Shown piece by piece: positions 1 to 64,000 of a stretch of DNA of 64,000 bases. The position numbers were made by a program, and so were the translations under genes. Numbering within the stretch: the first letter of the stretch is position 1; each line of letters opens with the position of its first letter. Under the pieces are notes generated by a model. The model saw only the letters and a list, made by a program, of their open reading frames with translations. It had not been told where the DNA came from and did no database searches. Source of the stretch: an uncultured SAR86 cluster bacterium (GTDB taxonomy: Bacteria > Pseudomonadota > Gammaproteobacteria > Magnimaribacterales > D2472); contig CACECK010000003.1 of assembly GCA_902557965.1 (NCBI GenBank), positions 13,326 to 77,325 on the forward strand. Direction: 5' to 3'.

Positions 1-195
1 ACGCTGCGAAATCATATAGCAGCCATATCTGAAAATGATTTTGAAGATTGCAATTTGAGTGTAGAAGCAGATGATTTTGATTTCAAAAAAGTTTTAGGAG
101 GAATTCAGAGTCCCGTAGGATCTATAGCAGACGGATCTATAAGTATAGAGGGAAGCAATACTGCCTTTTTAAACTTTTTATTAAAATTTAGATAA
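1..195 (+). CDS. 3' end of a gene entering the window; SCP2-like C-terminal domain, possibly alkyl/aryl sulfatase (SdsA-type)
   Basis: Frame 1 is open from base 1 to TAA at 193-195 (TLRNHIAAISENDFEDCNLSVEADDFDFKKVLGG...IADGSISIEGSNTAFLNFLLKFR). The LRN...DGSISIEG pattern resembles alkyl-sulfatase C-terminal domains. Partial. Confidence 0.5.
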   Translation, partial: TLRNHIAAISENDFEDCNLSVEADDFDFKKVLGGIQSPVGSIADGSISIEGSNTAFLNFLLKFR

Positions 196-1416
196 TTAAG
201 AATTTCCAGAAGGTATATCTTTATAAGCAACACCTTTATCAGCCCGAGGATCCTGGGGTAGCCCAAGAACTCTTTCAGCAATAATGTTTCTTAAAATCTC
301 ATCAGTTCCACCAGCTATTCTTAATCCAGGAGCACCTAACCAAGCATTTTGAAATCTTTTAATATCTGAGTTATCAGATTTCAACATACCTGTCATATCC
401 ATTGAATCAATTCCAAAGTTACCAATATCCTGAAGTTTTCCAGCACTAACAATTTTTGTTATTGATGCTTCTGGTCCTGGAGTATCACCCTTAGATAAAG
501 CTGACATTGTTCTTAGCTTTGTATTTTTTAGTCCATTTGCTTCACAATACCAATCCGCAATAGATTCTCTTACAGCTTTATTATTTAAAAGAGGCTCACC
601 TAAACTATCTTGAGTTTTAGCCCACTTAAAAGCATCTTCAACATCACAACCATCAGCATCACCAACAGCCAACCTCTCATTCATAAGTGTGGTAATTGCA
701 ACTTTCCAGCCATCACCAATTTCACCCAGTCTTTGTGAATCAGGAATCTCGACATCAGTAAAGTAGACCTCATTGAAACTTGAACCACCAGTTATTTGTT
801 TTATTGGTTTAACCTCAATACCTGGAGACTTCATATCAACAAAAAAGAATGTTAAACCTTTGTGTTTCTCTAAGTTTGGATCATGTCTTACAACCAATAT
901 CCCAAAGTCGGAAAAATGGGCGCCTGAAGTCCAAACTTTTTGACCATTTATTATCCATTTATCTCCATCTTGTACCGCCTTACTTCTCAAACCCGCAACA
1001 TCTGAACCCGCTGAAGGCTCTGAGAATAATTGACACCATATTTCTTTACCCTCTGCCATAGGAGGCAAGTATCTTTCTTTTTGTTCATCAGATGCATATT
1101 GCATCATCACAGGCCCACACATTCCTAAACCAATTTCAAAAATTCCTTTAGGAACGTCAAATTTTGATTCTTCGTTACCCCAAATAATTCTTTCTATTGG
1201 CGAAGCGCCGATTCCACCGTACTCTTTAGGCCAATGTAACATAGCCCATCCAGCATCATATTTCTTTTTTTGCCATGCTTTTGCTTCTTTAATAATATCT
1301 TTATTTGCAAAAGTTGATTCTGATGGAGAAGCATCTTTAAGGGCAGCATTATTTTCTAACCACTCACGACATGTTTTTCTAAATTTAGCTTGTTCAGGGG
1401 TATCTTTAAAATCCAT
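196..1416 (-). CDS. Acyl-CoA dehydrogenase, catalytic subunit of a probable heteromeric FadE-type pair
   Basis: WCQLFSEPSAGSD, NGQKVWTS, FNEVYF, TLMNER and RIAGGTDEILRNIIAERVLGLP motifs. Confidence 0.93.
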   Translation of the reverse strand: MDFKDTPEQAKFRKTCREWLENNAALKDASPSESTFANKDIIKEAKAWQKKKYDAGWAMLHWPKEYGGIGASPIERIIWGNEESKFDVPKGIFEIGLGMCGPVMMQYASDEQKERYLPPMAEGKEIWCQLFSEPSAGSDVAGLRSKAVQDGDKWIINGQKVWTSGAHFSDFGILVVRHDPNLEKHKGLTFFFVDMKSPGIEVKPIKQITGGSSFNEVYFTDVEIPDSQRLGEIGDGWKVAITTLMNERLAVGDADGCDVEDAFKWAKTQDSLGEPLLNNKAVRESIADWYCEANGLKNTKLRTMSALSKGDTPGPEASITKIVSAGKLQDIGNFGIDSMDMTGMLKSDNSDIKRFQNAWLGAPGLRIAGGTDEILRNIIAERVLGLPQDPRADKGVAYKDIPSGNS

Positions 1417-1424
1417 AATTTTTC

Positions 1425-2537
1425 CTAATTAATATTTGATTGTTCGAGGCTTGTTACTAATTTTTCTCTCCAATTACTTAGAGATCCAATATTTAAAGAC
1501 AATAATTTTGAGCGCCTATAGTACATATGACAATCATATTCCCATGTAAAACCATTGCCTCCATGAGTTTGTATATTTTCTTTAGAGCATAGCTGATATG
1601 CCTTAGTTGCACTTACGCGAGCAGTCGCAGAGGCTGATGGTAAGTCAGAAGAATTTGTTGATAAAGCCCAAGCAGCATAGTAGCAATTTGATTTTGCAAG
1701 TGTCAGGGCAATATACATATCCGCTAGCTTATGTTTAATAGCTTGAAATGATCCAATTTGTCTTCCAAATGCATATCTTTCTTTCGCATAGCTAATTGCC
1801 ATATCTAAAGCAGCCTGTGATCCACCAATCTGTTCATAACCAAACAAAACTGCGGCTTGATTGATAATGTATTCATATAATTCCCATCCAGTAGAATTGT
1901 CACCTATCAATTTGCTTTCCACGTCTTTAAAAGTAATTGAAAAATATCCACGACTTTCATCAATATTTTCTTGTTTTTCAATATTTACACCATTTGCTGA
2001 AAGATCAACAAGTTGCAGTGACGCACCCGAATCAGTTTTTGCCACAACAATAGCATGAGTAGCAATTTCAGCATCTGGAACTGCAATTTTTGTTCCATTA
2101 ATCTTTCCTTCGCTGAAAGTTAGGTTAATATTTTCTGCTGATGGAGCTTTTAATTCCTCTGCAACAGCGAGAGTACCAACAATTTCACCGCTAACTAGCT
2201 TTGGAAGTATCTCTTTTTTAATTGAATCATCAGCATAATTAATTATTGCCTCAGTAAATAAATATACTGAAGAAGAGAAGGGCACTGGAGCTAAATATCT
2301 ACCAAGCTCTTCAGCAATTACACATAATTCTAAATGTCCAAGACCAAGGCCATCATATTCTTCGGGTATTCGGATTCCTGTCCATCCTAGGCCAACTATC
2401 TTATTCCATAAATCAATATCAATATTTTCATCATGTTCAAGGACCGATCTATTTCTATTTACAGATTGTTCTTTTTCAAGAAATTTTTTTGCTTCCTCTT
2501 GAAGAAATTTTTGATCATCGGAAAAATCTAAATTCAT
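1425..2537 (-). CDS. Acyl-CoA dehydrogenase-family protein, partner subunit
   Basis: YAKERYAFGRQIGSFQAIKHKLADM and IQTHGGNGFTWEYDCHMYYRR; ends 8 nt before the paralog starts. Confidence 0.92.
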   Translation of the reverse strand: MNLDFSDDQKFLQEEAKKFLEKEQSVNRNRSVLEHDENIDIDLWNKIVGLGWTGIRIPEEYDGLGLGHLELCVIAEELGRYLAPVPFSSSVYLFTEAIINYADDSIKKEILPKLVSGEIVGTLAVAEELKAPSAENINLTFSEGKINGTKIAVPDAEIATHAIVVAKTDSGASLQLVDLSANGVNIEKQENIDESRGYFSITFKDVESKLIGDNSTGWELYEYIINQAAVLFGYEQIGGSQAALDMAISYAKERYAFGRQIGSFQAIKHKLADMYIALTLAKSNCYYAAWALSTNSSDLPSASATARVSATKAYQLCSKENIQTHGGNGFTWEYDCHMYYRRSKLLSLNIGSLSNWREKLVTSLEQSNIN

Positions 2538-2612
2538 AAATACGCCTATAAGTTAAGGTAAAATAGATATTTATTATATGCTAAATTAAAATAATTTTTA
2601 ATTACTGAAAGC

Positions 2613-3257
2613 TTGAAAATGAAAATAGATAAAAAAATACCAACATATCTTCAAAGAGCAAATAAAGGAGGACTTTTTATAGGGTTCATCTATGTTTTGG
2701 TATTCATGAGTATTTTGTTCTTATGGATTTGGCAGACTTTTGAATCTGAAGATAATAAGTCATCCATGAACCTCATGGATGAGAGGCTTGCAATAATCGA
2801 AGAACAAATAAATATTGTTGACGAAACAAACAACGATACCATTACAGACATTTCATCATCAATTCAGTTTTTGGATAAAGAAATTAGGAAACTCTGGGAT
2901 CTGAGTAACAAGAGAAATAAAGTAAACATTCAAAAACTTTCTGAACAAACCATTAAAATTGAACAACTTCTAAAATCTTTAGAAGATGAAGTTAGCAATA
3001 ATCAGTCAACTATAACAAACATGAGAGATTCAATAGATCAAAACATTTCTAACATACAAGAATTGGGTATATCTGCTGATGATTTGAGTATTATTAGGTT
3101 GAATCTTAGCTCTATTGATACTCAGCTGATGTTATTAGATGATACCGTGCAGGCATTAAATAGCTACAAAAATCAGCTTAATCAAACAATTCTTGAAATT
3201 CAAACTCAAATAAATACTACTCAGAGTCAAAGAATATCAGATGAAGAGGAAAATTGA
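2613..3257 (+). CDS. Membrane-anchored coiled-coil hypothetical protein
   Basis: One N-terminal TM helix followed by heptad-rich helix (EIRKLWDLSNKRNK); start could be ATG 2619. Confidence 0.7.
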   Translation: MKMKIDKKIPTYLQRANKGGLFIGFIYVLVFMSILFLWIWQTFESEDNKSSMNLMDERLAIIEEQINIVDETNNDTITDISSSIQFLDKEIRKLWDLSNKRNKVNIQKLSEQTIKIEQLLKSLEDEVSNNQSTITNMRDSIDQNISNIQELGISADDLSIIRLNLSSIDTQLMLLDDTVQALNSYKNQLNQTILEIQTQINTTQSQRISDEEEN

Positions 3258-3287
3258 TATTAACCATATATAATAATTAATTAACAT

Positions 3288-3500
3288 ATGAATAAGTTTG
3301 TTTTACAGTTATTTCTTTTTTTAGCATTTATACCACTAGCAATTTTGATTGGATATGGAGTTCTTGTAGTTGCTCCAATTTTTTGTTGTTTTCTTGCAAT
3401 TAATTCCTATAAATTTAACAATTACAAGGAAATGTATATTTGGATGGCCTTTGGAGGGCTTTCATTTATGCTTGCACTATACATGTTGGGAGTTATATGA
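3288..3500 (+). CDS. Small hydrophobic membrane protein
   Basis: 70 aa, 2-3 TM segments; its TGA overlaps the next ATG (ATGA at 3497-3500). Confidence 0.7.
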   Translation: MNKFVLQLFLFLAFIPLAILIGYGVLVVAPIFCCFLAINSYKFNNYKEMYIWMAFGGLSFMLALYMLGVI

Positions 3501-3892
3501 CCAAAGTTTTTAAAGGATACTTGTTGATTGTTGGCTCCATTTCTATTGTCATGGGTCTCTTAGGTATGTTTTTGCCTGATTTAGGTTGGTATCCTTCATT
3601 TGCAGATATTGAAAGAGGAACCTCTTTAGCAAACTTTATAAGAACAATGTCAGGAGTTTTTGTTGCCTCAGGTTATATTCTAATAAGGTTTATTTTTTCT
3701 TCTTCAAAAGTACAGCTTGGACATGTCTTGATATATTTAGTTGCATTTATGTTACTTGGTAAAATTTCTGGACTGTTTTATGAGGGCTTCCACTTTCACG
3801 ATATTCTTACATCAACGCTGGGTTTTATTGCTCTAATTGGGTTGATTGTTGTTCATAGACATAGAAAAAATTTACTTAACTACGATCTTTAA
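3497..3892 (+). CDS. DUF4345-like 4-TM membrane protein
   Basis: Start moved to ATG 3497 (ATGA overlap); N..R..SG.F and GK.SGL..EG pattern. Confidence 0.65.
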   Translation: MTKVFKGYLLIVGSISIVMGLLGMFLPDLGWYPSFADIERGTSLANFIRTMSGVFVASGYILIRFIFSSSKVQLGHVLIYLVAFMLLGKISGLFYEGFHFHDILTSTLGFIALIGLIVVHRHRKNLLNYDL

Positions 3893-3938
3893 AAAAACTT
3901 CCACTTAAACCATATATCTATATATAATGCCTAAGCCT

Positions 3939-4023
3939 GGGGATGTGGTGGAACTGGTAGACACGCTTGGCTTAGAACCAAGTGCCGCAAGGCGTGGGGG
4001 TTCGACTCCCTCCATCCCTACCA
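3939..4023 (+). tRNA. tRNA-Leu(TAG)
   Basis: GGGGATG/CATCCCT acceptor stem, anticodon arm CTTGG-CT-TAG-AA-CCAAG, long variable arm, GTTCGAC T-loop, encoded CCA. Confidence 0.97.
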
Positions 4024-4043
4024 AGTAATATATAATTTTAAAT

Positions 4044-4541
4044 ATGGAAATTGATTTTAGAGCTTTACAAGTAATTGCTGAAGTTGCTCTTGGTATTGTA
4101 GGTTTCTCCGCAATATTAATTGCTTTAAGTAGGGCAAAAGATGGTTTCAGCGCGCCTGATAATTTTAGGGTTCAACTCCTTACATATTCAGCTTTTGGTG
4201 CCATGTTTTGTGCGTTAATTCCATTTGCAATATTTAATAGTGAAAATTCTACAAGTAGCTGGTTGATAATTAGCTTTCTTCTTTGTATTTATTCTGTAAT
4301 AGGCTTATCTATTTTTCCAAGAAGAGTTGCAAGCTTAAGAAGGGATGGGTTCAAGAATTTATTTCCTTTAAAGATCGTTTTTTTACAGATGGGCATGCTA
4401 ATAATTATATTTATCTTATCTGGATTAATGATATTAGATGTAATCACTCAAAAAAATAATGTTTATTTACTTTGTTTAATACTATTTTTAATCCAAAGCA
4501 CGATAGCATTTATCAGAACAATGTTTGTAAGAGTACAATAA
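4044..4541 (+). CDS. Hypothetical membrane protein (about 5 TM)
   Basis: Hydrophobic 165-aa ORF with N-terminal IAEVALGIVGFSAI. Confidence 0.75.
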   Translation: MEIDFRALQVIAEVALGIVGFSAILIALSRAKDGFSAPDNFRVQLLTYSAFGAMFCALIPFAIFNSENSTSSWLIISFLLCIYSVIGLSIFPRRVASLRRDGFKNLFPLKIVFLQMGMLIIIFILSGLMILDVITQKNNVYLLCLILFLIQSTIAFIRTMFVRVQ

Positions 4542-4570
4542 GTAAAAAATTAGATTAGTTTTATAAAAAT

Positions 4571-4599
4571 CTAGCAATGCAGGTATTTTTGTATATACT
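4571..4599 (+). promoter_or_regulatory. Putative sigma70 promoter of the TonB-receptor leader
   Basis: TATACT at 4594-4599; weak -35 (CTAGCA) 17 nt upstream. Confidence 0.45.
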
Positions 4600-4607
4600 A
4601 ATGATGA

Positions 4608-4652
4608 ATGTTAAAAATTAATTTACATAAAAACCGGGAACTAGCTCAATAG
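4608..4652 (+). CDS. Putative attenuator leader peptide MLKINLHKNRELAQ (14 aa)
   Basis: ATG 8 nt after the -10 box; the stop TAG falls in the loop/start of segment 2 of the attenuator. Translation is inferred. Confidence 0.4.
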   Translation: MLKINLHKNRELAQ

Positions 4653-4702
4653 CTGGATCTTATTTTTATGAAATGGACCCAGCTGATGCTGGGTTTTTTT
4701 TT
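4636..4702 (+). promoter_or_regulatory. Transcription attenuator: mutually exclusive 1:2, 2:3 (antiterminator) and 3:4 (terminator) hairpins
   Basis: 1:2 = GGGAACTAGCT-CAAT-AGCTGGATCTT (4636-4661); 2:3 = AGCTGGATCT (4651-4660) with GGACCCAGCT (4675-4684); 3:4 = ACCCAGC-TGAT-GCTGGGT followed by T tract. Confidence 0.65.
4677..4702 (+). terminator. Intrinsic terminator immediately upstream of the TonB receptor SD
   Basis: 7-bp GC-rich stem, 4-nt loop, T9 at 4694-4702, then GAGGAG SD and ATG 4720. Confidence 0.85.
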
Positions 4703-4719
4703 ATAGAGGAGATATAAAA

Positions 4720-7098
4720 ATGAAGAATATGAAATCAATAATTTATTGTACATTTCTTGTAATACCTTTTTTTCTGATTTCGCAAGAAGTAGAAGAAGTA
4801 ATAGTTACGGCTAATAAAAAAGCTGAAACATTGCAGGAAATACCAATGAATATTTCTGTTATTACCGAAACTCAATTAGAAGAGAGAGGTATTACTAATC
4901 CTGAGGACTATTTGCGTTCACTTGCAGGAGTCTCGACTCCGGGTGGTTCAAATTACTATACTTTTAGGGGATTGAATACCTCTACCTCACAACGTTCTTC
5001 CGGAACATCATCAACCTACATTGATGAAATAGGAGGATCACTTATGAGTTTGTTTGATGTAGAAAGAATCGAAGTTCTTAGAGGTCCTCAAGGGACACTT
5101 TATGGTTCTAATGCTATCGGTGGAACAATAAGATATATAACGAACAAACCTGACTCAAGCTCATCTTATGGCAAGATAAGGGTTGGATATGGCAATAAAG
5201 TAAAAGCTGATGATCCTGAAACCAGTATTGAAATGATGTACAACGTTTCGCTTTCAGATAGTCTTGCCTTAAGAGCGGTTTATTCTCAATTAGTTTCACC
5301 TGGTATATATCAGAATATCCAAACTGGTAATACAGTTGGAGAAGAAGATGACTCACAGTTTATGGTCACATTAGGCTTTAATGATGGAGGCAAACTAACT
5401 GGAAGCTTAAGGTACGTTAATTTTAATAATAAAGCTTACGGAATTTTAGAACCTGGACAGAGTAAACCAGGCAGTGCTGACGTTTATGTTGCAGATTGTC
5501 CTCAAGCTTCAAGTTGGTGGTATAACTTTGATGGAGATCCAACTTGTTCTCGTTTAAGTGCAATATCAGGTTTTGCAGCTACTGAAGCTGATTATCCAAA
5601 CGGAAGCTCAGTGCTCACAAATTACGACCCTAAATATGCACATGCTTTAGCAGCAGATGAGTCAGAAGATATTACTAGAGAAACTCTTATAGCTAATATT
5701 AAATATGATTTTGGTGCTTTTGACGCAAACTTAATCATCTCAGATAGAACAGTAACAGATGATTCCGTAACTGATTGGGCTAGGATTGATATGGATGATT
5801 ATGTTCCTGCACCTCTTATAGTGGATGGTGATAAATATTATGAGGAAACAACAGAACTTAGACTAACATCAAAGCCAGGAAAATTTGAATGGACGATTGG
5901 GTATTACAATTACAAATTCAATGAACAGCCTAATTCAATTTCACAAACTCAATACGCAGTTAGTGCATATTGGCTTGATTATGTAACTGAAATTGCTGCT
6001 GGAGTTGATCCAGCTGTTTACGACGCTACAGCTTACTGTCCTCCATTTTGTGAGGATCATTTAGGTTACCCTAACTTGTATTATGCTTCTTATACCGAAT
6101 TTAACGAACAAGAAGAGACATCTTTGTATGGTCAGTTTGACTATAACGTCAATGATAAATTGACTCTAACTTTAGGTATTAGAGATTATGAAATTGATGA
6201 TGCATCAAAAACTTACCAATATGGTATTTTTTATATGGATAGTAATGGTTGTGATGGTAATGATCCAGCAGGTACTGATTGTGCTGAACTATCTGGTTCG
6301 GAATCTGATACTAGAATGAAATATGCTGTGAGCTATTTGGTTAACGAAGATTTAACCTTATATGCTACTCAGGCAGCAGGTTATAGACCTGGTGGAAATC
6401 AGGCACCACTTCCTCCATTTTGTAGTAGTGATGAAGCAGCACAAGCCAACTTTTCAAGAAGGTTTAATTCAGATGAAGCTGAAACTACCGAATTTGGTGT
6501 TAAAGCAAGAGGTGAAAACTATTCAGCTAATGTCACTTATTTTGATGTTGATTGGGATGGAATAATAATCCAAGTAACACCAGGATGTGGCTGGAGATAT
6601 AACTTTAATGGAGGTAAGGCTGAAACTTCTGGTTGGGAGGTAGACTTTACATATGCTGTTAATGACTCAATTTCCATAGATTTTGCAGGAAGTTCTATGA
6701 CTGCAGAAACTTCAATCGATATTGATTCTCTTGGAGCATCAGCAGGTGACAGATTGCCCAATACTGTTGAAACTCAATGGAATTTGGGTTTAGTTTATGA
6801 CACTACAATCATGTCATATCCATCTTACGCAAGACTTGATGTTAATTATTATGGAGATAGTTTTAATACTTTTGCTGAGAATCCAAATTCAAGCTCACCA
6901 GATTACACAAAGTTAAACTTTAATCTTGGAGTGGACTTGAATGAGAATTCCATACTACAACTATCTATTGATAACTTAACAGACGAGAGAACTGAAGCAT
7001 ATATATATGCTGTTGACGATACATCATGGAGGCCAAGAAACTGGATGCAGTGGATACCTCCTAGAACTGTTTCACTAAAATATTCATATAGTTTTTAA
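4720..7098 (+). CDS. TonB-dependent outer-membrane receptor
   Basis: Signal peptide, TonB box EEVIVTA, plug motif DVERIEVLRGPQGTLYGSNAIGGTI, C-terminal PRTVSLKYSYSF. Confidence 0.96.
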   Translation: MKNMKSIIYCTFLVIPFFLISQEVEEVIVTANKKAETLQEIPMNISVITETQLEERGITNPEDYLRSLAGVSTPGGSNYYTFRGLNTSTSQRSSGTSSTYIDEIGGSLMSLFDVERIEVLRGPQGTLYGSNAIGGTIRYITNKPDSSSSYGKIRVGYGNKVKADDPETSIEMMYNVSLSDSLALRAVYSQLVSPGIYQNIQTGNTVGEEDDSQFMVTLGFNDGGKLTGSLRYVNFNNKAYGILEPGQSKPGSADVYVADCPQASSWWYNFDGDPTCSRLSAISGFAATEADYPNGSSVLTNYDPKYAHALAADESEDITRETLIANIKYDFGAFDANLIISDRTVTDDSVTDWARIDMDDYVPAPLIVDGDKYYEETTELRLTSKPGKFEWTIGYYNYKFNEQPNSISQTQYAVSAYWLDYVTEIAAGVDPAVYDATAYCPPFCEDHLGYPNLYYASYTEFNEQEETSLYGQFDYNVNDKLTLTLGIRDYEIDDASKTYQYGIFYMDSNGCDGNDPAGTDCAELSGSESDTRMKYAVSYLVNEDLTLYATQAAGYRPGGNQAPLPPFCSSDEAAQANFSRRFNSDEAETTEFGVKARGENYSANVTYFDVDWDGIIIQVTPGCGWRYNFNGGKAETSGWEVDFTYAVNDSISIDFAGSSMTAETSIDIDSLGASAGDRLPNTVETQWNLGLVYDTTIMSYPSYARLDVNYYGDSFNTFAENPNSSSPDYTKLNFNLGVDLNENSILQLSIDNLTDERTEAYIYAVDDTSWRPRNWMQWIPPRTVSLKYSYSF

Positions 7099-7122
7099 GT
7101 CTTTATTTTTTTGATGTGATCA

Positions 7123-7147
7123 ATATGGGGAGTATGACTCCCCATAT
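7123..7147 (+). terminator. Strong hairpin after the TonB receptor (terminator or 3' stabiliser)
   Basis: ATATGGGGAGT-ATG-ACTCCCCATAT perfect 11-bp stem; no clear U tract. Confidence 0.65.
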
Positions 7148-7167
7148 CACTTCTATATAATGAGATT

Positions 7168-7785
7168 ATGAATAATGTAGCAATTTTTGGTAAAAAGGGA
7201 TCTATTGCAAAGTATGATTTAACAGAAAATAAACCAATATGGGTAGGCGATCTTCCAAGTGGACATACTCCTTACATTATTGGTCAATATGAAAATTACG
7301 TAATTGTATTTAGTTGGACTTGGCTTGGTTCTAAGATGGTTCATTGTTTTAGAGAAGATACCGGTCAACTTTTATGGTCACATTATCAAGAAATAATTCA
7401 CAGCTCTATGATTCCATTTGTGCCGCATACTTTAGATAATCACATGTACTATTTGGCATCATCTAAAGAAATAGCAAAAATGTCTTGGGATTCGGGAAGA
7501 TTTATTTTTAGAAAAAGGTTCAAAAAATCAATTTTTAATCAATATTCAGTTGTAATAATTTCTGATGAAGTTTTTTTAATATCAAAGAAGGATGCATTAA
7601 AAGTTGATAAAAATACCGGGGATGTTTCTCCTTACCCTGAATTATCAGACAAACTTAATCTAAAAGAGATATCTGCAACCCTTGGTAATGGAACCTCTTT
7701 CATGTCTTCAATATATTTAACTCATCCTCAATCCTCTGATGGTGGATCTTATGCAGGAGATGGAGGCGGTGGTGGCGGAGAGTGA
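7168..7785 (+). CDS. Hypothetical protein with PQQ-like beta-propeller blades and Gly-rich tail
   Basis: YDLTENKPIW, CFREDTGQLLW, SWDSGRFIF, VDKNTGDV blade motifs; ends DGGSYAGDGGGGGGE; no signal peptide. Confidence 0.6.
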   Translation: MNNVAIFGKKGSIAKYDLTENKPIWVGDLPSGHTPYIIGQYENYVIVFSWTWLGSKMVHCFREDTGQLLWSHYQEIIHSSMIPFVPHTLDNHMYYLASSKEIAKMSWDSGRFIFRKRFKKSIFNQYSVVIISDEVFLISKKDALKVDKNTGDVSPYPELSDKLNLKEISATLGNGTSFMSSIYLTHPQSSDGGSYAGDGGGGGGE

Positions 7786-7786
7786 T

Positions 7787-9145
7787 ATGAGTAAGGGTTT
7801 TGTCTTATCTGATAATATTCTAAAAAATGATGTTAATGACAATAAATTTGATGGCGCATACTCACATAAGGCCTCAAAATCCCTAAATGACTTGGATCTA
7901 TTCACAAAAGGACAGCCTTTTGATTTTTATAAAGAGTTAAGAGAAAAAGCGCCAATATATTTTCATCAACCAATGCCTACAGATCCTGAACCTGGATATT
8001 GGGTTTTAACAAAATATGAAGATATTAAATATGTATCAATGAATCCAAATATCTTTTCATCACAATACTCATCCGGAAATTTATTAACTCTCGGCAATGA
8101 AGAGAACAGACATCCAAAACTTTTTAAATCTACTATTGATCATATGCTTAATCTCGATGGAGAGATGCACCTTGGCTTAAGAAAAGAACATATGCCTTTT
8201 TTTAAACCAGGCCATGTTGAAGAATTGCAGAAAAAAGTTTCAATGAAAGTTACTGAACTTTTAGATGCAATAGCGCCGTTAGGAGAATGTAATCTTGTTC
8301 ATAACGTATCACAACAATTACCAATCTTTACGTTATCTGAGGTTTTGGGCATTCCTGAAGAAGATAGGCAGAAGCTAGTTTCATGGATGGAATTTTTGGA
8401 ACTTGCTCAATACTTCACCTACGAAATGATTAAAGAACAAAATGAGGGTAAAACTAACTCTACACCAGATCCAGCAATGATAGAAATGTTTAATGCAATG
8501 GTTGATGAGATGTTTGACTATGGAAGGTTTATTTTAAAAGAAAAAAGAAAAAATCCCTCAGAAGATCTCCTGAGTGCAATTGCTAATGCTGAAATCGATG
8601 GTGAAAAACTAACAGATGAATTTTTAGACGGATCTTGGCTCTTAATTATTTTTGCAGGTAACGACACGACAAGAAATACTATGAGTGGAGGAATAAAGTT
8701 ATTGCATGAAAATCAGAAACAAAAAGAATTATTAATGCAAGATTCTGATTTACTTCCAAATTTTATTCACGAAACAATAAGGTGTGTTTCTCCAGTTATT
8801 CATATGAGAAGGACTTCTCTAGAGGAAACTGAAATAGGTGGTCAAAGAATAGGACCATTTGAAAAAATCTCATTATGGTATGGAGCTGCAAATAGAGATC
8901 CAGATATTTTTGAAAGTCCCGACGAATTTAATATCTTAAGAGCAAATGCTGATAAGCATTTGGCATTTGGTATTGGAAGACATACTTGCTTAGGCAAGCC
9001 AATAGCATTAATGCAATTAAAGGAGTTTTATTCACAATTTTTAAATAGGTTTAAAGATTTTGAATTGAATGGTGAATGGAAAGTTGCCCCTAATAATTTT
9101 GTTCATGCCATTCAAGAGATGCCAATAAAATTTACCCCTGAATGA
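7787..9145 (+). CDS. Cytochrome P450 (bacterial soluble)
   Basis: I-helix FAGNDTT, ExxR (ETIR), AANRDP, heme loop FGIGRHTCLG. Start moved to ATG 7787 (GGAG SD inside the upstream gene). Confidence 0.96.
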   Translation: MSKGFVLSDNILKNDVNDNKFDGAYSHKASKSLNDLDLFTKGQPFDFYKELREKAPIYFHQPMPTDPEPGYWVLTKYEDIKYVSMNPNIFSSQYSSGNLLTLGNEENRHPKLFKSTIDHMLNLDGEMHLGLRKEHMPFFKPGHVEELQKKVSMKVTELLDAIAPLGECNLVHNVSQQLPIFTLSEVLGIPEEDRQKLVSWMEFLELAQYFTYEMIKEQNEGKTNSTPDPAMIEMFNAMVDEMFDYGRFILKEKRKNPSEDLLSAIANAEIDGEKLTDEFLDGSWLLIIFAGNDTTRNTMSGGIKLLHENQKQKELLMQDSDLLPNFIHETIRCVSPVIHMRRTSLEETEIGGQRIGPFEKISLWYGAANRDPDIFESPDEFNILRANADKHLAFGIGRHTCLGKPIALMQLKEFYSQFLNRFKDFELNGEWKVAPNNFVHAIQEMPIKFTPE

Positions 9146-10416
9146 TAATTCCCTATCGATTTAAAGTTATTTTTTTATCATTTTTAGCAGTGTTTATTTG
9201 CTATATAGACAGAGTAAATATTTCTGTAGCAATCATTCCAATGCAAGAACAGTTTGGTTGGTCTGAATCACAAGTAGGAATCATTTTAGGATCTTTTTAT
9301 TTTGGATATATGATCACTATGATACTTGGCGGCTATCTAGCAGATAAATATGGCGGAAAAAAAGTTCTCGGGTATGGATTACTAATATGGTCGTTTTTTA
9401 CAATTATTACTCCTTTTTTTGCATATCAAGGGTTATGGTGGCTAATTTTAATAAGAATTTTAATGGGGCTAGGAGAGGGCGTAACTTTTCCATCATGGCA
9501 TGCAATTTATGCAAGATGGATACCATTCAAAGAGAGAACCAGAGCTGTTGGTTTTACAAATAGTGGAATTGCAGCAGGGACATTGTTTGGATATGCGGTT
9601 GCAGCGTTAATAATAGCTAACTATTCTTGGGAGTGGGTATTTTATTCGTTTGGAGTCTTAGGATTTTTTTGGTATTTTTTTTGGAACAGAAGTGTTACAT
9701 CTTTTCCAGAAGATAATCAGAGCTTGTCTCAAAATGAACTAGAATTAATTCAGTCAGAGGCACCAGCTAAAGATTCTGCTTCATCAATACCATTACTCAA
9801 ACTTATTCAAAATGGTCCATTTATGGCAATCACTGTTGCTACATTTTGCAACAATTGGTCTCTTTATACTTTTTTATCTTATTTACCAAAATATGTTAAT
9901 GCACCTGTTTCTCAGGGCGGTATGGGGATAGACTTAGGTTCAAATGCATTTATCTATTCAATTGTAATTCCTTGTCTAGTTGCAATGATTGCACTTATAT
10001 TGGGTGGTTTCTTAGCTGATGGCTTGATTAAAAGAGGTCATGAAGTTCTTAAGGTTAGAAAAACCGTTAATTCAATAGGATTTTTTGGATCAGCATTTTT
10101 CTTATACTTAATTTCTTTTGAAGACTCACTTATTAATGCTGTTATTTTACTTTGTCTTATTAATATTTGTTCAGGAATTTGTGCAGGTGGATTTGGAGTC
10201 AATCATGCAGATTTAGGACCAAAATATACTGGCTCATTAGTAGGAATAGCTGGGAGTATTGGGATGATTGCTGCAATTTTTGCTCCAATAGTAGCTGGAT
10301 TTATTTTAGAAATAACAAACTCATGGAGTTCAATTTTTTACATATGCTCATTGGTTTTAATTTTTGGAGGACTTTTTTATCTAATATTTGCTAGTGCAAG
10401 TAAACAGTTTGAATAA
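9142..10416 (+). CDS. MFS transporter, anion:cation symporter (ACS/SLC17-like) family
   Basis: ICYIDRVNISVAIIPM, GGYLADKYGGKK, RILMGLGEGVTFP, NHADLGPKYTG; ATGA overlap with P450. Confidence 0.92.
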   Translation: MIIPYRFKVIFLSFLAVFICYIDRVNISVAIIPMQEQFGWSESQVGIILGSFYFGYMITMILGGYLADKYGGKKVLGYGLLIWSFFTIITPFFAYQGLWWLILIRILMGLGEGVTFPSWHAIYARWIPFKERTRAVGFTNSGIAAGTLFGYAVAALIIANYSWEWVFYSFGVLGFFWYFFWNRSVTSFPEDNQSLSQNELELIQSEAPAKDSASSIPLLKLIQNGPFMAITVATFCNNWSLYTFLSYLPKYVNAPVSQGGMGIDLGSNAFIYSIVIPCLVAMIALILGGFLADGLIKRGHEVLKVRKTVNSIGFFGSAFFLYLISFEDSLINAVILLCLINICSGICAGGFGVNHADLGPKYTGSLVGIAGSIGMIAAIFAPIVAGFILEITNSWSSIFYICSLVLIFGGLFYLIFASASKQFE

Positions 10417-10426
10417 ACAATAAAAA

Positions 10427-10930
10427 TCAGTTTACAGTAACTTCTTGAAAGAAATCAAAAATCTCTTGGCTTGATCTATCTCTTGCAGTTCTCCATTCAG
10501 TTGTTCTGGAATTGTTAAGCAAATTCTTTTCTTTATCAAATACCAAAAGTCTTGGAATACCTTCTGCAGCAGGAATGCCATACTCTTCCATGAGATTCAT
10601 ATTTATCTCATATCTTTTAACATCGATATATAAAACATTAAACTCTTCTTCAATATAAGATTTTATTTTAGGAATATTCATTGTTCCTGCAAAGATTCTG
10701 CAATCAGGACACCAATTAGCACCAAACATCAAAATAGGTTGCTTATTTTGAATTATAGTTTTTTCTATAAAATTATTTAGATCTTTGACATTATAAATTT
10801 TTCCATCGTAAGGCAAAGGCAGCGGTGTTGATAATTTATCGTTTTCATTAAGCATGATATTCCCATAAATATTCATACTAAATAAAAAAAAGTATGAAAC
10901 AGTAAGATATTTGATTAAACTCTTATACAT
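10427..10930 (-). CDS. Exported thioredoxin-family protein
   Basis: N-terminal signal, FGANWCPDC, GIP cis-Pro loop. Confidence 0.88.
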   Translation of the reverse strand: MYKSLIKYLTVSYFFLFSMNIYGNIMLNENDKLSTPLPLPYDGKIYNVKDLNNFIEKTIIQNKQPILMFGANWCPDCRIFAGTMNIPKIKSYIEEEFNVLYIDVKRYEINMNLMEEYGIPAAEGIPRLLVFDKEKNLLNNSRTTEWRTARDRSSQEIFDFFQEVTVN

Positions 10931-10986
10931 ATTATTGAATAAAAAAAGTAATAATAATTTTATTGCAAAAATGGAGAGAATATAAG

Positions 10987-11394
10987 TTGATCTGGATAAA
11001 TAGAACGTATTTATTATTCATGGCCCTGGTATATGGGTTAATTGGTGGATGGGCAATCTTAGACCCATTAGCTGCAGGACTAGATTTAGGATGGCCAAGC
11101 TTTATGGAGGCAGTTGGACTCTCAGTTACATCATCCATCGGTTACTCAGAAATTGCAGGCATATATGGTGGTTTAAATTTATGTATTGGAATTATGTGTT
11201 TAATAGGCATATTTAAGAAAGATATAGGTATTTTTTCAATTAAGTTAATAACATTTTTAGTTGGATCAATTGCTTTTGGTAGAGTGCTATTTTCTATGCT
11301 GCCGACGACTCCAAGCTTTTATAATTCTTTCTTTGTTTTTGAAGTATCTGCCTTGGTAGTTGGTTTATTTCTTTTGTATTTTCAAAAAGATTAA
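10987..11394 (+). CDS. DUF4345-like membrane protein (second paralog)
   Basis: SEIAGIYGGL and GR motifs; start estimated at TTG 10987 after GGAG. Confidence 0.7.
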   Translation: MIWINRTYLLFMALVYGLIGGWAILDPLAAGLDLGWPSFMEAVGLSVTSSIGYSEIAGIYGGLNLCIGIMCLIGIFKKDIGIFSIKLITFLVGSIAFGRVLFSMLPTTPSFYNSFFVFEVSALVVGLFLLYFQKD

Positions 11395-12344
11395 ATAAAG
11401 TTACTTAAATTTAAAATATAAGCTACATAACCAATAACAAAAATAACACCGATTGATCTGACCAAAGATGTTGGAACTTTTTTTGAGGAGTAGGTGATGC
11501 CAACCAACATGAAAAGTATCGTCGCAATTATCATTACGCAGTAATCTCTGTTAAATAGTAATTGATCGAGTTGAACATTTGAAAATAATCCAATAATTGG
11601 AACGACCAAAGTAATGTTTAGTACATTAGATCCTATTACATTGCCTACAACCATATCCGTTTTCTTTTTAATAATTGCGCTTATCGTTGCCGCTAATTCA
11701 GGCAAACTTGTGCCGATTGCTATTATTGTTAAACCAATAACTAGCTCTGATATTTTTAGTAAAATCGCAATCTTTTCTGCATATATAACTGCAAAATTTG
11801 AACCCACAATTAAGGCAACTAAACCAGCAATTAACATAACTGAAATATAGATTGAGTTATCTTTCGGCATTGAGGTAGTCAAAACTAATTCATCAGAAGC
11901 CCTGTTTTTAAAAATAATGTAAAGGAAAAAAGTAAATACAATTAATAACAAAATACTTTCAAAAGGTGTTATCAATAAGTCTTTGAGTGCATATCCTAAA
12001 ATTAGTGCTGATAATAAAAAAGGAATGAACTGTATTAATGGTGTTTCCTTAGGTTTTGTTGCTATACCAATACAAGAAACTCCAAAAATAAGAGCAATAT
12101 TGGAAATGTTTGATCCAACTACAGCACCCATTGCTAAAGGTTCACTTTGGTTAAGTATGGATGAAATTCCTACAAATATTTCTGGTGCAGACGTTCCAAG
12201 TGCAACCACTGTGAGGCCTATAGTAAGCTCACTTATACCTAATTGCTTGGCAATTATTGAAGAGTTATCAACAAATTTATCTGCTCCCCATATTAAGACC
12301 ATTAGCGATAGACCTAATAGAAGAAGATTTATTAAGAAATCCAT
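11391..12344 (-). CDS. Calcium/sodium antiporter (YrbG/CaCA family)
   Basis: Duplicated alpha repeats GTSAPE...GSNISN and GTSLPE...GSNVLN. Confidence 0.93.
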   Translation of the reverse strand: MDFLINLLLLGLSLMVLIWGADKFVDNSSIIAKQLGISELTIGLTVVALGTSAPEIFVGISSILNQSEPLAMGAVVGSNISNIALIFGVSCIGIATKPKETPLIQFIPFLLSALILGYALKDLLITPFESILLLIVFTFFLYIIFKNRASDELVLTTSMPKDNSIYISVMLIAGLVALIVGSNFAVIYAEKIAILLKISELVIGLTIIAIGTSLPELAATISAIIKKKTDMVVGNVIGSNVLNITLVVPIIGLFSNVQLDQLLFNRDYCVMIIATILFMLVGITYSSKKVPTSLVRSIGVIFVIGYVAYILNLSNFI

Positions 12345-12426
12345 AAATTATTTTACCTCAGTTATTAATGAAATTAATTATGTTTGTTTAATTTACAATA
12401 GAATATAATCATTGCTTTAACTTAAA

Positions 12427-13233
12427 GTGTTTAATATGAAGATTTCAAATTTATTTAGTATTGAAAATAAAATTGCTGTTGTTACGGGCGGTTCAAGAGG
12501 AATTGGAGAGATGATAACAGCTGGGTTTTTAGCCAATGGAGTAAAAGTTTATATTTCTGCAAGAAAAGCACCTGCCTTAATTGAAAAAGCAAAAGAACTT
12601 TCAGATAAATATCAACAAGAATGCATTCCTATCCCATGCGACTTAAGCACAATGGAAGGAATTGAAGAATTTTCCAAGACCATAGAAGATAATGAGGATG
12701 GCATTGATTTTTTGATTAATAATGCTGGGGCTGCATGGGGAGAGCCTTTGGAGAGTTTTTCAGAAAAAGGTTGGGATAAAGTAATGGATTTAAATGTAAA
12801 GTCCATATTCTTTTTAACTCAAAAATTTAAAAATCTTTTATCAAACAATGCATCTGAAGATGATCCATCTAGGGTTATTAATATTGGATCAATTGATGGA
12901 TTAAATGTTCCAGCAATGGAAACATACCCTTATGGGGCTTCAAAAGCCGCAGTTCATCATTTAACAAGAGTTTTGGCAGCAAAATTAGTAAAGGAAAACA
13001 TTTTGGTTAACGCTATAGCGCCTGGCCCATACCCAAGTGCTATGCTGGGCTCAGCAGTCAATCATGATTATTCTGAAATTGCTAAAAGAAATCCTAGAAA
13101 TAGAGTAGGGACTCCAGAGGATATGGCAGGACTTGCTATCTTTTTATGTTCAAGAGCTGGGGCTTACACAGTTGGTGAAACAATAACATCAGACGGCGGA
13201 ATTGTTAAAACATCTACTCACAATCTAAGCTAG
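12427..13233 (+). CDS. Short-chain dehydrogenase/reductase (3-oxoacyl reductase-like)
   Basis: TGGSRGIG, NNAG, YGASK; start may be ATG 12436. Confidence 0.93.
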   Translation: MFNMKISNLFSIENKIAVVTGGSRGIGEMITAGFLANGVKVYISARKAPALIEKAKELSDKYQQECIPIPCDLSTMEGIEEFSKTIEDNEDGIDFLINNAGAAWGEPLESFSEKGWDKVMDLNVKSIFFLTQKFKNLLSNNASEDDPSRVINIGSIDGLNVPAMETYPYGASKAAVHHLTRVLAAKLVKENILVNAIAPGPYPSAMLGSAVNHDYSEIAKRNPRNRVGTPEDMAGLAIFLCSRAGAYTVGETITSDGGIVKTSTHNLS

Positions 13234-13234
13234 T

Positions 13235-14137
13235 TTATCTTTGGGCGTGTTTAAATGCTCTTATGATAAGGTCCCTCATCCAATTATGACCTCCGTCACC
13301 CTCATCATTTTTATGCCATATTAAGAAATATTCCATTGCTGGTATATCTAGTGGTATTTCTGCAAATGGTAAGTTATTTCTTTTTGCAAAACTTCTAGTT
13401 CCCATTAGAACTAAATCTGTTGATTGTATTATGGTAGGCGCAATTAAAAAATGCTGACATCTTAGAGAAACTTCTCTTCTATGACCAGCTTTTTCAAGCT
13501 CTCTATCTATTAGATGCAAACCTCTTCTTCTATTTGAAACATGAAGATGTTTTTGATCAAGTATATTATCTACTGAGACATCTTTGATTTTAGATAATTC
13601 ATGACCCTCTCTATACATCACCACAAAATCATCTTCAAAAACCTTTTCAGAATTTATTTCATCTGAATGAGGAATTATCGGATCCACAACAAAATCTAAG
13701 TTATTTGTTGCTAGAGCATGAACTTGGTCACTTCTTTGATATGCATAACTGCCTACAGAAATATTCTGAGCATCTTCATAAATTTCTTTCATTATAAAAG
13801 GTAGAACACGTCCTTCAGAAACATCACCTAAGGAAAGTTTAAAATTTCTTTTAGATGATTTTGGATCAAAAGTATCTGGTTCATTCACACTTTGTTGAAT
13901 TAAAGTCAAAGCGCTTTGAACGTCAGTAATCATATTTTCAGTTTTTTGTGTAGGCACCATTCCTGAGCCAGTTCTTACAAAAAGATCATCATTAAATTTC
14001 TCTCTGAGCCTTGACAGTGCGTTACTAACAGCTGGCTGAGTAATACCAACAACTTCTGCAGCTTTTGTAAGACTGCCTTCAGTATAAATAGCATTTAAAA
14101 TTACAAATAAATTTAAATCAAACGAGCTTATTTTCAT
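13235..14137 (-). CDS. LysR-family regulator (NodD/DntR-like)
   Basis: DLNLFVIL...SLTKAAEVVGITQPAVSNALSRLR HTH; divergent from acyl-CoA dehydrogenase. Confidence 0.95.
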   Translation of the reverse strand: MKISSFDLNLFVILNAIYTEGSLTKAAEVVGITQPAVSNALSRLREKFNDDLFVRTGSGMVPTQKTENMITDVQSALTLIQQSVNEPDTFDPKSSKRNFKLSLGDVSEGRVLPFIMKEIYEDAQNISVGSYAYQRSDQVHALATNNLDFVVDPIIPHSDEINSEKVFEDDFVVMYREGHELSKIKDVSVDNILDQKHLHVSNRRRGLHLIDRELEKAGHRREVSLRCQHFLIAPTIIQSTDLVLMGTRSFAKRNNLPFAEIPLDIPAMEYFLIWHKNDEGDGGHNWMRDLIIRAFKHAQR

Positions 14138-14225
14138 ATTAACGATACCCCCATCGTTATTTTAGTATCAAGAATATATCTCTAATTTCGTATGGATTTG
14201 TACCTTACATACAGCTATCATAGAA

Positions 14226-14260
14226 ATAAGTAGTTATATACTATTCACAATACTTATAAT
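14226..14260. promoter_or_regulatory. Candidate LysR operator in the divergent promoter
   Basis: ATAAGTA...TACTTAT inverted repeat and ATTCACAATACTTATAAT; position typical of LTTR sites, but AT-rich so weak. Confidence 0.3.
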
Positions 14261-14298
14261 AGTAACAAAATTTTTAATATAACGGGAGTATTAAGCGC

Positions 14299-15519
14299 AT
14301 GATGCCTGAATTAAGACCAGAAGCCACAGATTTACTTGATAGAGTAAAAAGCTTTATTAACGATGAAGTAAAACCAAAAGAGCACGTTTTTCATGATCAA
14401 ATCAAAGAAGGTGAAGATAGATGGAATCAATATCCAGCTGTTATAGATGAGCTTAAAGATAAAGCTAAATCAGCGGGCTTATGGAATTTATTTTTACCAG
14501 AAAGTGAGTTTGGTGCCGGCTTAACTAATTATGAATACGCTCACTTAGCTGAGCAAATGGGTAAGTCGCATATCGCATCTGAAGCAATGAATTGTAGTGC
14601 TCCTGATACCGGGAATATGGAAGTTATTGCAAGATATGGCAATGAGCAACATCAAGAGGAATGGCTTCAACCACTATTGGATGGAAAAATTAGATCTGCA
14701 TTTGGTATGACTGAACCAGGAACGGCATCAAGCGATGCAACTAATATGCAAGCTACTGCTGTGCTAGATGGAGATGACTATGTAATAAACGGAGAGAAGT
14801 GGTGGACTTCTGGTGCAGGTGATCCAAGATGCAAAATTATTATATTTATGTGTGTCACAAATCCTGATAATGCAAAACATCAACGCCATTCTATGATTCT
14901 TGTCCCAATGGATACCGAAGGAGTTGAAATAAAGAAAATGATGCATGTTTTCGGTTACGATGATGCACCGCATGGACATGCTCATATGAAATTCACAAAT
15001 GTAAGAGTCCCTAAGGAAAATCTATTACTTGGTGAGGGTAGAGGGTTTGAAATAGCTCAAGGAAGACTAGGACCTGGAAGAATACATCATTGTATGAGAG
15101 CAATTGGAGTTGGTGAAGTTGCTCTTGAACTAATGTGCAAAAGAGGAATTGATCCAGATAAGGTTGCTTTTGGTAAAAACCTTGCACAATTAGGCGCTAA
15201 CTTTGATTATATTGCCGAATCAAGAATTGAATTAAACGCTGCAAGATTTTTAACTCTTGATGCAGCAGTAAAAATGGATACTGTAGGTAACAAAGTGGCC
15301 GCTAGTGAAATTGCTCAAATAAAAGTATATGCACCTAATGTTGCACTTAAAATTATTGATAGAGCAATTCAGATTCATGGAGGTGAGGGCGTCTCACAGT
15401 TAACACCTTTAGCGAGCATGTATGCTCATATGAGAACGCTTAGATTGGCTGATGGGCCTGATGAAGTTCACAGAAGAGCTGTTGCAAGACATGAGTTAGG
15501 TAAATATATCGCGAGATAA
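14299..15519 (+). CDS. Acyl-CoA dehydrogenase (ACAD10/11-like bacterial group)
   Basis: [50 protein letters not shown]. Confidence 0.95.
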
Positions 15520-15521
15520 TT

Positions 15522-16919
15522 TTGTTTAATAAATTTGTTTTTTACGATACTGAGACAACAGGTATCCATAAAGATTTTAGTCAAATAATTCAATGCGGAT
15601 CAATTTTAACTGATTCAAACTTCACAAACCTAGACGAGCAAAATATTGGAAGCTCACCTTTGCCATGGATCATACCTCAACCTAGAGCTATGCTGACAAA
15701 TAAAAAAATAAACCAATTCAAATCTAACACTTCTCATTATCAAATGATGAAAGAGATACAACATAAATGGAAGGAATGGGCAATTGATGAACCGTCTGTA
15801 TTTATAACATATAACGGCCATGCCTTTGATGAAGAACTTATTAGACGTCAGTTATGGTGTAATCTTCTCGAACCGTATATTACTAACACTAATGGCAATG
15901 GAAGATTGGATTTGATGTTAATGATTCATAATATTGCTTCGTTTTTTTCAGATGAAATATCTATACCATTTTTTGAGGGTGGGCCCTCTTATAGCATTAA
16001 ACTTGAGCACCTTGCTTCAGAACATGGAATTGATGTTAGTGATGCACATGATGCAATATCAGATTGTAAATTTATGATAGGGCTATGTAAAAAAATCAAA
16101 AAAGAGCTTCCTGAGGTTTTTGAATCATTTATCAATATTTCAACTAAAGATGGCATAAAAAATCTCCTTTACTCAGAAGAATTTCTGGCACTAGGAGAAG
16201 TACATAGAAGACACGCTTTTCAATATCCAGTTGTAATATGTGGCGCTGATAATTCTAGGCCTAATGATATATGCTTTTATGATTTAAGTTTTGATCCAGA
16301 TGAAATCCTAGATCTAGATTTCACAGAAATAAACAAAATGATTCAAGGTGGAGGGAGAGACCTCCCTTTAAAAAAATACAAGATTAATAAAACTATTCCG
16401 GTTTGCTCTAGCAAGTATTTAAATAAAAAAGATCACTTTGATATTGATCATGACGAGTTACAAAGAAGAGCTGAAATTGTGAAAAATAATAAGGATTTCC
16501 AAACTAAAGTTTCTCAAGCCATGGAAGATAGATTGATGAATTTTCCTGAACCTGATTATGTTGAGGGTACTATATATTCAGGTGGCTTTCCTTCTTACAG
16601 GGATAAAGATCTTATGCAAGAATTTCATGCATGTGAAGATGTTGAGCACCTAGTAAAAATCTCCAGAAACTTTGAAGATGATAGGTATAGAATTCTTGCT
16701 GAAAGAATTATTTGTTCTAATTATGATGCAGATATCCCATCAGATGTTCAAGAAAGATATCTTGCCCTTACACATGAAAGAACTCAGACTGATGGTAAAT
16801 GGGGTTCTATAGAAAAATCATTAAACGATATTGAAAAACTTTTAAACGAAAAAGAAGACAAAGAAGATCAGATCATTCTTAAGGCCACAAAAGAAAAGCT
16901 ATTATCAATGAAACAATAG
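15522..16919 (+). CDS. sbcB: Exodeoxyribonuclease I
   Basis: DEDDh motifs FYDTETTG, YNGHAFDEE, KLEHLA..HG, AHDAISD; TTG start. Confidence 0.85.
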   Translation: MFNKFVFYDTETTGIHKDFSQIIQCGSILTDSNFTNLDEQNIGSSPLPWIIPQPRAMLTNKKINQFKSNTSHYQMMKEIQHKWKEWAIDEPSVFITYNGHAFDEELIRRQLWCNLLEPYITNTNGNGRLDLMLMIHNIASFFSDEISIPFFEGGPSYSIKLEHLASEHGIDVSDAHDAISDCKFMIGLCKKIKKELPEVFESFINISTKDGIKNLLYSEEFLALGEVHRRHAFQYPVVICGADNSRPNDICFYDLSFDPDEILDLDFTEINKMIQGGGRDLPLKKYKINKTIPVCSSKYLNKKDHFDIDHDELQRRAEIVKNNKDFQTKVSQAMEDRLMNFPEPDYVEGTIYSGGFPSYRDKDLMQEFHACEDVEHLVKISRNFEDDRYRILAERIICSNYDADIPSDVQERYLALTHERTQTDGKWGSIEKSLNDIEKLLNEKEDKEDQIILKATKEKLLSMKQ

Positions 16920-16921
16920 TA

Positions 16922-17668
16922 ATGAAAAAATCTCAACTTTTTCTAAGTCTAATTCTTGCTTTTACTTTAATTAATTCCAATTATATTAAGTCTGATATAC
17001 AAATAACTGACTTTAACTTAGATGATGTACTTAAAAGTGGAAGAGACTTAATGTCTCTTGATTATGGTCTGCATTATCTTGAAGATAAATCAGATTCACA
17101 AAACACATTATTTATAGGAGTTCATGGAAGTGACAGTCAAGGATATGAATGGATCTATCCCTTAATCACCATCAATGACTCTAACAATTTGATTAGTTTT
17201 TACAGATATAACGATAATATTTGTCCTGACAGAGCATATATGAATATTTCAAATGAAATTATTGCTGTTTTAGATTCAAATAAAAATATTCAAAATGTTG
17301 TTTTAATGGGACATAGTTATGGGGCAATGATTGTTGCATTGTTTTCTGACAAATGGATTAAAGAAATTCCATTAACCATTCATACAGTAGCAGGACCATT
17401 AACAGGACCAATTTCAACTTCTTTCAAATCTAGCCTATTTAGAAATATATGCGAATATTCTCCTCCAAAAAAATTAAAAGATAAGGTAAATTTTTTTCAA
17501 TGGAGGACCATTAAAGAATTGGACGGAGCATTTAACAGCCTAGACCATGATCCTCAGGTTATTGATGTTCAAGGAAGTTACGTAACAAGACTACCCAAAG
17601 TTTATAATGGCAGAAGACTTGGTCACAATTGGTCATTGAGTTGGGTTGCTGAAGAAATTACAAAATAG
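16922..17668 (+). CDS. Exported alpha/beta hydrolase
   Basis: Signal peptide, VHG oxyanion motif, GHSYG nucleophile elbow, C-terminal GHNWS. Confidence 0.75.
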   Translation: MKKSQLFLSLILAFTLINSNYIKSDIQITDFNLDDVLKSGRDLMSLDYGLHYLEDKSDSQNTLFIGVHGSDSQGYEWIYPLITINDSNNLISFYRYNDNICPDRAYMNISNEIIAVLDSNKNIQNVVLMGHSYGAMIVALFSDKWIKEIPLTIHTVAGPLTGPISTSFKSSLFRNICEYSPPKKLKDKVNFFQWRTIKELDGAFNSLDHDPQVIDVQGSYVTRLPKVYNGRRLGHNWSLSWVAEEITK

Positions 17669-17673
17669 TAAGT

Positions 17674-17750
17674 TGGTGGGCGAGGAGAGATTCGAACTCC
17701 CGACTTCCTGCGTGTCGAGCAGACACTCTAACCAACTGAGTTACTCGCCC
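17674..17750 (-). tRNA. tRNA-Val(GAC)
   Basis: Reverse complement GGGCGAG...TCTGC-TC-GAC-AC-GCAGG...GTTCGAA...CTCGCCC-A-CCA. Confidence 0.96.
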
Positions 17751-17814
17751 TAAAGTTCGTAATTTTACACAAAAAAAGGCGTTATCTTGTATTTTTAATT
17801 AAATATCTTTTATC

Positions 17815-18258
17815 TTAAAGTTGAGCAAGATAGTCATCAAGGCGAGTTTGATTCATTACAAATGATGACTTCACCATTTGAGCTTTAGTCTTTACTGTAG
17901 CTAAATTTGAAGTATCGTCACCAACTTGTATTACACCAACCATTGCCATCATTGAGTGAGGAGTGCATTGATAAGCATAAACACCAGGTTGAGTTAATGT
18001 AACTGTGATATCTCTACTTAGTTGTCCATTCCATGACACAGCATTTTCAGGAATCATGCCTGGTAACGAAGCTGAATTATGAGCAGCATCAGTTGATTCA
18101 AATGTAACAGAGTCTCCAACAGCAACTTTAAGGACTGCAGGCTCAAAAACCATGACCCCACCTGAGCCTTGATTTAACATTTTTACAACATGATTAGCGC
18201 TATGAAGATCAAGCTGCATCATAAGTAAAGGAAATATTAAAAGGTATTTTTTCATCAT
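17815..18258 (-). CDS. Pseudoazurin / plastocyanin-like blue copper protein
   Basis: VKMLN, MVFEP, His (AAHNS), C-x2-H-x4-M (YQCTPHSMMAM); start moved to ATG 18258 (GGAG SD). Confidence 0.9.
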   Translation of the reverse strand: MMKKYLLIFPLLMMQLDLHSANHVVKMLNQGSGGVMVFEPAVLKVAVGDSVTFESTDAAHNSASLPGMIPENAVSWNGQLSRDITVTLTQPGVYAYQCTPHSMMAMVGVIQVGDDTSNLATVKTKAQMVKSSFVMNQTRLDDYLAQL

Positions 18259-18394
18259 ATTCTCCGTATGTCGCATTATTTTAATTATTTATAATTAAAT
18301 ATCAATATTATTTATAATAATAAATATTTTCGGTTGGAATAAATCACAATTAAAGATATATTAAACACATATTTATCACACATAAGGAATCTCA

Positions 18395-19612
18395 ATGCAC
18401 ATTTATCGAATAAATTTTTTATTTTTAATGCTTTTTGCTACATCTAATGTATTTGCTGCCTATTATCCAACTAGTTCGTGGGAAATTTCTTCTCCATCAG
18501 ATCAACAAGTACGCACAGATAATGTAGATGCGTTAGTTAATTTAGCTTTCCTTGATGATTCTACGCAAGCGGTTGTTGTCATTAAAAATGGAAAAATTAT
18601 TTCAGAAAAATATGCAGAAGGATATGACAAAAACTCACATGGAACTTCATGGTCAATGGCTAAAAGTTATTATGCAGCCTTAATTGGTATATCAATAGAT
18701 AGAGGTGAAATAGGTGGCCTGGATGATAAGGTTGGCGACTATCTAACTTATTTTAATGATGAAAGATCAGAAATAACAATAAGAGATCTTCTAGATATGT
18801 CTAGCGGACTTGATTTTCCAAAAGATGAGCATGAAACAATGTTCTTTCAAGAAGATCATTTGAAATATGCAATGGGTGTAGGTGTAGAAAAATCTGCAGG
18901 ACTTAAGTTTGAATATAATAATGTTAATTCTATGCTGCTTGGAGACATTCTCATTGCTACCACAGGCAAAAAAGCAGATGAATTATTAAAAGAAAGAATT
19001 TTAGATCCTATCGGTGTTACAGATTACAAGCTATGGAAGGATGAAAATGGAAATGTTCTTACATACTGTTGTGTTGACATGTCAGCAAGGGATTACTCAA
19101 AAATTGGATTATTATTTTCAAGAAATGGAAATTGGGATGGCAAGCAATTAATTTCAAAACAATATATCGATGAGACCTTTCAGGTTGTGTGGGATATAAC
19201 ACCAGAAAGATTCACAACACTAAAGAGAGGTTATTCATTACATTGGTGGGTATCTGCATACGAAGATGACTTTAAAATTTTTAATACAAGCGGAAAATTT
19301 GGGCAATACACATTTGTTGATAGAGAAAATGACATTGTTGTTACAAAAATCACCAAATACAATCAACAAGATTCAGGAGATGTTCAGAAATGGGGAATCA
19401 TGAAGTACCTAAGATGGGCTGGAGTTGAAAATGCAATCAGATTAGGAAGAGTTTTAATTGAAAACGGAGCTGTTGAATCTGGATCGGATGTCATAACACC
19501 ATTCACTGATGAAGAGGGCGAATCTAAAGAATTTAATACGCGATATGGAGACTTTATTGGCGCAATAGAGAACTTAAGTTGTAATTGTTATCCACTCGAG
19601 ACTTTTAATTAA
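18395..19612 (+). CDS. Serine hydrolase, beta-lactamase/class C esterase family (NylB-like)
   Basis: Signal peptide, SxxK (SMAK), YNN, LLDMSSGL, SGKFGQ. Confidence 0.88.
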   Translation: MHIYRINFLFLMLFATSNVFAAYYPTSSWEISSPSDQQVRTDNVDALVNLAFLDDSTQAVVVIKNGKIISEKYAEGYDKNSHGTSWSMAKSYYAALIGISIDRGEIGGLDDKVGDYLTYFNDERSEITIRDLLDMSSGLDFPKDEHETMFFQEDHLKYAMGVGVEKSAGLKFEYNNVNSMLLGDILIATTGKKADELLKERILDPIGVTDYKLWKDENGNVLTYCCVDMSARDYSKIGLLFSRNGNWDGKQLISKQYIDETFQVVWDITPERFTTLKRGYSLHWWVSAYEDDFKIFNTSGKFGQYTFVDRENDIVVTKITKYNQQDSGDVQKWGIMKYLRWAGVENAIRLGRVLIENGAVESGSDVITPFTDEEGESKEFNTRYGDFIGAIENLSCNCYPLETFN

Positions 19613-19788
19613 GAGCTATTAATTTTTTTTAGAAAAGCATCTTTGTTTTTTGCCCATTCTTCAAAATAATAGCCGTCATTACCTTGCTTATTTAAATATT
19701 TTATAAAGAACCTACCATTTTCATCTTGATATCCTTCATGAAACGGTTTGCCAGTATCTTTATTTATCCTTTTATATCTAACATCCAT
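19609..19788 (-). CDS. Small hypothetical protein, 59 aa (not in the ORF track)
   Basis: MDVRYKRINKDTGKPFHEGYQDENGRFFIKYLNKQGNDGYYFEEWAKNKDAFLKKINSS*; fills the gap exactly, starting 3 nt after the SLC13 stop. Confidence 0.75.
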   Translation of the reverse strand: MDVRYKRINKDTGKPFHEGYQDENGRFFIKYLNKQGNDGYYFEEWAKNKDAFLKKINSS

Positions 19789-19791
19789 TAA

Positions 19792-21558
19792 TTAGGTCCA
19801 GACAAAAAGAATCATAGGTATTGATGCTAGTATAATTAACACATCCATTGGTAATCCCATTCGCCAATAATCAGTAAATTTATAATTACCAGGACCCATT
19901 ACAACAGTATTACATTGATGGCCTATAGGAGTTAAGAATGCGCAACTAGCTCCTACTGCAACTACCATCAAGAATGGTTCGATTGCATAACCAAGCTCCA
20001 AGGCAATACCCGTTGATATAGGCGCCATAATAACCGCGGTAGCTGCATTATTAATAATGTCAGTTGTAATCATAGTCACAATCAATATTATTAACAAAAT
20101 CCAAAATAAACTAAGATCTGATGCATATAGTGATATTGAAGTAGCTATTAAATTGCTGACACCTGTTGTTTGAAGGGCTGTGCCTATGGGTATCATCGCA
20201 GCTAACATAACTATTATTGGCCAATCGATTTTCCTATAAAAATCGCTATCAATAATCTTTATACGTGCAAATGCAAGAACACATAATAAAAATGCTACGG
20301 CTGCGCTCAAATAATTAAAGGATACTAAAAATATTGATAGTAGAAAAAAAACTATTCCTTTTAACAATCTACTTCTACTTGGTATGGTTTGAAGTTCTCT
20401 TTGTCTTAATGGCATTAGACCAAGGTGCTTAATTTTATTTGAAACATCTTCCTCAGCTAGGTCTCTTACTCCTAATAGCAAAACATCTCCAGCTCTAAAA
20501 GTTTCTCTTGTTAATCTGGTTCTATATTTTGAACCCTTTCTCCATAGACCTAAGAGGTTCAATTCTTCAAAAGCTAGCTTTAAAAAAAATTCATATTTTC
20601 TTCCAATTAATCTTGAACCTGGCGTAATCATGACTTCTATTTCCTCAAGATCATCATCATCAAAAGAATGAAGTTCTTTTGGTATTGAAAAATCAAAAAT
20701 GTCTAAAATGTTACCTATCTCATCTGGAGGAGTTTTGATTACTAGTATTTGACCAGCTTTAATTCTCATATTATTTTGGACTTTCCTAACAGATCCACTC
20801 TCTGATACGATTCCGAGGATTTCCGTGTCTTCACCAGCTTGTTTTTTAAAAGCATATAAAGTCATTCCAATTGATGAACTCTCATCGTTTACTAGAACTT
20901 CAAATAAATAGCCTTTAAGATCAATAAGATGCTCACCAGATGGGATTTCTTTTCTTAAGAAAATTAATTTATTTCCAATTAAAGCAATAAACAAAATACA
21001 AATAATTGTTATTACAAGTCCAACATAAGAAAAGTCAAAAAAATTAAATCCCGTATCAGAAATCGTTGCCTTATATTCCGAAATAATAATATTTGGTGGA
21101 GTCCCTATGGCGGTATTCATTCCTCCTAAAATACATGCAAAAGCCAAAGGCATTAAAAACTTTGATGGATGCCATTCCATTTTTTGACAAATATTTAATG
21201 TTATTGGCAACAAAATTGCTAAAGCACCAATATTATTTATAAATGAGGATAGTAATGCTGCGATAAACAATAGAGAAACCATAAATTGAATCTCAGTAAA
21301 TTCTCTACCTCCAATTAATTTTCCTACCAGACCAGCAATACCAGAATTACTCAAGCCTTGACTAATAATTAGAACAAGTGCAACTGTGATAACTGCTGGA
21401 TGAGCAAACCCAGTAAAAGCTTGATTAGCGGGTATGATATCTAAAACTACTAGTACAAATAATGCTCCAATTGCTAAAGCATCATACCTAACTTTACCCC
21501 AAATAAATAAGCCCAAAAGAGCTATTAATGTAAGAGATAATAGATATTGATCGCTCAT
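19792..21558 (-). CDS. SLC13/DASS-family permease with TrkA-C domains
   Basis: SSFINNIG, IGTPPNII, IINNAAT, FLTPIGHQCN..VMGPGNYKFTDY. Confidence 0.92.
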   Translation of the reverse strand: MSDQYLLSLTLIALLGLFIWGKVRYDALAIGALFVLVVLDIIPANQAFTGFAHPAVITVALVLIISQGLSNSGIAGLVGKLIGGREFTEIQFMVSLLFIAALLSSFINNIGALAILLPITLNICQKMEWHPSKFLMPLAFACILGGMNTAIGTPPNIIISEYKATISDTGFNFFDFSYVGLVITIICILFIALIGNKLIFLRKEIPSGEHLIDLKGYLFEVLVNDESSSIGMTLYAFKKQAGEDTEILGIVSESGSVRKVQNNMRIKAGQILVIKTPPDEIGNILDIFDFSIPKELHSFDDDDLEEIEVMITPGSRLIGRKYEFFLKLAFEELNLLGLWRKGSKYRTRLTRETFRAGDVLLLGVRDLAEEDVSNKIKHLGLMPLRQRELQTIPSRSRLLKGIVFFLLSIFLVSFNYLSAAVAFLLCVLAFARIKIIDSDFYRKIDWPIIVMLAAMIPIGTALQTTGVSNLIATSISLYASDLSLFWILLIILIVTMITTDIINNAATAVIMAPISTGIALELGYAIEPFLMVVAVGASCAFLTPIGHQCNTVVMGPGNYKFTDYWRMGLPMDVLIILASIPMILFVWT

Positions 21559-21569
21559 TTAGCACCTAA

Positions 21570-22655
21570 TTATTTAGGCATTGATTCAACATATAAAGAG
21601 GTTGAAGGGTAGGCAAACTCAGAACCATTTTCTTTAACAATATTCATAATATTAAATACAAGATTCTCTTTTACTTCATTAAATGCTGCAAAGCCGATAG
21701 GATCTGCATATGCAACAATCATTAAATCAATTGAACTCCCGCCAAGTTCAACAACTCTAACAACAGGATCTAAATCATCATCAGTTACAAAGTCATTGGA
21801 TTTAATAATGTAATCTTTGATTTGATTTCTAATAGACTCTAGCTGATCAACAGATGTTGAATAAACTAGATTGATTTTCCAATTCAACCTTCTATTAATC
21901 ATTTCTCCATGATTAATAACTTTCACATCTGACAAATCTTTATTTGGTATAACCATTGGCGCAGTATCAAAAGTTCTTATAACAGTTGACCTAAAACCTA
22001 TGTTCTCAACAATTCCATGCAGCTGACCACTAACTTCGATTCTGTCACCTGGCTGAAACCTGTGCTCACCAATAATCAAGATACCTGAAATTAAATTTTT
22101 GAAAAAATCCTGTGCCCCAAGAGCAACAGCAACGGAAAATAAGCCAAGCCCTGCAACCAAAGGACCAATCTGAATTCCAAATATATCTAAAATAATCGCT
22201 ATACCGATTACCCAGACAATAAATTTTGATGCTCTTTCAAGCCACATTTGCATTGAAGCAGTAAGCCATGAACTGGTTGAAAGTGCTTCAAAAACTGGCT
22301 TTACCGCATTAGCAAGTGCGCTGAATATAGTAAAAATTACAAATGCTTTGACAATGTTAGTTGCTATATCCCCAATTAAACCTGATAAAGGCAATATTAA
22401 AGTACAAATATATAAAGCTACGGTTATTGGGATCAAACCAATTGGTTTTCTAAGAGCATTTAAAATTTCATCATCAACATTTGATTCAGTGCTGTCAGCC
22501 AATTTGCCTAAAGCATTTAAAACAACGGATATTATAAAACCTCTAAATAGAAGTGCAGTGAGTATAACTAATAAGGATGAAATTATTGAGCCAAGATCAA
22601 TCCCAAGAAATCCTGTTGACCAAACATCTGATAATAAATCTAAAAAATCTTTCAT
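21570..22655 (-). CDS. Small-conductance mechanosensitive channel family
   Basis: AGLGLFSVAVALGAQD, FQPGDRI, IGFRST, FAYPSTSLY. Confidence 0.93.
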   Translation of the reverse strand: MKDFLDLLSDVWSTGFLGIDLGSIISSLLVILTALLFRGFIISVVLNALGKLADSTESNVDDEILNALRKPIGLIPITVALYICTLILPLSGLIGDIATNIVKAFVIFTIFSALANAVKPVFEALSTSSWLTASMQMWLERASKFIVWVIGIAIILDIFGIQIGPLVAGLGLFSVAVALGAQDFFKNLISGILIIGEHRFQPGDRIEVSGQLHGIVENIGFRSTVIRTFDTAPMVIPNKDLSDVKVINHGEMINRRLNWKINLVYSTSVDQLESIRNQIKDYIIKSNDFVTDDDLDPVVRVVELGGSSIDLMIVAYADPIGFAAFNEVKENLVFNIMNIVKENGSEFAYPSTSLYVESMPK

Positions 22656-22715
22656 AATATATTCCCGATTAAGTATATTTTAAGGCGATTTAGTCTATGA
22701 AATCAAAACTATATC

Positions 22716-23417
22716 TTATTTAGCAACTCTATCTTTAATAAAATACGGTAGATATATCAAATAAAAAAGCGCAATTGCAATAGGAGTAGTAACTAAAAGA
22801 TGATAGGGCGGTTCTGGAAACACATCCATTAATGATGCACCAGCTGGTTTTGACATCAGATACCAGAAGTTAGCAGGCTCACCAAGTAAAAGATTTATTA
22901 CATAAACGATTGGTAGAAGAACTAATGCTGTAATAAGTGCAACAGTAGCAATATCTTTTGCATAAGGTCTGTTACCAAGCGTTACAGTTGCATACATTAT
23001 TCCAACAATTATCATTCCGTGACCAACCATAAAAAAAATATAGTCTAGATCATGATGACTAATATCTGGAGTAAGGATTGCCATTGTTGCCCCACCAAGA
23101 CCCCAAAAAAATGCACAAATGTACAATATTCTTGGACCACCAAGCAAAAACCAAATCAAGAAAATTTCTGATAAATCACACATATGAAGAGGAATTGTTT
23201 CTCTCCAGTCATATGGATTAGCTAATAGATATAAATCTTTGTAGGGTGAAATGATTACATGAGCAGCAATAACACCAGCAATAATTTTTTTCATCATCGA
23301 AATCTGGTGATCAGATTTATTTTTATAAAATTTAGGTAAAAAAATAGAAGTAATAATAACTACAGCAATGGTAATTAAGTGAACTGTACCAAATAATTCA
23401 AATGGTGTTCCGAACAT
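22716..23417 (-). CDS. YwaF/TIGR02206-family integral membrane protein
   Basis: FGTVH, PLHMCD, LTPD, ANFWYL..KP...SLMD. Confidence 0.85.
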   Translation of the reverse strand: MFGTPFELFGTVHLITIAVVIITSIFLPKFYKNKSDHQISMMKKIIAGVIAAHVIISPYKDLYLLANPYDWRETIPLHMCDLSEIFLIWFLLGGPRILYICAFFWGLGGATMAILTPDISHHDLDYIFFMVGHGMIIVGIMYATVTLGNRPYAKDIATVALITALVLLPIVYVINLLLGEPANFWYLMSKPAGASLMDVFPEPPYHLLVTTPIAIALFYLIYLPYFIKDRVAK

Positions 23418-23464
23418 GTTTAAATCCCTATTAATTTATTACCCAATATTGATTATATTATTTT

Positions 23465-25450
23465 TTATGAGTTGTTGAAACTATCCAATAAGATTTGCTC
23501 AGTTAGAATTGCTGGCAAAATTTTTGATTCATTCATTCCTGGTTTCCAGAAAATATAAAGCGGTACTCCATTCCTCTTGTATAACTCTAAAGCTAAAAGT
23601 ATCTCTTTGTCTTTATTTGTCCAGTCAGCAACCACGTATTCAATATTATTTGTTTTAAGATAATTCTTTATAGAAGGTCTAGATATGGCAATCTTGTCAT
23701 TTGCTTGGCAAGTTATGCACCAAGCAGCTGTAAAATTAATCAAATATGCCTGCTTGTCTTTCTTAAATCTTTCCTCAATATCACTTTCCCATAAAACATA
23801 ATCTGCATTATCTTGAGAAACTTGTGATTCTTGCACTCTTGATTCAGATATAGAAAAACTTTTCAATTGATAAAACATTAACAAAATCGAAGACAAAAGT
23901 ATGATAACTTTTAAAACTCGATTAGATAGTTTTAGATAAATCCATATCAATAAGGAGATCAATAAAATTGTTATTAGCAAAGTAATAATATCATTAGGCC
24001 CTGTTTGCAGGCTAAATACCCACAGTAGCCATAACGCAGTAGCAAACATTGGAAAAGCAAAAAACTCTTTCAATGTAACCATCCAATTTCCAGGCTTTGG
24101 AAGATGGTTAACTAAACCTGGTGCGATTGATAAAATAAAATATGGTGAAGCAAATCCTACTCCTAAAGAGGCAAACACAGGAAGAGTAACACCTGATGGT
24201 TGTATTAATGCATAACCAAGGGCAGCACCCATAAAAGGTGCAGTGCAAGGCGATGCAACAATCACCGCTAAAACTCCTGTTAAAAAAGATCCTGTAATAC
24301 TATTACTAGAACCAACACCCCCATATCTAGTTAAAGATGATCCAATATTTATATCAGATAGAAGTATGATTCCTATAACAAACATTAAAATACATAAAGC
24401 ACCAACAATAAGAGGTGATTGGAGTTGGAATCCCCAGCCTAGATAAGCACCAGTTTGCTTCAGTAAAATCATTGCAAAACCAATAAGCAAGAAGGAGATT
24501 ATTACTCCAGCACAAAACGAGAGAGCATGAGCTCTAATCTTAGATGTTGATTGATTACTCATTGAAACAAAACTCAATACTTTCAGAGAAATTATTGGGA
24601 AAACACAAGGCATTAAATTCAAAATCAAGCCACCAATAAAAGCAAAGATTATCGCTTGAATAAAGTTAATATTTGAAGATGATGAAGAAGCATTATCAAT
24701 TTCTGCATCTATCATGAAGGCATCACCATTATCGAAAGCTAATACACCAGAGATATTATTTAACTGTTTTATATCTTGAAGCTTTTTTATCTTAAGCAGC
24801 CAATTATTTTCCTCTTTAACAAGTATCTGTTCTGCAGCATGCTCAACAATATCAGCATCATTTATGAAGAAAATAGCTGTACTTAACAAATCATTATTTG
24901 AAAATCTGATTTCAATATAGTTATTATCTATGGAAACTTTTGCTGGCAATGTTTGTGTTGGTACCATTGCAAACCAATGTTGAAGGTTTATATCAGTTAC
25001 TATTTCATCAATTGTAGTTTCGATGTAAGCTTTTTCAGGTACACAAATATCATCACATATTAGGAAATCAATATCTGCAGTTATAGGCGCATTAATAGTG
25101 CCTGAATTTTCAAACTTAAATGGAAAAATAACAAAATCTTTGTATCCATATGTCATAAGAGGATCATATGGAATTAAACTTGGAGTTGGCCAAAAAATCT
25201 CACTAATCGCTAAATCTTCTTCATGAGACCATTTAACTTTTATAGGGCCTCCTGAGTCACCAGGATTTTTCCAATAGGTATGCCAATTTTTTTGCATATC
25301 CATCTTTATGCCAATTAAATTTTGCTCAACCCCATTCTCAGAGAAGTTATATTTGACTAGGGAAACGTTTGCATGGCCTGTGTCAACCGATACTGCAAAA
25401 ACATTAAAGGATACAGATAATAAAAATAATAGTTTATAAAATTTCATCAT
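23465..25450 (-). CDS. dsbD: Thiol:disulfide interchange protein, DsbD/ScsB type
   Basis: WHTYWKNPGDSG, CDDIC, LNLMPCVFP, SPCTAPFMG, FTAAWCITC. Confidence 0.9.
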   Translation of the reverse strand: MMKFYKLLFLLSVSFNVFAVSVDTGHANVSLVKYNFSENGVEQNLIGIKMDMQKNWHTYWKNPGDSGGPIKVKWSHEEDLAISEIFWPTPSLIPYDPLMTYGYKDFVIFPFKFENSGTINAPITADIDFLICDDICVPEKAYIETTIDEIVTDINLQHWFAMVPTQTLPAKVSIDNNYIEIRFSNNDLLSTAIFFINDADIVEHAAEQILVKEENNWLLKIKKLQDIKQLNNISGVLAFDNGDAFMIDAEIDNASSSSSNINFIQAIIFAFIGGLILNLMPCVFPIISLKVLSFVSMSNQSTSKIRAHALSFCAGVIISFLLIGFAMILLKQTGAYLGWGFQLQSPLIVGALCILMFVIGIILLSDINIGSSLTRYGGVGSSNSITGSFLTGVLAVIVASPCTAPFMGAALGYALIQPSGVTLPVFASLGVGFASPYFILSIAPGLVNHLPKPGNWMVTLKEFFAFPMFATALWLLWVFSLQTGPNDIITLLITILLISLLIWIYLKLSNRVLKVIILLSSILLMFYQLKSFSISESRVQESQVSQDNADYVLWESDIEERFKKDKQAYLINFTAAWCITCQANDKIAISRPSIKNYLKTNNIEYVVADWTNKDKEILLALELYKRNGVPLYIFWKPGMNESKILPAILTEQILLDSFNNS

Positions 25451-25475
25451 ATGTATTTTAGCTTAGAAAGTATTA

Positions 25476-25494
25476 GGGGTGCATTATGCACCCC
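25476..25494 (-). terminator. Hairpin downstream of hsp20
   Basis: GGGGTGCA-TTA-TGCACCCC perfect 8-bp stem; weak U tract. Confidence 0.6.
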
Positions 25495-25511
25495 ATTACA
25501 CAATATATGGA

Positions 25512-25964
25512 TTATTTGTTTGAGATTCTTTTTGGTGATTTAATCTCAATCATTCTCGGTTTTTTTTCATCAGGAATTATTTTCTCTAAATTAACAGTCA
25601 ATAAACCATTAACAAGCTCAGCACCCTGAACAACCACATCTTCTGATAGTGTAAATTGTTGTTTGAATGCCCTTTGAGCGATTCCTTGATATACCACCTT
25701 ATGCTCACCATTGACCACTTCAGTATTAGGCCCATCATAGCTAATGGATAAAACTCCATCAGCAAGCTCTATTTGAATATCTTCCTTAGAAAGTCCAGCA
25801 ACCGCTATCTCAATTGAAAATAGATTGCCATCTTTACTAATATTATATGGTGGATAGCTTGAAGACCTTTCATTTGATTCTGAAAGTCTTTGCAATCTAT
25901 CAAAAAGTGGTTCAAATCCTAATACACGTGTTGTGAAAAATGGATCAGTAAAATTAAGTATCAT
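25512..25964 (-). CDS. ibpA: Small heat-shock protein (Hsp20, IbpA-like)
   Basis: GFEPLFDRL, SYPPYNI, YQGIAQRAF, NGLL, PDEKKPRMIEI. Confidence 0.93.
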   Translation of the reverse strand: MILNFTDPFFTTRVLGFEPLFDRLQRLSESNERSSSYPPYNISKDGNLFSIEIAVAGLSKEDIQIELADGVLSISYDGPNTEVVNGEHKVVYQGIAQRAFKQQFTLSEDVVVQGAELVNGLLTVNLEKIIPDEKKPRMIEIKSPKRISNK

Positions 25965-26050
25965 AATAGTCCTCCTTTTAAGCGACTAAAAATTGTGCAT
26001 CTTTATAGACTACACTAGTTAAATGGAAATCCTTTATGGCATTTCCTTAT
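25965..26050 (-). promoter_or_regulatory. ROSE-like RNA thermometer in the hsp20 5' UTR
   Basis: Three hairpins; the last (UAGUCGCU-UAAAAG-GAGGACUA) pairs a UCGCU motif with bulged G against the AGGA SD. Confidence 0.75.
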
Positions 26051-26057
26051 AGTTAAA

Positions 26058-26083
26058 ATATGGGCTGTTATGTTAATTTCAAC
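26058..26083 (-). promoter_or_regulatory. sigma32 (RpoH) promoter of hsp20
   Basis: Minus strand GTTGAA-N12-GCCCATAT. Confidence 0.7.
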
Positions 26084-26152
26084 CTTTATTTTTAGATCTA
26101 TATAAAATAAGCTTATAAAAGAACTTTAATCTATTTAAACTGTCAAAAGAAT

Positions 26153-26566
26153 ATGAAAAATAATTTTAAAATTTTACCTTTCTCATTGATTATATTTTTT
26201 ATCGCTTTCAATTTGAACGCTACTGAAAAGAAAACAATTGAGCAGGGTCAAACCTGGTCGTTGATAAAAAAAAGTAATAAATTGTCACCACATAACTCAA
26301 AGGTTTTATATTTTTTCTTAAACGATGCGTATAGCACGTATCAGGCAAGGAGATTTAATGATTGGACTGAATTTTCTATAACCGATGGCAGGAACCTGGT
26401 TAGATTAAACAAAGGAGATAGAATAAAAATTGTTAAATCTAAGCACCAAAATAGAATTTTTGAGGTTGAATTATTGGATGGGTTTGAAAAAAATAGAAAA
26501 TATTTTGTTATCAAGGAAGATCTTATTTCTGACTATATATTAGTGGAGGTATCAAATGAATCATAA
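26153..26566 (+). CDS. Exported hypothetical protein
   Basis: Signal peptide (..FNLNA|TE), basic SH3-like segment RLNKGDRIKIV; overlaps the next gene. Confidence 0.7.
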   Translation: MKNNFKILPFSLIIFFIAFNLNATEKKTIEQGQTWSLIKKSNKLSPHNSKVLYFFLNDAYSTYQARRFNDWTEFSITDGRNLVRLNKGDRIKIVKSKHQNRIFEVELLDGFEKNRKYFVIKEDLISDYILVEVSNES

Positions 26567-27014
26567 TGTATTAATTGTTTCTTTGTCACTTTTTGTTTTT
26601 TCATGTTCTAACATGTCGCTAGCCCCTGAAGTGGTTAGAAAATCAGATGCACAAAAACAACAATATGTAACAATCGGAACAATAATAGATGTTACAAATG
26701 TAGTTATTGAAGGAGACCGAGAAGCTGGCTCTGCAGCTGGCGCAGTAATTGGTGCAGCAACTGGAAAAAATGTAACTGAATCTGAACCTGAATCAGATAT
26801 TGCAGCAATCATCGGCGGCCTAGTTGGATCTGCGGTTGGGGCCGAGATTGGATCAAAGTTAACAAAAAAAGATGGTGTTGAATTGCTTATTGAAACTAAT
26901 GGAGGTCGAATGGTTTCAATTATTCAAGAGGTTGGGAAATACAACTATGCTCCTGATCAAAAAGTTAGAATTATAAAACGCAATGGCAAGTCAAGAGTTA
27001 TTCCTTTTGATTAA
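26556..27014 (+). CDS. Outer-membrane lipoprotein SlyB/Pcp (glycine zipper)
   Basis: Lipobox VFSC, GAVIGAATG...GGLVGSAVG zipper, GVELLI...SIIQ. Confidence 0.85.
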   Translation: MNHNVLIVSLSLFVFSCSNMSLAPEVVRKSDAQKQQYVTIGTIIDVTNVVIEGDREAGSAAGAVIGAATGKNVTESEPESDIAAIIGGLVGSAVGAEIGSKLTKKDGVELLIETNGGRMVSIIQEVGKYNYAPDQKVRIIKRNGKSRVIPFD

Positions 27015-27463
27015 TGAATGAAGAACTGTCATTAATTTATAATAAAGCCTTAGACATCTTATCGAGAAGAGAACATTCCTCAAAAGAATTAACTCAAAAA
27101 TTGATAAAAAAATTTGATAATGAAACGCTAATTCTTGAAGTTACTCATAAACTTATTGCAAACAATCTTTTAAATGATGCTAGATTTGCTGAGATGTATA
27201 CATTAGCAAGAAAAAAGAAAGGCTTCGGACCAAAAAAAATATTCTATGAACTATTAACAAAAGGATTGCTTGAAACAGATATAAATGTAGCGATAGATGA
27301 TGAAGGAGAATGGGACGCGGTTGCTAAAAAAGTTTTCAAAAAAAAGTTTCCTCATGGAAAGTCTGATGACATAAAAACAGCAATAAAACAAAAAAATTTT
27401 CTTATTAATAGAGGCTTTAGCTTTAAAGAAATTGAATCAGTTTTTGCTAATGACATGGTATGA
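27014..27463 (+). CDS. recX: Regulatory protein RecX
   Basis: ALDILSRREHS, LNDARFA, GPKKI, FLINRGF. Confidence 0.92.
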   Translation: MNEELSLIYNKALDILSRREHSSKELTQKLIKKFDNETLILEVTHKLIANNLLNDARFAEMYTLARKKKGFGPKKIFYELLTKGLLETDINVAIDDEGEWDAVAKKVFKKKFPHGKSDDIKTAIKQKNFLINRGFSFKEIESVFANDMV

Positions 27464-27472
27464 TTCTTTGCT

Positions 27473-29056
27473 ATGTCCTATGAAGTTTTAGCAAGAAAAT
27501 ATAGACCATCCAACTTTGAAGAAGTTATCGGACAAGACCATGTTGTCAAAGCATTAGTTAATAGTATTAATTCTGAAAAAATTCATCAAGCATTCATATT
27601 TTCAGGTACTCGAGGTGTAGGCAAGACAACAATTGCTAGAATTTTAGCAAAATGTTTGAATTGTGAAAGTGAGTCAAAACCAACAGCACAACCTTGCAAT
27701 AAATGCTCTAATACTCTAGAAATTAGTGCAGGAAGAAGCGTGGATTTTCTAGAGATTGATGCCGCTTCAAATACTCAGGTTGAAAAAATGCGAGACCTCA
27801 TTGAAACAGTTGAATATAAGCCAGCGAAAGGAAGATTCAAAGTTTATTTAATTGATGAAGTTCACATGCTATCAACTGCAAGTTTTAATGCATTGCTGAA
27901 AACTCTTGAAGAGCCGCCACCCCATGTTGTCTTTATTTTTGCAACCACCAACCCAGAAAAGATTCCAAAAACAGTCCAGTCTAGATGTTTGCAACTAAAC
28001 TTGAAAACAGTAAATGAAAATCTGTTATTTGAACATTTAAAAAAAATATTAGATAAAGAAAAGATAGATTCAGATGATACGAGTATTTCTTTGATTGTTA
28101 ATTCAGCACAAGGCTCTGTAAGAGATGCTTTAACTCTTTTAGATCAGGCCATTGCATATGGTGATGGTGTTTTAAGCGAAGTTGATGTTAAAAAGCTCTT
28201 AGGAACAATAGATAACTCTTTACTAATGTCGATGATAGATAGTGTTATTGATGGAAACGGCCAAAAAGTTTTTGATTTACTAACTCAAATCGAAGAACTT
28301 TCACCATCTTATGACGTAATTTTAAAAGACATGATTTCTATTTTACATAGAGTGTCTCTCCAACAAGTTTTATCTAATTCAGCTACCCCTGAAATAGATA
28401 ACTTGGCAAACAAAGTTGATAAAGAATTCTGTCAATTGTTATACGAAATCGCAATGAATGCATACTCAAAGTTCAATATCCATCCTGATCCAAAAGAGGC
28501 TCTGGAAATATGTTTGCTAAGAATGCTAACTTTTAATCCACTACAAAAACTTAGCGAATCTAAGGTGCCAAGCTCAGACGAAAAAAAAAATTTAAAAATT
28601 AATAATCTAGATTCAAATGAAAAATCAAAGAAAGTAAAATCAATAGAGCCTGAACCAAAAATAAATAATAGTGAGATAAAGAATGATAAGGATTGGTTAA
28701 TTTTCTTTGATACTCTAGAAATAAGTCCTTTTGCCAGAAATTATTATGGAAATATGTCATTTATATCTCATACAAATAATAAGTTATCACTAATGATTAA
28801 TGATTCAATTGGCGAAGTACCAGAAAATATAGAATCAGAATTTCTTTCTACTTTAAGACAACTATTGGATAAAAATATTAAAATCCATTACGAAAAAGGG
28901 ACAATAACCAACTCACCAATTGAAACGAAAGAAAAAAAAGAAAAAAAAGATTTGGATGAAGCGCATACAAAAATTAAAAACAATAAATCTATCCAAAACT
29001 TTGTAAAAAAATTTAAAGGCGCAATAAAAGAAGATACTATTAAACCATTGAAATGA
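27473..29056 (+). CDS. dnaX: DNA polymerase III subunit gamma/tau
   Basis: LARKYRP, GTRGVGKTT, IDEVHML, ALLKTLEEPP, SRC, GSVRDA, LEICLLRML. Confidence 0.97.
   Translation: MSYEVLARKYRPSNFEEVIGQDHVVKALVNSINSEKIHQAFIFSGTRGVGKTTIARILAKCLNCESESKPTAQPCNKCSNTLEISAGRSVDFLEIDAASNTQVEKMRDLIETVEYKPAKGRFKVYLIDEVHMLSTASFNALLKTLEEPPPHVVFIFATTNPEKIPKTVQSRCLQLNLKTVNENLLFEHLKKILDKEKIDSDDTSISLIVNSAQGSVRDALTLLDQAIAYGDGVLSEVDVKKLLGTIDNSLLMSMIDSVIDGNGQKVFDLLTQIEELSPSYDVILKDMISILHRVSLQQVLSNSATPEIDNLANKVDKEFCQLLYEIAMNAYSKFNIHPDPKEALEICLLRMLTFNPLQKLSESKVPSSDEKKNLKINNLDSNEKSKKVKSIEPEPKINNSEIKNDKDWLIFFDTLEISPFARNYYGNMSFISHTNNKLSLMINDSIGEVPENIESEFLSTLRQLLDKNIKIHYEKGTITNSPIETKEKKEKKDLDEAHTKIKNNKSIQNFVKKFKGAIKEDTIKPLK
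28581..28590 (+). other. A10 candidate slippage/frameshift site in dnaX
   Basis: GAC GAA AAA AAA AAT TTA; both shifted frames hit TAA within a few codons. Confidence 0.55.
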
Positions 29057-29649
29057 GTAGAGATTTAGTTTCCGAGTTAATTAATGCACTGACAATATTA
29101 CCAGGTGTTGGAAAGAAGTCAGCTCAGAGAATGGCTTTATATCTTCTTGATAGAAATAAGGATGGCGCCAGTATTTTAGCTAACGTAATGAAAGATGCCA
29201 TTGAAAGTGTTCAAAGATGCGATTCTTGTAGAATGCTTACTTCAAACAACCTTTGCAAAATATGCAGTGATGCTTCTCGTGATATTAAAAAAATATGTGT
29301 TGTAGAGAGTCCCTCTGATGTTTTGGCAATTGAGTCTACTGGTGGGTTTCGTGGCAAATATTTTGTTCTTCTTGGAAGACTTTCACCAATAGATGGGATT
29401 GGGCCAGAGGAACTAGGAATAAATGATCTACTCATGAGGATTGAAAAAGATGATGTTAATGAAATTATTCTTGCAACCAGTAGTACTGTTGAGGGAGATG
29501 CTACAGCAGTTTACATAACCGATCATGTTAAAACAGCAAAAGTATCCAGAATTTCATATGGAATTCCTATCGGAGGCGAGTTAGAGTACGTAGATGGAAC
29601 TACTATAGCTAGAGCTATTGAAGGAAGGGTAGAAATAAATGTCGATTAA
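29053..29649 (+). CDS. recR: Recombination protein RecR
   Basis: [12 protein letters not shown]4 zinc finger, [21 protein letters not shown]. Confidence 0.96.
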
Positions 29650-30208
29650 GTCTGATAAGTGGATAACTGAAATGTCTGATCAATATGGAATGATACAACC
29701 ATTTTCTAAAAATCAAATAAGGCTTGATGATCAAGGAAATAAATTAATTTCTTATGGTGTTTCAAGTTATGGTTATGACGTGCGGTGCTCAAATGAATTT
29801 AAAGTTTTTACAAATATTCACTCCGCAATTGTAGATCCAAAATCTTTTGATGAAAAAAGCTTTGTAGACATAGAATCAGATGTTTGTGTGATTCCACCTA
29901 ATTCTTTTGCTTTAGCTAGAACTGTAGAATATTTTAAAATTCCTAGAAATGTTTTAACTATATGTTTAGGTAAATCTACATATGCAAGATGTGGAATTAT
30001 TGTAAATGTGACACCTCTTGAACCTGAATGGGAAGGCCATGTAACCCTTGAATTCTCAAACACTACAAATTTACCTGCAAAAATATATGCTGGCGAAGGG
30101 GTTGCACAGATGTTATTTTTTGAATCAGATGAGGAGTGTGAAACTAGCTACAAAGACCGTGGTGGTAAATACCAAGGACAAACTGGAGTTACGTTACCCA
30201 AAACTTAG
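29639..30208 (+). CDS. dcd: dCTP deaminase
   Basis: [38 protein letters not shown]. Confidence 0.97.
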
Positions 30209-30877
30209 AATTTCTTTAAGCTCTAGAGTATTTACCCATTCATCACTCACGTCTGTAATTTTAATAAACATAAAATCTAGTTCTTGCGCTAAATAATATG
30301 TTGTTTTTCTTGAACTACCAACCTTTATTCTATCTAACACAACGCACGTATACCTGGACTCATTAAACGAACATGTGGTCATATCTGATACTGAATAGTT
30401 ATACTTTTCAATGCCGCCTTCCTTCATATTTATTAAATTCAGAGAGAACTTTTCTACTCCATTTTTAATATTTTTCCTAATCATTATTTGAGCATTTAAC
30501 GGATCTACTGTAGCTTCACCAACATCAAAAGAACTTTTCCATTCGTTTCTACCAATTGATTGAACGACTGATGATTGGTAATCAAAATCAATTTTTTGAT
30601 CCCTTTTAAGAAATTTTGGCCGTATCTTTATTTCATACTTTGATGATTTAATCCCATTTTCATTGATATCAAATAGAGATATAAAATGCATTCGAGCAAC
30701 TAAATTTGATGCTTTAAACTTAAGCTCATACCCTTTTTCAATTTTAGAAAATTCACGAACACCTGTTATAGATATTTCTTCTGAATCAAATTGATATTTA
30801 GCTTTATATTCTGTTATTTCTGTTGCAAAAATATTGCATGACATTAAAAAGACAAGAAAAAAAATTTTATTCATCAT
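30194..30877 (-). CDS. DUF3108-like exported protein
   Basis: Signal peptide, YKAKY, DPLNAQ, beta-rich; usual position downstream of purN. Confidence 0.65.
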
Positions 30878-31511
30878 AAGAATTAATAATGTGATTAGTT
30901 ATATTTTTATTTTTAAATTTTACTGAATTGTTACTAAGAAAAATATTCCCAATACATATTTCATTAATTACTTCAGGTAATAATATATGCTCTATTTTGT
31001 GGATTCTTTTTTGTAAATCTTCAGCTGTTTCATTTTTTTTTACTTTAATACTACCTTGGGCAATTATAGGTCCTGCGTCAAGCTCTGGAGAAACATAATG
31101 AATTGAAACCCCATGTTTATTATCCTTATTTTTAATGACTTTTTTATGAGTATTTAGTCCTGGATAAAGTGGTAGAAGCGACGGATGAAGATTTATCATT
31201 CTGCCAAAATATTTATCTGTAATCTTTTTTTCTAGAATTCTCATAAAGCCTGCAAGCACCACCAATTCAATTTTTTCTTCAACAAGAATTTTATCAATCT
31301 GATCATCAAATTCCGATCTATCATTAAATAAATTATGATCAACAATAATAGACTTTAAGTTAAGTTTTTTAGCCCTTTCAATACCATATGCTTGAGAATT
31401 ATTTGAAATAACACAACTTATTTCACCATCTATCTTTTTTTTATTACATGCATTAGCAATAGCTTCTAAATTTGAGCCACTGCCTGAAATAAGGACTGCT
31501 ATTTTTTTCAT
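30867..31511 (-). CDS. purN: Phosphoribosylglycinamide formyltransferase
   Basis: ISGSGSNL, LAGFMRIL, NLHPSLLP, ELDAGPII. Confidence 0.96.
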   Translation of the reverse strand: MKKIAVLISGSGSNLEAIANACNKKKIDGEISCVISNNSQAYGIERAKKLNLKSIIVDHNLFNDRSEFDDQIDKILVEEKIELVVLAGFMRILEKKITDKYFGRMINLHPSLLPLYPGLNTHKKVIKNKDNKHGVSIHYVSPELDAGPIIAQGSIKVKKNETAEDLQKRIHKIEHILLPEVINEICIGNIFLSNNSVKFKNKNITNHIINSYDE

Positions 31512-31515
31512 AAAT

Positions 31516-32547
31516 TTAAGAAAAAATTATTTCTTTATTGTCAGATCTTTCCTTAACTTCGCCAATCTTATAACACTTAAAATTCATTTGTGATATTTCA
31601 TTGCGAATAACTTCTTCATCAGCAACATCCACAATGAGTACCATGCCAATTCCACAATTAAATATTCTATACATATTATCAATCGAAATATCACCCTCTG
31701 ATTGCAGCCAATTAAATAAAGACGGAATCTCCCAACTAGTAGTGTCTATTTCAATAGAGAGATTATCAGGAATGGATCTTGGTAAATTTTCAGTCAAGCC
31801 ACCGCCAGTGATGTGCGATATGGCATTAATATTATGATTTTGAGTAATTGAGGCAATTAGCCTTGGATATAAAATTGTAGGTTTAAGAGCTTCTAATGCA
31901 ATCATATTTTTTTCTTCAAATGGTTTTTTTGATTCTGAGATGACCTTTCTTATTAGTGAAAATCCATTTGAGTGAGGACCGCTGGACTCAATACCAATTA
32001 AAACATTTCCTTTTGTTACATTCTCTTTTTTGAGAATTTGTTTCTTCTCAACACAACCAACTGAAAAACCAGCTAGATCAAAATTATCGCCTACATAGTG
32101 ACCAGGCATCTCAGCAGTTTCACCTCCAAGCAGAGCACAATCAGAATCCAAACAAGCTCCAGCTATACTTTTTATTACTTTTGCTGCTTCATTCACATTC
32201 AATTTTGAGGCGGCATAGTAATCAAGGAAAAATAACGGCCTAGCTCCACAAACAACTAGATCATTTACACACATCGCTACCAAGTCCTGACCAATACCTT
32301 CAAGTTGACCATATTCTTGTGCTAAAGACACTTTTGTACCTACACCATCAGTGCATGCGACAAGGACAGGCTCATTAAATTCGTTACCGAGTTCAATCAT
32401 TCCAGCAAATCCACCAATATTTCCAAGAACTTTATCGTTAAGTGTTGAGGAAACATCAGTTTTAATAAGTTCTACAAGTTTATTACCTGCATCTATGTCA
32501 ACACCAGCAGACTTATAAGGATCATTTTCTATAATTTCTTTTGTCAT
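31516..32547 (-). CDS. purM: AIR synthase
   Basis: YKSAGVDI, TDGVGTK, AMCVND, GGETAEMP, HSNGFS, HITGGG, FNCGIG. Confidence 0.97.
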   Translation of the reverse strand: MTKEIIENDPYKSAGVDIDAGNKLVELIKTDVSSTLNDKVLGNIGGFAGMIELGNEFNEPVLVACTDGVGTKVSLAQEYGQLEGIGQDLVAMCVNDLVVCGARPLFFLDYYAASKLNVNEAAKVIKSIAGACLDSDCALLGGETAEMPGHYVGDNFDLAGFSVGCVEKKQILKKENVTKGNVLIGIESSGPHSNGFSLIRKVISESKKPFEEKNMIALEALKPTILYPRLIASITQNHNINAISHITGGGLTENLPRSIPDNLSIEIDTTSWEIPSLFNWLQSEGDISIDNMYRIFNCGIGMVLIVDVADEEVIRNEISQMNFKCYKIGEVKERSDNKEIIFS

Positions 32548-32577
32548 TTAAAATATCAAATATGAATTTTATCTTTA

Positions 32578-33596
32578 TGAAAAATATTAAATACTGTTTA
32601 TTGTGTCTTATTATCTTTTCTAATACATCCTTTGGAAAGGACTTTACAGAACTTTTTACTATTTATGAACCAGTAGCAGATACTAAGCAAATAGAGAAAT
32701 CTATTAATAAATCATTCAATATAATGGTTTATAGACTTAGCGGTAGCTCTTCTCCATCTAATATATGGAAAATAATTAACGCTGGAAACACAAGAAAAGA
32801 TTTTATTTCAAGTTACTCCATAGAAAATAGAGATAATATTAGTTATCTTAAAGTTAATTTTGATAAAGATCTTTTAATAGAAAAATTTAAAGAACTTAAT
32901 ATACAAATTATTGGCAATTCAAGGCCTGTAGTCTTAATTATTATTAAAATGGAAACAGGTGCATCAGACCCATATTTTATATCCAACTATAGTGAGGAAC
33001 ATACGTTAGATACCTTGATTAAAAATTCATTAAAAAATTTTTCAGATCAAAGAGGGATTTTTATGGAGCTTCCTGATCTAGATTTAGTTGATAAGGTTAA
33101 TCTTCTAAATTATAAGAAATTAATAGATTCTAAAAATTTTATTTCTTCAAAATATGAGTCAGACAAAGTCATCGCAATTGATTTAACAAAAATCGGTTTA
33201 ACAAGTTGGTCTGTAAGAGGAGATATTAATTTTGAATATAATGATATTAACTTTAATAACCATTTTATATCTGCTTTCAACTCTTTAATTGATAGTGAGG
33301 TAGATTCATTATTGCAAGATAATCTAATTGATATCTCTCAAGAAAGTTTTATAGAGATTAAAGTTAAAAATGTTTTTACATTGAAAGACTATCAAAACTC
33401 TAAAAGTCTTATAGAAAGACTAGTAGGAGCAAATTATCTAAGTATAGAAAGCTTTAATGCAAATACAATTACATACAAATTAAGTATATATGGTGACTAC
33501 AAGAGCATCGAAAAACAATTATCAGATAGTAGTTTTTTTGAAATTGTAAATAGCTCTTTCAATGATGACTATTTACATTTAGCATACAAGAAATGA
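32578..33596 (+). CDS. DUF2066-like exported protein
   Basis: Signal peptide, RLSG, RP, LPDLDL.D; divergent from purM as in other gammaproteobacteria; start uncertain (32562 or 32578). Confidence 0.65.
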
Positions 33597-34144
33597 CCAA
33601 ATATTTTATTTTTATACCAAATCTGCTCTCAATAATAAGGATTGCCTTGGTCTACCCAATTCTCAACAATATATATTTAGGAAATTTTAAAATAAGTGTT
33701 ATATTTTTTTTAGTTGCATCATTAACAGATGCTCTAGATGGATTTCTTGCCAGAAAGATGCATTGGCAAACTGATCTGGGTCAAATCCTTGATCCTGTAG
33801 CTGACAAACTTTTATTATCTGGAACTATTTTTATTCTCTGGTTGAATAACTATATTCCTTTTTATATTTTTATAATATTCATTAGCAGAGATGCCGCTAT
33901 TTTAATTGGCGCAGCAATTCAAATGTCTATTATTGAATCTGATACTCCCGCGCCTAATCTTTTAGGAAAATTAACGACAAGTCTTCAAATTATTTACATT
34001 TCACTAATATTTTTAAATGAAATTTTTGGATTAAATCTAACATTTAATTTTTTAGATGTTCTGATAATCTTTGTAACATTGTTAAGTTTGTTGGTTTATG
34101 CTCTTAATTGGTACAAAGACCTCCGTAAATATCATAATGAATAG
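33593..34144 (+). CDS. CDP-alcohol phosphatidyltransferase
   Basis: PNLLSIIR, TDALDGFLAR...GQILDPVADK. Confidence 0.92.
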   Translation: MTKYFIFIPNLLSIIRIALVYPILNNIYLGNFKISVIFFLVASLTDALDGFLARKMHWQTDLGQILDPVADKLLLSGTIFILWLNNYIPFYIFIIFISRDAAILIGAAIQMSIIESDTPAPNLLGKLTTSLQIIYISLIFLNEIFGLNLTFNFLDVLIIFVTLLSLLVYALNWYKDLRKYHNE

Positions 34145-34814
34145 ACCTCAGCAGTTAACCTTCCCTTGGAGCAAACCAAATAAATCTAATTTTAATGAAT
34201 ATTATTTTGATGATGTAAATAAGGAACTCCAAAAGAAAATATTAGAACATGAAGACATAGTTTTATACGGTATAAGAAAAATTGGTAAAACTTATCTATT
34301 ACAAGCCTTATGTAATTATTATGCAGATAAAAATAAAACAAGTTTATTCATTCCACTTGCAGAAGTTTCTTCTTTTGACACATCCATTTTTGATTCAATT
34401 GAAAACATGGATATTATTTGTATTGATGATGTGGATGCAATCAAGGGAATTCATGAATGGGAAGTTGCACTGTTTAACTTAATCAATAATTCTTTAATAT
34501 CTGGATGCAGATTAGTATTTGGGTCATCGCAAAACCCAACTTCTATAAATTTTTCTTTGAGCGATCTAGATTCAAGAATAAGAAAAATCAATTCGACAGA
34601 GGTTCTTCCAATTAATAATGCAAATTTACAAGAGGCAGTAAAAAAAATATCACAATTAAGATCTATTAGATTGGGTGAGAAAGAGCTTAATTATATAATT
34701 ACTTATACTGAAAGGAGCATGGATAACCTAATTGATATTCTTAATAAGTTGGATGACCTATCAATAGAACAAAAAAGAAAAATTACTATACCTTTAATTA
34801 AAGAGATTATTTAG
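34137..34814 (+). CDS. hda: DnaA regulatory inactivator Hda
   Basis: N-terminal clamp motif QQLTF, GKTYLL, CIDDV, LFNLIN, DLDSR, KRKITIP; start ATG 34137. Confidence 0.88.
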   Translation: MNRPQQLTFPWSKPNKSNFNEYYFDDVNKELQKKILEHEDIVLYGIRKIGKTYLLQALCNYYADKNKTSLFIPLAEVSSFDTSIFDSIENMDIICIDDVDAIKGIHEWEVALFNLINNSLISGCRLVFGSSQNPTSINFSLSDLDSRIRKINSTEVLPINNANLQEAVKKISQLRSIRLGEKELNYIITYTERSMDNLIDILNKLDDLSIEQKRKITIPLIKEII

Positions 34815-36645
34815 CTTCAAAATACTCACATTCAAAACAATATGAAATTATATTAATCTCTTTTTCTTTATCGATAAACTTGTAATCATTATTCAATAAA
34901 TCTATTACTGCTTTAGTATTTTTTCCCAAGTCAAATTTAACATTTAAGTTTTCTATAAGCTCTGAAAGAAAGGCTTCAAAAGGATCTAATTCTTTATAAT
35001 ATTGGATAACTTTATAATCTTCGATGTCTGCAAGTATTGAAGCCGCATTCAATGCATCGTCTAGGTCCCCAATTTTATCTACTAGACCAAGTTGCAATGC
35101 TTTTTTACCTGACCAAATTCTGCCTTTTGCAACTGCATGTACTTCTTCGTATTTCATATTCCTATTTAAGGAAACTTTATCTACAAAATTATCATAAGTA
35201 TTGTCAACTGATGCTTGAATTGCATTTTTAACGCTTTCAGGCATTGGTGATCTTGGATCCCATTCACCAGCTTTTGTTGAGCTAGTACCATCAACCTGAA
35301 TTCCAACCCAATCATATAAATTTTCAAATGTTGGTATGGTTGCATAAACACCTATTGATCCAGTCAATGTCTCGTTTTTAGCCCATATTTCATCTGAAAG
35401 AGTTGTGACCCAAACCCCACCTGACGCTGCTATGTCACCCATTGAACTTACAATTGGTCTGTTTGTATCCTTGAATTCCTGCAATGCATTGGTGATTAAT
35501 TCACTTGCATAAACACCACCACCAGGACTATTAACTCTTAAAACAAGAGCTTTCACATCATCATCTTTTATAGCTTTTCTAATGTTTTTTACTATTGTAT
35601 CCGAGCCTGCAACTCCGAATGATGCTTCGCCAGTAGTTATGGCGCCCTCGACACTTACAACAGCTATTTTATTTTCAGATGTACTTTCTTCTTTTTTAAA
35701 AGTTGATAAATATTCATATATAGAAACAGCATCTGGAAGTTTAGTTTTGTCATTATCTTCATTTGGATACTGTTCAAAAAACCAATGACGCAGTTCCTCG
35801 ACAGTGAAAACCATATCAACAAGTCCCCAATTTAATGCAATTTGTGATGATTCAGGCTCAGTAAGTGATAATTCAAAAAATCTATCACCATATTCTTGAA
35901 TAGTACCTTCAGGAAGCTCTCTGGCAGTTTCCATGAAACCAGTCATTTTATTCCATAGCGGTAAAGCAAAATCATTCCAAGAGGTTTTATCTTCTTCTGA
36001 CATATTATTTCTAGTATATGGTTCAGGTCCTGTTTTCCATTCTCCCGAAATAAAAACGTGCTGATTAAGTTTTATATTTTCGTATAAATCTTTAACATAT
36101 TCTCTTTTTCTCGAAAAGCCAAAAGAGCCAACTGTACCGTATTTGTTGAGAATAATTTCATTTGCTTGTGAGCTTATAAGATAGGCATTATTTCCAAAGA
36201 TTTCTCCATAAGCTATTACTCTTTTACCATTATCTTTAACATTTTTTACAGCATTAGCTAAATCAAATGCAGATGCATAATACATGCTTAACTCTGATAC
36301 ATTTATGTATACTGCTTGTAATGAGTCGTCGGTAGCTGCATTTGTAAGAACTTCAATGAGATCATCTAATTCATGCTGCTTAATGTCAGTTGAACCTAAA
36401 AGAAGAGAGTCAAGAGAAGTAGACGAAGTCGAAGAACTATCTACTACAACACCCACTGGCTTAAACCATAAAATTTTGTCTTGAATGTCAATTTCCTCTT
36501 TAGTTTCGAACATCGAACCCAATATTCCAAACATTGATACTGTTAACAATATAAGCACTACAACAGTGAAAGAATTCAATAAAATCTTTCTTGTTAGTGA
36601 TAAGAATGTATCTGCCTTAGACCAAATTGATTTTGCCTTACTCAT
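34807..36645 (-). CDS. sppA: Signal peptide peptidase SppA (67K form)
   Basis: LRVNSPGG, SMGDIAASGG, TLTGSIGV, GRIWSG, LGLVD. Confidence 0.94.
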   Translation of the reverse strand: MSKAKSIWSKADTFLSLTRKILLNSFTVVVLILLTVSMFGILGSMFETKEEIDIQDKILWFKPVGVVVDSSSTSSTSLDSLLLGSTDIKQHELDDLIEVLTNAATDDSLQAVYINVSELSMYYASAFDLANAVKNVKDNGKRVIAYGEIFGNNAYLISSQANEIILNKYGTVGSFGFSRKREYVKDLYENIKLNQHVFISGEWKTGPEPYTRNNMSEEDKTSWNDFALPLWNKMTGFMETARELPEGTIQEYGDRFFELSLTEPESSQIALNWGLVDMVFTVEELRHWFFEQYPNEDNDKTKLPDAVSIYEYLSTFKKEESTSENKIAVVSVEGAITTGEASFGVAGSDTIVKNIRKAIKDDDVKALVLRVNSPGGGVYASELITNALQEFKDTNRPIVSSMGDIAASGGVWVTTLSDEIWAKNETLTGSIGVYATIPTFENLYDWVGIQVDGTSSTKAGEWDPRSPMPESVKNAIQASVDNTYDNFVDKVSLNRNMKYEEVHAVAKGRIWSGKKALQLGLVDKIGDLDDALNAASILADIEDYKVIQYYKELDPFEAFLSELIENLNVKFDLGKNTKAVIDLLNNDYKFIDKEKEINIISYCFECEYFEAK

Positions 36646-36704
36646 TAATTTTTCTCCAAACGGGTGATGATAATATGCTATTAAATAGACTAAGTAAAAT
36701 AGTT

Positions 36705-37037
36705 TTAGTTCATTCTGCTTATTATTTTTGGACCAAACATAATTTGAATAAAAAGAAGACTTACAAAGATTAGTTCTGCTACATCAAGCCAAAATGCAGA
36801 TGCTCCAAAAACTCTTATTGAAGATGATAAGAAATATATAAGCAACACAAAACAAAACCATTGGTATGATTTGATATTCAGTCTGATTATAAATATGTAA
36901 AAAGTTATTAAAGGAAATGCCCAGAGCAAGAATAAAATAATATCGATTCTTTCAAGAACAACATTAGTAATTTTTAATATAAATAGAGTGAAAAAAATAA
37001 CATTTGTAATGAGCATATATTTTTTAATGCTAAGCAT
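36705..37037 (-). CDS. DUF2069-like membrane protein
   Basis: PL...SYQWFCFVLLIYF; downstream of wrbA. Confidence 0.7.
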   Translation of the reverse strand: MLSIKKYMLITNVIFFTLFILKITNVVLERIDIILFLLWAFPLITFYIFIIRLNIKSYQWFCFVLLIYFLSSSIRVFGASAFWLDVAELIFVSLLFIQIMFGPKIISRMN

Positions 37038-37626
37038 TAATTTTATTCACTAGATTTGCTAATCTTTTACCAGATTTTTTTGCTATCTGATATTCATCAT
37101 TGGTTAGTTCATTAGATGAATTAAAACCTTCAACATGTGATGCTCCGTATGGAGTTCCGCCAGACTTTGTTTTATTAAGTTCTGAAAATGAGTAGGGAGT
37201 TCCGCATACAATCATGCCTTGGTGAAGCATGTATGTAAGAATATTAAATAATGTGATCTCTTGTCCTCCGTGCATTGATCCAGTTGATGTAAATGCAATT
37301 CCAGGTTTATCTTCCAATGAATTAGTTGCCCAAAGATCTCCAGTTGAATCCAAAAAATACTTCAAAGGAGCTGCCATTGATCCAAACCTGGTTGGAGTTC
37401 CAATCGCAATAGCACTGCAATTAATTAGATCTTCTTTTGTACAATATATTTCACCTTCTTCTGGAATTGCAGGCTCAACTTTTTCAGAATTTGCGGAAAT
37501 TTTTGGAACAGTCCTTATTTTGACATTCATTCCAGTATCTTCAGCACCATCGGCAATAGCATGGGCGATATTCTTAACCGAGCCAGAAGCTGAATAGAAT
37601 AATACTAATAAAAAATTGTTTTCCAT
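37030..37626 (-). CDS. wrbA: NAD(P)H:quinone oxidoreductase WrbA
   Basis: GTPTRFG.MAAPLKYFLD, FTSTGSMHGGQE, GGTPYGASH. Confidence 0.95.
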   Translation of the reverse strand: MENNFLLVLFYSASGSVKNIAHAIADGAEDTGMNVKIRTVPKISANSEKVEPAIPEEGEIYCTKEDLINCSAIAIGTPTRFGSMAAPLKYFLDSTGDLWATNSLEDKPGIAFTSTGSMHGGQEITLFNILTYMLHQGMIVCGTPYSFSELNKTKSGGTPYGASHVEGFNSSNELTNDEYQIAKKSGKRLANLVNKINA

Positions 37627-37662
37627 ATTTACTTTTACAGTAATGTTTATATTATGTAAGCG

Positions 37663-38115
37663 ATGAAGTATAAGATTATACAGCTTTTGTGTTTAGTAGC
37701 TCTCATAAGTTGTCAAAAAAATGACATTGAAGTTTTCAATGGCACTAATACAAGTATTGATAAACTCAATGGGAATTGGATAGTTGTAAATTACTGGGCA
37801 GACTGGTGTGCTCCTTGTATAAAAGAAATACCTGAGCTAAATGAATTTGCTGATGAAAATAACGATGTAGTTGTTTATACATTTAACTTTGATCAGCTTG
37901 AAGTAGATGATCTAAAGCCAATTGCAAAAAAATTTAATATAGAAGTACCTTCATTATTAACACATCCTAGAGATATATGGGGAATATCGACTCCGCCTGC
38001 AGTTCCTGCAACCTTTTTTATAAATCCAAATGGTGAGATATCATTATCACTTTTTAGGCCTCAGACAAAAGACGAACTAAATAGTATTTTTTTTGATTTA
38101 AAGCAGGGTTTTTAA
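37663..38115 (+). CDS. TlpA-family thiol-disulfide oxidoreductase (lipoprotein)
   Basis: Lipobox LISC, NYWADWCAPCIKEIPEL, VPAT. Confidence 0.92.
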   Translation: MKYKIIQLLCLVALISCQKNDIEVFNGTNTSIDKLNGNWIVVNYWADWCAPCIKEIPELNEFADENNDVVVYTFNFDQLEVDDLKPIAKKFNIEVPSLLTHPRDIWGISTPPAVPATFFINPNGEISLSLFRPQTKDELNSIFFDLKQGF

Positions 38116-38880
38116 ATAACCATCTTTTATTAAAGATTCTGGATTTATTCTTACTTTTTCGTAATAGACCGTCCAATGAAGATGCGGACCAGTAACTCTT
38201 CCTGTTGAACCCACTTCACCAATTTTTTGACCTTTATTTAAAATATCACCCTCACTAACAGAAACAGAAGAGAGATGGCTATAAGAGCTAATCAAGCCTC
38301 GTCCATGATCAATAACTATAAAATTTCCTGAATAAAAAAAATTACCTATTAATATTATCTTTCCATCTTCGGGAGCAAATACTGTTGTTCCTTCTGGAGC
38401 TGCAATATCAAGCGCTAAATGAGGAGAGCGGGGAGAGTCATTAATAAATCTTTTCTTACCATATCTGCTTGAAATTATTCCTTGCACTGGATTTATAAAA
38501 TCAAACTTTGGCATCATTTCTTTTGAATAAGACTGAAGAGCTTTCTTAATGATTGATGATTCTTTTATAGTTCTTTCTCTGTCCTGATCGCTAAGGTTTA
38601 CAAGGGCATTATTCGTTATAGTTATTCTAGATTCACCAAAATCTTTTTTTTGAATGAATATCCTTGAATTGTTGAATTCAACATATTCCCCTTGTTTTAA
38701 ATATGAGAGGGGTACTAATTTATAAAAGCTATCATTTATTTTTATAAAACTAGTTGTTTCATCAAAATTATTAATATCCACTTTTATAGCGAATAGCTCT
38801 CCAGGCTGTCCAATATTCTCAGATAAAAGATTCAAGCTTAAAGAAAATAATATGATGTATTTAAAAAAATAATTATTCAT
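38098..38880 (-). CDS. M23 metallopeptidase
   Basis: HLALD, YSHL, TGRVTGPHLHW; start moved to ATG 38880. Confidence 0.92.
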   Translation of the reverse strand: MNNYFFKYIILFSLSLNLLSENIGQPGELFAIKVDINNFDETTSFIKINDSFYKLVPLSYLKQGEYVEFNNSRIFIQKKDFGESRITITNNALVNLSDQDRERTIKESSIIKKALQSYSKEMMPKFDFINPVQGIISSRYGKKRFINDSPRSPHLALDIAAPEGTTVFAPEDGKIILIGNFFYSGNFIVIDHGRGLISSYSHLSSVSVSEGDILNKGQKIGEVGSTGRVTGPHLHWTVYYEKVRINPESLIKDGYLKTLL

Positions 38881-40237
38881 TTTTATTTTTAACATCAACT
38901 TCAAGAGTCCCTTTGCTGAGCCTTGCTTTTAAGAGCTCTCCTCTTGATACCTCTTTAGAGCTTTTTATTGCTTTGCCGCTATCATTTGTCACAATGGCAT
39001 AACCTCTATCTAATATAGACAATGGATTTAGAATATCTAAATTCTTATTTAACTCAATAAGTTGATTATTAAAAAGTTTAAATTTTGTAGAGATTATTTT
39101 TTTTAGGACATCATTAAACACAACAACTTGTTTATTTAAATCTATTAATTTTTTTTCAGGACTAAAGCTATTTATGCCTTTTGATAAAAGATTAATAGCA
39201 TTTTTGTAGTTAGCTATTATAAGTTTCTGATTTTGATGAAGCCGTAAATCAACGTTATCGATGCTTTGGGAAATTTCTCTTAATTTTGTTAAAGGGTTTT
39301 TAAGTTTAGCTTTTTTATTATCGATGTGTAGTTTCAGATTTTCAATCTTTTGTAATATATTTCGTTCTAAATTGAGTTCAATCTCACTAAATCTATCTTG
39401 TAATTGAAAATTAAATTCTGTGATTAATTCTGCAGCTGCTGTTGGAGTTGGTACTCTGATATCTGAAACAAAATCACAAATTGTGAAATCTATTTCATGC
39501 CCAACACCTGAAATGGTAGGAATGGGAAAATTAAATATTTCTCTTGCTAGCTCTTCATTATTAAAGCACCACAAATCTTCTATAGAACCACCACCTCTTG
39601 CAAACACCACAAGATCAACAGGGTTTGATTCATTTTTTTTATTAAAATCTATTATTCGTTCCATAGCCTTTAATATTGACACATGCGCATTATCGCCTTG
39701 AACTGTTGCTTCACTAACTAAAATCTTTGTTGAAGGTGCTCTTCTATTAACTGTTGAAATAATATCTTGGAAAGCAGCAGTCGACAGTGATGTAATAATT
39801 CCAATATGTTTTGGTGACTCAGGTATATCAACTTTTTTATCACGATTAAAAAGACCTTCGCTATCAAGTTTTTTCTTAAGAGCTTCAAACTGCTGCATCA
39901 AGTTTCCTTCTCCCGCAGGCTTAATGCTTTTTACAATTAATTGATAGTCGCCTCTTGGAGCGTAAAGGCTGACTTGTCCTTTGAGCACGCATTTGTCTCC
40001 ATTATCTGGAGAAAAATTTAATTTAAGGTTTTGATTTTTAAACATGGCGCATCTAATAGCACCATCTTCATCTTTAAGAGTGAAATAGATATGCCCAGAG
40101 CTAGGCCTGGCTAAATTTGAAATCTCACCTATTACAGAAATGTTTTGAAAATTATTTTCTAGCAAATACTTTGCAGATTTATTTAATTCTCCTACTGAGA
40201 TTATTTCCTCATTCTGTCTTACAATGTCATTTTGCAT
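38873..40237 (-). CDS. xseA: Exodeoxyribonuclease VII large subunit
   Basis: GEISN, SGHIYFTLKD, ARGGGSIEDLW, GVGHEIDFT, PTPTAAAE, ILDRGYA. Confidence 0.97.
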   Translation of the reverse strand: MQNDIVRQNEEIISVGELNKSAKYLLENNFQNISVIGEISNLARPSSGHIYFTLKDEDGAIRCAMFKNQNLKLNFSPDNGDKCVLKGQVSLYAPRGDYQLIVKSIKPAGEGNLMQQFEALKKKLDSEGLFNRDKKVDIPESPKHIGIITSLSTAAFQDIISTVNRRAPSTKILVSEATVQGDNAHVSILKAMERIIDFNKKNESNPVDLVVFARGGGSIEDLWCFNNEELAREIFNFPIPTISGVGHEIDFTICDFVSDIRVPTPTAAAELITEFNFQLQDRFSEIELNLERNILQKIENLKLHIDNKKAKLKNPLTKLREISQSIDNVDLRLHQNQKLIIANYKNAINLLSKGINSFSPEKKLIDLNKQVVVFNDVLKKIISTKFKLFNNQLIELNKNLDILNPLSILDRGYAIVTNDSGKAIKSSKEVSRGELLKARLSKGTLEVDVKNKNE

Positions 40238-40254
40238 CTATAAAGTATAACTTT

Positions 40255-41154
40255 ATGAAAACTAATTTTCACCGGACTAATTATTTTCTTATTCTTTCAC
40301 TAGGTGCAACCTTAATTGGCTTTGCACCAATATTTGTGAAATGGAGTTCGTTAACTCCATCTGCTATATCTTTTTATAGGATGTTTCTTGCAATTCCTTT
40401 CTTGTTTATTTTGAACTACAGCTTAAACAAAAGACTTCTTTTTAAAGTTAAAAATAAAAAAACTATATTCTATTCAGCATTAGCCTCTCTTGCATTCACA
40501 ACAGACCTGACGTTGTGGCATTTTAGTATGGATATAACTTCAGTTTCTAATGCAACAATCATTGTGAATTCAGCACCTATATTTGTTGCAATTCTTGCTT
40601 ATATTATTTTTAAAGAAAAGCCATCAAAAGGCTTTGCAATTTCCTTCTTCATTACGTATTTTGGTATTGTTGGACTAGTTTATTTTTCAAATAATTATAT
40701 AAATGGAAAAATTTTAGGTGACATATTGTGTCTCATTGCAGCTCTCTTTTATGGAATTTATCTATTAATTATTTCAAAGCTGGGTAATGAAGACTCATTA
40801 AATATAATTTTCTACACAACGCTTTTTTGTTGTATCTTTTCAACAATACCTATGTTGATTCAGGGCGGAAATTTCATACCCAACTCATCATTTGAATGGA
40901 TAAATTTATTTTCGCTAGCAATTTTATGCCAACTTGGCGGCCAGTATTTTATTACACATGGAATTGGAAAAATCCCAGCATCTGATGGTTCAATTGGACT
41001 TCTCATGCAGCCACTTACAGCGACAATTCTTGCAATCTTTTTGTTTCAAGAAGTTCTAAATATTATGCAAATGGTCTTTGTGATATTAACAATGTTTGGC
41101 ATATATTTAGCAAGATTAAATATTGCAGATTCTGACATCAAACAAAGCCAATAA
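40255..41154 (+). CDS. DMT/EamA-family transporter
   Basis: 10-TM pattern, APIFVK, TSVSNAT, QPL; start moved to ATG 40255. Confidence 0.9.
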   Translation: MKTNFHRTNYFLILSLGATLIGFAPIFVKWSSLTPSAISFYRMFLAIPFLFILNYSLNKRLLFKVKNKKTIFYSALASLAFTTDLTLWHFSMDITSVSNATIIVNSAPIFVAILAYIIFKEKPSKGFAISFFITYFGIVGLVYFSNNYINGKILGDILCLIAALFYGIYLLIISKLGNEDSLNIIFYTTLFCCIFSTIPMLIQGGNFIPNSSFEWINLFSLAILCQLGGQYFITHGIGKIPASDGSIGLLMQPLTATILAIFLFQEVLNIMQMVFVILTMFGIYLARLNIADSDIKQSQ

Positions 41155-41216
41155 ACCATATTATTTTTTTTCTAATAATAGTATTATTAGCAACCTTAAT
41201 TAATTATTAAGGAAAT

Positions 41217-41293
41217 GGGTGATTAGCTCAGTTTGGTAGAGCATCTCGTTTACACCGAGAGGGTCGGCAGTTCGAACCTGTCATCACCCACCA
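41217..41293 (+). tRNA. tRNA-Val(TAC)
   Basis: GGGTGAT/ATCACCC acceptor, TCTCG-TT-TAC-AC-CGAGA, CCA. Confidence 0.97.
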
Positions 41294-41341
41294 TTAGGTT
41301 GCAGTTTTTTAAATAATATATATATTAAGCAATCTAAAAGT

Positions 41342-41416
41342 GGTCCGGTAGTTAAACGGTTATAATTCCGCCCTGTCACGGCGGCGTTCGGGGTTCGATT
41401 CCCCGTCGGACCGCCA
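41342..41416 (+). tRNA. tRNA-Asp(GTC)
   Basis: GGTCCGG/TCGGACC acceptor, CCGCC-CT-GTC-AC-GGCGG, CCA. Confidence 0.96.
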
Positions 41417-41427
41417 TTTTATTTTTT

Positions 41428-41835
41428 ATGAATACAATGATTTTAAGTCTATTAATACTTTGCTACTCATTAGTACTAGGTATTATTTTTGCTCAAGTTT
41501 TGCTTACTGCTCCAGTGGTTTTTAAAGTTTTAGATAATCAAAATGCATCTAATTTCTTAAGAAAAATCTTCCCAAGATATTATTTATTAATCTTATTAAT
41601 TGCATTAGTAGCCTTATTGATCAGTTATCTTTTCTTTAAGATTGCAGATGTTTATTTTGCTCTTACCGCTGTTGCATTTGCGTTTATTGGGTATGTCATC
41701 ATACCCTTAACAAATATTGCTAGAGACAGGGGTTGGGAAAGGTTATTTAATTTTTTTCATAATTTAAGTGTATTTAACACGATTGTAATTTTTATAGTCT
41801 CGATAGTTCAAATAGTAAGAGTCACATATCTATAA
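41428..41835 (+). CDS. DUF4149-like membrane protein
   Basis: APVVFKVL...ASNFLRKIFPRYY...FNFFHNLSV. Confidence 0.8.
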   Translation: MNTMILSLLILCYSLVLGIIFAQVLLTAPVVFKVLDNQNASNFLRKIFPRYYLLILLIALVALLISYLFFKIADVYFALTAVAFAFIGYVIIPLTNIARDRGWERLFNFFHNLSVFNTIVIFIVSIVQIVRVTYL

Positions 41836-41898
41836 ACCTAATTAACACTTGAATTTTCTTTATTAAATATTATTTAAAGAACATTAGAGAGGATTAAC

Positions 41899-43725
41899 AT
41901 GGCAAGATCAAAAACTAAATCGTTTCAGACAGAAACAAAGCAGCTTTTAAAGCTAATGATTCATTCACTTTATTCTAATAAAGAAATTTTCATTAGAGAA
42001 CTTGTATCTAATGCATCAGATGCAATAGATAAACTTAGATTTAAATCTGTAGAAGATAAATCTATTGCTAAATATACCAAGGATCTAAAGATTGACGTTC
42101 ACGTCCTTAAAGAAGAAAACAAGATTATTATTTCTGATAATGGTATAGGAATGAATGAAGATGAAATAGTTTCAAATATTGGAACAATTGCAAGATCGGG
42201 CACAGCATCATTTCTAGAAAACATTACAGGCGATAAGAAAAAAGACTCTAATTTAATTGGTCAGTTTGGTGTTGGTTTCTATTCAGTGTTCATGGTGGCA
42301 GATAAAGTTCAAGTTATTTCAAAATCTGTATTCGAAAAATCTGACTCAGCTATCATGTGGGAAAGCTCTGGTGAAGAAAAATATAAACTTTCTGAAGTTA
42401 CAAAAGATTCAAATGGTACTGATATTGTTATCTATTTAAATGAAGATAATAAAGAGTTCGCTGAAGAGAGTAGAATCAGATTTTTACTTGAAAAGTATTC
42501 ACAATATATTAATTTCCCCCTAAATTTAATCGGTGAAGATGCTAATTCAAAAAGAATAAATGATGCTGATGCTCTATGGCTAAAGTCTAAAAGATCAATC
42601 AAAGATGATGAGTATAAAGAATTTTATAAATTTATTACCTATGATCAGGAAGACCCTTTACTATGGGCTCATAATAAAGTTGAGGGCAAGAATGAATATA
42701 CAAATTTGTTATACATACCCTCAAAACCACCTTTTGATCTTTGGAACCGTGAATCTCCAAGGGGAGTAAAACTTTATATTCAGAGGGTGTTTATTATGGA
42801 TGATGCCTCAAACTTCTTACCATTATATTTAAGATTTGTGAGAGGTATTATTGATACTAATGATTTGCCATTAAATGTTTCTCGAGAAATTCTTCAAGAG
42901 CACCATCTCGTTGATACTATTAAAAAAGCGGTAACAAAAAGAATTTTGGATTCTCTTAAAGCACTTAAAAAAGAATCTTTTGATAAATATAGGGACTTTT
43001 GGAATGAATATGGATTAGTTTTAAAAGAGGGGCCAGCAGAAGATAGAGAAAACAAGGATACAATAGCAAGCTTATTGTTATTTGCTTCAACATATGCAAA
43101 TAGCAAAGATTGTGATCAAACTCTTGATGACTATTTAGAACGAATGGGCAATGATCAGGATAAGATATATTACTGCGTAGCAGATACGTATGAAGCAGCA
43201 GCTAATTCACCACATATAGAGGGCTTAAAATCCAAAGGAATAGAAGTTCTGCTCTTAACAGATAGAATTGATGAGTGGGTTATGGCTGGATTAATGGAGT
43301 ACCAAGGCAAAGAGTTTATCAATGTAGCCAAAGAGGATATTGCTGATGAAGATGAAACAAAAAAAGTTTCAGAAGGAGATCAGGAAATTATTTCTAAAAT
43401 CCAGAAGCATTTAGATGAAAAAGTTTCTGATGTAATAATTAGCAAACGCTTAACAGATTCTGCTTCCTGTATTGTCTTACCTAAGCATGAGCCTGGAGCT
43501 CAGTTAAGAAAGATACTTGAAGCCTCAGGTCAAACATTGGGATCATCTAATCCAATTTTTGAAATTAATATGAAACATAAATTAGTTAAAAAGCTTAAAG
43601 ATATGAAAGGCAAGCAATTTAATTCATTTGTAGACTTTCTTTATGATTATGCTGTCATAGCTGAGGGTGGATCACCTCAAGATCCATCAAAATATTTGAG
43701 GCAGCTAGATAAGTATCTATCTTAG
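41899..43725 (+). CDS. htpG: Chaperone HtpG (Hsp90)
   Basis: LYSNKEIFIRELVSNASDA, GQFGVGFYS, LPLNVSREILQ. Confidence 0.98.
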   Translation: MARSKTKSFQTETKQLLKLMIHSLYSNKEIFIRELVSNASDAIDKLRFKSVEDKSIAKYTKDLKIDVHVLKEENKIIISDNGIGMNEDEIVSNIGTIARSGTASFLENITGDKKKDSNLIGQFGVGFYSVFMVADKVQVISKSVFEKSDSAIMWESSGEEKYKLSEVTKDSNGTDIVIYLNEDNKEFAEESRIRFLLEKYSQYINFPLNLIGEDANSKRINDADALWLKSKRSIKDDEYKEFYKFITYDQEDPLLWAHNKVEGKNEYTNLLYIPSKPPFDLWNRESPRGVKLYIQRVFIMDDASNFLPLYLRFVRGIIDTNDLPLNVSREILQEHHLVDTIKKAVTKRILDSLKALKKESFDKYRDFWNEYGLVLKEGPAEDRENKDTIASLLLFASTYANSKDCDQTLDDYLERMGNDQDKIYYCVADTYEAAANSPHIEGLKSKGIEVLLLTDRIDEWVMAGLMEYQGKEFINVAKEDIADEDETKKVSEGDQEIISKIQKHLDEKVSDVIISKRLTDSASCIVLPKHEPGAQLRKILEASGQTLGSSNPIFEINMKHKLVKKLKDMKGKQFNSFVDFLYDYAVIAEGGSPQDPSKYLRQLDKYLS

Positions 43726-43727
43726 CT

Positions 43728-44748
43728 ATGAGTGCAACAAAAAAAATTGCAGTTTTAGGTGGCGGTAGCTTTGGAACTGTTCTTGCCAATATAGCAGCAT
43801 CAAATGGTTATAATGTTTCATTATGGGTTAGAGATTCAGACCAGGCTTTGAGAATTAATTCTGAAGGAGCAAATACTACATACCATCCTGAGCTCCAGTT
43901 ATCATCAAATATCGAGGCCTCAGAAAAGTTAGAGTCAGTGATTAAGAATGCAAATATAGTCCTCATAGCAACACCAAGTTTAATATTTGAAAATATAGTA
44001 AAGAGAATTACACCCATAATAGAAGATGGAGCTCATATTATTTCTTGCACTAAAGGCATTAAATTAGATCCTTTTCGATCAATGTCCGACATTATTAAAA
44101 TAAACATTAATTCTTCAAAAAATAGTGTAGGAGTATTAAGTGGTCCAAATCTTGCTAAAGAGATTGCTGAAGAAAAAGTAACCGGCACAGTAATAGCAAG
44201 TAGCGATGAATTATTAATTAATGATGTAAAAGAAACACTCTCATCAGATACATTTAAGATATATTCTTCAGATGACATTCAAGGCGTTGAGCTAGCAGGA
44301 GCACTTAAAAAACATATATGCAATCATTTGTGGTATTGCTGAATCTTTGAAAGTTGGTGAAAATGCTGTTGGATTGATTCTTACAAGAAGCATGGCTGAA
44401 ATGAGCAGATTTGCAGTAGCAAAGGGAGCTAATCCTATAACTTTTCTTGGACTTGCCGGGATGGGTGATTTGGTAGCAACCTGCACCTCTAATTTATCAA
44501 GAAATTTTCAACTTGGAATGCATTTAGGAAATGGCTTAAAGCTAGATGAAGCAAAATTAAAAGTTGGCCAAGTTGCTGAAGGAATAAGAACGCTAGAGGT
44601 TATAAAAACAGAATCTGCTAGATTGAATATAAGCATGCCATTAGTAGATTCTTTGTATAATATTGTCTTTAATGACGCATCATCAAAAACATTTATTGAC
44701 GATCTTGTTAATAATCCGCATGAAGTTGATGTAGAATTCACTTACTAG
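43728..44748 (+). pseudogene. gpsA: NAD(P)H-dependent glycerol-3-phosphate dehydrogenase, split by a 1-nt insertion (real lesion or sequencing error)
   Basis: GGGSFG, SGPN, GVELAGALK then frame jump; removing one A from A6 (44307-44312) restores KNIYAI...GLAGMGDLVATC..LSRN, 339 aa. Confidence 0.85.
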
Positions 44749-44758
44749 GATAAAAATT

Positions 44759-45124
44759 ATGACTCAAATAGAAATAGATAAAGAAGAAATTTTAAAAGGA
44801 AGCAAGTGGATAAGATTCTTATTCATGATTCTCTATGGTTTTGTAATTAATTTTGTCCTTACTATATGTATAGGGTTAGCTGTAGTTCAATTTCTATTTT
44901 ATTTATTTACTTCAAAGCCAAATGCATCGATAGCAAATTTTAATTCATATCTTTTAGAGTTTTTTCATGATTCTTTAGCATTTTTGTTATTTCAAACTGA
45001 AGATAAACCGTTTCCTTTCAAAGATAGTGAAAATGATGATGCCAACAATGAAGTAGAAGGTGAGGTGATAGAAGAGGAATTAGAGACTAAGCCTTCTGAA
45101 GTAACAGAAGAAGTAAAAGAGTAG
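44759..45124 (+). CDS. DUF4389-family membrane protein
   Basis: WIRFLFM, VVQF, PN, FL.F.TEDKPFPF. Confidence 0.85.
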   Translation: MTQIEIDKEEILKGSKWIRFLFMILYGFVINFVLTICIGLAVVQFLFYLFTSKPNASIANFNSYLLEFFHDSLAFLLFQTEDKPFPFKDSENDDANNEVEGEVIEEELETKPSEVTEEVKE

Positions 45125-45967
45125 TTAACTAGTTAATAATTTTTTTGCAGACTGCATAGTATGCAGAATTAATGTATTAATAGTCATTGGGCCAACTCCA
45201 CCAGGAACTGGAGTGTAAGCAGAAGATATCTCATCCATTTGATCTAAATCAATATCACCACATTTTTCAGGATGGAAGCCTGCATCTATGACTACAGCAC
45301 CTTTTTTAATCCAATCTGTCTTAATAAACTTAGGTATTCCTACTGCTCCAACAATAAGGTCTGCATTTTTAATTATGGTTTCAATATTTTGGGTTCTTGA
45401 ATGACATATAGTTACAGTTGCATTTAAATTTAGCAGCATCATAGCCATTGGTTTACCCAAGATAGGACTCCTTCCTACAACAACTGCATTTAAACCTTGA
45501 ACCTCAATCTCATAATGTTTAATTAACCTTATAATTCCTGCAGGCGTACATGAGCCATAAGCATCAATACCCATGGACATATTTCCAAAGCCTAAACATG
45601 TTACTCCATCTACATCTTTTTCAATATCGATTGCATCAAAACATTTTCTTTCATCAATTTGAGATGGAACAGGATGTTGTAATAAAATTCCATGGACGCT
45701 TGGATTGTTATTTAAATCATTGATAATCGCTAGCAGCTCTTCTGTAGTTGTGGATTCTGAAAGCTCAACAGCTATTGACTCCATTCCAACCTTTTTACAA
45801 GTATTTCTTTTCATTCGAACATATGTTTCTGAAGCTGGGTCATTACCAACAAGAATAGTGGCTAGAGTAGGATTTATACCTTTTGATACAAGTTCTGAAA
45901 CCTCTGCTTTAATCTCTTCCTCGCTAAGAGAAGCTAATTTTTTACCATCTAAAATTTTTGCTGACAT
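45125..45967 (-). CDS. folD: Methylenetetrahydrofolate dehydrogenase/cyclohydrolase
   Basis: [35 protein letters not shown]. Confidence 0.97.
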
Positions 45968-46046
45968 AGAATTATTATCGCATTTATGTATATTTATTAA
46001 TATGATGATTGCTTATTTATTATATTAACTTTAATATTTGCATCCT

Positions 46047-46123
46047 CGGGGTATAGCGCAGTCTGGTAGCGCACTCGCTTTGGGAGCGAGTGGTCGTAAG
46101 TTCGAATCTTACTACCCCGACCA
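46047..46123 (+). tRNA. tRNA-Pro(TGG)
   Basis: CGGGGTA/TACCCCG acceptor, CTCGC-TT-TGG-GA-GCGAG, CCA. Confidence 0.97.
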
Positions 46124-46126
46124 AAT

Positions 46127-46203
<77 letters not shown>

Positions 46204-46224
46204 TTTTTTTTATATAATCCTATT

Positions 46225-48042
46225 ATGTATCTAAGTCTATTAAGCACCATAATTTGTTTCTTCTTATTGACTGGTTTTTTTAATATGAAATTTAAAAAAA
46301 TTGGATATGCAGTAACATTTTTTTTCTATCTGAACCTAATATTTTTAATCACATATATTTTTATGGATTATTTATCAGGCGATGGGATAAATGATGCAAT
46401 ATTATTTCATATTAAATTTGGTATAAAAGGGTTTGGAATAAATGAATATATTCTTCCATTCACCTTACTTATTTTTGTAAACATCCTTTTAGTATTTTCT
46501 TCTAAAAATTTTGTAAGAAATTTATTCAGTAGCCCGAATCAATTAAATAAAAGAAAAGCTATTTCATTATTTTTTCTATCAACAGCATTTATTTTCAATC
46601 CTTTTTACAAAGATGTATATATTTTGTTTAACGAAGGTAAATCAAAAATAAAGATTGACGATAACTATTTTTATGAACAAGAAATTATTACTAATAAAAG
46701 TAAAAAAAATATTATTTTTTTATATTTAGAGCAGATTGAAAGAACCTACCTAGACGATGATATTTTTCCAAATCTCACTCCAAATTTAAAAAAACTAGAA
46801 AAAGAATCTGTAAGCTTTACAAATATTGATGCACCAAGAGCTACCAACTGGACAATAGCTGGCATGGCAGCATCCCAATGCGGAATCCCTTTACTAACTC
46901 CAATCGCTAGTGAAAACTCAATGTCAGGCGTAGATCAATTTATTCCTTTAGCAAACTGTATAGGAGATATTTTAAAAAATGATAACTATGAATTGCATTA
47001 TGTAGGTGGATCAGATTTGGATTTTGCTGGTAAGGGTAATTTTTATAGGTCTCATGGTTTTGATTATGTAGAAGGTTGGTACGAGCTTGAAGATTTTTTA
47101 AATGACAAGAATTATAGATCTCCATGGGGGGTCTATGATGATGAACTTCTCAGTATCGTTTTGAAAAGAATAGAAAAATTACATGAAAAAAATATTAATT
47201 TTGGTATGTTTTCCTTAACACTAGATACTCATCATCCAAACGGATATATTTCAGAATCATGTAAAAGCAATAAATACCTTGATGGAGAAAATCCAATTCT
47301 TAATTCAGTTCATTGCGTTGATGAACTTATTGGTAAATTTGTAGAGACATTTAAAAGTTCAAGTATTTATGATAATACTATTCTTGTATTGCTATCAGAC
47401 CATCTTGCTCTCAAAAACACAGCATCAAATATGCTTAATCAAAGCAATAGAAAAAACTTATTTATGATTTTTGATAAAAATTCAAAACCACAATCTATTG
47501 ATGCAATTGGTAATACGTTTGATATAGGTCCAACAGTAATGGGCTTTATGGGTTTAAATACTGATGGATTAGCCCTTGGAAGGAATTTAATTACTAATGA
47601 CAGCTTGTCTTTATCTAGTGATATAGATTTTGTTATTTCTTCAAATAAAAGAAAAATATTAGATTTGTGGTCATTTCCAGAAATAAAGAATGGATTTCAA
47701 GTATTAGATGATCAATCTAAAATATTATTTGGTGAGAGATTTATAAAATATCCAGCACTTATTGTTTTAGACTCGATTAATGAAGTTGACCAAATAATGT
47801 TTGATTTTTACTATGCAAATCCTTTAAAAAATAAAGTAAGCGCTTTAGATAAAAGTTTAAACTATATATGGATAGATAAATGTTTAAAAATAATGGAACA
47901 TAAGAAAATTGATGAATATCAAGACTCAAATGATAATTGTTTATTATTACAAAATAACAAAAATATGACTTTCAATATTTTAAATGCGAACAATGAAAAT
48001 ATTAGCTCAGAACTTATAAAAGAATATTTTGAAAATGAATGA
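46225..48042 (+). CDS. opgB: Phosphoglycerol transferase I-like sulfatase-fold membrane enzyme (MdoB/OpgB)
   Basis: 4 N-terminal TM, YLEQIERTY, WTIAGMAASQCGIPL, FAGKG.F..SHG, TLDTHHP, LSDHL. Confidence 0.82.
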   Translation: MYLSLLSTIICFFLLTGFFNMKFKKIGYAVTFFFYLNLIFLITYIFMDYLSGDGINDAILFHIKFGIKGFGINEYILPFTLLIFVNILLVFSSKNFVRNLFSSPNQLNKRKAISLFFLSTAFIFNPFYKDVYILFNEGKSKIKIDDNYFYEQEIITNKSKKNIIFLYLEQIERTYLDDDIFPNLTPNLKKLEKESVSFTNIDAPRATNWTIAGMAASQCGIPLLTPIASENSMSGVDQFIPLANCIGDILKNDNYELHYVGGSDLDFAGKGNFYRSHGFDYVEGWYELEDFLNDKNYRSPWGVYDDELLSIVLKRIEKLHEKNINFGMFSLTLDTHHPNGYISESCKSNKYLDGENPILNSVHCVDELIGKFVETFKSSSIYDNTILVLLSDHLALKNTASNMLNQSNRKNLFMIFDKNSKPQSIDAIGNTFDIGPTVMGFMGLNTDGLALGRNLITNDSLSLSSDIDFVISSNKRKILDLWSFPEIKNGFQVLDDQSKILFGERFIKYPALIVLDSINEVDQIMFDFYYANPLKNKVSALDKSLNYIWIDKCLKIMEHKKIDEYQDSNDNCLLLQNNKNMTFNILNANNENISSELIKEYFENE

Positions 48043-48967
48043 AATAGTAGCGCTTTATAAATTTACAAATTTAAAAAAACCGCAACATATTCAGAAGGTT
48101 ATTAAAGCTAGATTAAAAGAGCTTAGTGTATATGGAACAATATTGATTGGTGAAGAGGGTATAAATGGAACAATATCTACTGATAATCCTGAAGCACTTT
48201 CTCAAGCAATAAGCTTTATTGAATCTATAAAAGGATTTAAAAATCTTGACTTGAAATTTTCTCAATCAACAAAAAAACCTTTTATAAGATTGAAAGTAAA
48301 GTTAAAAAAAGAAATTGTTACTATTGGAGATACGTCAATAAACCCTAATAAAGAAGTTGGTGAGTATGTTGATCCACAGGATTGGAATTCCTTAATATCG
48401 CAAAATGATACATTAGTAGTTGATACAAGAAATGACTACGAATGCTCAATAGGTTCCTTTAAAAACTCAATTAATCCTAAAACTAATAAATTTAGAGATT
48501 TTCCTGATTGGCTTGAACATCAAAAATTTACCGAAAAAGATAAAAAAAATAAAAAAATAGCAATGTTTTGTACAGGCGGAATTAGATGCGAAAAAGCCTC
48601 CTCTTTAATGAAAAAAAATGGATTTGAAAATGTATATCATTTAAAAGGAGGAATTCTAAAATATCTCGAAAATATTCCTGAAGAGGAATCTTTATGGTCT
48701 GGAGAATGTTTTGTTTTTGATGAAAGAGTTGCGGTCAATCATCAGTTAGATGAAGGGTCATATAAAATGTGTCATGGATGCAGAATGCCAATAACAGCAT
48801 CTGATATAAAATCATCGAAATATATTAGAGGAGTTGCGTGCCCTAAATGTTTTGATAAAACAACTAATAAACAAAAACTAAGATACACGAGTAGACAAGA
48901 GCAAATGGATTTAGCTAAAAAACGAAATGAAAAACACATAGGACCTAAAGAAGAAGTTTTTAATTAA
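48035..48967 (+). CDS. trhO: tRNA uridine(34) hydroxylase, rhodanese-related (YceA/UPF0176)
   Basis: EEGINGT, KLKKEIVT, DTRNDYE, FCTGGIRCEKA, GECFVFDER; start ATG 48035. Confidence 0.92.
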   Translation: MNEIVALYKFTNLKKPQHIQKVIKARLKELSVYGTILIGEEGINGTISTDNPEALSQAISFIESIKGFKNLDLKFSQSTKKPFIRLKVKLKKEIVTIGDTSINPNKEVGEYVDPQDWNSLISQNDTLVVDTRNDYECSIGSFKNSINPKTNKFRDFPDWLEHQKFTEKDKKNKKIAMFCTGGIRCEKASSLMKKNGFENVYHLKGGILKYLENIPEEESLWSGECFVFDERVAVNHQLDEGSYKMCHGCRMPITASDIKSSKYIRGVACPKCFDKTTNKQKLRYTSRQEQMDLAKKRNEKHIGPKEEVFN

Positions 48968-48977
48968 ATAAAATTTT

Positions 48978-49619
48978 ATGAACTTACCAATATTATATTC
49001 ATTTAAAAGATGCCCATATGCAATGAGAGCAAGAATGGCAATAAAGCTTGCTGATATCAAATGTGAAATTAGAGAGGTAAAGCTTAATAATAAACCAGAG
49101 GCTATGCTCAAGGCGTCTCCAAAAGGCACGGTTCCAGTGTTAATTCTAGAAGACGTTGTTATTGATGAAAGTATGCAGGTTATTGATTGGGCAATAAATA
49201 AAAAAAATATATTTGAAGGCAATCTAACCGAGTCTGATGTAATCCTAACAAATGAAATAATTGATAAATTTGATAATAAATTTAAATATCATTTAGATAG
49301 GTATAAATACGCAACAAGGTACGAAAATCAAGATCCTTTATTGCATAGGAGTGAATGTAAAAAGATATTATTGCAAGTTAATGATTTAATATCAGATAAA
49401 GATTATTTTTTTGGCAAAGAACTTAATAAAATTGATATTTCAATTCTTCCATTCTTAAGACAGTTTAGAATTGCAGATATAAAATGGTTTGATGAGGATA
49501 TGAATATTCCAAAAATGCAGAAATACGTTCATAAATTTCTTGAATCTAAATTGTTAGAAGATGTGATGATAAATATTGAAGAATGGAAAGAAGGATCGGA
49601 TATAAAAATTTTTCCTTAA
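48978..49619 (+). CDS. Glutathione S-transferase family protein
   Basis: LYSFKRCPYAMRAR, SPKGTVPVL, ESM, FKYHLDRYKY. Confidence 0.92.
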   Translation: MNLPILYSFKRCPYAMRARMAIKLADIKCEIREVKLNNKPEAMLKASPKGTVPVLILEDVVIDESMQVIDWAINKKNIFEGNLTESDVILTNEIIDKFDNKFKYHLDRYKYATRYENQDPLLHRSECKKILLQVNDLISDKDYFFGKELNKIDISILPFLRQFRIADIKWFDEDMNIPKMQKYVHKFLESKLLEDVMINIEEWKEGSDIKIFP

Positions 49620-51020
49620 TTACAAACCAATAAAATCATAAGAAAGTGCAATCTTTTCAATTGCAGCCTTGTATGCAGCTGTTCTGAAGTCTGGAATTTT
49701 CTCATTTTCAAGAAATTCTTTTTTTACACTTTGAAATCCATCTATCATCATGTCATCTAGACCAGACCTGATTAAATCTATCTCTTCAATACCATCTGCA
49801 AATTTTTCTTTGTATTGTTTTGGCATGCTTTTGCCTGTCATTGCTTCTATTGCCTCAACAAGATTATTAAGTTGAATTTGATTTCTTCTTTTTTCAAGCC
49901 TTCCAAATCTAATATGTCTTAAATTCTTTACCCATTCAAAATAACTCACTGCAACACCGCCACCATTAGCTAAAATGTCTGGTATTACAAATATTTTTTT
50001 CTTATTTAAAATTTGATTAGCTTTGTAACTTATTGGGCCATTTGCAGCCTCAACAATTAAATTTGCAGAAATCTCATCTGCATTTTTTTCAGTTATAACG
50101 TTTTCTCGAGCTGCAGGAATCAATACGTCACAATTTCTTTTTAATAATAGAGATGAATCCTTTATATATGTTGCTTTTGGATAATCTTGAAAACTATTAT
50201 TTTTTATAAAATATTTCTTAGCATGTTCAACATTAATTCCATCTTCATTAAAGATACCCCCATTATGTTCAGCTATACCAATTAAGTTTAGACCATCATC
50301 TTCTGTTAGAAATTTAGCTAGGTTATAACCAACATTTCCAAAACCTTGCAAAATAAAAGATTTATTAGCAAGATCATTATCAAGCTTAGTTAATTTGAGC
50401 AATTCAGGATTTTTAAAGAATTCTCTTACGATATATTGAACACCTCTTCCAGTTGCTTCTTCTCTTCCTACAAGACCATTTTTACTTGTAGGTTTACCCG
50501 TAACACATGCCGCACCATTAATATCAGAGGGATGAATTTTTCTATATTCATCTGCTATCCACGCCATTTCTCTTGAAGAGGTCCCTATATCAGGAGCAGG
50601 AACATTCATTGAAGGACTTATTAAATCCCTTTTAATGAGTTCCTGAGCAAATCTTCTAGTTATTTTTTCTAACTCATTTTCATCCCATTCAGCTGGATTA
50701 ATTCTTAAACCACCTTTTGAACCGCCATACGGTACATTGATAATTGCACATTTGTATGACATTAATGCTGCCAAAGCCTCAACTTCTTCGGCATGAGTAT
50801 CTATATCAAACCTTATTCCACCTTTAGTTGGTTCCATGTGTTCGGAATGAACAGAACGCCAACCTTCAAAGGTAAAAATCTTACCTTTAAGTCTTACACC
50901 AAACCTGACAACGTATGTAGAGTTACAAGTAATTATTTTGTTGGCAAGCCCATCAGATAAATCAGAATGTTTAAGAGCTTTGTTAACATATTTCGTAGTG
51001 TCTGAAAGAAAGTTATTCAT
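49620..51020 (-). CDS. Glutamate dehydrogenase (Glu/Leu/Phe/Val family)
   Basis: PTKGGIR, PYGGSKGG, VPAPD, VTGKP, EATGRG, QGFGNVG, EAANGP, SYFEW. Confidence 0.95.
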   Translation of the reverse strand: MNNFLSDTTKYVNKALKHSDLSDGLANKIITCNSTYVVRFGVRLKGKIFTFEGWRSVHSEHMEPTKGGIRFDIDTHAEEVEALAALMSYKCAIINVPYGGSKGGLRINPAEWDENELEKITRRFAQELIKRDLISPSMNVPAPDIGTSSREMAWIADEYRKIHPSDINGAACVTGKPTSKNGLVGREEATGRGVQYIVREFFKNPELLKLTKLDNDLANKSFILQGFGNVGYNLAKFLTEDDGLNLIGIAEHNGGIFNEDGINVEHAKKYFIKNNSFQDYPKATYIKDSSLLLKRNCDVLIPAARENVITEKNADEISANLIVEAANGPISYKANQILNKKKIFVIPDILANGGGVAVSYFEWVKNLRHIRFGRLEKRRNQIQLNNLVEAIEAMTGKSMPKQYKEKFADGIEEIDLIRSGLDDMMIDGFQSVKKEFLENEKIPDFRTAAYKAAIEKIALSYDFIGL

Positions 51021-51108
51021 ATATTTAAAATCCTTACTAATAATGACACAGTAGCAATAATAAAAAAATAGATAATAATTATTTTTAAACTATAATAGCG
51101 AGTCTTGT

Positions 51109-51186
51109 GGCGGGCGTAGCTCAGTTGGTTAGAGCGCTGGATTGTGGCTCCGGAGGCCGTGGGTTCGAACCCCATCGCTCGCCCCA
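51109..51186 (+). tRNA. tRNA-His(GTG)
   Basis: G-1, GCGGGCG/CGCTCGC acceptor, C discriminator, CTGGA-TT-GTG-GC-TCCGG, CCA. Confidence 0.96.
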
Positions 51187-51204
51187 ATTAACATGGAAAA
51201 AATT

Positions 51205-52500
51205 ATGAAAGTTAGTATTAAAAAATTAAAAGATTTGGAAAGAAAAGTAACAATAGCTGTTCCAGTCGATGAGTACCAATCTAAATTCAATACAAAAATT
51301 AAAAATATCAAAACTAAAGCAAAAATAGATGGCTTTAGAAAAGGAAATGTACCTAATGATGTTTTAGAACAAAGATATGGAGCCTCAATCCATGGCGATG
51401 TCGTTAATGAATTAATACAAGATTCCTATCCAAAAGCTATAACAGAGAACAAAATAAGGCCTGCCTCATCTCCTCAAGTCACAATTGATAGTGAAGATCC
51501 AAAGAAACCATTAACTTATTCAGCAGTAATCGAAGTTTTTCCAGATATCAAACCAAAATTTTCTCGATGGACTAATTATGAAGAATTTAATATTGAAATT
51601 GATGAGTCTGATATAGATCTAGCAATAGCCGATATCAAAAAAAGATATGGTGAGTGGAATGATGTAGATCGAAAATCTAAATTAGATGACCAAGTAATTA
51701 TTGATTTTCTTGGAAAGATTAATGGCGAAGAGTTTGAGGGTAATTCAGCTAATGATTTTAACCTAATCCTTGGAAGTAAATCTATGATTCCAGGTTTTGA
51801 GGATCAGATTATAGGAAAAAAACCATCTGAATTTCTAATTAAATGTGTTTTTCCTGAAGACTATTTTAAAAAGGATCTTGCAAACGTTGAAGCAGAATTT
51901 GAAATCAAGTTAAAAAAAGTTCAAGAAATATCTGAAGCTAAGATAGACAAAGATTTATTTGAGAAACTCCAAATGGAAATTAAAGAAGAGTCTGAGTTTA
52001 GAAATGAAATAACAAGCAGAATGGAAAATGAAGTAAAGATCCAAGAAAGTGAATTAACTAAAGAATCCATGTATGAAGCTATGCTTAAAATAAATAAATT
52101 TAGCGCACCAAAGTCAACTATTAACGAACAGGCTGATTTAATGCGAAAAGATGCTTTAATGAGAATAGGTCACACAGAAGAAAATGCTGGAGACGATTTA
52201 TTTCCAATTGATGCATTTATGGAAAAAGCTGAGAAAAGGGTTAGATTGGACCTACTTTTTGCTGAGTTAATCAAACATTTTGAAATTACTGTTGTCAAAG
52301 AAGACATCGATGCATTTATTGAGAAAGAATCATTACGTTATAAAGACTCAGAGCAATATAAGAAATGGATTGCAGGTCAACCTCAACAACTTGAGCAATT
52401 TAAAATGATTGTTTTAGAGGAGCAATTGGTTGAAAAATTAAAAAATGCACTTAAATCAAAGAAGAAAGTGATAAAATTTTCAGAACTAGCAAATAAATAG
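51205..52500 (+). CDS. tig: Trigger factor
   Basis: MKVS start (51205; alternatively 51193), GFRKGNVP, FKBP domain MIPGFE. Confidence 0.95.
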   Translation: MKVSIKKLKDLERKVTIAVPVDEYQSKFNTKIKNIKTKAKIDGFRKGNVPNDVLEQRYGASIHGDVVNELIQDSYPKAITENKIRPASSPQVTIDSEDPKKPLTYSAVIEVFPDIKPKFSRWTNYEEFNIEIDESDIDLAIADIKKRYGEWNDVDRKSKLDDQVIIDFLGKINGEEFEGNSANDFNLILGSKSMIPGFEDQIIGKKPSEFLIKCVFPEDYFKKDLANVEAEFEIKLKKVQEISEAKIDKDLFEKLQMEIKEESEFRNEITSRMENEVKIQESELTKESMYEAMLKINKFSAPKSTINEQADLMRKDALMRIGHTEENAGDDLFPIDAFMEKAEKRVRLDLLFAELIKHFEITVVKEDIDAFIEKESLRYKDSEQYKKWIAGQPQQLEQFKMIVLEEQLVEKLKNALKSKKKVIKFSELANK

Positions 52501-52509
52501 GTACGTATA

Positions 52510-53112
52510 ATGTCAGATTTTCAACAAGCTCTTATCCCAATGGTTATTGAACAAACACCAAGAGGTGAAAGATCTTTTGATATATATTCAAGGTTACTTA
52601 AAGAAAGAGTTATATTTTTATCTGGACCAATTGATGACTATATTTCTAATTTAGTAGTTGCTCAATTATTATTTCTAGAATCAGAAAATCCTGAAAAAGA
52701 TATTTCTATTTATATTAATTCACCTGGCGGAAGTATTTCTGCAGGGCTAGCTATCTATGACACCATGCAATTTATAAAACCATCCATTTCAACAATGTGT
52801 ATTGGTCAGGCGGCAAGCATGGGAGCTTTGCTTTTAGCTGGAGGCGATCCAAAAAAAAGATTTGCTCTTCCAAACTCAAGAATTATGATTCATCAACCTT
52901 TGGGTGGTTTCCAAGGCCAGGCATCAGATTTTGAAATACATGCAAAAGAAATCTTACATATGAAAAAAATTGTAAATGAGATTCTTGCTAAGCATACGGG
53001 ACAAACAATCAAAAAAATTGAAAAAGATACAGATAGGGACAATTTTTTAGATGCCAAATCTGCAAAATCCTACGGTATCATTGATAGTATTTTAGAAGAA
53101 AGGAATTCTTAA
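52510..53112 (+). CDS. clpP: Clp protease proteolytic subunit
   Basis: DIYSRLL, YINSPGG, GQAASMG, MIHQP. Confidence 0.98.
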
Positions 53113-53113
53113 A

Positions 53114-54370
53114 ATGACAGAAGAAACCTCTACAGATAAATTGCACTGTTCATTTTGTGGGAAATCTCAAGATGAGGTAAAAAAGCTTATTGCTGGACCA
53201 AGTGTCTATATTTGTAATGAGTGTGTTGATTTATGTAACGACATAATAGAGGAAGAAATTAAAAATGATGAAGAATCTCCATATGATGAGGTCCTTTCTC
53301 CATTAGAGATTTTTAATAAGTTGGATGAGTATGTAATAGGCCAGGAAAAAGCTAAGAAAGTTTTGTCAGTAGCTGTTTACAATCACTATAAAAGACTTAG
53401 GAAACCAAATTCAAAATCTGATATTGAGCTTCAAAAAAGTAATGTTCTTTTATTGGGGCCAACTGGAAGTGGAAAAACGCTCCTTGCTCAAACATTAGCA
53501 AAGATTTTAAATGTACCATTTACAATTGCAGACGCTACTACATTAACGGAAGCAGGGTATGTTGGAGAAGATGTTGAGAATATAATCCAAAAACTCCTTC
53601 AAAAGGCTGATTATGATCCTGAAAAGGCTGAGCTTGGAATAGTATACATTGATGAAATAGACAAAATTGCTAGAAAATCTGATAATCCATCGATTACAAG
53701 AGATGTATCTGGAGAGGGTGTTCAACAAGCACTTTTAAAACTTATAGAAGGAACAATAGCTTCTATTCCGCCTCAAGGTGGAAGAAAGCATCCACAACAA
53801 GAATTTATTCAAATTGATACCGCTAATATCTTATTTATTTGTGGAGGCGCATTTTCTGGATTAGATAAAGTAATTGATCAAAGAACTAATAAAACTGGTA
53901 TTGGTTTCAGCGCTGAAGTAGATAATAAATCTAACGTCACATCATTAAATAAGAATATTGATGATCTAGAACCAGAAGATCTTGTGAAGTATGGTTTAAT
54001 CCCTGAATTTGTTGGAAGATTGCCAGTTATTTCAAATCTTCATGAACTTGATGAAAGCGCTTTAGTTAGAATACTCAAAGAGCCAAAGAATGCCTTAGTC
54101 AATCAATACAAACATTTATTTGAAATTGATGATGTCGAATTAACTTTTAGAGATGAAGCCTTAAAAGAAATTGCTAAGCAAGCTATTAACAGGAAAACCG
54201 GTGCAAGAGGCTTAAGATCGATCATGGAAGAGCTTTTGATGGAAACTATGTTTGAACTTCCAAATGAAGATCTAGATAAAGTAATCATTGATGAAAAGAC
54301 TGTAGCGTCTAAAAATGAGCCTATAAAACTCCTCAAAACAAAAAACAAAAAAACATCATCAGGCAATTGA
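53114..54370 (+). CDS. clpX: Clp protease ATPase subunit
   Basis: CSFC...CNEC zinc domain, [17 protein letters not shown] loop, TGARGLR. Confidence 0.98.
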
Positions 54371-54393
54371 TATTTATTTTAATATCCCTATAT
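54367..54393 (+). promoter_or_regulatory. Putative sigma32 promoter of lon
   Basis: TTGATA-N13-CCCTATAT, 7 nt before the lon ATG. Confidence 0.55.
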
Positions 54394-54400
54394 TAAAATA

Positions 54401-56797
54401 ATGAGCAATCTTAAATCTGACTTACCTTTAATTCCATTAAGAGACGTTGTTGTATTTCCAGGAATTGTTACAACATTATTTGTTGGTAGAACTAAATCTG
54501 TTGAAGCTCTAAATGTAGCAATGGCATCAAATAAAAAACTTGTACTAGTCAGCCAGAAAGATGCAGCAAAAGAAGACCCAGATATTTCTGATTTATATCA
54601 ATTTGCATCAGTGAGCAATTTACTTCAGTTAATTAAACTTCCAGATGGAACCATGAAAGTTTTAGTTGAGGGTCACAAAAGATGTTCAATTGAAAAAATT
54701 ATAGAAAAAGACTCATACACTGTAGCAAGAGTAATCGAACAAGAAGATTCAATTTTAAAAGATAATGAATCAGCTAACTTAGTTAGATTAATCAAAGCAA
54801 AATTTGAGGATTACATAAGTATTACAAAAAGAATTCCACCAGAGATCGTTTCAACTGTGGATTCATTAGATGATTTATCCAGATTAATAGACACAATTAC
54901 GGGTCATCTGCCAATTGATACATCAAAAAAACAAGATATTTTAGAAAGTTTTGATCTAAAAGACAGAGCCGAAAAAGTACTAACTTTTATTGAATCACAA
55001 CTTGATGTGGTTGATGTTGAGAAAAAAATAAGAGACAGAGTAAAAAAACAAATGGAAAAGTCTCAAAGAGAATATTATTTAAATGAACAAATTAAAGCAG
55101 CTCAAAAAGAACTTGGTGAAATTGGTGAAGAAGGAGATGAATTAGAAAATTTAGAGAAAAAAATCCATGAAGTTGGAATGACCAAAGAAGCATTAAAGAA
55201 GGCTAAAAGTGAGTTAGCAAAATTTAAACATATGGCGCCTTCATCTGCAGAGGCTTCAGTAGTAAGAACATATCTTGATTGCTTGGTGGACGTTCCATGG
55301 AAAAAGAAATCAAAGATAAAAACAGATATCAAAGCTTCTATGGATATTCTAGAAGAAGATCATTACGGACTTGAAGAAGTTAAAGAAAGAATAGTTGAGT
55401 ACTTGGCAGTTCAAAAAAGAGTTAAATCTATGAAAGCTCCAGTTTTGTGTCTAGTAGGTCCCCCCGGAGTCGGCAAAACATCTTTGGGTGAGTCTATTGC
55501 AAGAGCAACTAATAGAAAATTTGTAAGAATGTCTCTTGGTGGTGTGAGAGATGAATCAGAGATTAGGGGACATAGGAGAACGTATATTGGATCAATGCCT
55601 GGAAAAATAATACAGAAATTAAGTAAAGTTGGTGTAAAAAATCCATTATTTCTTTTAGATGAAATTGATAAAATTGGAATGGATCATAGAGGAGATCCGG
55701 CTTCTGCATTATTAGAAGTTCTTGATCCAGAGCAAAACAATACATTCAGCGATCATTATCTTGAGGTCGATTACGACTTATCTGAGGTTATGTTTGTATG
55801 TACAGCAAATAGTTTAAATATTCCTACTCCTTTATTAGATAGGATGGAAATTATTAGGATTCCAGGATATATAGAGGATGAAAAAATTAATATCGCAAAT
55901 AAATATCTACTACCAAAACAGATGTCTAGAAATGGCTTAAAGGAAAAAGAAATTAAATTTGGAAAAGATGTAATGCTTTCTTTAATAAGATACTACACAA
56001 GAGAGGCTGGGGTTAGAGGCCTAGAAAGACAAATAGCAAAGATATTAAGAAAAGTTGTAAAAGATAGATTAATAAATGATAAACCTGACTCTAAAGCAAC
56101 TAGCGTTACAGCAAAGAATATTGAAAAATATTCTGGTGTGCGAAAGTTCAAATATGGAATTGCTGAAAAAGATAATGCTGTTGGTCAAGTAACAGGCCTT
56201 GCATGGACTGAGGTGGGTGGTGAACTTTTAACAATAGAAGCCTCTCATATAGATGGTAAAGGTAGAGTAATAAAGACTGGCTCATTGGGTGATGTTATGC
56301 AGGAATCAATTCAGGCTGCATTAACCGTTGTTAGATCTAGGGCAGAATCGCTTGGAATTAAACCAAATTTCTATGAAAAATATGATGTTCATATTCATGT
56401 TCCTGAGGGAGCAACGCCTAAAGATGGGCCAAGCGCGGGGGGTGCAATGGCAATCTCGTTGATATCAATTTTTACAGGTATTCCTGTTAAAGCTGATACT
56501 GCAATGACTGGTGAAATTACTCTTAGAGGGCAAATTCTTAAAATTGGTGGATTGAAAGAAAAACTTTTAGCTGCAAAAAGAGGCGGAATTAAAAATGTAA
56601 TCATCCCCAAGGAAAACGAACCAGACTTACAAGAAATACCTGATCAAATAACAAAATCATTGAACATTATTCCAGTTGAGTGGATTGATGATGTAATTTC
56701 AGCTGCACTTATAGAAGAACCAACCCCAGCATCAAAAAAAATCAAGGCACAGAAATCTAAAAATTCTACTAAATCTGACAATAAGGCAACTCACTAA
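54401..56797 (+). CDS. lon: ATP-dependent protease La
   Basis: GPPGVGKTS, LLDEIDK, PKDGPSAG, IGGLKEK. Confidence 0.98.
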   Translation: MSNLKSDLPLIPLRDVVVFPGIVTTLFVGRTKSVEALNVAMASNKKLVLVSQKDAAKEDPDISDLYQFASVSNLLQLIKLPDGTMKVLVEGHKRCSIEKIIEKDSYTVARVIEQEDSILKDNESANLVRLIKAKFEDYISITKRIPPEIVSTVDSLDDLSRLIDTITGHLPIDTSKKQDILESFDLKDRAEKVLTFIESQLDVVDVEKKIRDRVKKQMEKSQREYYLNEQIKAAQKELGEIGEEGDELENLEKKIHEVGMTKEALKKAKSELAKFKHMAPSSAEASVVRTYLDCLVDVPWKKKSKIKTDIKASMDILEEDHYGLEEVKERIVEYLAVQKRVKSMKAPVLCLVGPPGVGKTSLGESIARATNRKFVRMSLGGVRDESEIRGHRRTYIGSMPGKIIQKLSKVGVKNPLFLLDEIDKIGMDHRGDPASALLEVLDPEQNNTFSDHYLEVDYDLSEVMFVCTANSLNIPTPLLDRMEIIRIPGYIEDEKINIANKYLLPKQMSRNGLKEKEIKFGKDVMLSLIRYYTREAGVRGLERQIAKILRKVVKDRLINDKPDSKATSVTAKNIEKYSGVRKFKYGIAEKDNAVGQVTGLAWTEVGGELLTIEASHIDGKGRVIKTGSLGDVMQESIQAALTVVRSRAESLGIKPNFYEKYDVHIHVPEGATPKDGPSAGGAMAISLISIFTGIPVKADTAMTGEITLRGQILKIGGLKEKLLAAKRGGIKNVIIPKENEPDLQEIPDQITKSLNIIPVEWIDDVISAALIEEPTPASKKIKAQKSKNSTKSDNKATH

Positions 56798-56885
56798 AAA
56801 CCCTTTATTTGCTTGACTTTTACGCATAAAAAGCATTTCATATAAGGGTATTTATTAAATAAATTATCATAGAGGAGTAATTAGT

Positions 56886-57164
56886 ATGAATAAATCAGAT
56901 TTAGTTGATGCAGTTGCAGGAAGCGCTGACATGTCAAAAGCTGAAGCAGGCCGAGCTGTTGATGCGGTACTAGATGGAATTACAGGTGCTTTAGGAAATG
57001 GTGACTCAGTTGCTTTAGTTGGTTTTGGAACATTCTCAGTAAGACATAGAGCTGCTAGAGAAGGTAGGAACCCTCAAACTGGTGCTGCTATGCATATTCC
57101 AGCTTCAAAAGTTCCAGGTTTTAAAGCTGGTAAGGGCCTTAAAGACACTGTTAAAAACAGTTAA
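56886..57164 (+). CDS. hupB: DNA-binding protein HU
   Basis: [26 protein letters not shown]; follows lon. Confidence 0.96.
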
Positions 57165-57179
57165 GAACTTATAACTTTT

Positions 57180-57207
57180 AAAAGGGTGCTTACGCACCCT
57201 TTTTTTT
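57180..57207 (+). terminator. Intrinsic terminator after hupB
   Basis: AAAAGGGTGC-TTAC-GCACCC-T8. Confidence 0.9.
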
Positions 57208-57226
57208 ACTCTATAATATCGCCACT

Positions 57227-59104
57227 ATGATGGAATCACTTCGAAATTTTCTTACAGGTCCAAGATTAATCTTTGTTGTAATGGTTTGCGCCATTCCTTT
57301 TGTATTTCTTGGAACATCCTCTTTATCAACAGTTTTTACTGGATCTTTTGGTTCTATAAATGGTGAAGATGTATCTGAAACAGATATACAAATAGCTGCA
57401 AATAGTGCGGTCCAAAGATATAAAAGTATTTATGGTGACGATTTTGATTTTGATACATTGGACGAATCAATTAGATCTGAATCTATTAAACAAGAATTAA
57501 TAGTTCAAAAGGTACTTCAATCTGGAGCTAGAGATTTAGGATTTATAAATGAAGTTTCAAATAAAGAGGCGCAAAAGGGTATTATTAGAAGTCCTCAATT
57601 TCAAATTGATGGGGTTTTTGATGAAGATGTGTATTCTGCTCAAGTAAATTCAAATGGTTTTACCAAAGAAGGCTACTTGGATACAATGACAGAATTGTTT
57701 GCTTCAGAGATTTATAGAGATTCACTTACACGATTTAACTTTGTAACTGAAAGTGAAATATTTGATCTCACAGCCTTACTAGAGCAAACAACCGATATTA
57801 CCTTCACAAAAATTAATTTTGACGATTTAAAGAACAACATTGTAAATACTCTCGATGAACTACTTAACTACTATGAGGAGAATCAGGTTCTATTTTATAC
57901 AGATGAAAAAAGAGGTTTTAAATATTTTCTATTGAAACAAGAGGATTATAGAGATTCTGTTCAAATTCCTGAAAATTATCTTGAGGCTGCATATAGTCAA
58001 TATCTGGAAAGATATGAAAATATCTCTGAAATCAGATTTGCTCATATTATGGTAGATAAAAATAACTATGATGATTCTCAGCAAGCTTTTTCAGTTATTA
58101 AATCAGTAGAGGACAAACTCAAAGATGGTGAAGACTTTGCTCTTCTAGCATCCGAATATAGTGAAGATCTAATTACAAAAGATATTGGTGGTGATCTCGA
58201 TTATTTTGAAAAAGATATTTTTCCAATCCAGTTTGATGAGGCAATAGAGACTTTAAGTCTCAATGAATACAGCGATATTATTGAACTAGAAGACACTTAT
58301 CATATTTTAAAAATTACTGAATATAATACTCAAGAACCATTACCAGAGTCTCAAATCAAAGACGAATTATTGAATGAATTAATTGAAAGTGAATCATTTG
58401 CCTTAATGAATGACGATTTTAGTGAGTTTGAAAGTATGTTGCTTGATAACAGTTCAATTGAAGATATTGCAATAGAAGCTTCAAAAGAAGCAACCTCATC
58501 TGATATTTATTCAGAAGATGACTATGACTTTGAAATAATAGATTCTTTTATTAAAGACTATCTTTTTGCCAGCAATACACAGATAAATGAGACAGTAGCT
58601 TTTGAGCTTGGCAATCAAGTTATATTTATGTCTTTAGATAGAATTGAAGAACCATTTTTAATGAATTTTGATCAAGTGGCAGATGATGTTGCTGACTTGC
58701 TCTCTGAATCTAAAGCAATAGAAAAAATCTCTCTATTGCAGAATGAGTATACATCCAACGACGATCTGAATGATAAGGAATCATTTGTAGAAACTTATAG
58801 TTATATAACAACCGAATCATATGTTGATGTAAAAAGATACTCATCTCTATTACCAAGAGAAGTATTACAAAAAATATTTAATGAATCATCAGGAACAACA
58901 TTAAACATTGATGCAAATAATGGAGATAAATACGTAGTTAGCATAAATAGTTTTAGCAAGCCTACTGAAGAAGAAATCCAAGAAATTATTGCTGAATATT
59001 CTGCATTTGGAGAAGAAAGGTTCTCATCAAAAATGCAACAAATTATTAATGATGATGTTTTCCAATCTGCAAAAGTTAATTTAAATGATCTCATTCAATT
59101 CTAA
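57227..59104 (+). CDS. ppiD: Periplasmic chaperone/PPIase PpiD
   Basis: N-terminal TM, SurA-N-like region, parvulin AHIM...FALLASEYSED...GGDL...YHI; follows hupB. Confidence 0.88.
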   Translation: MMESLRNFLTGPRLIFVVMVCAIPFVFLGTSSLSTVFTGSFGSINGEDVSETDIQIAANSAVQRYKSIYGDDFDFDTLDESIRSESIKQELIVQKVLQSGARDLGFINEVSNKEAQKGIIRSPQFQIDGVFDEDVYSAQVNSNGFTKEGYLDTMTELFASEIYRDSLTRFNFVTESEIFDLTALLEQTTDITFTKINFDDLKNNIVNTLDELLNYYEENQVLFYTDEKRGFKYFLLKQEDYRDSVQIPENYLEAAYSQYLERYENISEIRFAHIMVDKNNYDDSQQAFSVIKSVEDKLKDGEDFALLASEYSEDLITKDIGGDLDYFEKDIFPIQFDEAIETLSLNEYSDIIELEDTYHILKITEYNTQEPLPESQIKDELLNELIESESFALMNDDFSEFESMLLDNSSIEDIAIEASKEATSSDIYSEDDYDFEIIDSFIKDYLFASNTQINETVAFELGNQVIFMSLDRIEEPFLMNFDQVADDVADLLSESKAIEKISLLQNEYTSNDDLNDKESFVETYSYITTESYVDVKRYSSLLPREVLQKIFNESSGTTLNIDANNGDKYVVSINSFSKPTEEEIQEIIAEYSAFGEERFSSKMQQIINDDVFQSAKVNLNDLIQF

Positions 59105-59115
59105 GGATATTTATT

Positions 59116-60723
59116 ATGTATAAGAAATTTATTTACCTACCAGCACTTCTTCTTTTTTTTGGCTGCTCTGAAAATATCTCTCCTGTTGATTCAGGTCTTA
59201 CTGATCAGATCTTTCATTTTGGAAATGGCTCAGAACCCCAAGGAATAGATCCACATATCGTTACAGGTGTTCCTGAGCATCATATTTTAATATCACTATG
59301 TGAAGGCCTAACAACTGCAAATCCAAATGGCGGTGCTAATCTGTCTGGAGCTGCTGAGTCATGGAGTATCAGTGATGATGGAAAAGAATATATTTTTAAT
59401 CTTAATAAAAATGGTAAATGGTCCAATGGAGACCCTGTAACTGCTGAAGATTTTGTCTGGTCTTGGAAACGGATCCTCACAGCAAGTCTTGGATCTCAGT
59501 ACCCTGATATGCTTTATTATCTAGAAGGTGCCTCAGATTATCATAATGGTATAACTGATGATTTTGATACAGTTGGTGTAAAAGCTATCGATGAATACAC
59601 CCTTAAAGTTAATTTAATCTCTCCAACTCCTTTCTTTTTGGGATTATTAAGTCACTATAGTACATGGCCTGTTCATAAAGATACTGTTTTAAAATTTGGA
59701 GATATTGATGATAGAAATGGAGAATGGACTAGACCAGGAAACTTTGTTTGTAATGGTCCTTTTAAATTGAAATCATGGGAACTTAATAACAGGATTGTTG
59801 TTGAAAAAAACCCTAACTATTGGGATGCATCGACAGTGAGTTTGAATGAGATGCATTTTTATCCAGTTTCTAATGTAATGACTGAAGACAGAATGTTTAG
59901 AGCAGGACAGCTTCATTTAACTTCAACTTTACCTTCACAAAAATGTCCAATATACATAGAAGAAAAAAATCCAGATTTAAGAATTGATCCGTATATGGGC
60001 ACATATTTCTACAGACTTAATACTGAAAATGAGGTTCTAAAAGATGTTCGTGTTAGAAAGGCGCTTGCCTTTTCAGTTAATAGAAAACTACTTGTTGAAA
60101 AAGTTACTAAATGTGGACAAATACCTGCATATTCATTTACTCCTCCAGGATCTAATGGCTATGAACCTGACACTGAAATTCCATTTGACCCCCAACAAGC
60201 AAAAGAGTTGCTTGTCTCAGCTGGGTTTGATGAAACGAATCCATTTCCAAAATTAGAGATTCTTTTTAATACCAATGAAGATCATAGAAAAATTGCTTTA
60301 GCTATCCAACAGATGTGGCAACAAAACCTTGGTATAGAAGTAGAGTTAGTTAACCAAGATTGGAAGGTTTATTTAAGTAGAGAAATGGTTGGCGACTTTC
60401 AAGTATCTCGAGCTGGCTGGATTGGTGATTATGAAGACCCAAATACATTTCTTGACTTGATGAGACCAAATAGAGGTAATAACAAAACTGGATGGGAAAA
60501 CAAACAATATGATTCAATCGTTTCGCAAGCAAATTCTACCAATAATCAATCAGAAAGATATGAATTACTAAAGCAAGCTGAAAGAATTCTTATTGATGAA
60601 ATGCCAATAATACCTCTTTATACATATGTTAGAAGTTATCAATTATCACCAGATGTCAAAGGATTTAGTCCTCATATACTTGACCATCATCATCCAAAAT
60701 ATATATATCTAGAAAGAGATTAA
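59116..60723 (+). CDS. oppA: Oligopeptide ABC transporter substrate-binding lipoprotein
   Basis: Lipobox FFGC, EPQGIDP, WSNGDPVTAEDF, NGPFKL, RAGWIGDY.DP. Confidence 0.92.
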   Translation: MYKKFIYLPALLLFFGCSENISPVDSGLTDQIFHFGNGSEPQGIDPHIVTGVPEHHILISLCEGLTTANPNGGANLSGAAESWSISDDGKEYIFNLNKNGKWSNGDPVTAEDFVWSWKRILTASLGSQYPDMLYYLEGASDYHNGITDDFDTVGVKAIDEYTLKVNLISPTPFFLGLLSHYSTWPVHKDTVLKFGDIDDRNGEWTRPGNFVCNGPFKLKSWELNNRIVVEKNPNYWDASTVSLNEMHFYPVSNVMTEDRMFRAGQLHLTSTLPSQKCPIYIEEKNPDLRIDPYMGTYFYRLNTENEVLKDVRVRKALAFSVNRKLLVEKVTKCGQIPAYSFTPPGSNGYEPDTEIPFDPQQAKELLVSAGFDETNPFPKLEILFNTNEDHRKIALAIQQMWQQNLGIEVELVNQDWKVYLSREMVGDFQVSRAGWIGDYEDPNTFLDLMRPNRGNNKTGWENKQYDSIVSQANSTNNQSERYELLKQAERILIDEMPIIPLYTYVRSYQLSPDVKGFSPHILDHHHPKYIYLERD

Positions 60724-60728
60724 TATAG

Positions 60729-61652
60729 ATGTTATCTATTTTCTTTAGAAGAATATTTTTAGCAATACCTGTTTTGTTTGCAGTTGCTAGTATAACTTTT
60801 TTTCTTATAAAGCTTGCGCCTGGCGGGCCATTTGATGCCGATAAAGCTGTATCACCTCAAGTCCTTAAAAATTTAAATGAGGCATATAATTTGGATGCTT
60901 CTAACTGGGAACAGTATGTTGACTATATGTCTAATCTTCTAAGAGGCGATCTTGGCCCATCATTTAGATTCCCAGGACGATCCGTTACTGAGATGATCAC
61001 AACTGGTTTGCCTGTCACTTTTGAATTAGCTTTTTATGCAATCTTAATTGCTTTATTGATGGGAGTCTTTTCAGGAGTTTTAGCTGCTTTAAAGAGAAAT
61101 ACATTTTTAGACTTTATTCCAATGGCAATTGCTATGATTGGAATTTGTGTTCCTACTTTTTTGATGGGGCCTTTACTAGTTCTGGTTTTTGGAATAAATC
61201 TAGAGGTACTTCCTGTATCTGGTTGGGGTCAATTACCAGGAGATAAGATACTACCATCTTTAACCCTTGGTTTTGCTTATGCTGCATATATAGCAAGACT
61301 TAGTAGAGGAGGGATGCTTGAGGTCCTTAACCAAGATTTTATTAGAACAGCTAGAGCTAAAGGACTTACTGAAAGAATGGTTGTCATAAAACACGCTATG
61401 CAAGGTGGATTAATACCTGTTGTATCTTTTCTTGGACCAGCTATTGCAGGATTGCTTGCTGGCTCTTTTGTAGTTGAAACAATTTTTCAAATACCAGGTC
61501 TTGGAAGATTTTATGTGGAGGCAGCCTTTAATAGAGACTATACAATGATTTTGGGAACTACTATTTTCTTTTCTGCAATGATAGTTTTCTTCAACCTTCT
61601 TTCTGATCTAGCTGCGCTCTGGCTAAATCCAAGATCAAGGGATTCTTCATGA
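60729..61652 (+). CDS. oppB: Oligopeptide ABC permease
   Basis: LAPGGPF, GDLGPS, DFIRTARAKGL, FQIPGLG, NRDY. Confidence 0.93.
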   Translation: MLSIFFRRIFLAIPVLFAVASITFFLIKLAPGGPFDADKAVSPQVLKNLNEAYNLDASNWEQYVDYMSNLLRGDLGPSFRFPGRSVTEMITTGLPVTFELAFYAILIALLMGVFSGVLAALKRNTFLDFIPMAIAMIGICVPTFLMGPLLVLVFGINLEVLPVSGWGQLPGDKILPSLTLGFAYAAYIARLSRGGMLEVLNQDFIRTARAKGLTERMVVIKHAMQGGLIPVVSFLGPAIAGLLAGSFVVETIFQIPGLGRFYVEAAFNRDYTMILGTTIFFSAMIVFFNLLSDLAALWLNPRSRDSS

Positions 61653-62500
61653 ATAATAATTCCTTGTGGTCTGATGCTCTTTATCGACTTTCAAGAAATA
61701 GAGCAGCAATGTTTGGTGGTTTTATTCTTATTTTGCTAATTTTTTGTGCTGCCTTAGCTCCCTGGATTGCTCCATACTCATACTCATATCAAGACCTAAA
61801 TTTAGGAGCAAGTCCACCATCTGGAGAACATTTACTTGGCACAGATATATTGGGAAGAGATTTACTTAGTAGAATTTTGTATGGAGCAAGAATTTCATTA
61901 TTGGTTGGTTTTGTTGCTACTGGTGTTGCACTGGTTATTGGTGTTTCGTGGGGAATAATAGCTGGTTACATGGGTGGCAGAGTTGATTCAATTATGATGA
62001 GAATTGTTGACGTGCTTTATGGACTACCTTTTATTATTTTTATTATTCTATTAATGGTTATTTTTGGAAGAAATTTATGGTTATTGTTTGGTGCCATTGG
62101 AGCAGTAGAATGGTTAACAATGGCGAGGATTGTTCGCGGACAAGTTATTGGGTTAAAAAATCAGGAATTTGTTTTGGCAGCTCAAGCGATGGGTGTAAGT
62201 AATTTTTCAATGTTTAGAAGACATCTATTGCCTAACATACTTGGCCCAATTGCAGTTTATGCAACTTTAACAATTCCTCAGGTTATGTTGCTTGAGGGAT
62301 TTTTAAGTTTTCTTGGCCTTGGAATTCAGCCTCCCATGAGTAGCTGGGGTACCCTTATTAAAGATGGAGTCGAGTCCATGGAGGAATATAGTTGGTTATT
62401 AATTTATCCAGGTATAACATTTACCATAACTTTATTTGCCTTAAATTTCTTTGGAGATGGTCTTAGAGACGCTCTCGATCCAAAGACCTCTGATAATTAA
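61649..62500 (+). CDS. oppC: Oligopeptide ABC permease
   Basis: LGTDILGRD, GARISL, EFVLAA, LSFLGLG, GDGLRDALDP. Confidence 0.93.
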   Translation: MNNNSLWSDALYRLSRNRAAMFGGFILILLIFCAALAPWIAPYSYSYQDLNLGASPPSGEHLLGTDILGRDLLSRILYGARISLLVGFVATGVALVIGVSWGIIAGYMGGRVDSIMMRIVDVLYGLPFIIFIILLMVIFGRNLWLLFGAIGAVEWLTMARIVRGQVIGLKNQEFVLAAQAMGVSNFSMFRRHLLPNILGPIAVYATLTIPQVMLLEGFLSFLGLGIQPPMSSWGTLIKDGVESMEEYSWLLIYPGITFTITLFALNFFGDGLRDALDPKTSDN

Positions 62501-63987
62501 AAAGCTCTTATTGCTATTTTTATAATTTGACCGGGTCTAAGAGTGTCTTCCTTAAATTTATTTATATCTTTAATACTTTTTATTGATACATCAAATAACT
62601 CTGAAATTTTATATAAGTTATCACCTTGTTTAACAGAATAAAGAATCGTCCTCTTTTTTGATTCAATATTCCTGTGGATATTTTTATTTCCAATAGATAA
62701 CTGCTGCCCAAGTTGAAGGTACGAATCAACTCTAATAGAATTCATACGAGCTAAATCTTTTACTTCAAGATTATACTTATAAGCGATACTCCATAAAGTG
62801 TCTCCCTCAGAAACAATATGCAACTCATATGGAATAAAATTATTCGACTCAGTTTTGCTTAGGGGGATTAATAAAGTTGTATTTATGGATAAAAGATCAC
62901 TATTTAAGAAATTTATTTCTTTAATAATTCTTACTTCGGTGTCATATTTTGAAGCCAATGACCATAAATTATCACCTCGTTGCACTAAATGTGAAATCCA
63001 ATTTACTTGATTGGTCTTTATAAATGGGTTGTCTGAAGTTTGAAAGTAGTCATATTTTTCAATAGGAACATAAAATATACTTTTATCACTGGGAGCAGAT
63101 GCCCATTTTGTATAACCTGCATTTAGTTTGTACAAAAGTTCGGGTTTGATATTTAAAAATTCACTTAGCGTTAAAACTTCAACTTGGCCAGGAATTTCTA
63201 TTTTTGCCACAACAGGTTCATATGGAATTAATGGCAGCTCAATCTCATAGTTATTTGAGTTTAGGATTAACTCATTTAATGCAATAAATTTGGGAACATA
63301 ATCTCTTGTTTGAGTTGGAAGATCTAGTGACCAAAAATCAGTATCTAAACCTCTTCTTTGATTTTTTTTGATTTGCCTATCAAGAAAAGATGGTCCAGCA
63401 TTGTAGGCTGCAAGTGTTAAATATATATCATTATCAAATCTTTCATAAAGATACTTAAGATATTGAATTGCAGCTTCCGTAGATTTAAATGGATCATGCC
63501 TATCTTCGTTCCACCACGATTTCTCTAATTCATAATATCTTCCCGTTCGTGGCATAAATTGCCACATACCAACTGCACCTGAGGGTGAAATTGAGAAGGG
63601 ATCGTAATTACTTTCAATATAAGGAAGAAAAGCAAATTCCAATGGCATATCGGCTTTTTCAAGCTCTTCTACAACAAAGAATAAAAAATAGTAGGAGTCA
63701 TTTAAATATTCTTTGAAATTATCTAAGTCCTGAAGATGTCTGTTCATGTAGAACAGAGTTTGCTCATCCAGATTATCGCTTGAATAAGAGGACTTCATTA
63801 AAATATAGTCCCAAATATCACTGTAGTAAGACAATAGCTTGTCTTCCTTGTCTAAATATATTTGCTTTATATCTTGATCATTATTTTCAATCTGTATAAT
63901 TGTGTTGGAATTATTTTCAGGTATTTGTTGACAGCCTGAAATAATAAAACTTAAAAGAATAACTATATTTAAAAACTGTCTTTCCAT
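62497..63987 (-). CDS. mltD: Membrane-bound lytic murein transglycosylase D (SLT + 3 LysM)
   Basis: Lipobox ISGC, LPYIES, GAVGMWQFMP, AAYNAG, three LysM repeats (GDNLW, GDTLW, GDNLY). Confidence 0.92.
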   Translation of the reverse strand: MERQFLNIVILLSFIISGCQQIPENNSNTIIQIENNDQDIKQIYLDKEDKLLSYYSDIWDYILMKSSYSSDNLDEQTLFYMNRHLQDLDNFKEYLNDSYYFLFFVVEELEKADMPLEFAFLPYIESNYDPFSISPSGAVGMWQFMPRTGRYYELEKSWWNEDRHDPFKSTEAAIQYLKYLYERFDNDIYLTLAAYNAGPSFLDRQIKKNQRRGLDTDFWSLDLPTQTRDYVPKFIALNELILNSNNYEIELPLIPYEPVVAKIEIPGQVEVLTLSEFLNIKPELLYKLNAGYTKWASAPSDKSIFYVPIEKYDYFQTSDNPFIKTNQVNWISHLVQRGDNLWSLASKYDTEVRIIKEINFLNSDLLSINTTLLIPLSKTESNNFIPYELHIVSEGDTLWSIAYKYNLEVKDLARMNSIRVDSYLQLGQQLSIGNKNIHRNIESKKRTILYSVKQGDNLYKISELFDVSIKSIKDINKFKEDTLRPGQIIKIAIRAF

Positions 63988-64000
63988 TTTCGCAATGCTG

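Follow-up and report, generated by a model that had tools for sequence, protein, structure and literature searches.

A candidate arginine-sensing leader-peptide attenuator common to arginine biosynthesis operons and a TonB-dependent receptor gene in SAR86 bacteria

A TonB-dependent receptor gene in an uncultured SAR86 bacterium is preceded by a short RNA element that sequence comparison shows to be homologous to the leader of arginine biosynthesis operons in sister genera; we consider it probable that this element is a trp-type, ribosome-mediated (leader-peptide) transcription attenuator sensing Arg-tRNA, inherited from the arg operon and now gating the receptor. A fuller account, in which an arg attenuator was rewired in an auxotroph such that a shortage of Arg-tRNA at the one CGG of a leaderless 14-codon open reading frame (ORF) switches the receptor on, is more tentative, and we hold it to be possible rather than probable. 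The element lies within the window—the whole stretch of DNA analysed here, 64,000 nucleotides—where the locus is laid out as follows.

3939..4023, + strand: tRNA-Leu gene, anticodon TAG, the upstream synteny anchor (ARAGORN; Rfam tRNA, 57.9 bits)
4572..4577, + strand: weak -35-like hexamer TAGCAA, 16 nt 5′ of the -10 box, with 3 mismatches to TTGACA
4594..4599, + strand: -10 box TATACT, a putative promoter element
4608..4652, + strand: leader ORF with a conserved frame, 14 codons plus TAG, encoding MLKINLHKNRELAQ
4635..4637, + strand: putative sensing codon (CGG, Arg), with the stop and segment 2 lying 15 nt further on
4621..4674, + strand: P1, a long imperfect hairpin ('protector') found by per-sequence folding, with its 5′ strand at 4621-4646 (inside the ORF), loop at 4647-4650 and 3′ strand at 4651-4674 (segment 2 plus spacer)
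4651..4684, + strand: antiterminator, segment 2 at 4651-4660 (AGCTGGATCT) with the terminator 5′ arm at 4675-4684
4675..4702, + strand: intrinsic terminator, 4675-4683 with 4688-4696, loop TGAT, T-run 4694-4702
4707..7098, + strand: Shine-Dalgarno sequence GAGGAG (4707-4712) and TonB-dependent receptor gene (4720-7098; 792 aa)
9142..10416, + strand: MFS transporter gene, the downstream synteny anchor, 74% identical to the MFS gene after argH in genome G007

The end of the T-run is 17 nt from the receptor ATG (4720). Of the parts named in the original prediction, the -10 box, the 14-codon ORF, the pairing of segment 2 with segment 3, the terminator and the receptor Shine-Dalgarno sequence all lie in the window sequence exactly where it had placed them.

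An element shared with arginine operons

With model R2 the element is found, as one strong match per genome, in 66 of the 139 genomes of the family, in every case immediately 5′ of a co-oriented operon; BLAST found no second copy in the window's genome, the next match having an E value of 0.013. The gene behind the element is argF′ in 38 cases, the receptor in 27 and a truncated MFS gene in one, with all 27 receptor-type elements coming from the window's genus and preceding orthologues of the window's receptor. Of 24 sampled genomes of the genus, 16 have an orthologue of the receptor (68-93% identity), and each of these 16 also has the leader. The genes 5′ of the element vary (tRNA-Leu, a GH16-like gene, a P450 and others), and ORF 4044-4541, for which the element might have served as a terminator, is missing from most orthologous loci, where the element is nonetheless retained. 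Travelling with its downstream gene behind varied neighbours, the element is therefore not simply the terminator of that ORF, one of the outcomes that the original prediction had named as fatal to it. Another, that orthologues would keep only the terminator hairpin (3:4), is likewise not what we find: neighbouring non-coding bases vary freely, and none of the 27 receptor-type leaders has lost the ORF, the CGG, the motif TAGCTGG, the spacing from CGG to segment 2 or the terminator.

In G007, the one genome in which the operon was read through, the leader heads argF′-argG-argB-argC-argH, with argF′ matching NF003384 at 520 bits. Both locus types have the leader flanked by tRNA-Leu and the same MFS gene, and tRNA-Leu stands directly 5′ of it in most receptor-type orthologues and in several arg-type genomes. 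Searches with tblastn found none of argF′, argG, argB and argH in the window's genome, an 81.5% complete assembly; across the genus, argF′ is present in 3 of 41 genomes and argH, above cut-off, in 2 of 41. Comparison of these loci indicates that the window's genus lost the arg genes but kept their leader, which is now followed by the receptor gene. The window's organism is probably an arginine auxotroph.

The same pattern of presence and absence is on record for SAR86: one genome was reported without Arg synthesis genes that another carries in otherwise syntenic contigs, and much of the natural SAR86 population was judged probably auxotrophic for Arg (PMC3358033). The part of that paper available to us does not speak of a leader peptide, of an attenuator or of a receptor gene at this place.

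Reading frame, CGG codon and alternative folds

All 66 elements contain an in-frame leader ORF, 14 codons long in 57 of them. Stops do not interrupt this frame in any of 65 sequences, whereas each of the other two frames is open in 11 of 65, and indels within the ORF are of 3 nt, with one compensated exception; conservation in 66 genomes together with this frame bias shows that the arrangement is not a product of chance. The first in-frame start codon follows the -10 hexamer by 6-10 nt in 63 of 66 elements, leaving no space for a Shine-Dalgarno sequence. In the window the distance is 8 nt, and the ORF is therefore apparently leaderless, in keeping with its predicted coincidence with a putative transcription start, which we would place at ATG4608 or within a few bases of it. 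TATACT is invariant in the 27 receptor-type leaders and present in 31 of 39 arg-type leaders, the remainder having TATAAT, TATCAT or TATTAT; a -35 hexamer TTTACA is found in 37 of 39 arg-type leaders versus 5 of 27 receptor-type ones.

Every one of the 66 leaders contains CGG (Arg), and the stop codon, which overlaps segment 2, follows it by 15 nt in 62 of 65 sequences. No sense codon is rarer in the window's genome than CGG (58 of 247,169 codons; 0.7% of Arg codons), which justifies the emphasis originally placed on it; in this 81.5% complete assembly, the tRNA-Arg genes found have only UCG and UCU anticodons. Arg-type leaders (n = 38) have two Arg codons in 27 cases, three in 9 and one in 2, and receptor-type leaders (n = 27) have one in 20 and two in 7, the window's leader having one, the CGG. 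Among the five leaders of genus g13, three have CGG-AGA in place of AGA-CGG and two have CGG alone, so that the swap in codon order keeps the amino acid and not the bases. AGG was never seen at the CGG position, although it would preserve both pairing and amino acid. The GG of CGG is also paired within P1, and conservation of the codon could for that reason be partly structural.

The RNA from 4606 to 4720 folds at -32.3 kcal/mol (z = -4.9), with none of 200 shuffles as stable, and P1 plus the terminator is the minimum-free-energy fold in 45 of 49 sequences. The upstream pairing of segment 2 with segment 1 that had been proposed does exist, but it forms just the apex of a more extended imperfect hairpin (4621-4646 paired with 4651-4674), whose outer-stem sequences vary between lineages yet remain complementary. 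From a MAFFT alignment, RNAalifold returned just the terminator plus a CGG:CUG helix of 3 bp; the long hairpin is visible only in per-sequence folds because its register differs between lineages. In P1 84% of cells are paired, versus 36-57% after sliding the partners. Fixed-column covariation is modest, with 25 double-change cells versus 15.2 in shuffles and 36 after a slide of +3, and backs the structure moderately. The terminator stem has 9 pairs, 5 of them G-C, and a loop of 4, with a mean stem-loop energy across sequences of -13.5 kcal/mol; 98.8% of its cells are paired among 64 distinct sequences, with one C-G to U-A double change.

When a ribosome is modelled at the CGG, 4649-4684 folds at -11.5 kcal/mol with 4651-4656:4679-4684 and 4658-4660:4675-4677 paired, reproducing the predicted interaction of 4651-4660 with 4675-4684. 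In computed geometry, with the RNA masked to CGG+13, every one of the 65 sequences adopts this antiterminator (mean -11.8 kcal/mol, z -3.7), and TAGCTGG in segment 2 is invariant or nearly so across elements. Stop spacing and masked folds in the orthologues thus uphold the four-segment geometry of the trp/his type first suggested for the window. By computation, then, the element has four hallmarks of a trp/his-type attenuator: a 5′ ORF, Arg codons in the leader, an intrinsic terminator and a mutually exclusive antiterminator.

Proposed switch and competing explanations

From these features we infer that the ORF is translated, that the ribosome stalls and that read-through depends on arginine; what the receptor would import is likewise a matter of inference. 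Transcription would begin at or near ATG4608, to judge from the position of the -10 box, conserved at 6-10 nt before the start codon. With no ribosome on the leader, segment 2 would be held in P1, the terminator (4675-4702) would form and the transcript would end before the receptor gene; a ribosome that reached the TAG (4650) would cover segment 2 as it terminated, the terminator would again form and the receptor would be off. A ribosome waiting at the CGG (4635-4637), by covering the 5′ strand of P1, would just leave segment 2 free to pair with the terminator 5′ arm, and RNA polymerase would continue into the receptor gene. The signal read would be the supply of charged arginine tRNA. Since an arg leader has been retained with the receptor behind it, the receptor is expected to be on under arginine shortage.

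Pfam assigns the receptor an N-terminal Plug domain (PF07715, 1.3e-18) and a C-terminal 22-strand barrel (TonB_dep_Rec_b-barrel, PF00593, 2.7e-25). No equivalog-level NCBIfam model reached cut-off, a PDB sequence search for a substrate gave plug-domain matches only, to siderophore, haem, B12 and colicin receptors, and a large protein search returned generic names only; a chemical tie of the receptor to arginine did not emerge from any of the three. Contigs from RNA libraries of two studies cross the leader terminator into the receptor (X7, 4620-5646; X2, 4072-5435), so that the terminator is bridged in 2 of 4 RNA runs, although contigs can neither show transcript ends or conditions nor exclude DNA.

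Of the alternatives the best placed, though improbable, is that the leader is an evolutionary relic, a fixed partial terminator that keeps the receptor low and has no meaningful arginine response. Receptor-type leaders do look partly relaxed: 20 of 27 have lost the second Arg codon, 6-7 of 27 have no usable in-frame start other than GTG, which is poor for leaderless initiation, and the -35 hexamer is degraded to a weak one in 22 of 27. In genome G249, moreover, the leader survives a deletion that has joined it to the MFS gene at a point midway along that gene. A relic would nevertheless hardly account for the retention of all switch parts in every one of the 27 receptor-type leaders, given receptor proteins that have drifted apart to as little as 68% identity, for two genomes of the window's genus (G002 and G023) that are without the receptor and also without the leader, or for the persistence of a GC-rich codon, the rarest in the genome, which drift at 33% GC would be unlikely to preserve.

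We give still less credence to nascent-peptide arrest or a general translation-rate sensor, in which the stall would come from a small molecule or from global translation capacity and not from Arg-tRNA charging. The single Arg codon of the window's leader could be read in this way, as could a His-Lys-x-Arg-Gly/Glu pattern that recurs in receptor-type peptides, and a leaderless start could tie the switch to initiation capacity. Yet arg-type and receptor-type peptides are poorly conserved with respect to each other apart from Arg, the peptide is variable beyond CGG at places where pairing with segment 2 constrains the RNA, and the arginine-operon link, with its doubled and tripled Arg codons, already accounts for the design.

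A riboswitch or protein-dependent antiterminator, with P1 or its apex binding a metabolite or an RNA-binding protein and the ORF incidental, seems very improbable. Riboswitch leaders are frequent on TonB receptor genes, and a stable, conserved hairpin (z -4.9) adjoins the terminator here; but Rfam gave no riboswitch or leader family at its gathering score, only tRNA, in window positions 3800-5000 (E up to 10) or in five related loci (E up to 0.1), the best non-tRNA match being SorY, which scored 31.7 bits where 111 are required. The element is also without a multi-stem junction or conserved internal loop, its conservation falling on the start codon, the CGG, segment 2 together with the stop codon, and the terminator, and its frame, length and 3-nt indels are typical of a translated ORF. 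That this leader also stands at the head of arginine biosynthesis operons points to arginine as the signal and leaves no need for the options offered alongside the original prediction (arrest peptide, riboswitch or protein antiterminator), which are improbable rather than refuted.

Equally improbable is an independent small RNA gene, whose ~95-nt terminated transcript would act in trans while the receptor used its own promoter: the sub-threshold Rfam likenesses are all to small RNAs (SorY, PrrF and RprA, 22-32 bits against thresholds of 70-111) and receptor contigs of two other RNA runs start past the terminator, at 4705 and 4715, but the window sequence has no -10-like hexamer between 4685 and 4712, a gap of just 17 nt separates T-run from ATG, the element always directly precedes a same-strand operon, other contigs span the terminator, and a role in trans would in any case be compatible with attenuation. 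As evidence of transcript ends we rejected these contig starts and the uncovered parts, all runs being contigs.

Relation to described attenuators

Leader-peptide attenuation is a textbook mechanism. In the trpL, his, leu, thr and phe leaders, exclusive 1:2, 2:3 and 3:4 pairings lead from a stall to read-through and from full or no translation to termination, and E. coli trpL has a 14-codon leader ORF with its sensing codons few codons before the stop. The window's element is alike in its ORF, its pairings, its terminator just before the first structural gene and its proposed logic. It differs in that arginine would be sensed through a single very rare codon with 0-2 further Arg codons, the window's leader having just one and thus fewer than textbook attenuators; in an ORF that is apparently leaderless and has no Shine-Dalgarno sequence; and in the regulation of an outer-membrane receptor instead of a biosynthetic operon. 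The speF leader ORF of Salmonella, which also reads arginine, is not known to be leaderless. To our knowledge, no bacterial arginine-biosynthesis operon has been described as being under leader-peptide attenuation, and a search of the open-access full-text literature found no published description of this element or of any such operon.

Several reported systems share parts of the design, as far as the available portions of their papers describe them. Polycysteine short ORFs of mycobacteria are likewise leaderless and placed at the operon head, and are cognate-codon-rich attenuators responsive to an amino acid, in another phylum and for another amino acid (bioRxiv 10.1101/834739). In the speF leader ORF, translation of Arg codons serves to gauge the supply of arginine and changes mRNA conformation; this system serves a polyamine gene in an enteric host and has no sequence or structural relation to the window's element in what is described (PMC6386406). 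The cysS uORF motif places tandem cognate codons at set positions of a conserved uORF beside a terminator stem and is known, like our element, from sequence comparison alone, and the candidates presented with it concern other amino acids and lineages; the sole arginine-related motif in the available part of that work, carA, is a hairpin for which no uORF is claimed (PMC8632094).

If the proposed reading is true, the receptor would be part of a response that scavenges arginine or an arginine source, and the locus would offer a first example in which an auxotroph has exapted the attenuator of an amino-acid biosynthetic operon for the control of nutrient uptake, suggesting how auxotrophs might sense what they no longer make. 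An arginine-specific attenuator family would be added, in an abundant uncultured marine group, with a sensor built from a single rarest codon in an apparently leaderless ORF. The two locus types amount to a natural experiment, one regulatory cassette at a shared syntenic locus being followed in some genomes by an arg operon and in others by a receptor gene, and they provide a testable hint on the physiological role of one among many orphan TonB receptors.

Apart from the element itself, models R1 and R2 also gave weaker matches (E 1e-5 to 0.9), and all those inspected are plain terminators, with a hairpin of the form ACCCAGC-loop-GCTGGGT followed by a T run, and not attenuators; they lie mostly after a proteorhodopsin-like gene, with a few after other genes. 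The window's genome is in keeping with SAR86 in its assembled size of ~1.05 Mb, its 33% GC, its proteorhodopsin-like gene and its many TonB receptors.

Anatomy and spread of the receptor leader

Every feature that the original prediction had listed between the promoter and the TonB-dependent receptor gene is present at its coordinates. The leader reads as follows.

Features of the leader (window positions)
4594-4599: -10 box TATACT, read in the sequence
4608 (ATG) to 4650-4652 (TAG): leader ORF of 14 codons, MLKINLHKNRELAQ, with CGG at 4635-4637
4621-4646 and 4651-4674: 5' strand (within the ORF) and 3' strand (segment 2 plus spacer) of hairpin P1, from the computed fold
4675-4696: terminator hairpin, 9 pairs (5 G-C), loop TGAT, with nine T's up to 4702
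4707-4712: Shine-Dalgarno GAGGAG, preceding the receptor ATG4720

The gene beginning at ATG4720 encodes a 792-aa product with Plug and TonB beta-barrel domains. RNA 4606-4720 folds at -32.3 kcal/mol (z = -4.9; none of 200 shuffles as good), and in this fold the predicted pairing of segments 1 and 2 does occur, as the tip of a longer imperfect hairpin, P1. The alternative pairing of segment 2 (4651-4660) with the terminator's 5' arm (4675-4684) was borne out as proposed: once the RNA up to CGG+13 is removed, 4649-4684 gives exactly that helix, at -11.5 kcal/mol.

Receptor orthologues (68-93% identity) occur in 16 of 24 sampled same-genus genomes, and the element lies upstream in all 16. BLAST recovered it at full length (E < 0.002) in 30 of the 41 genus genomes, the same 30 in which a covariance model built on 29 sequences gave strong matches (E ≤ 6.4e-11); a second model, R2, built on 49 sequences, found a single strong match per genome (E < 1e-7) in 66 of 139 family genomes, some of them metagenome-assembled. 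Downstream of these 66 elements stand the receptor gene (27, all in the window's genus), argF' (38) or, once, the middle of an MFS gene (genome G249). A scan of the window and five related loci against Rfam placed the element in no family at threshold. argF' scores 520 bits against the N-acetylornithine carbamoyltransferase model NF003384, and the related genome G007 has the leader at the head of an argF'-argG-argB-argC-argH operon; the MFS gene next in line shares 74% identity with window 9142-10416.

Weaker covariance-model matches were considered as further elements, and all those inspected proved to be ordinary terminators with the same hairpin sequence, mostly after a proteorhodopsin-like gene and in a few cases after other genes. 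The hairpin ACCCAGC-loop-GCTGGGT with its T run recurs near-identically after the proteorhodopsin-like gene in the window's genome (contig C1, 167735-167864, minus strand) and at the corresponding position in further genomes of the genus (L102-L110), and seems to be a favoured terminator sequence of the lineage.

A conserved frame, a rare arginine codon and two exclusive folds

The leader ORF is in frame with CGG in all 66 elements and is 14 codons long in 57, which comprise 36 of the 38 arg-type and 20 of the 27 receptor-type leaders together with the one in G249. Examined for conservation of the frame, as the original prediction had proposed, a stretch of 13 codons around CGG contains no stop in the ORF frame in 65 of 65 sequences, one with N's being omitted, versus 11 of 65 for each of the other two frames. 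Insertions within the ORF are of 3 nt (CAT in five sequences; TAT, AAT or TTT in three), and the G008 lineage carries a compensated shift. The first in-frame start codon falls 6-10 nt past the -10 hexamer in 63 of 66, too close to accommodate a Shine-Dalgarno, and the ORF is therefore probably leaderless. As judged from its hexamers, the promoter appears convincing in the arg-type group, where 37 of 39 leaders have TTTACA at 16-18 nt from the -10, and weaker in receptor-type leaders, where TTTACA occurs in 5 of 27 and the window copy has three mismatches to TTGACA.

CGG itself is present in 66 of 66 leaders. The original suspicion that it is rare here proved correct, as it is the rarest sense codon of the window's genome, making up 58 of the 247,169 codons counted across 565 long ORFs and 0.7% of arginine codons (genome GC 32.8%). 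Among the 30 tRNA genes of this 81.5% complete assembly, whose list may therefore be incomplete, the arginine tRNAs found are tRNA-Arg(UCG) and tRNA-Arg(UCU), and none with anticodon ACG or CCG was found. Arg-type leaders (n = 38) carry two arginine codons in 27 cases, three in nine and one in two, the usual pair being AGA-CGG. Since leaders of another genus of the family, g13, have the order CGG-AGA (three of five; CGG alone in two), what these sequences appear to conserve is the amino acid and not a fixed base string. AGG, which would retain both arginine and the GG pairing of P1, stands at the CGG position in none of the 66.

The spacing of codon and stop matches the two folds. In 62 of 65 sequences the distance from the C of CGG to the first base of the stop codon is 15 nt (12 nt in two, 18 nt in one), and the stop is in most the TAG of an invariant TAGCTGG, with a TAA 3-4 nt earlier in five of 29 genus sequences. 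With CGG in the A site, a ribosome shields about 13 nt of downstream RNA, and would thus hide the 5' strand of P1 with its edge falling immediately ahead of segment 2; one that has reached the stop would cover segment 2. In the RNA left free beyond a ribosome modelled at CGG, the 2:3 antiterminator (segment 2 with the terminator's 5' arm) forms in 65 of 65 sequences, with a mean energy of -11.8 kcal/mol (z -3.7 versus shuffles), and mean energies are -13.5 kcal/mol for the terminator and -14.2 kcal/mol for P1 (z -2.3 versus shuffles). The minimum-energy fold of the whole element has P1 and the terminator in 45 of 49 sequences and the 2:3 form in the remaining four. The outer stem of P1 varies in sequence by lineage while its complementarity is kept.

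P1 outer stem in the window and four related genomes (5' strand; 3' strand)
Window: CAUAAAAA; UUUUUAUG
G054: AUAAAAGC; GCUUUUAU
G007: AUACACAA; UUGUGUAU
G057: ACAUAACA; UGUUAUGU
G009: CACAUAGAGUUC; GGGCUUUAUGUG

In the model-fitted alignment 84.1% of cells are paired, against 36-57% with the partners slid, and double-change cells number 25 versus 15.2 in shuffles (0 of 500 reach 25). Because a +3 slide yields 36 such cells and the alignment is itself fitted to the structure, we rate the support from covariation as modest.

Loss of the arginine pathway and a proposed co-opted attenuator

Searching the window's genome by tblastn with the G007 proteins gave no match for ArgF', ArgG, ArgB or ArgH and a weak one for ArgC (28% identity over 148 residues, E 1e-5). 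Within the genus, argF' occurs in 3 of 41 genomes (E ≤ 1e-40), and 2 of 41 have an argH above the curated cut-off, neither of them among the seven that are at least 90% complete; argF' is common elsewhere in the family (12/14, 5/5, 13/14 and 3/5 sampled genomes of four genera). From this gene distribution the arg operon looks ancestral, and the window's genus is probably for the most part auxotrophic for arginine. A published study of SAR86 (PMC3358033) describes arginine genes as present or absent in syntenic contigs, and arginine auxotrophy as probable in much of the population; the window's lineage resembles SAR86 in size, GC content and gene content, and has the same arginine-gene polymorphism.

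We propose as the most likely mechanism a trp-type attenuator, inherited from the arg operon and now gating the receptor gene: from a putative start site the ORF would be translated, charged Arg-tRNA would be sensed at CGG, and a stall there would give arginine-dependent read-through. The receptor's substrate may also be linked to arginine. That the leader before the receptor is a relic keeps some weight because receptor-type leaders are partly relaxed: 20 of the 27 have a single arginine codon, 6-7 offer no usable in-frame start but GTG, and the -35 is weak. Against it, 27 genomes keep all functional parts despite divergence of their receptor proteins to 68% identity, and genomes without the receptor are also without the leader. 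Two such genomes represent a third arrangement of the locus: in G002 (L174, contig C2, 5718-5880) tRNA-Leu is followed after 77 nt by a 207-aa gene, P450 and MFS, and in G023 (L173, contig C2, 2300-2640) by another ORF; neither has a leader by model R2 or a receptor orthologue by receptor search. tRNA-Leu lies immediately upstream of the leader in most receptor-type and several arg-type genomes, and a GH16-like gene, P450 or another gene in other arg-type genomes, so the element travels with the operon that it heads; this, and the absence of ORF 4044-4541 from most orthologous loci, rules out the hairpin as mere terminator of that ORF.

Contigs from RNA libraries of two studies, which may include DNA, span leader, terminator and receptor gene (run X7, 4620-5646; run X2, 4072-5435), and receptor contigs in two other runs begin at 4705 and 4715; contig limits do not show where transcripts end.

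The mechanism class is classical. The novelty lies in a sensor that is specific for arginine and relies on a single rare codon, in an ORF that appears leaderless, and in the proposed recruitment of the attenuator to a receptor gene of a probable auxotroph. A full-text search of open-access literature found no description of the present element, nor of any bacterial operon for arginine biosynthesis under a leader-peptide attenuator; an earlier comparative-genomics account may exist in subscription-only literature.

Neighbouring genes and variant loci

Just past the receptor stop codon, at 7123-7147, lies an 11-bp perfect hairpin without a T-run, ATATGGGGAGT-ATG-ACTCCCCATAT, and between it and a 205-aa gene at 7168 a TATATAAT box; with these two features the receptor may stand as a single-gene unit, and the 205-aa, P450 and MFS genes may be under their own promoter. 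The 205-aa ORF (7168-7785) weakly resembles PQQ_2/BamB (E 2.6e-4, which misses the Pfam threshold). It shares 47 nt with the beginning of the P450 ORF (7739-9145), whose true start may be downstream of 7739.

Between tRNA-Leu and the leader, window 4044-4541 encodes a hydrophobic 165-aa ORF with no Pfam or NCBIfam match, whose C-terminal end precedes the leader in only a few of the orthologous loci (G018, G020, G049, G050 and G051); an RNA-library contig from run X10 joins 4023 to 4614, skipping it. The G249 leader (L141, contig C2, around 271971-272082) is identical to that of G205, and past its terminator the sequence runs straight into the middle of the MFS gene, so that all of the arg operon and the 5' part of the MFS gene are missing. 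In this 59%-complete genome either a true deletion or an assembly error could account for the junction.

The arg operon of another genus of the family, g15 (L130-L140, about 30-230 nt upstream of argF'), has a different leader in 7 of 9 loci read. Its ORF is longer, at 37-56 codons, ends 32-38 nt before argF' and has an arginine-rich C-terminus (INRRRRSI/V*, VKRRLRSI*, TQRIRSL/V*, AQKLRSL*); several loci have a short hairpin without a T-run after the ORF, and two a -10-like hexamer just upstream of the ATG. Within the family this seems to be a second leader design based on arginine codons, independent of the first.
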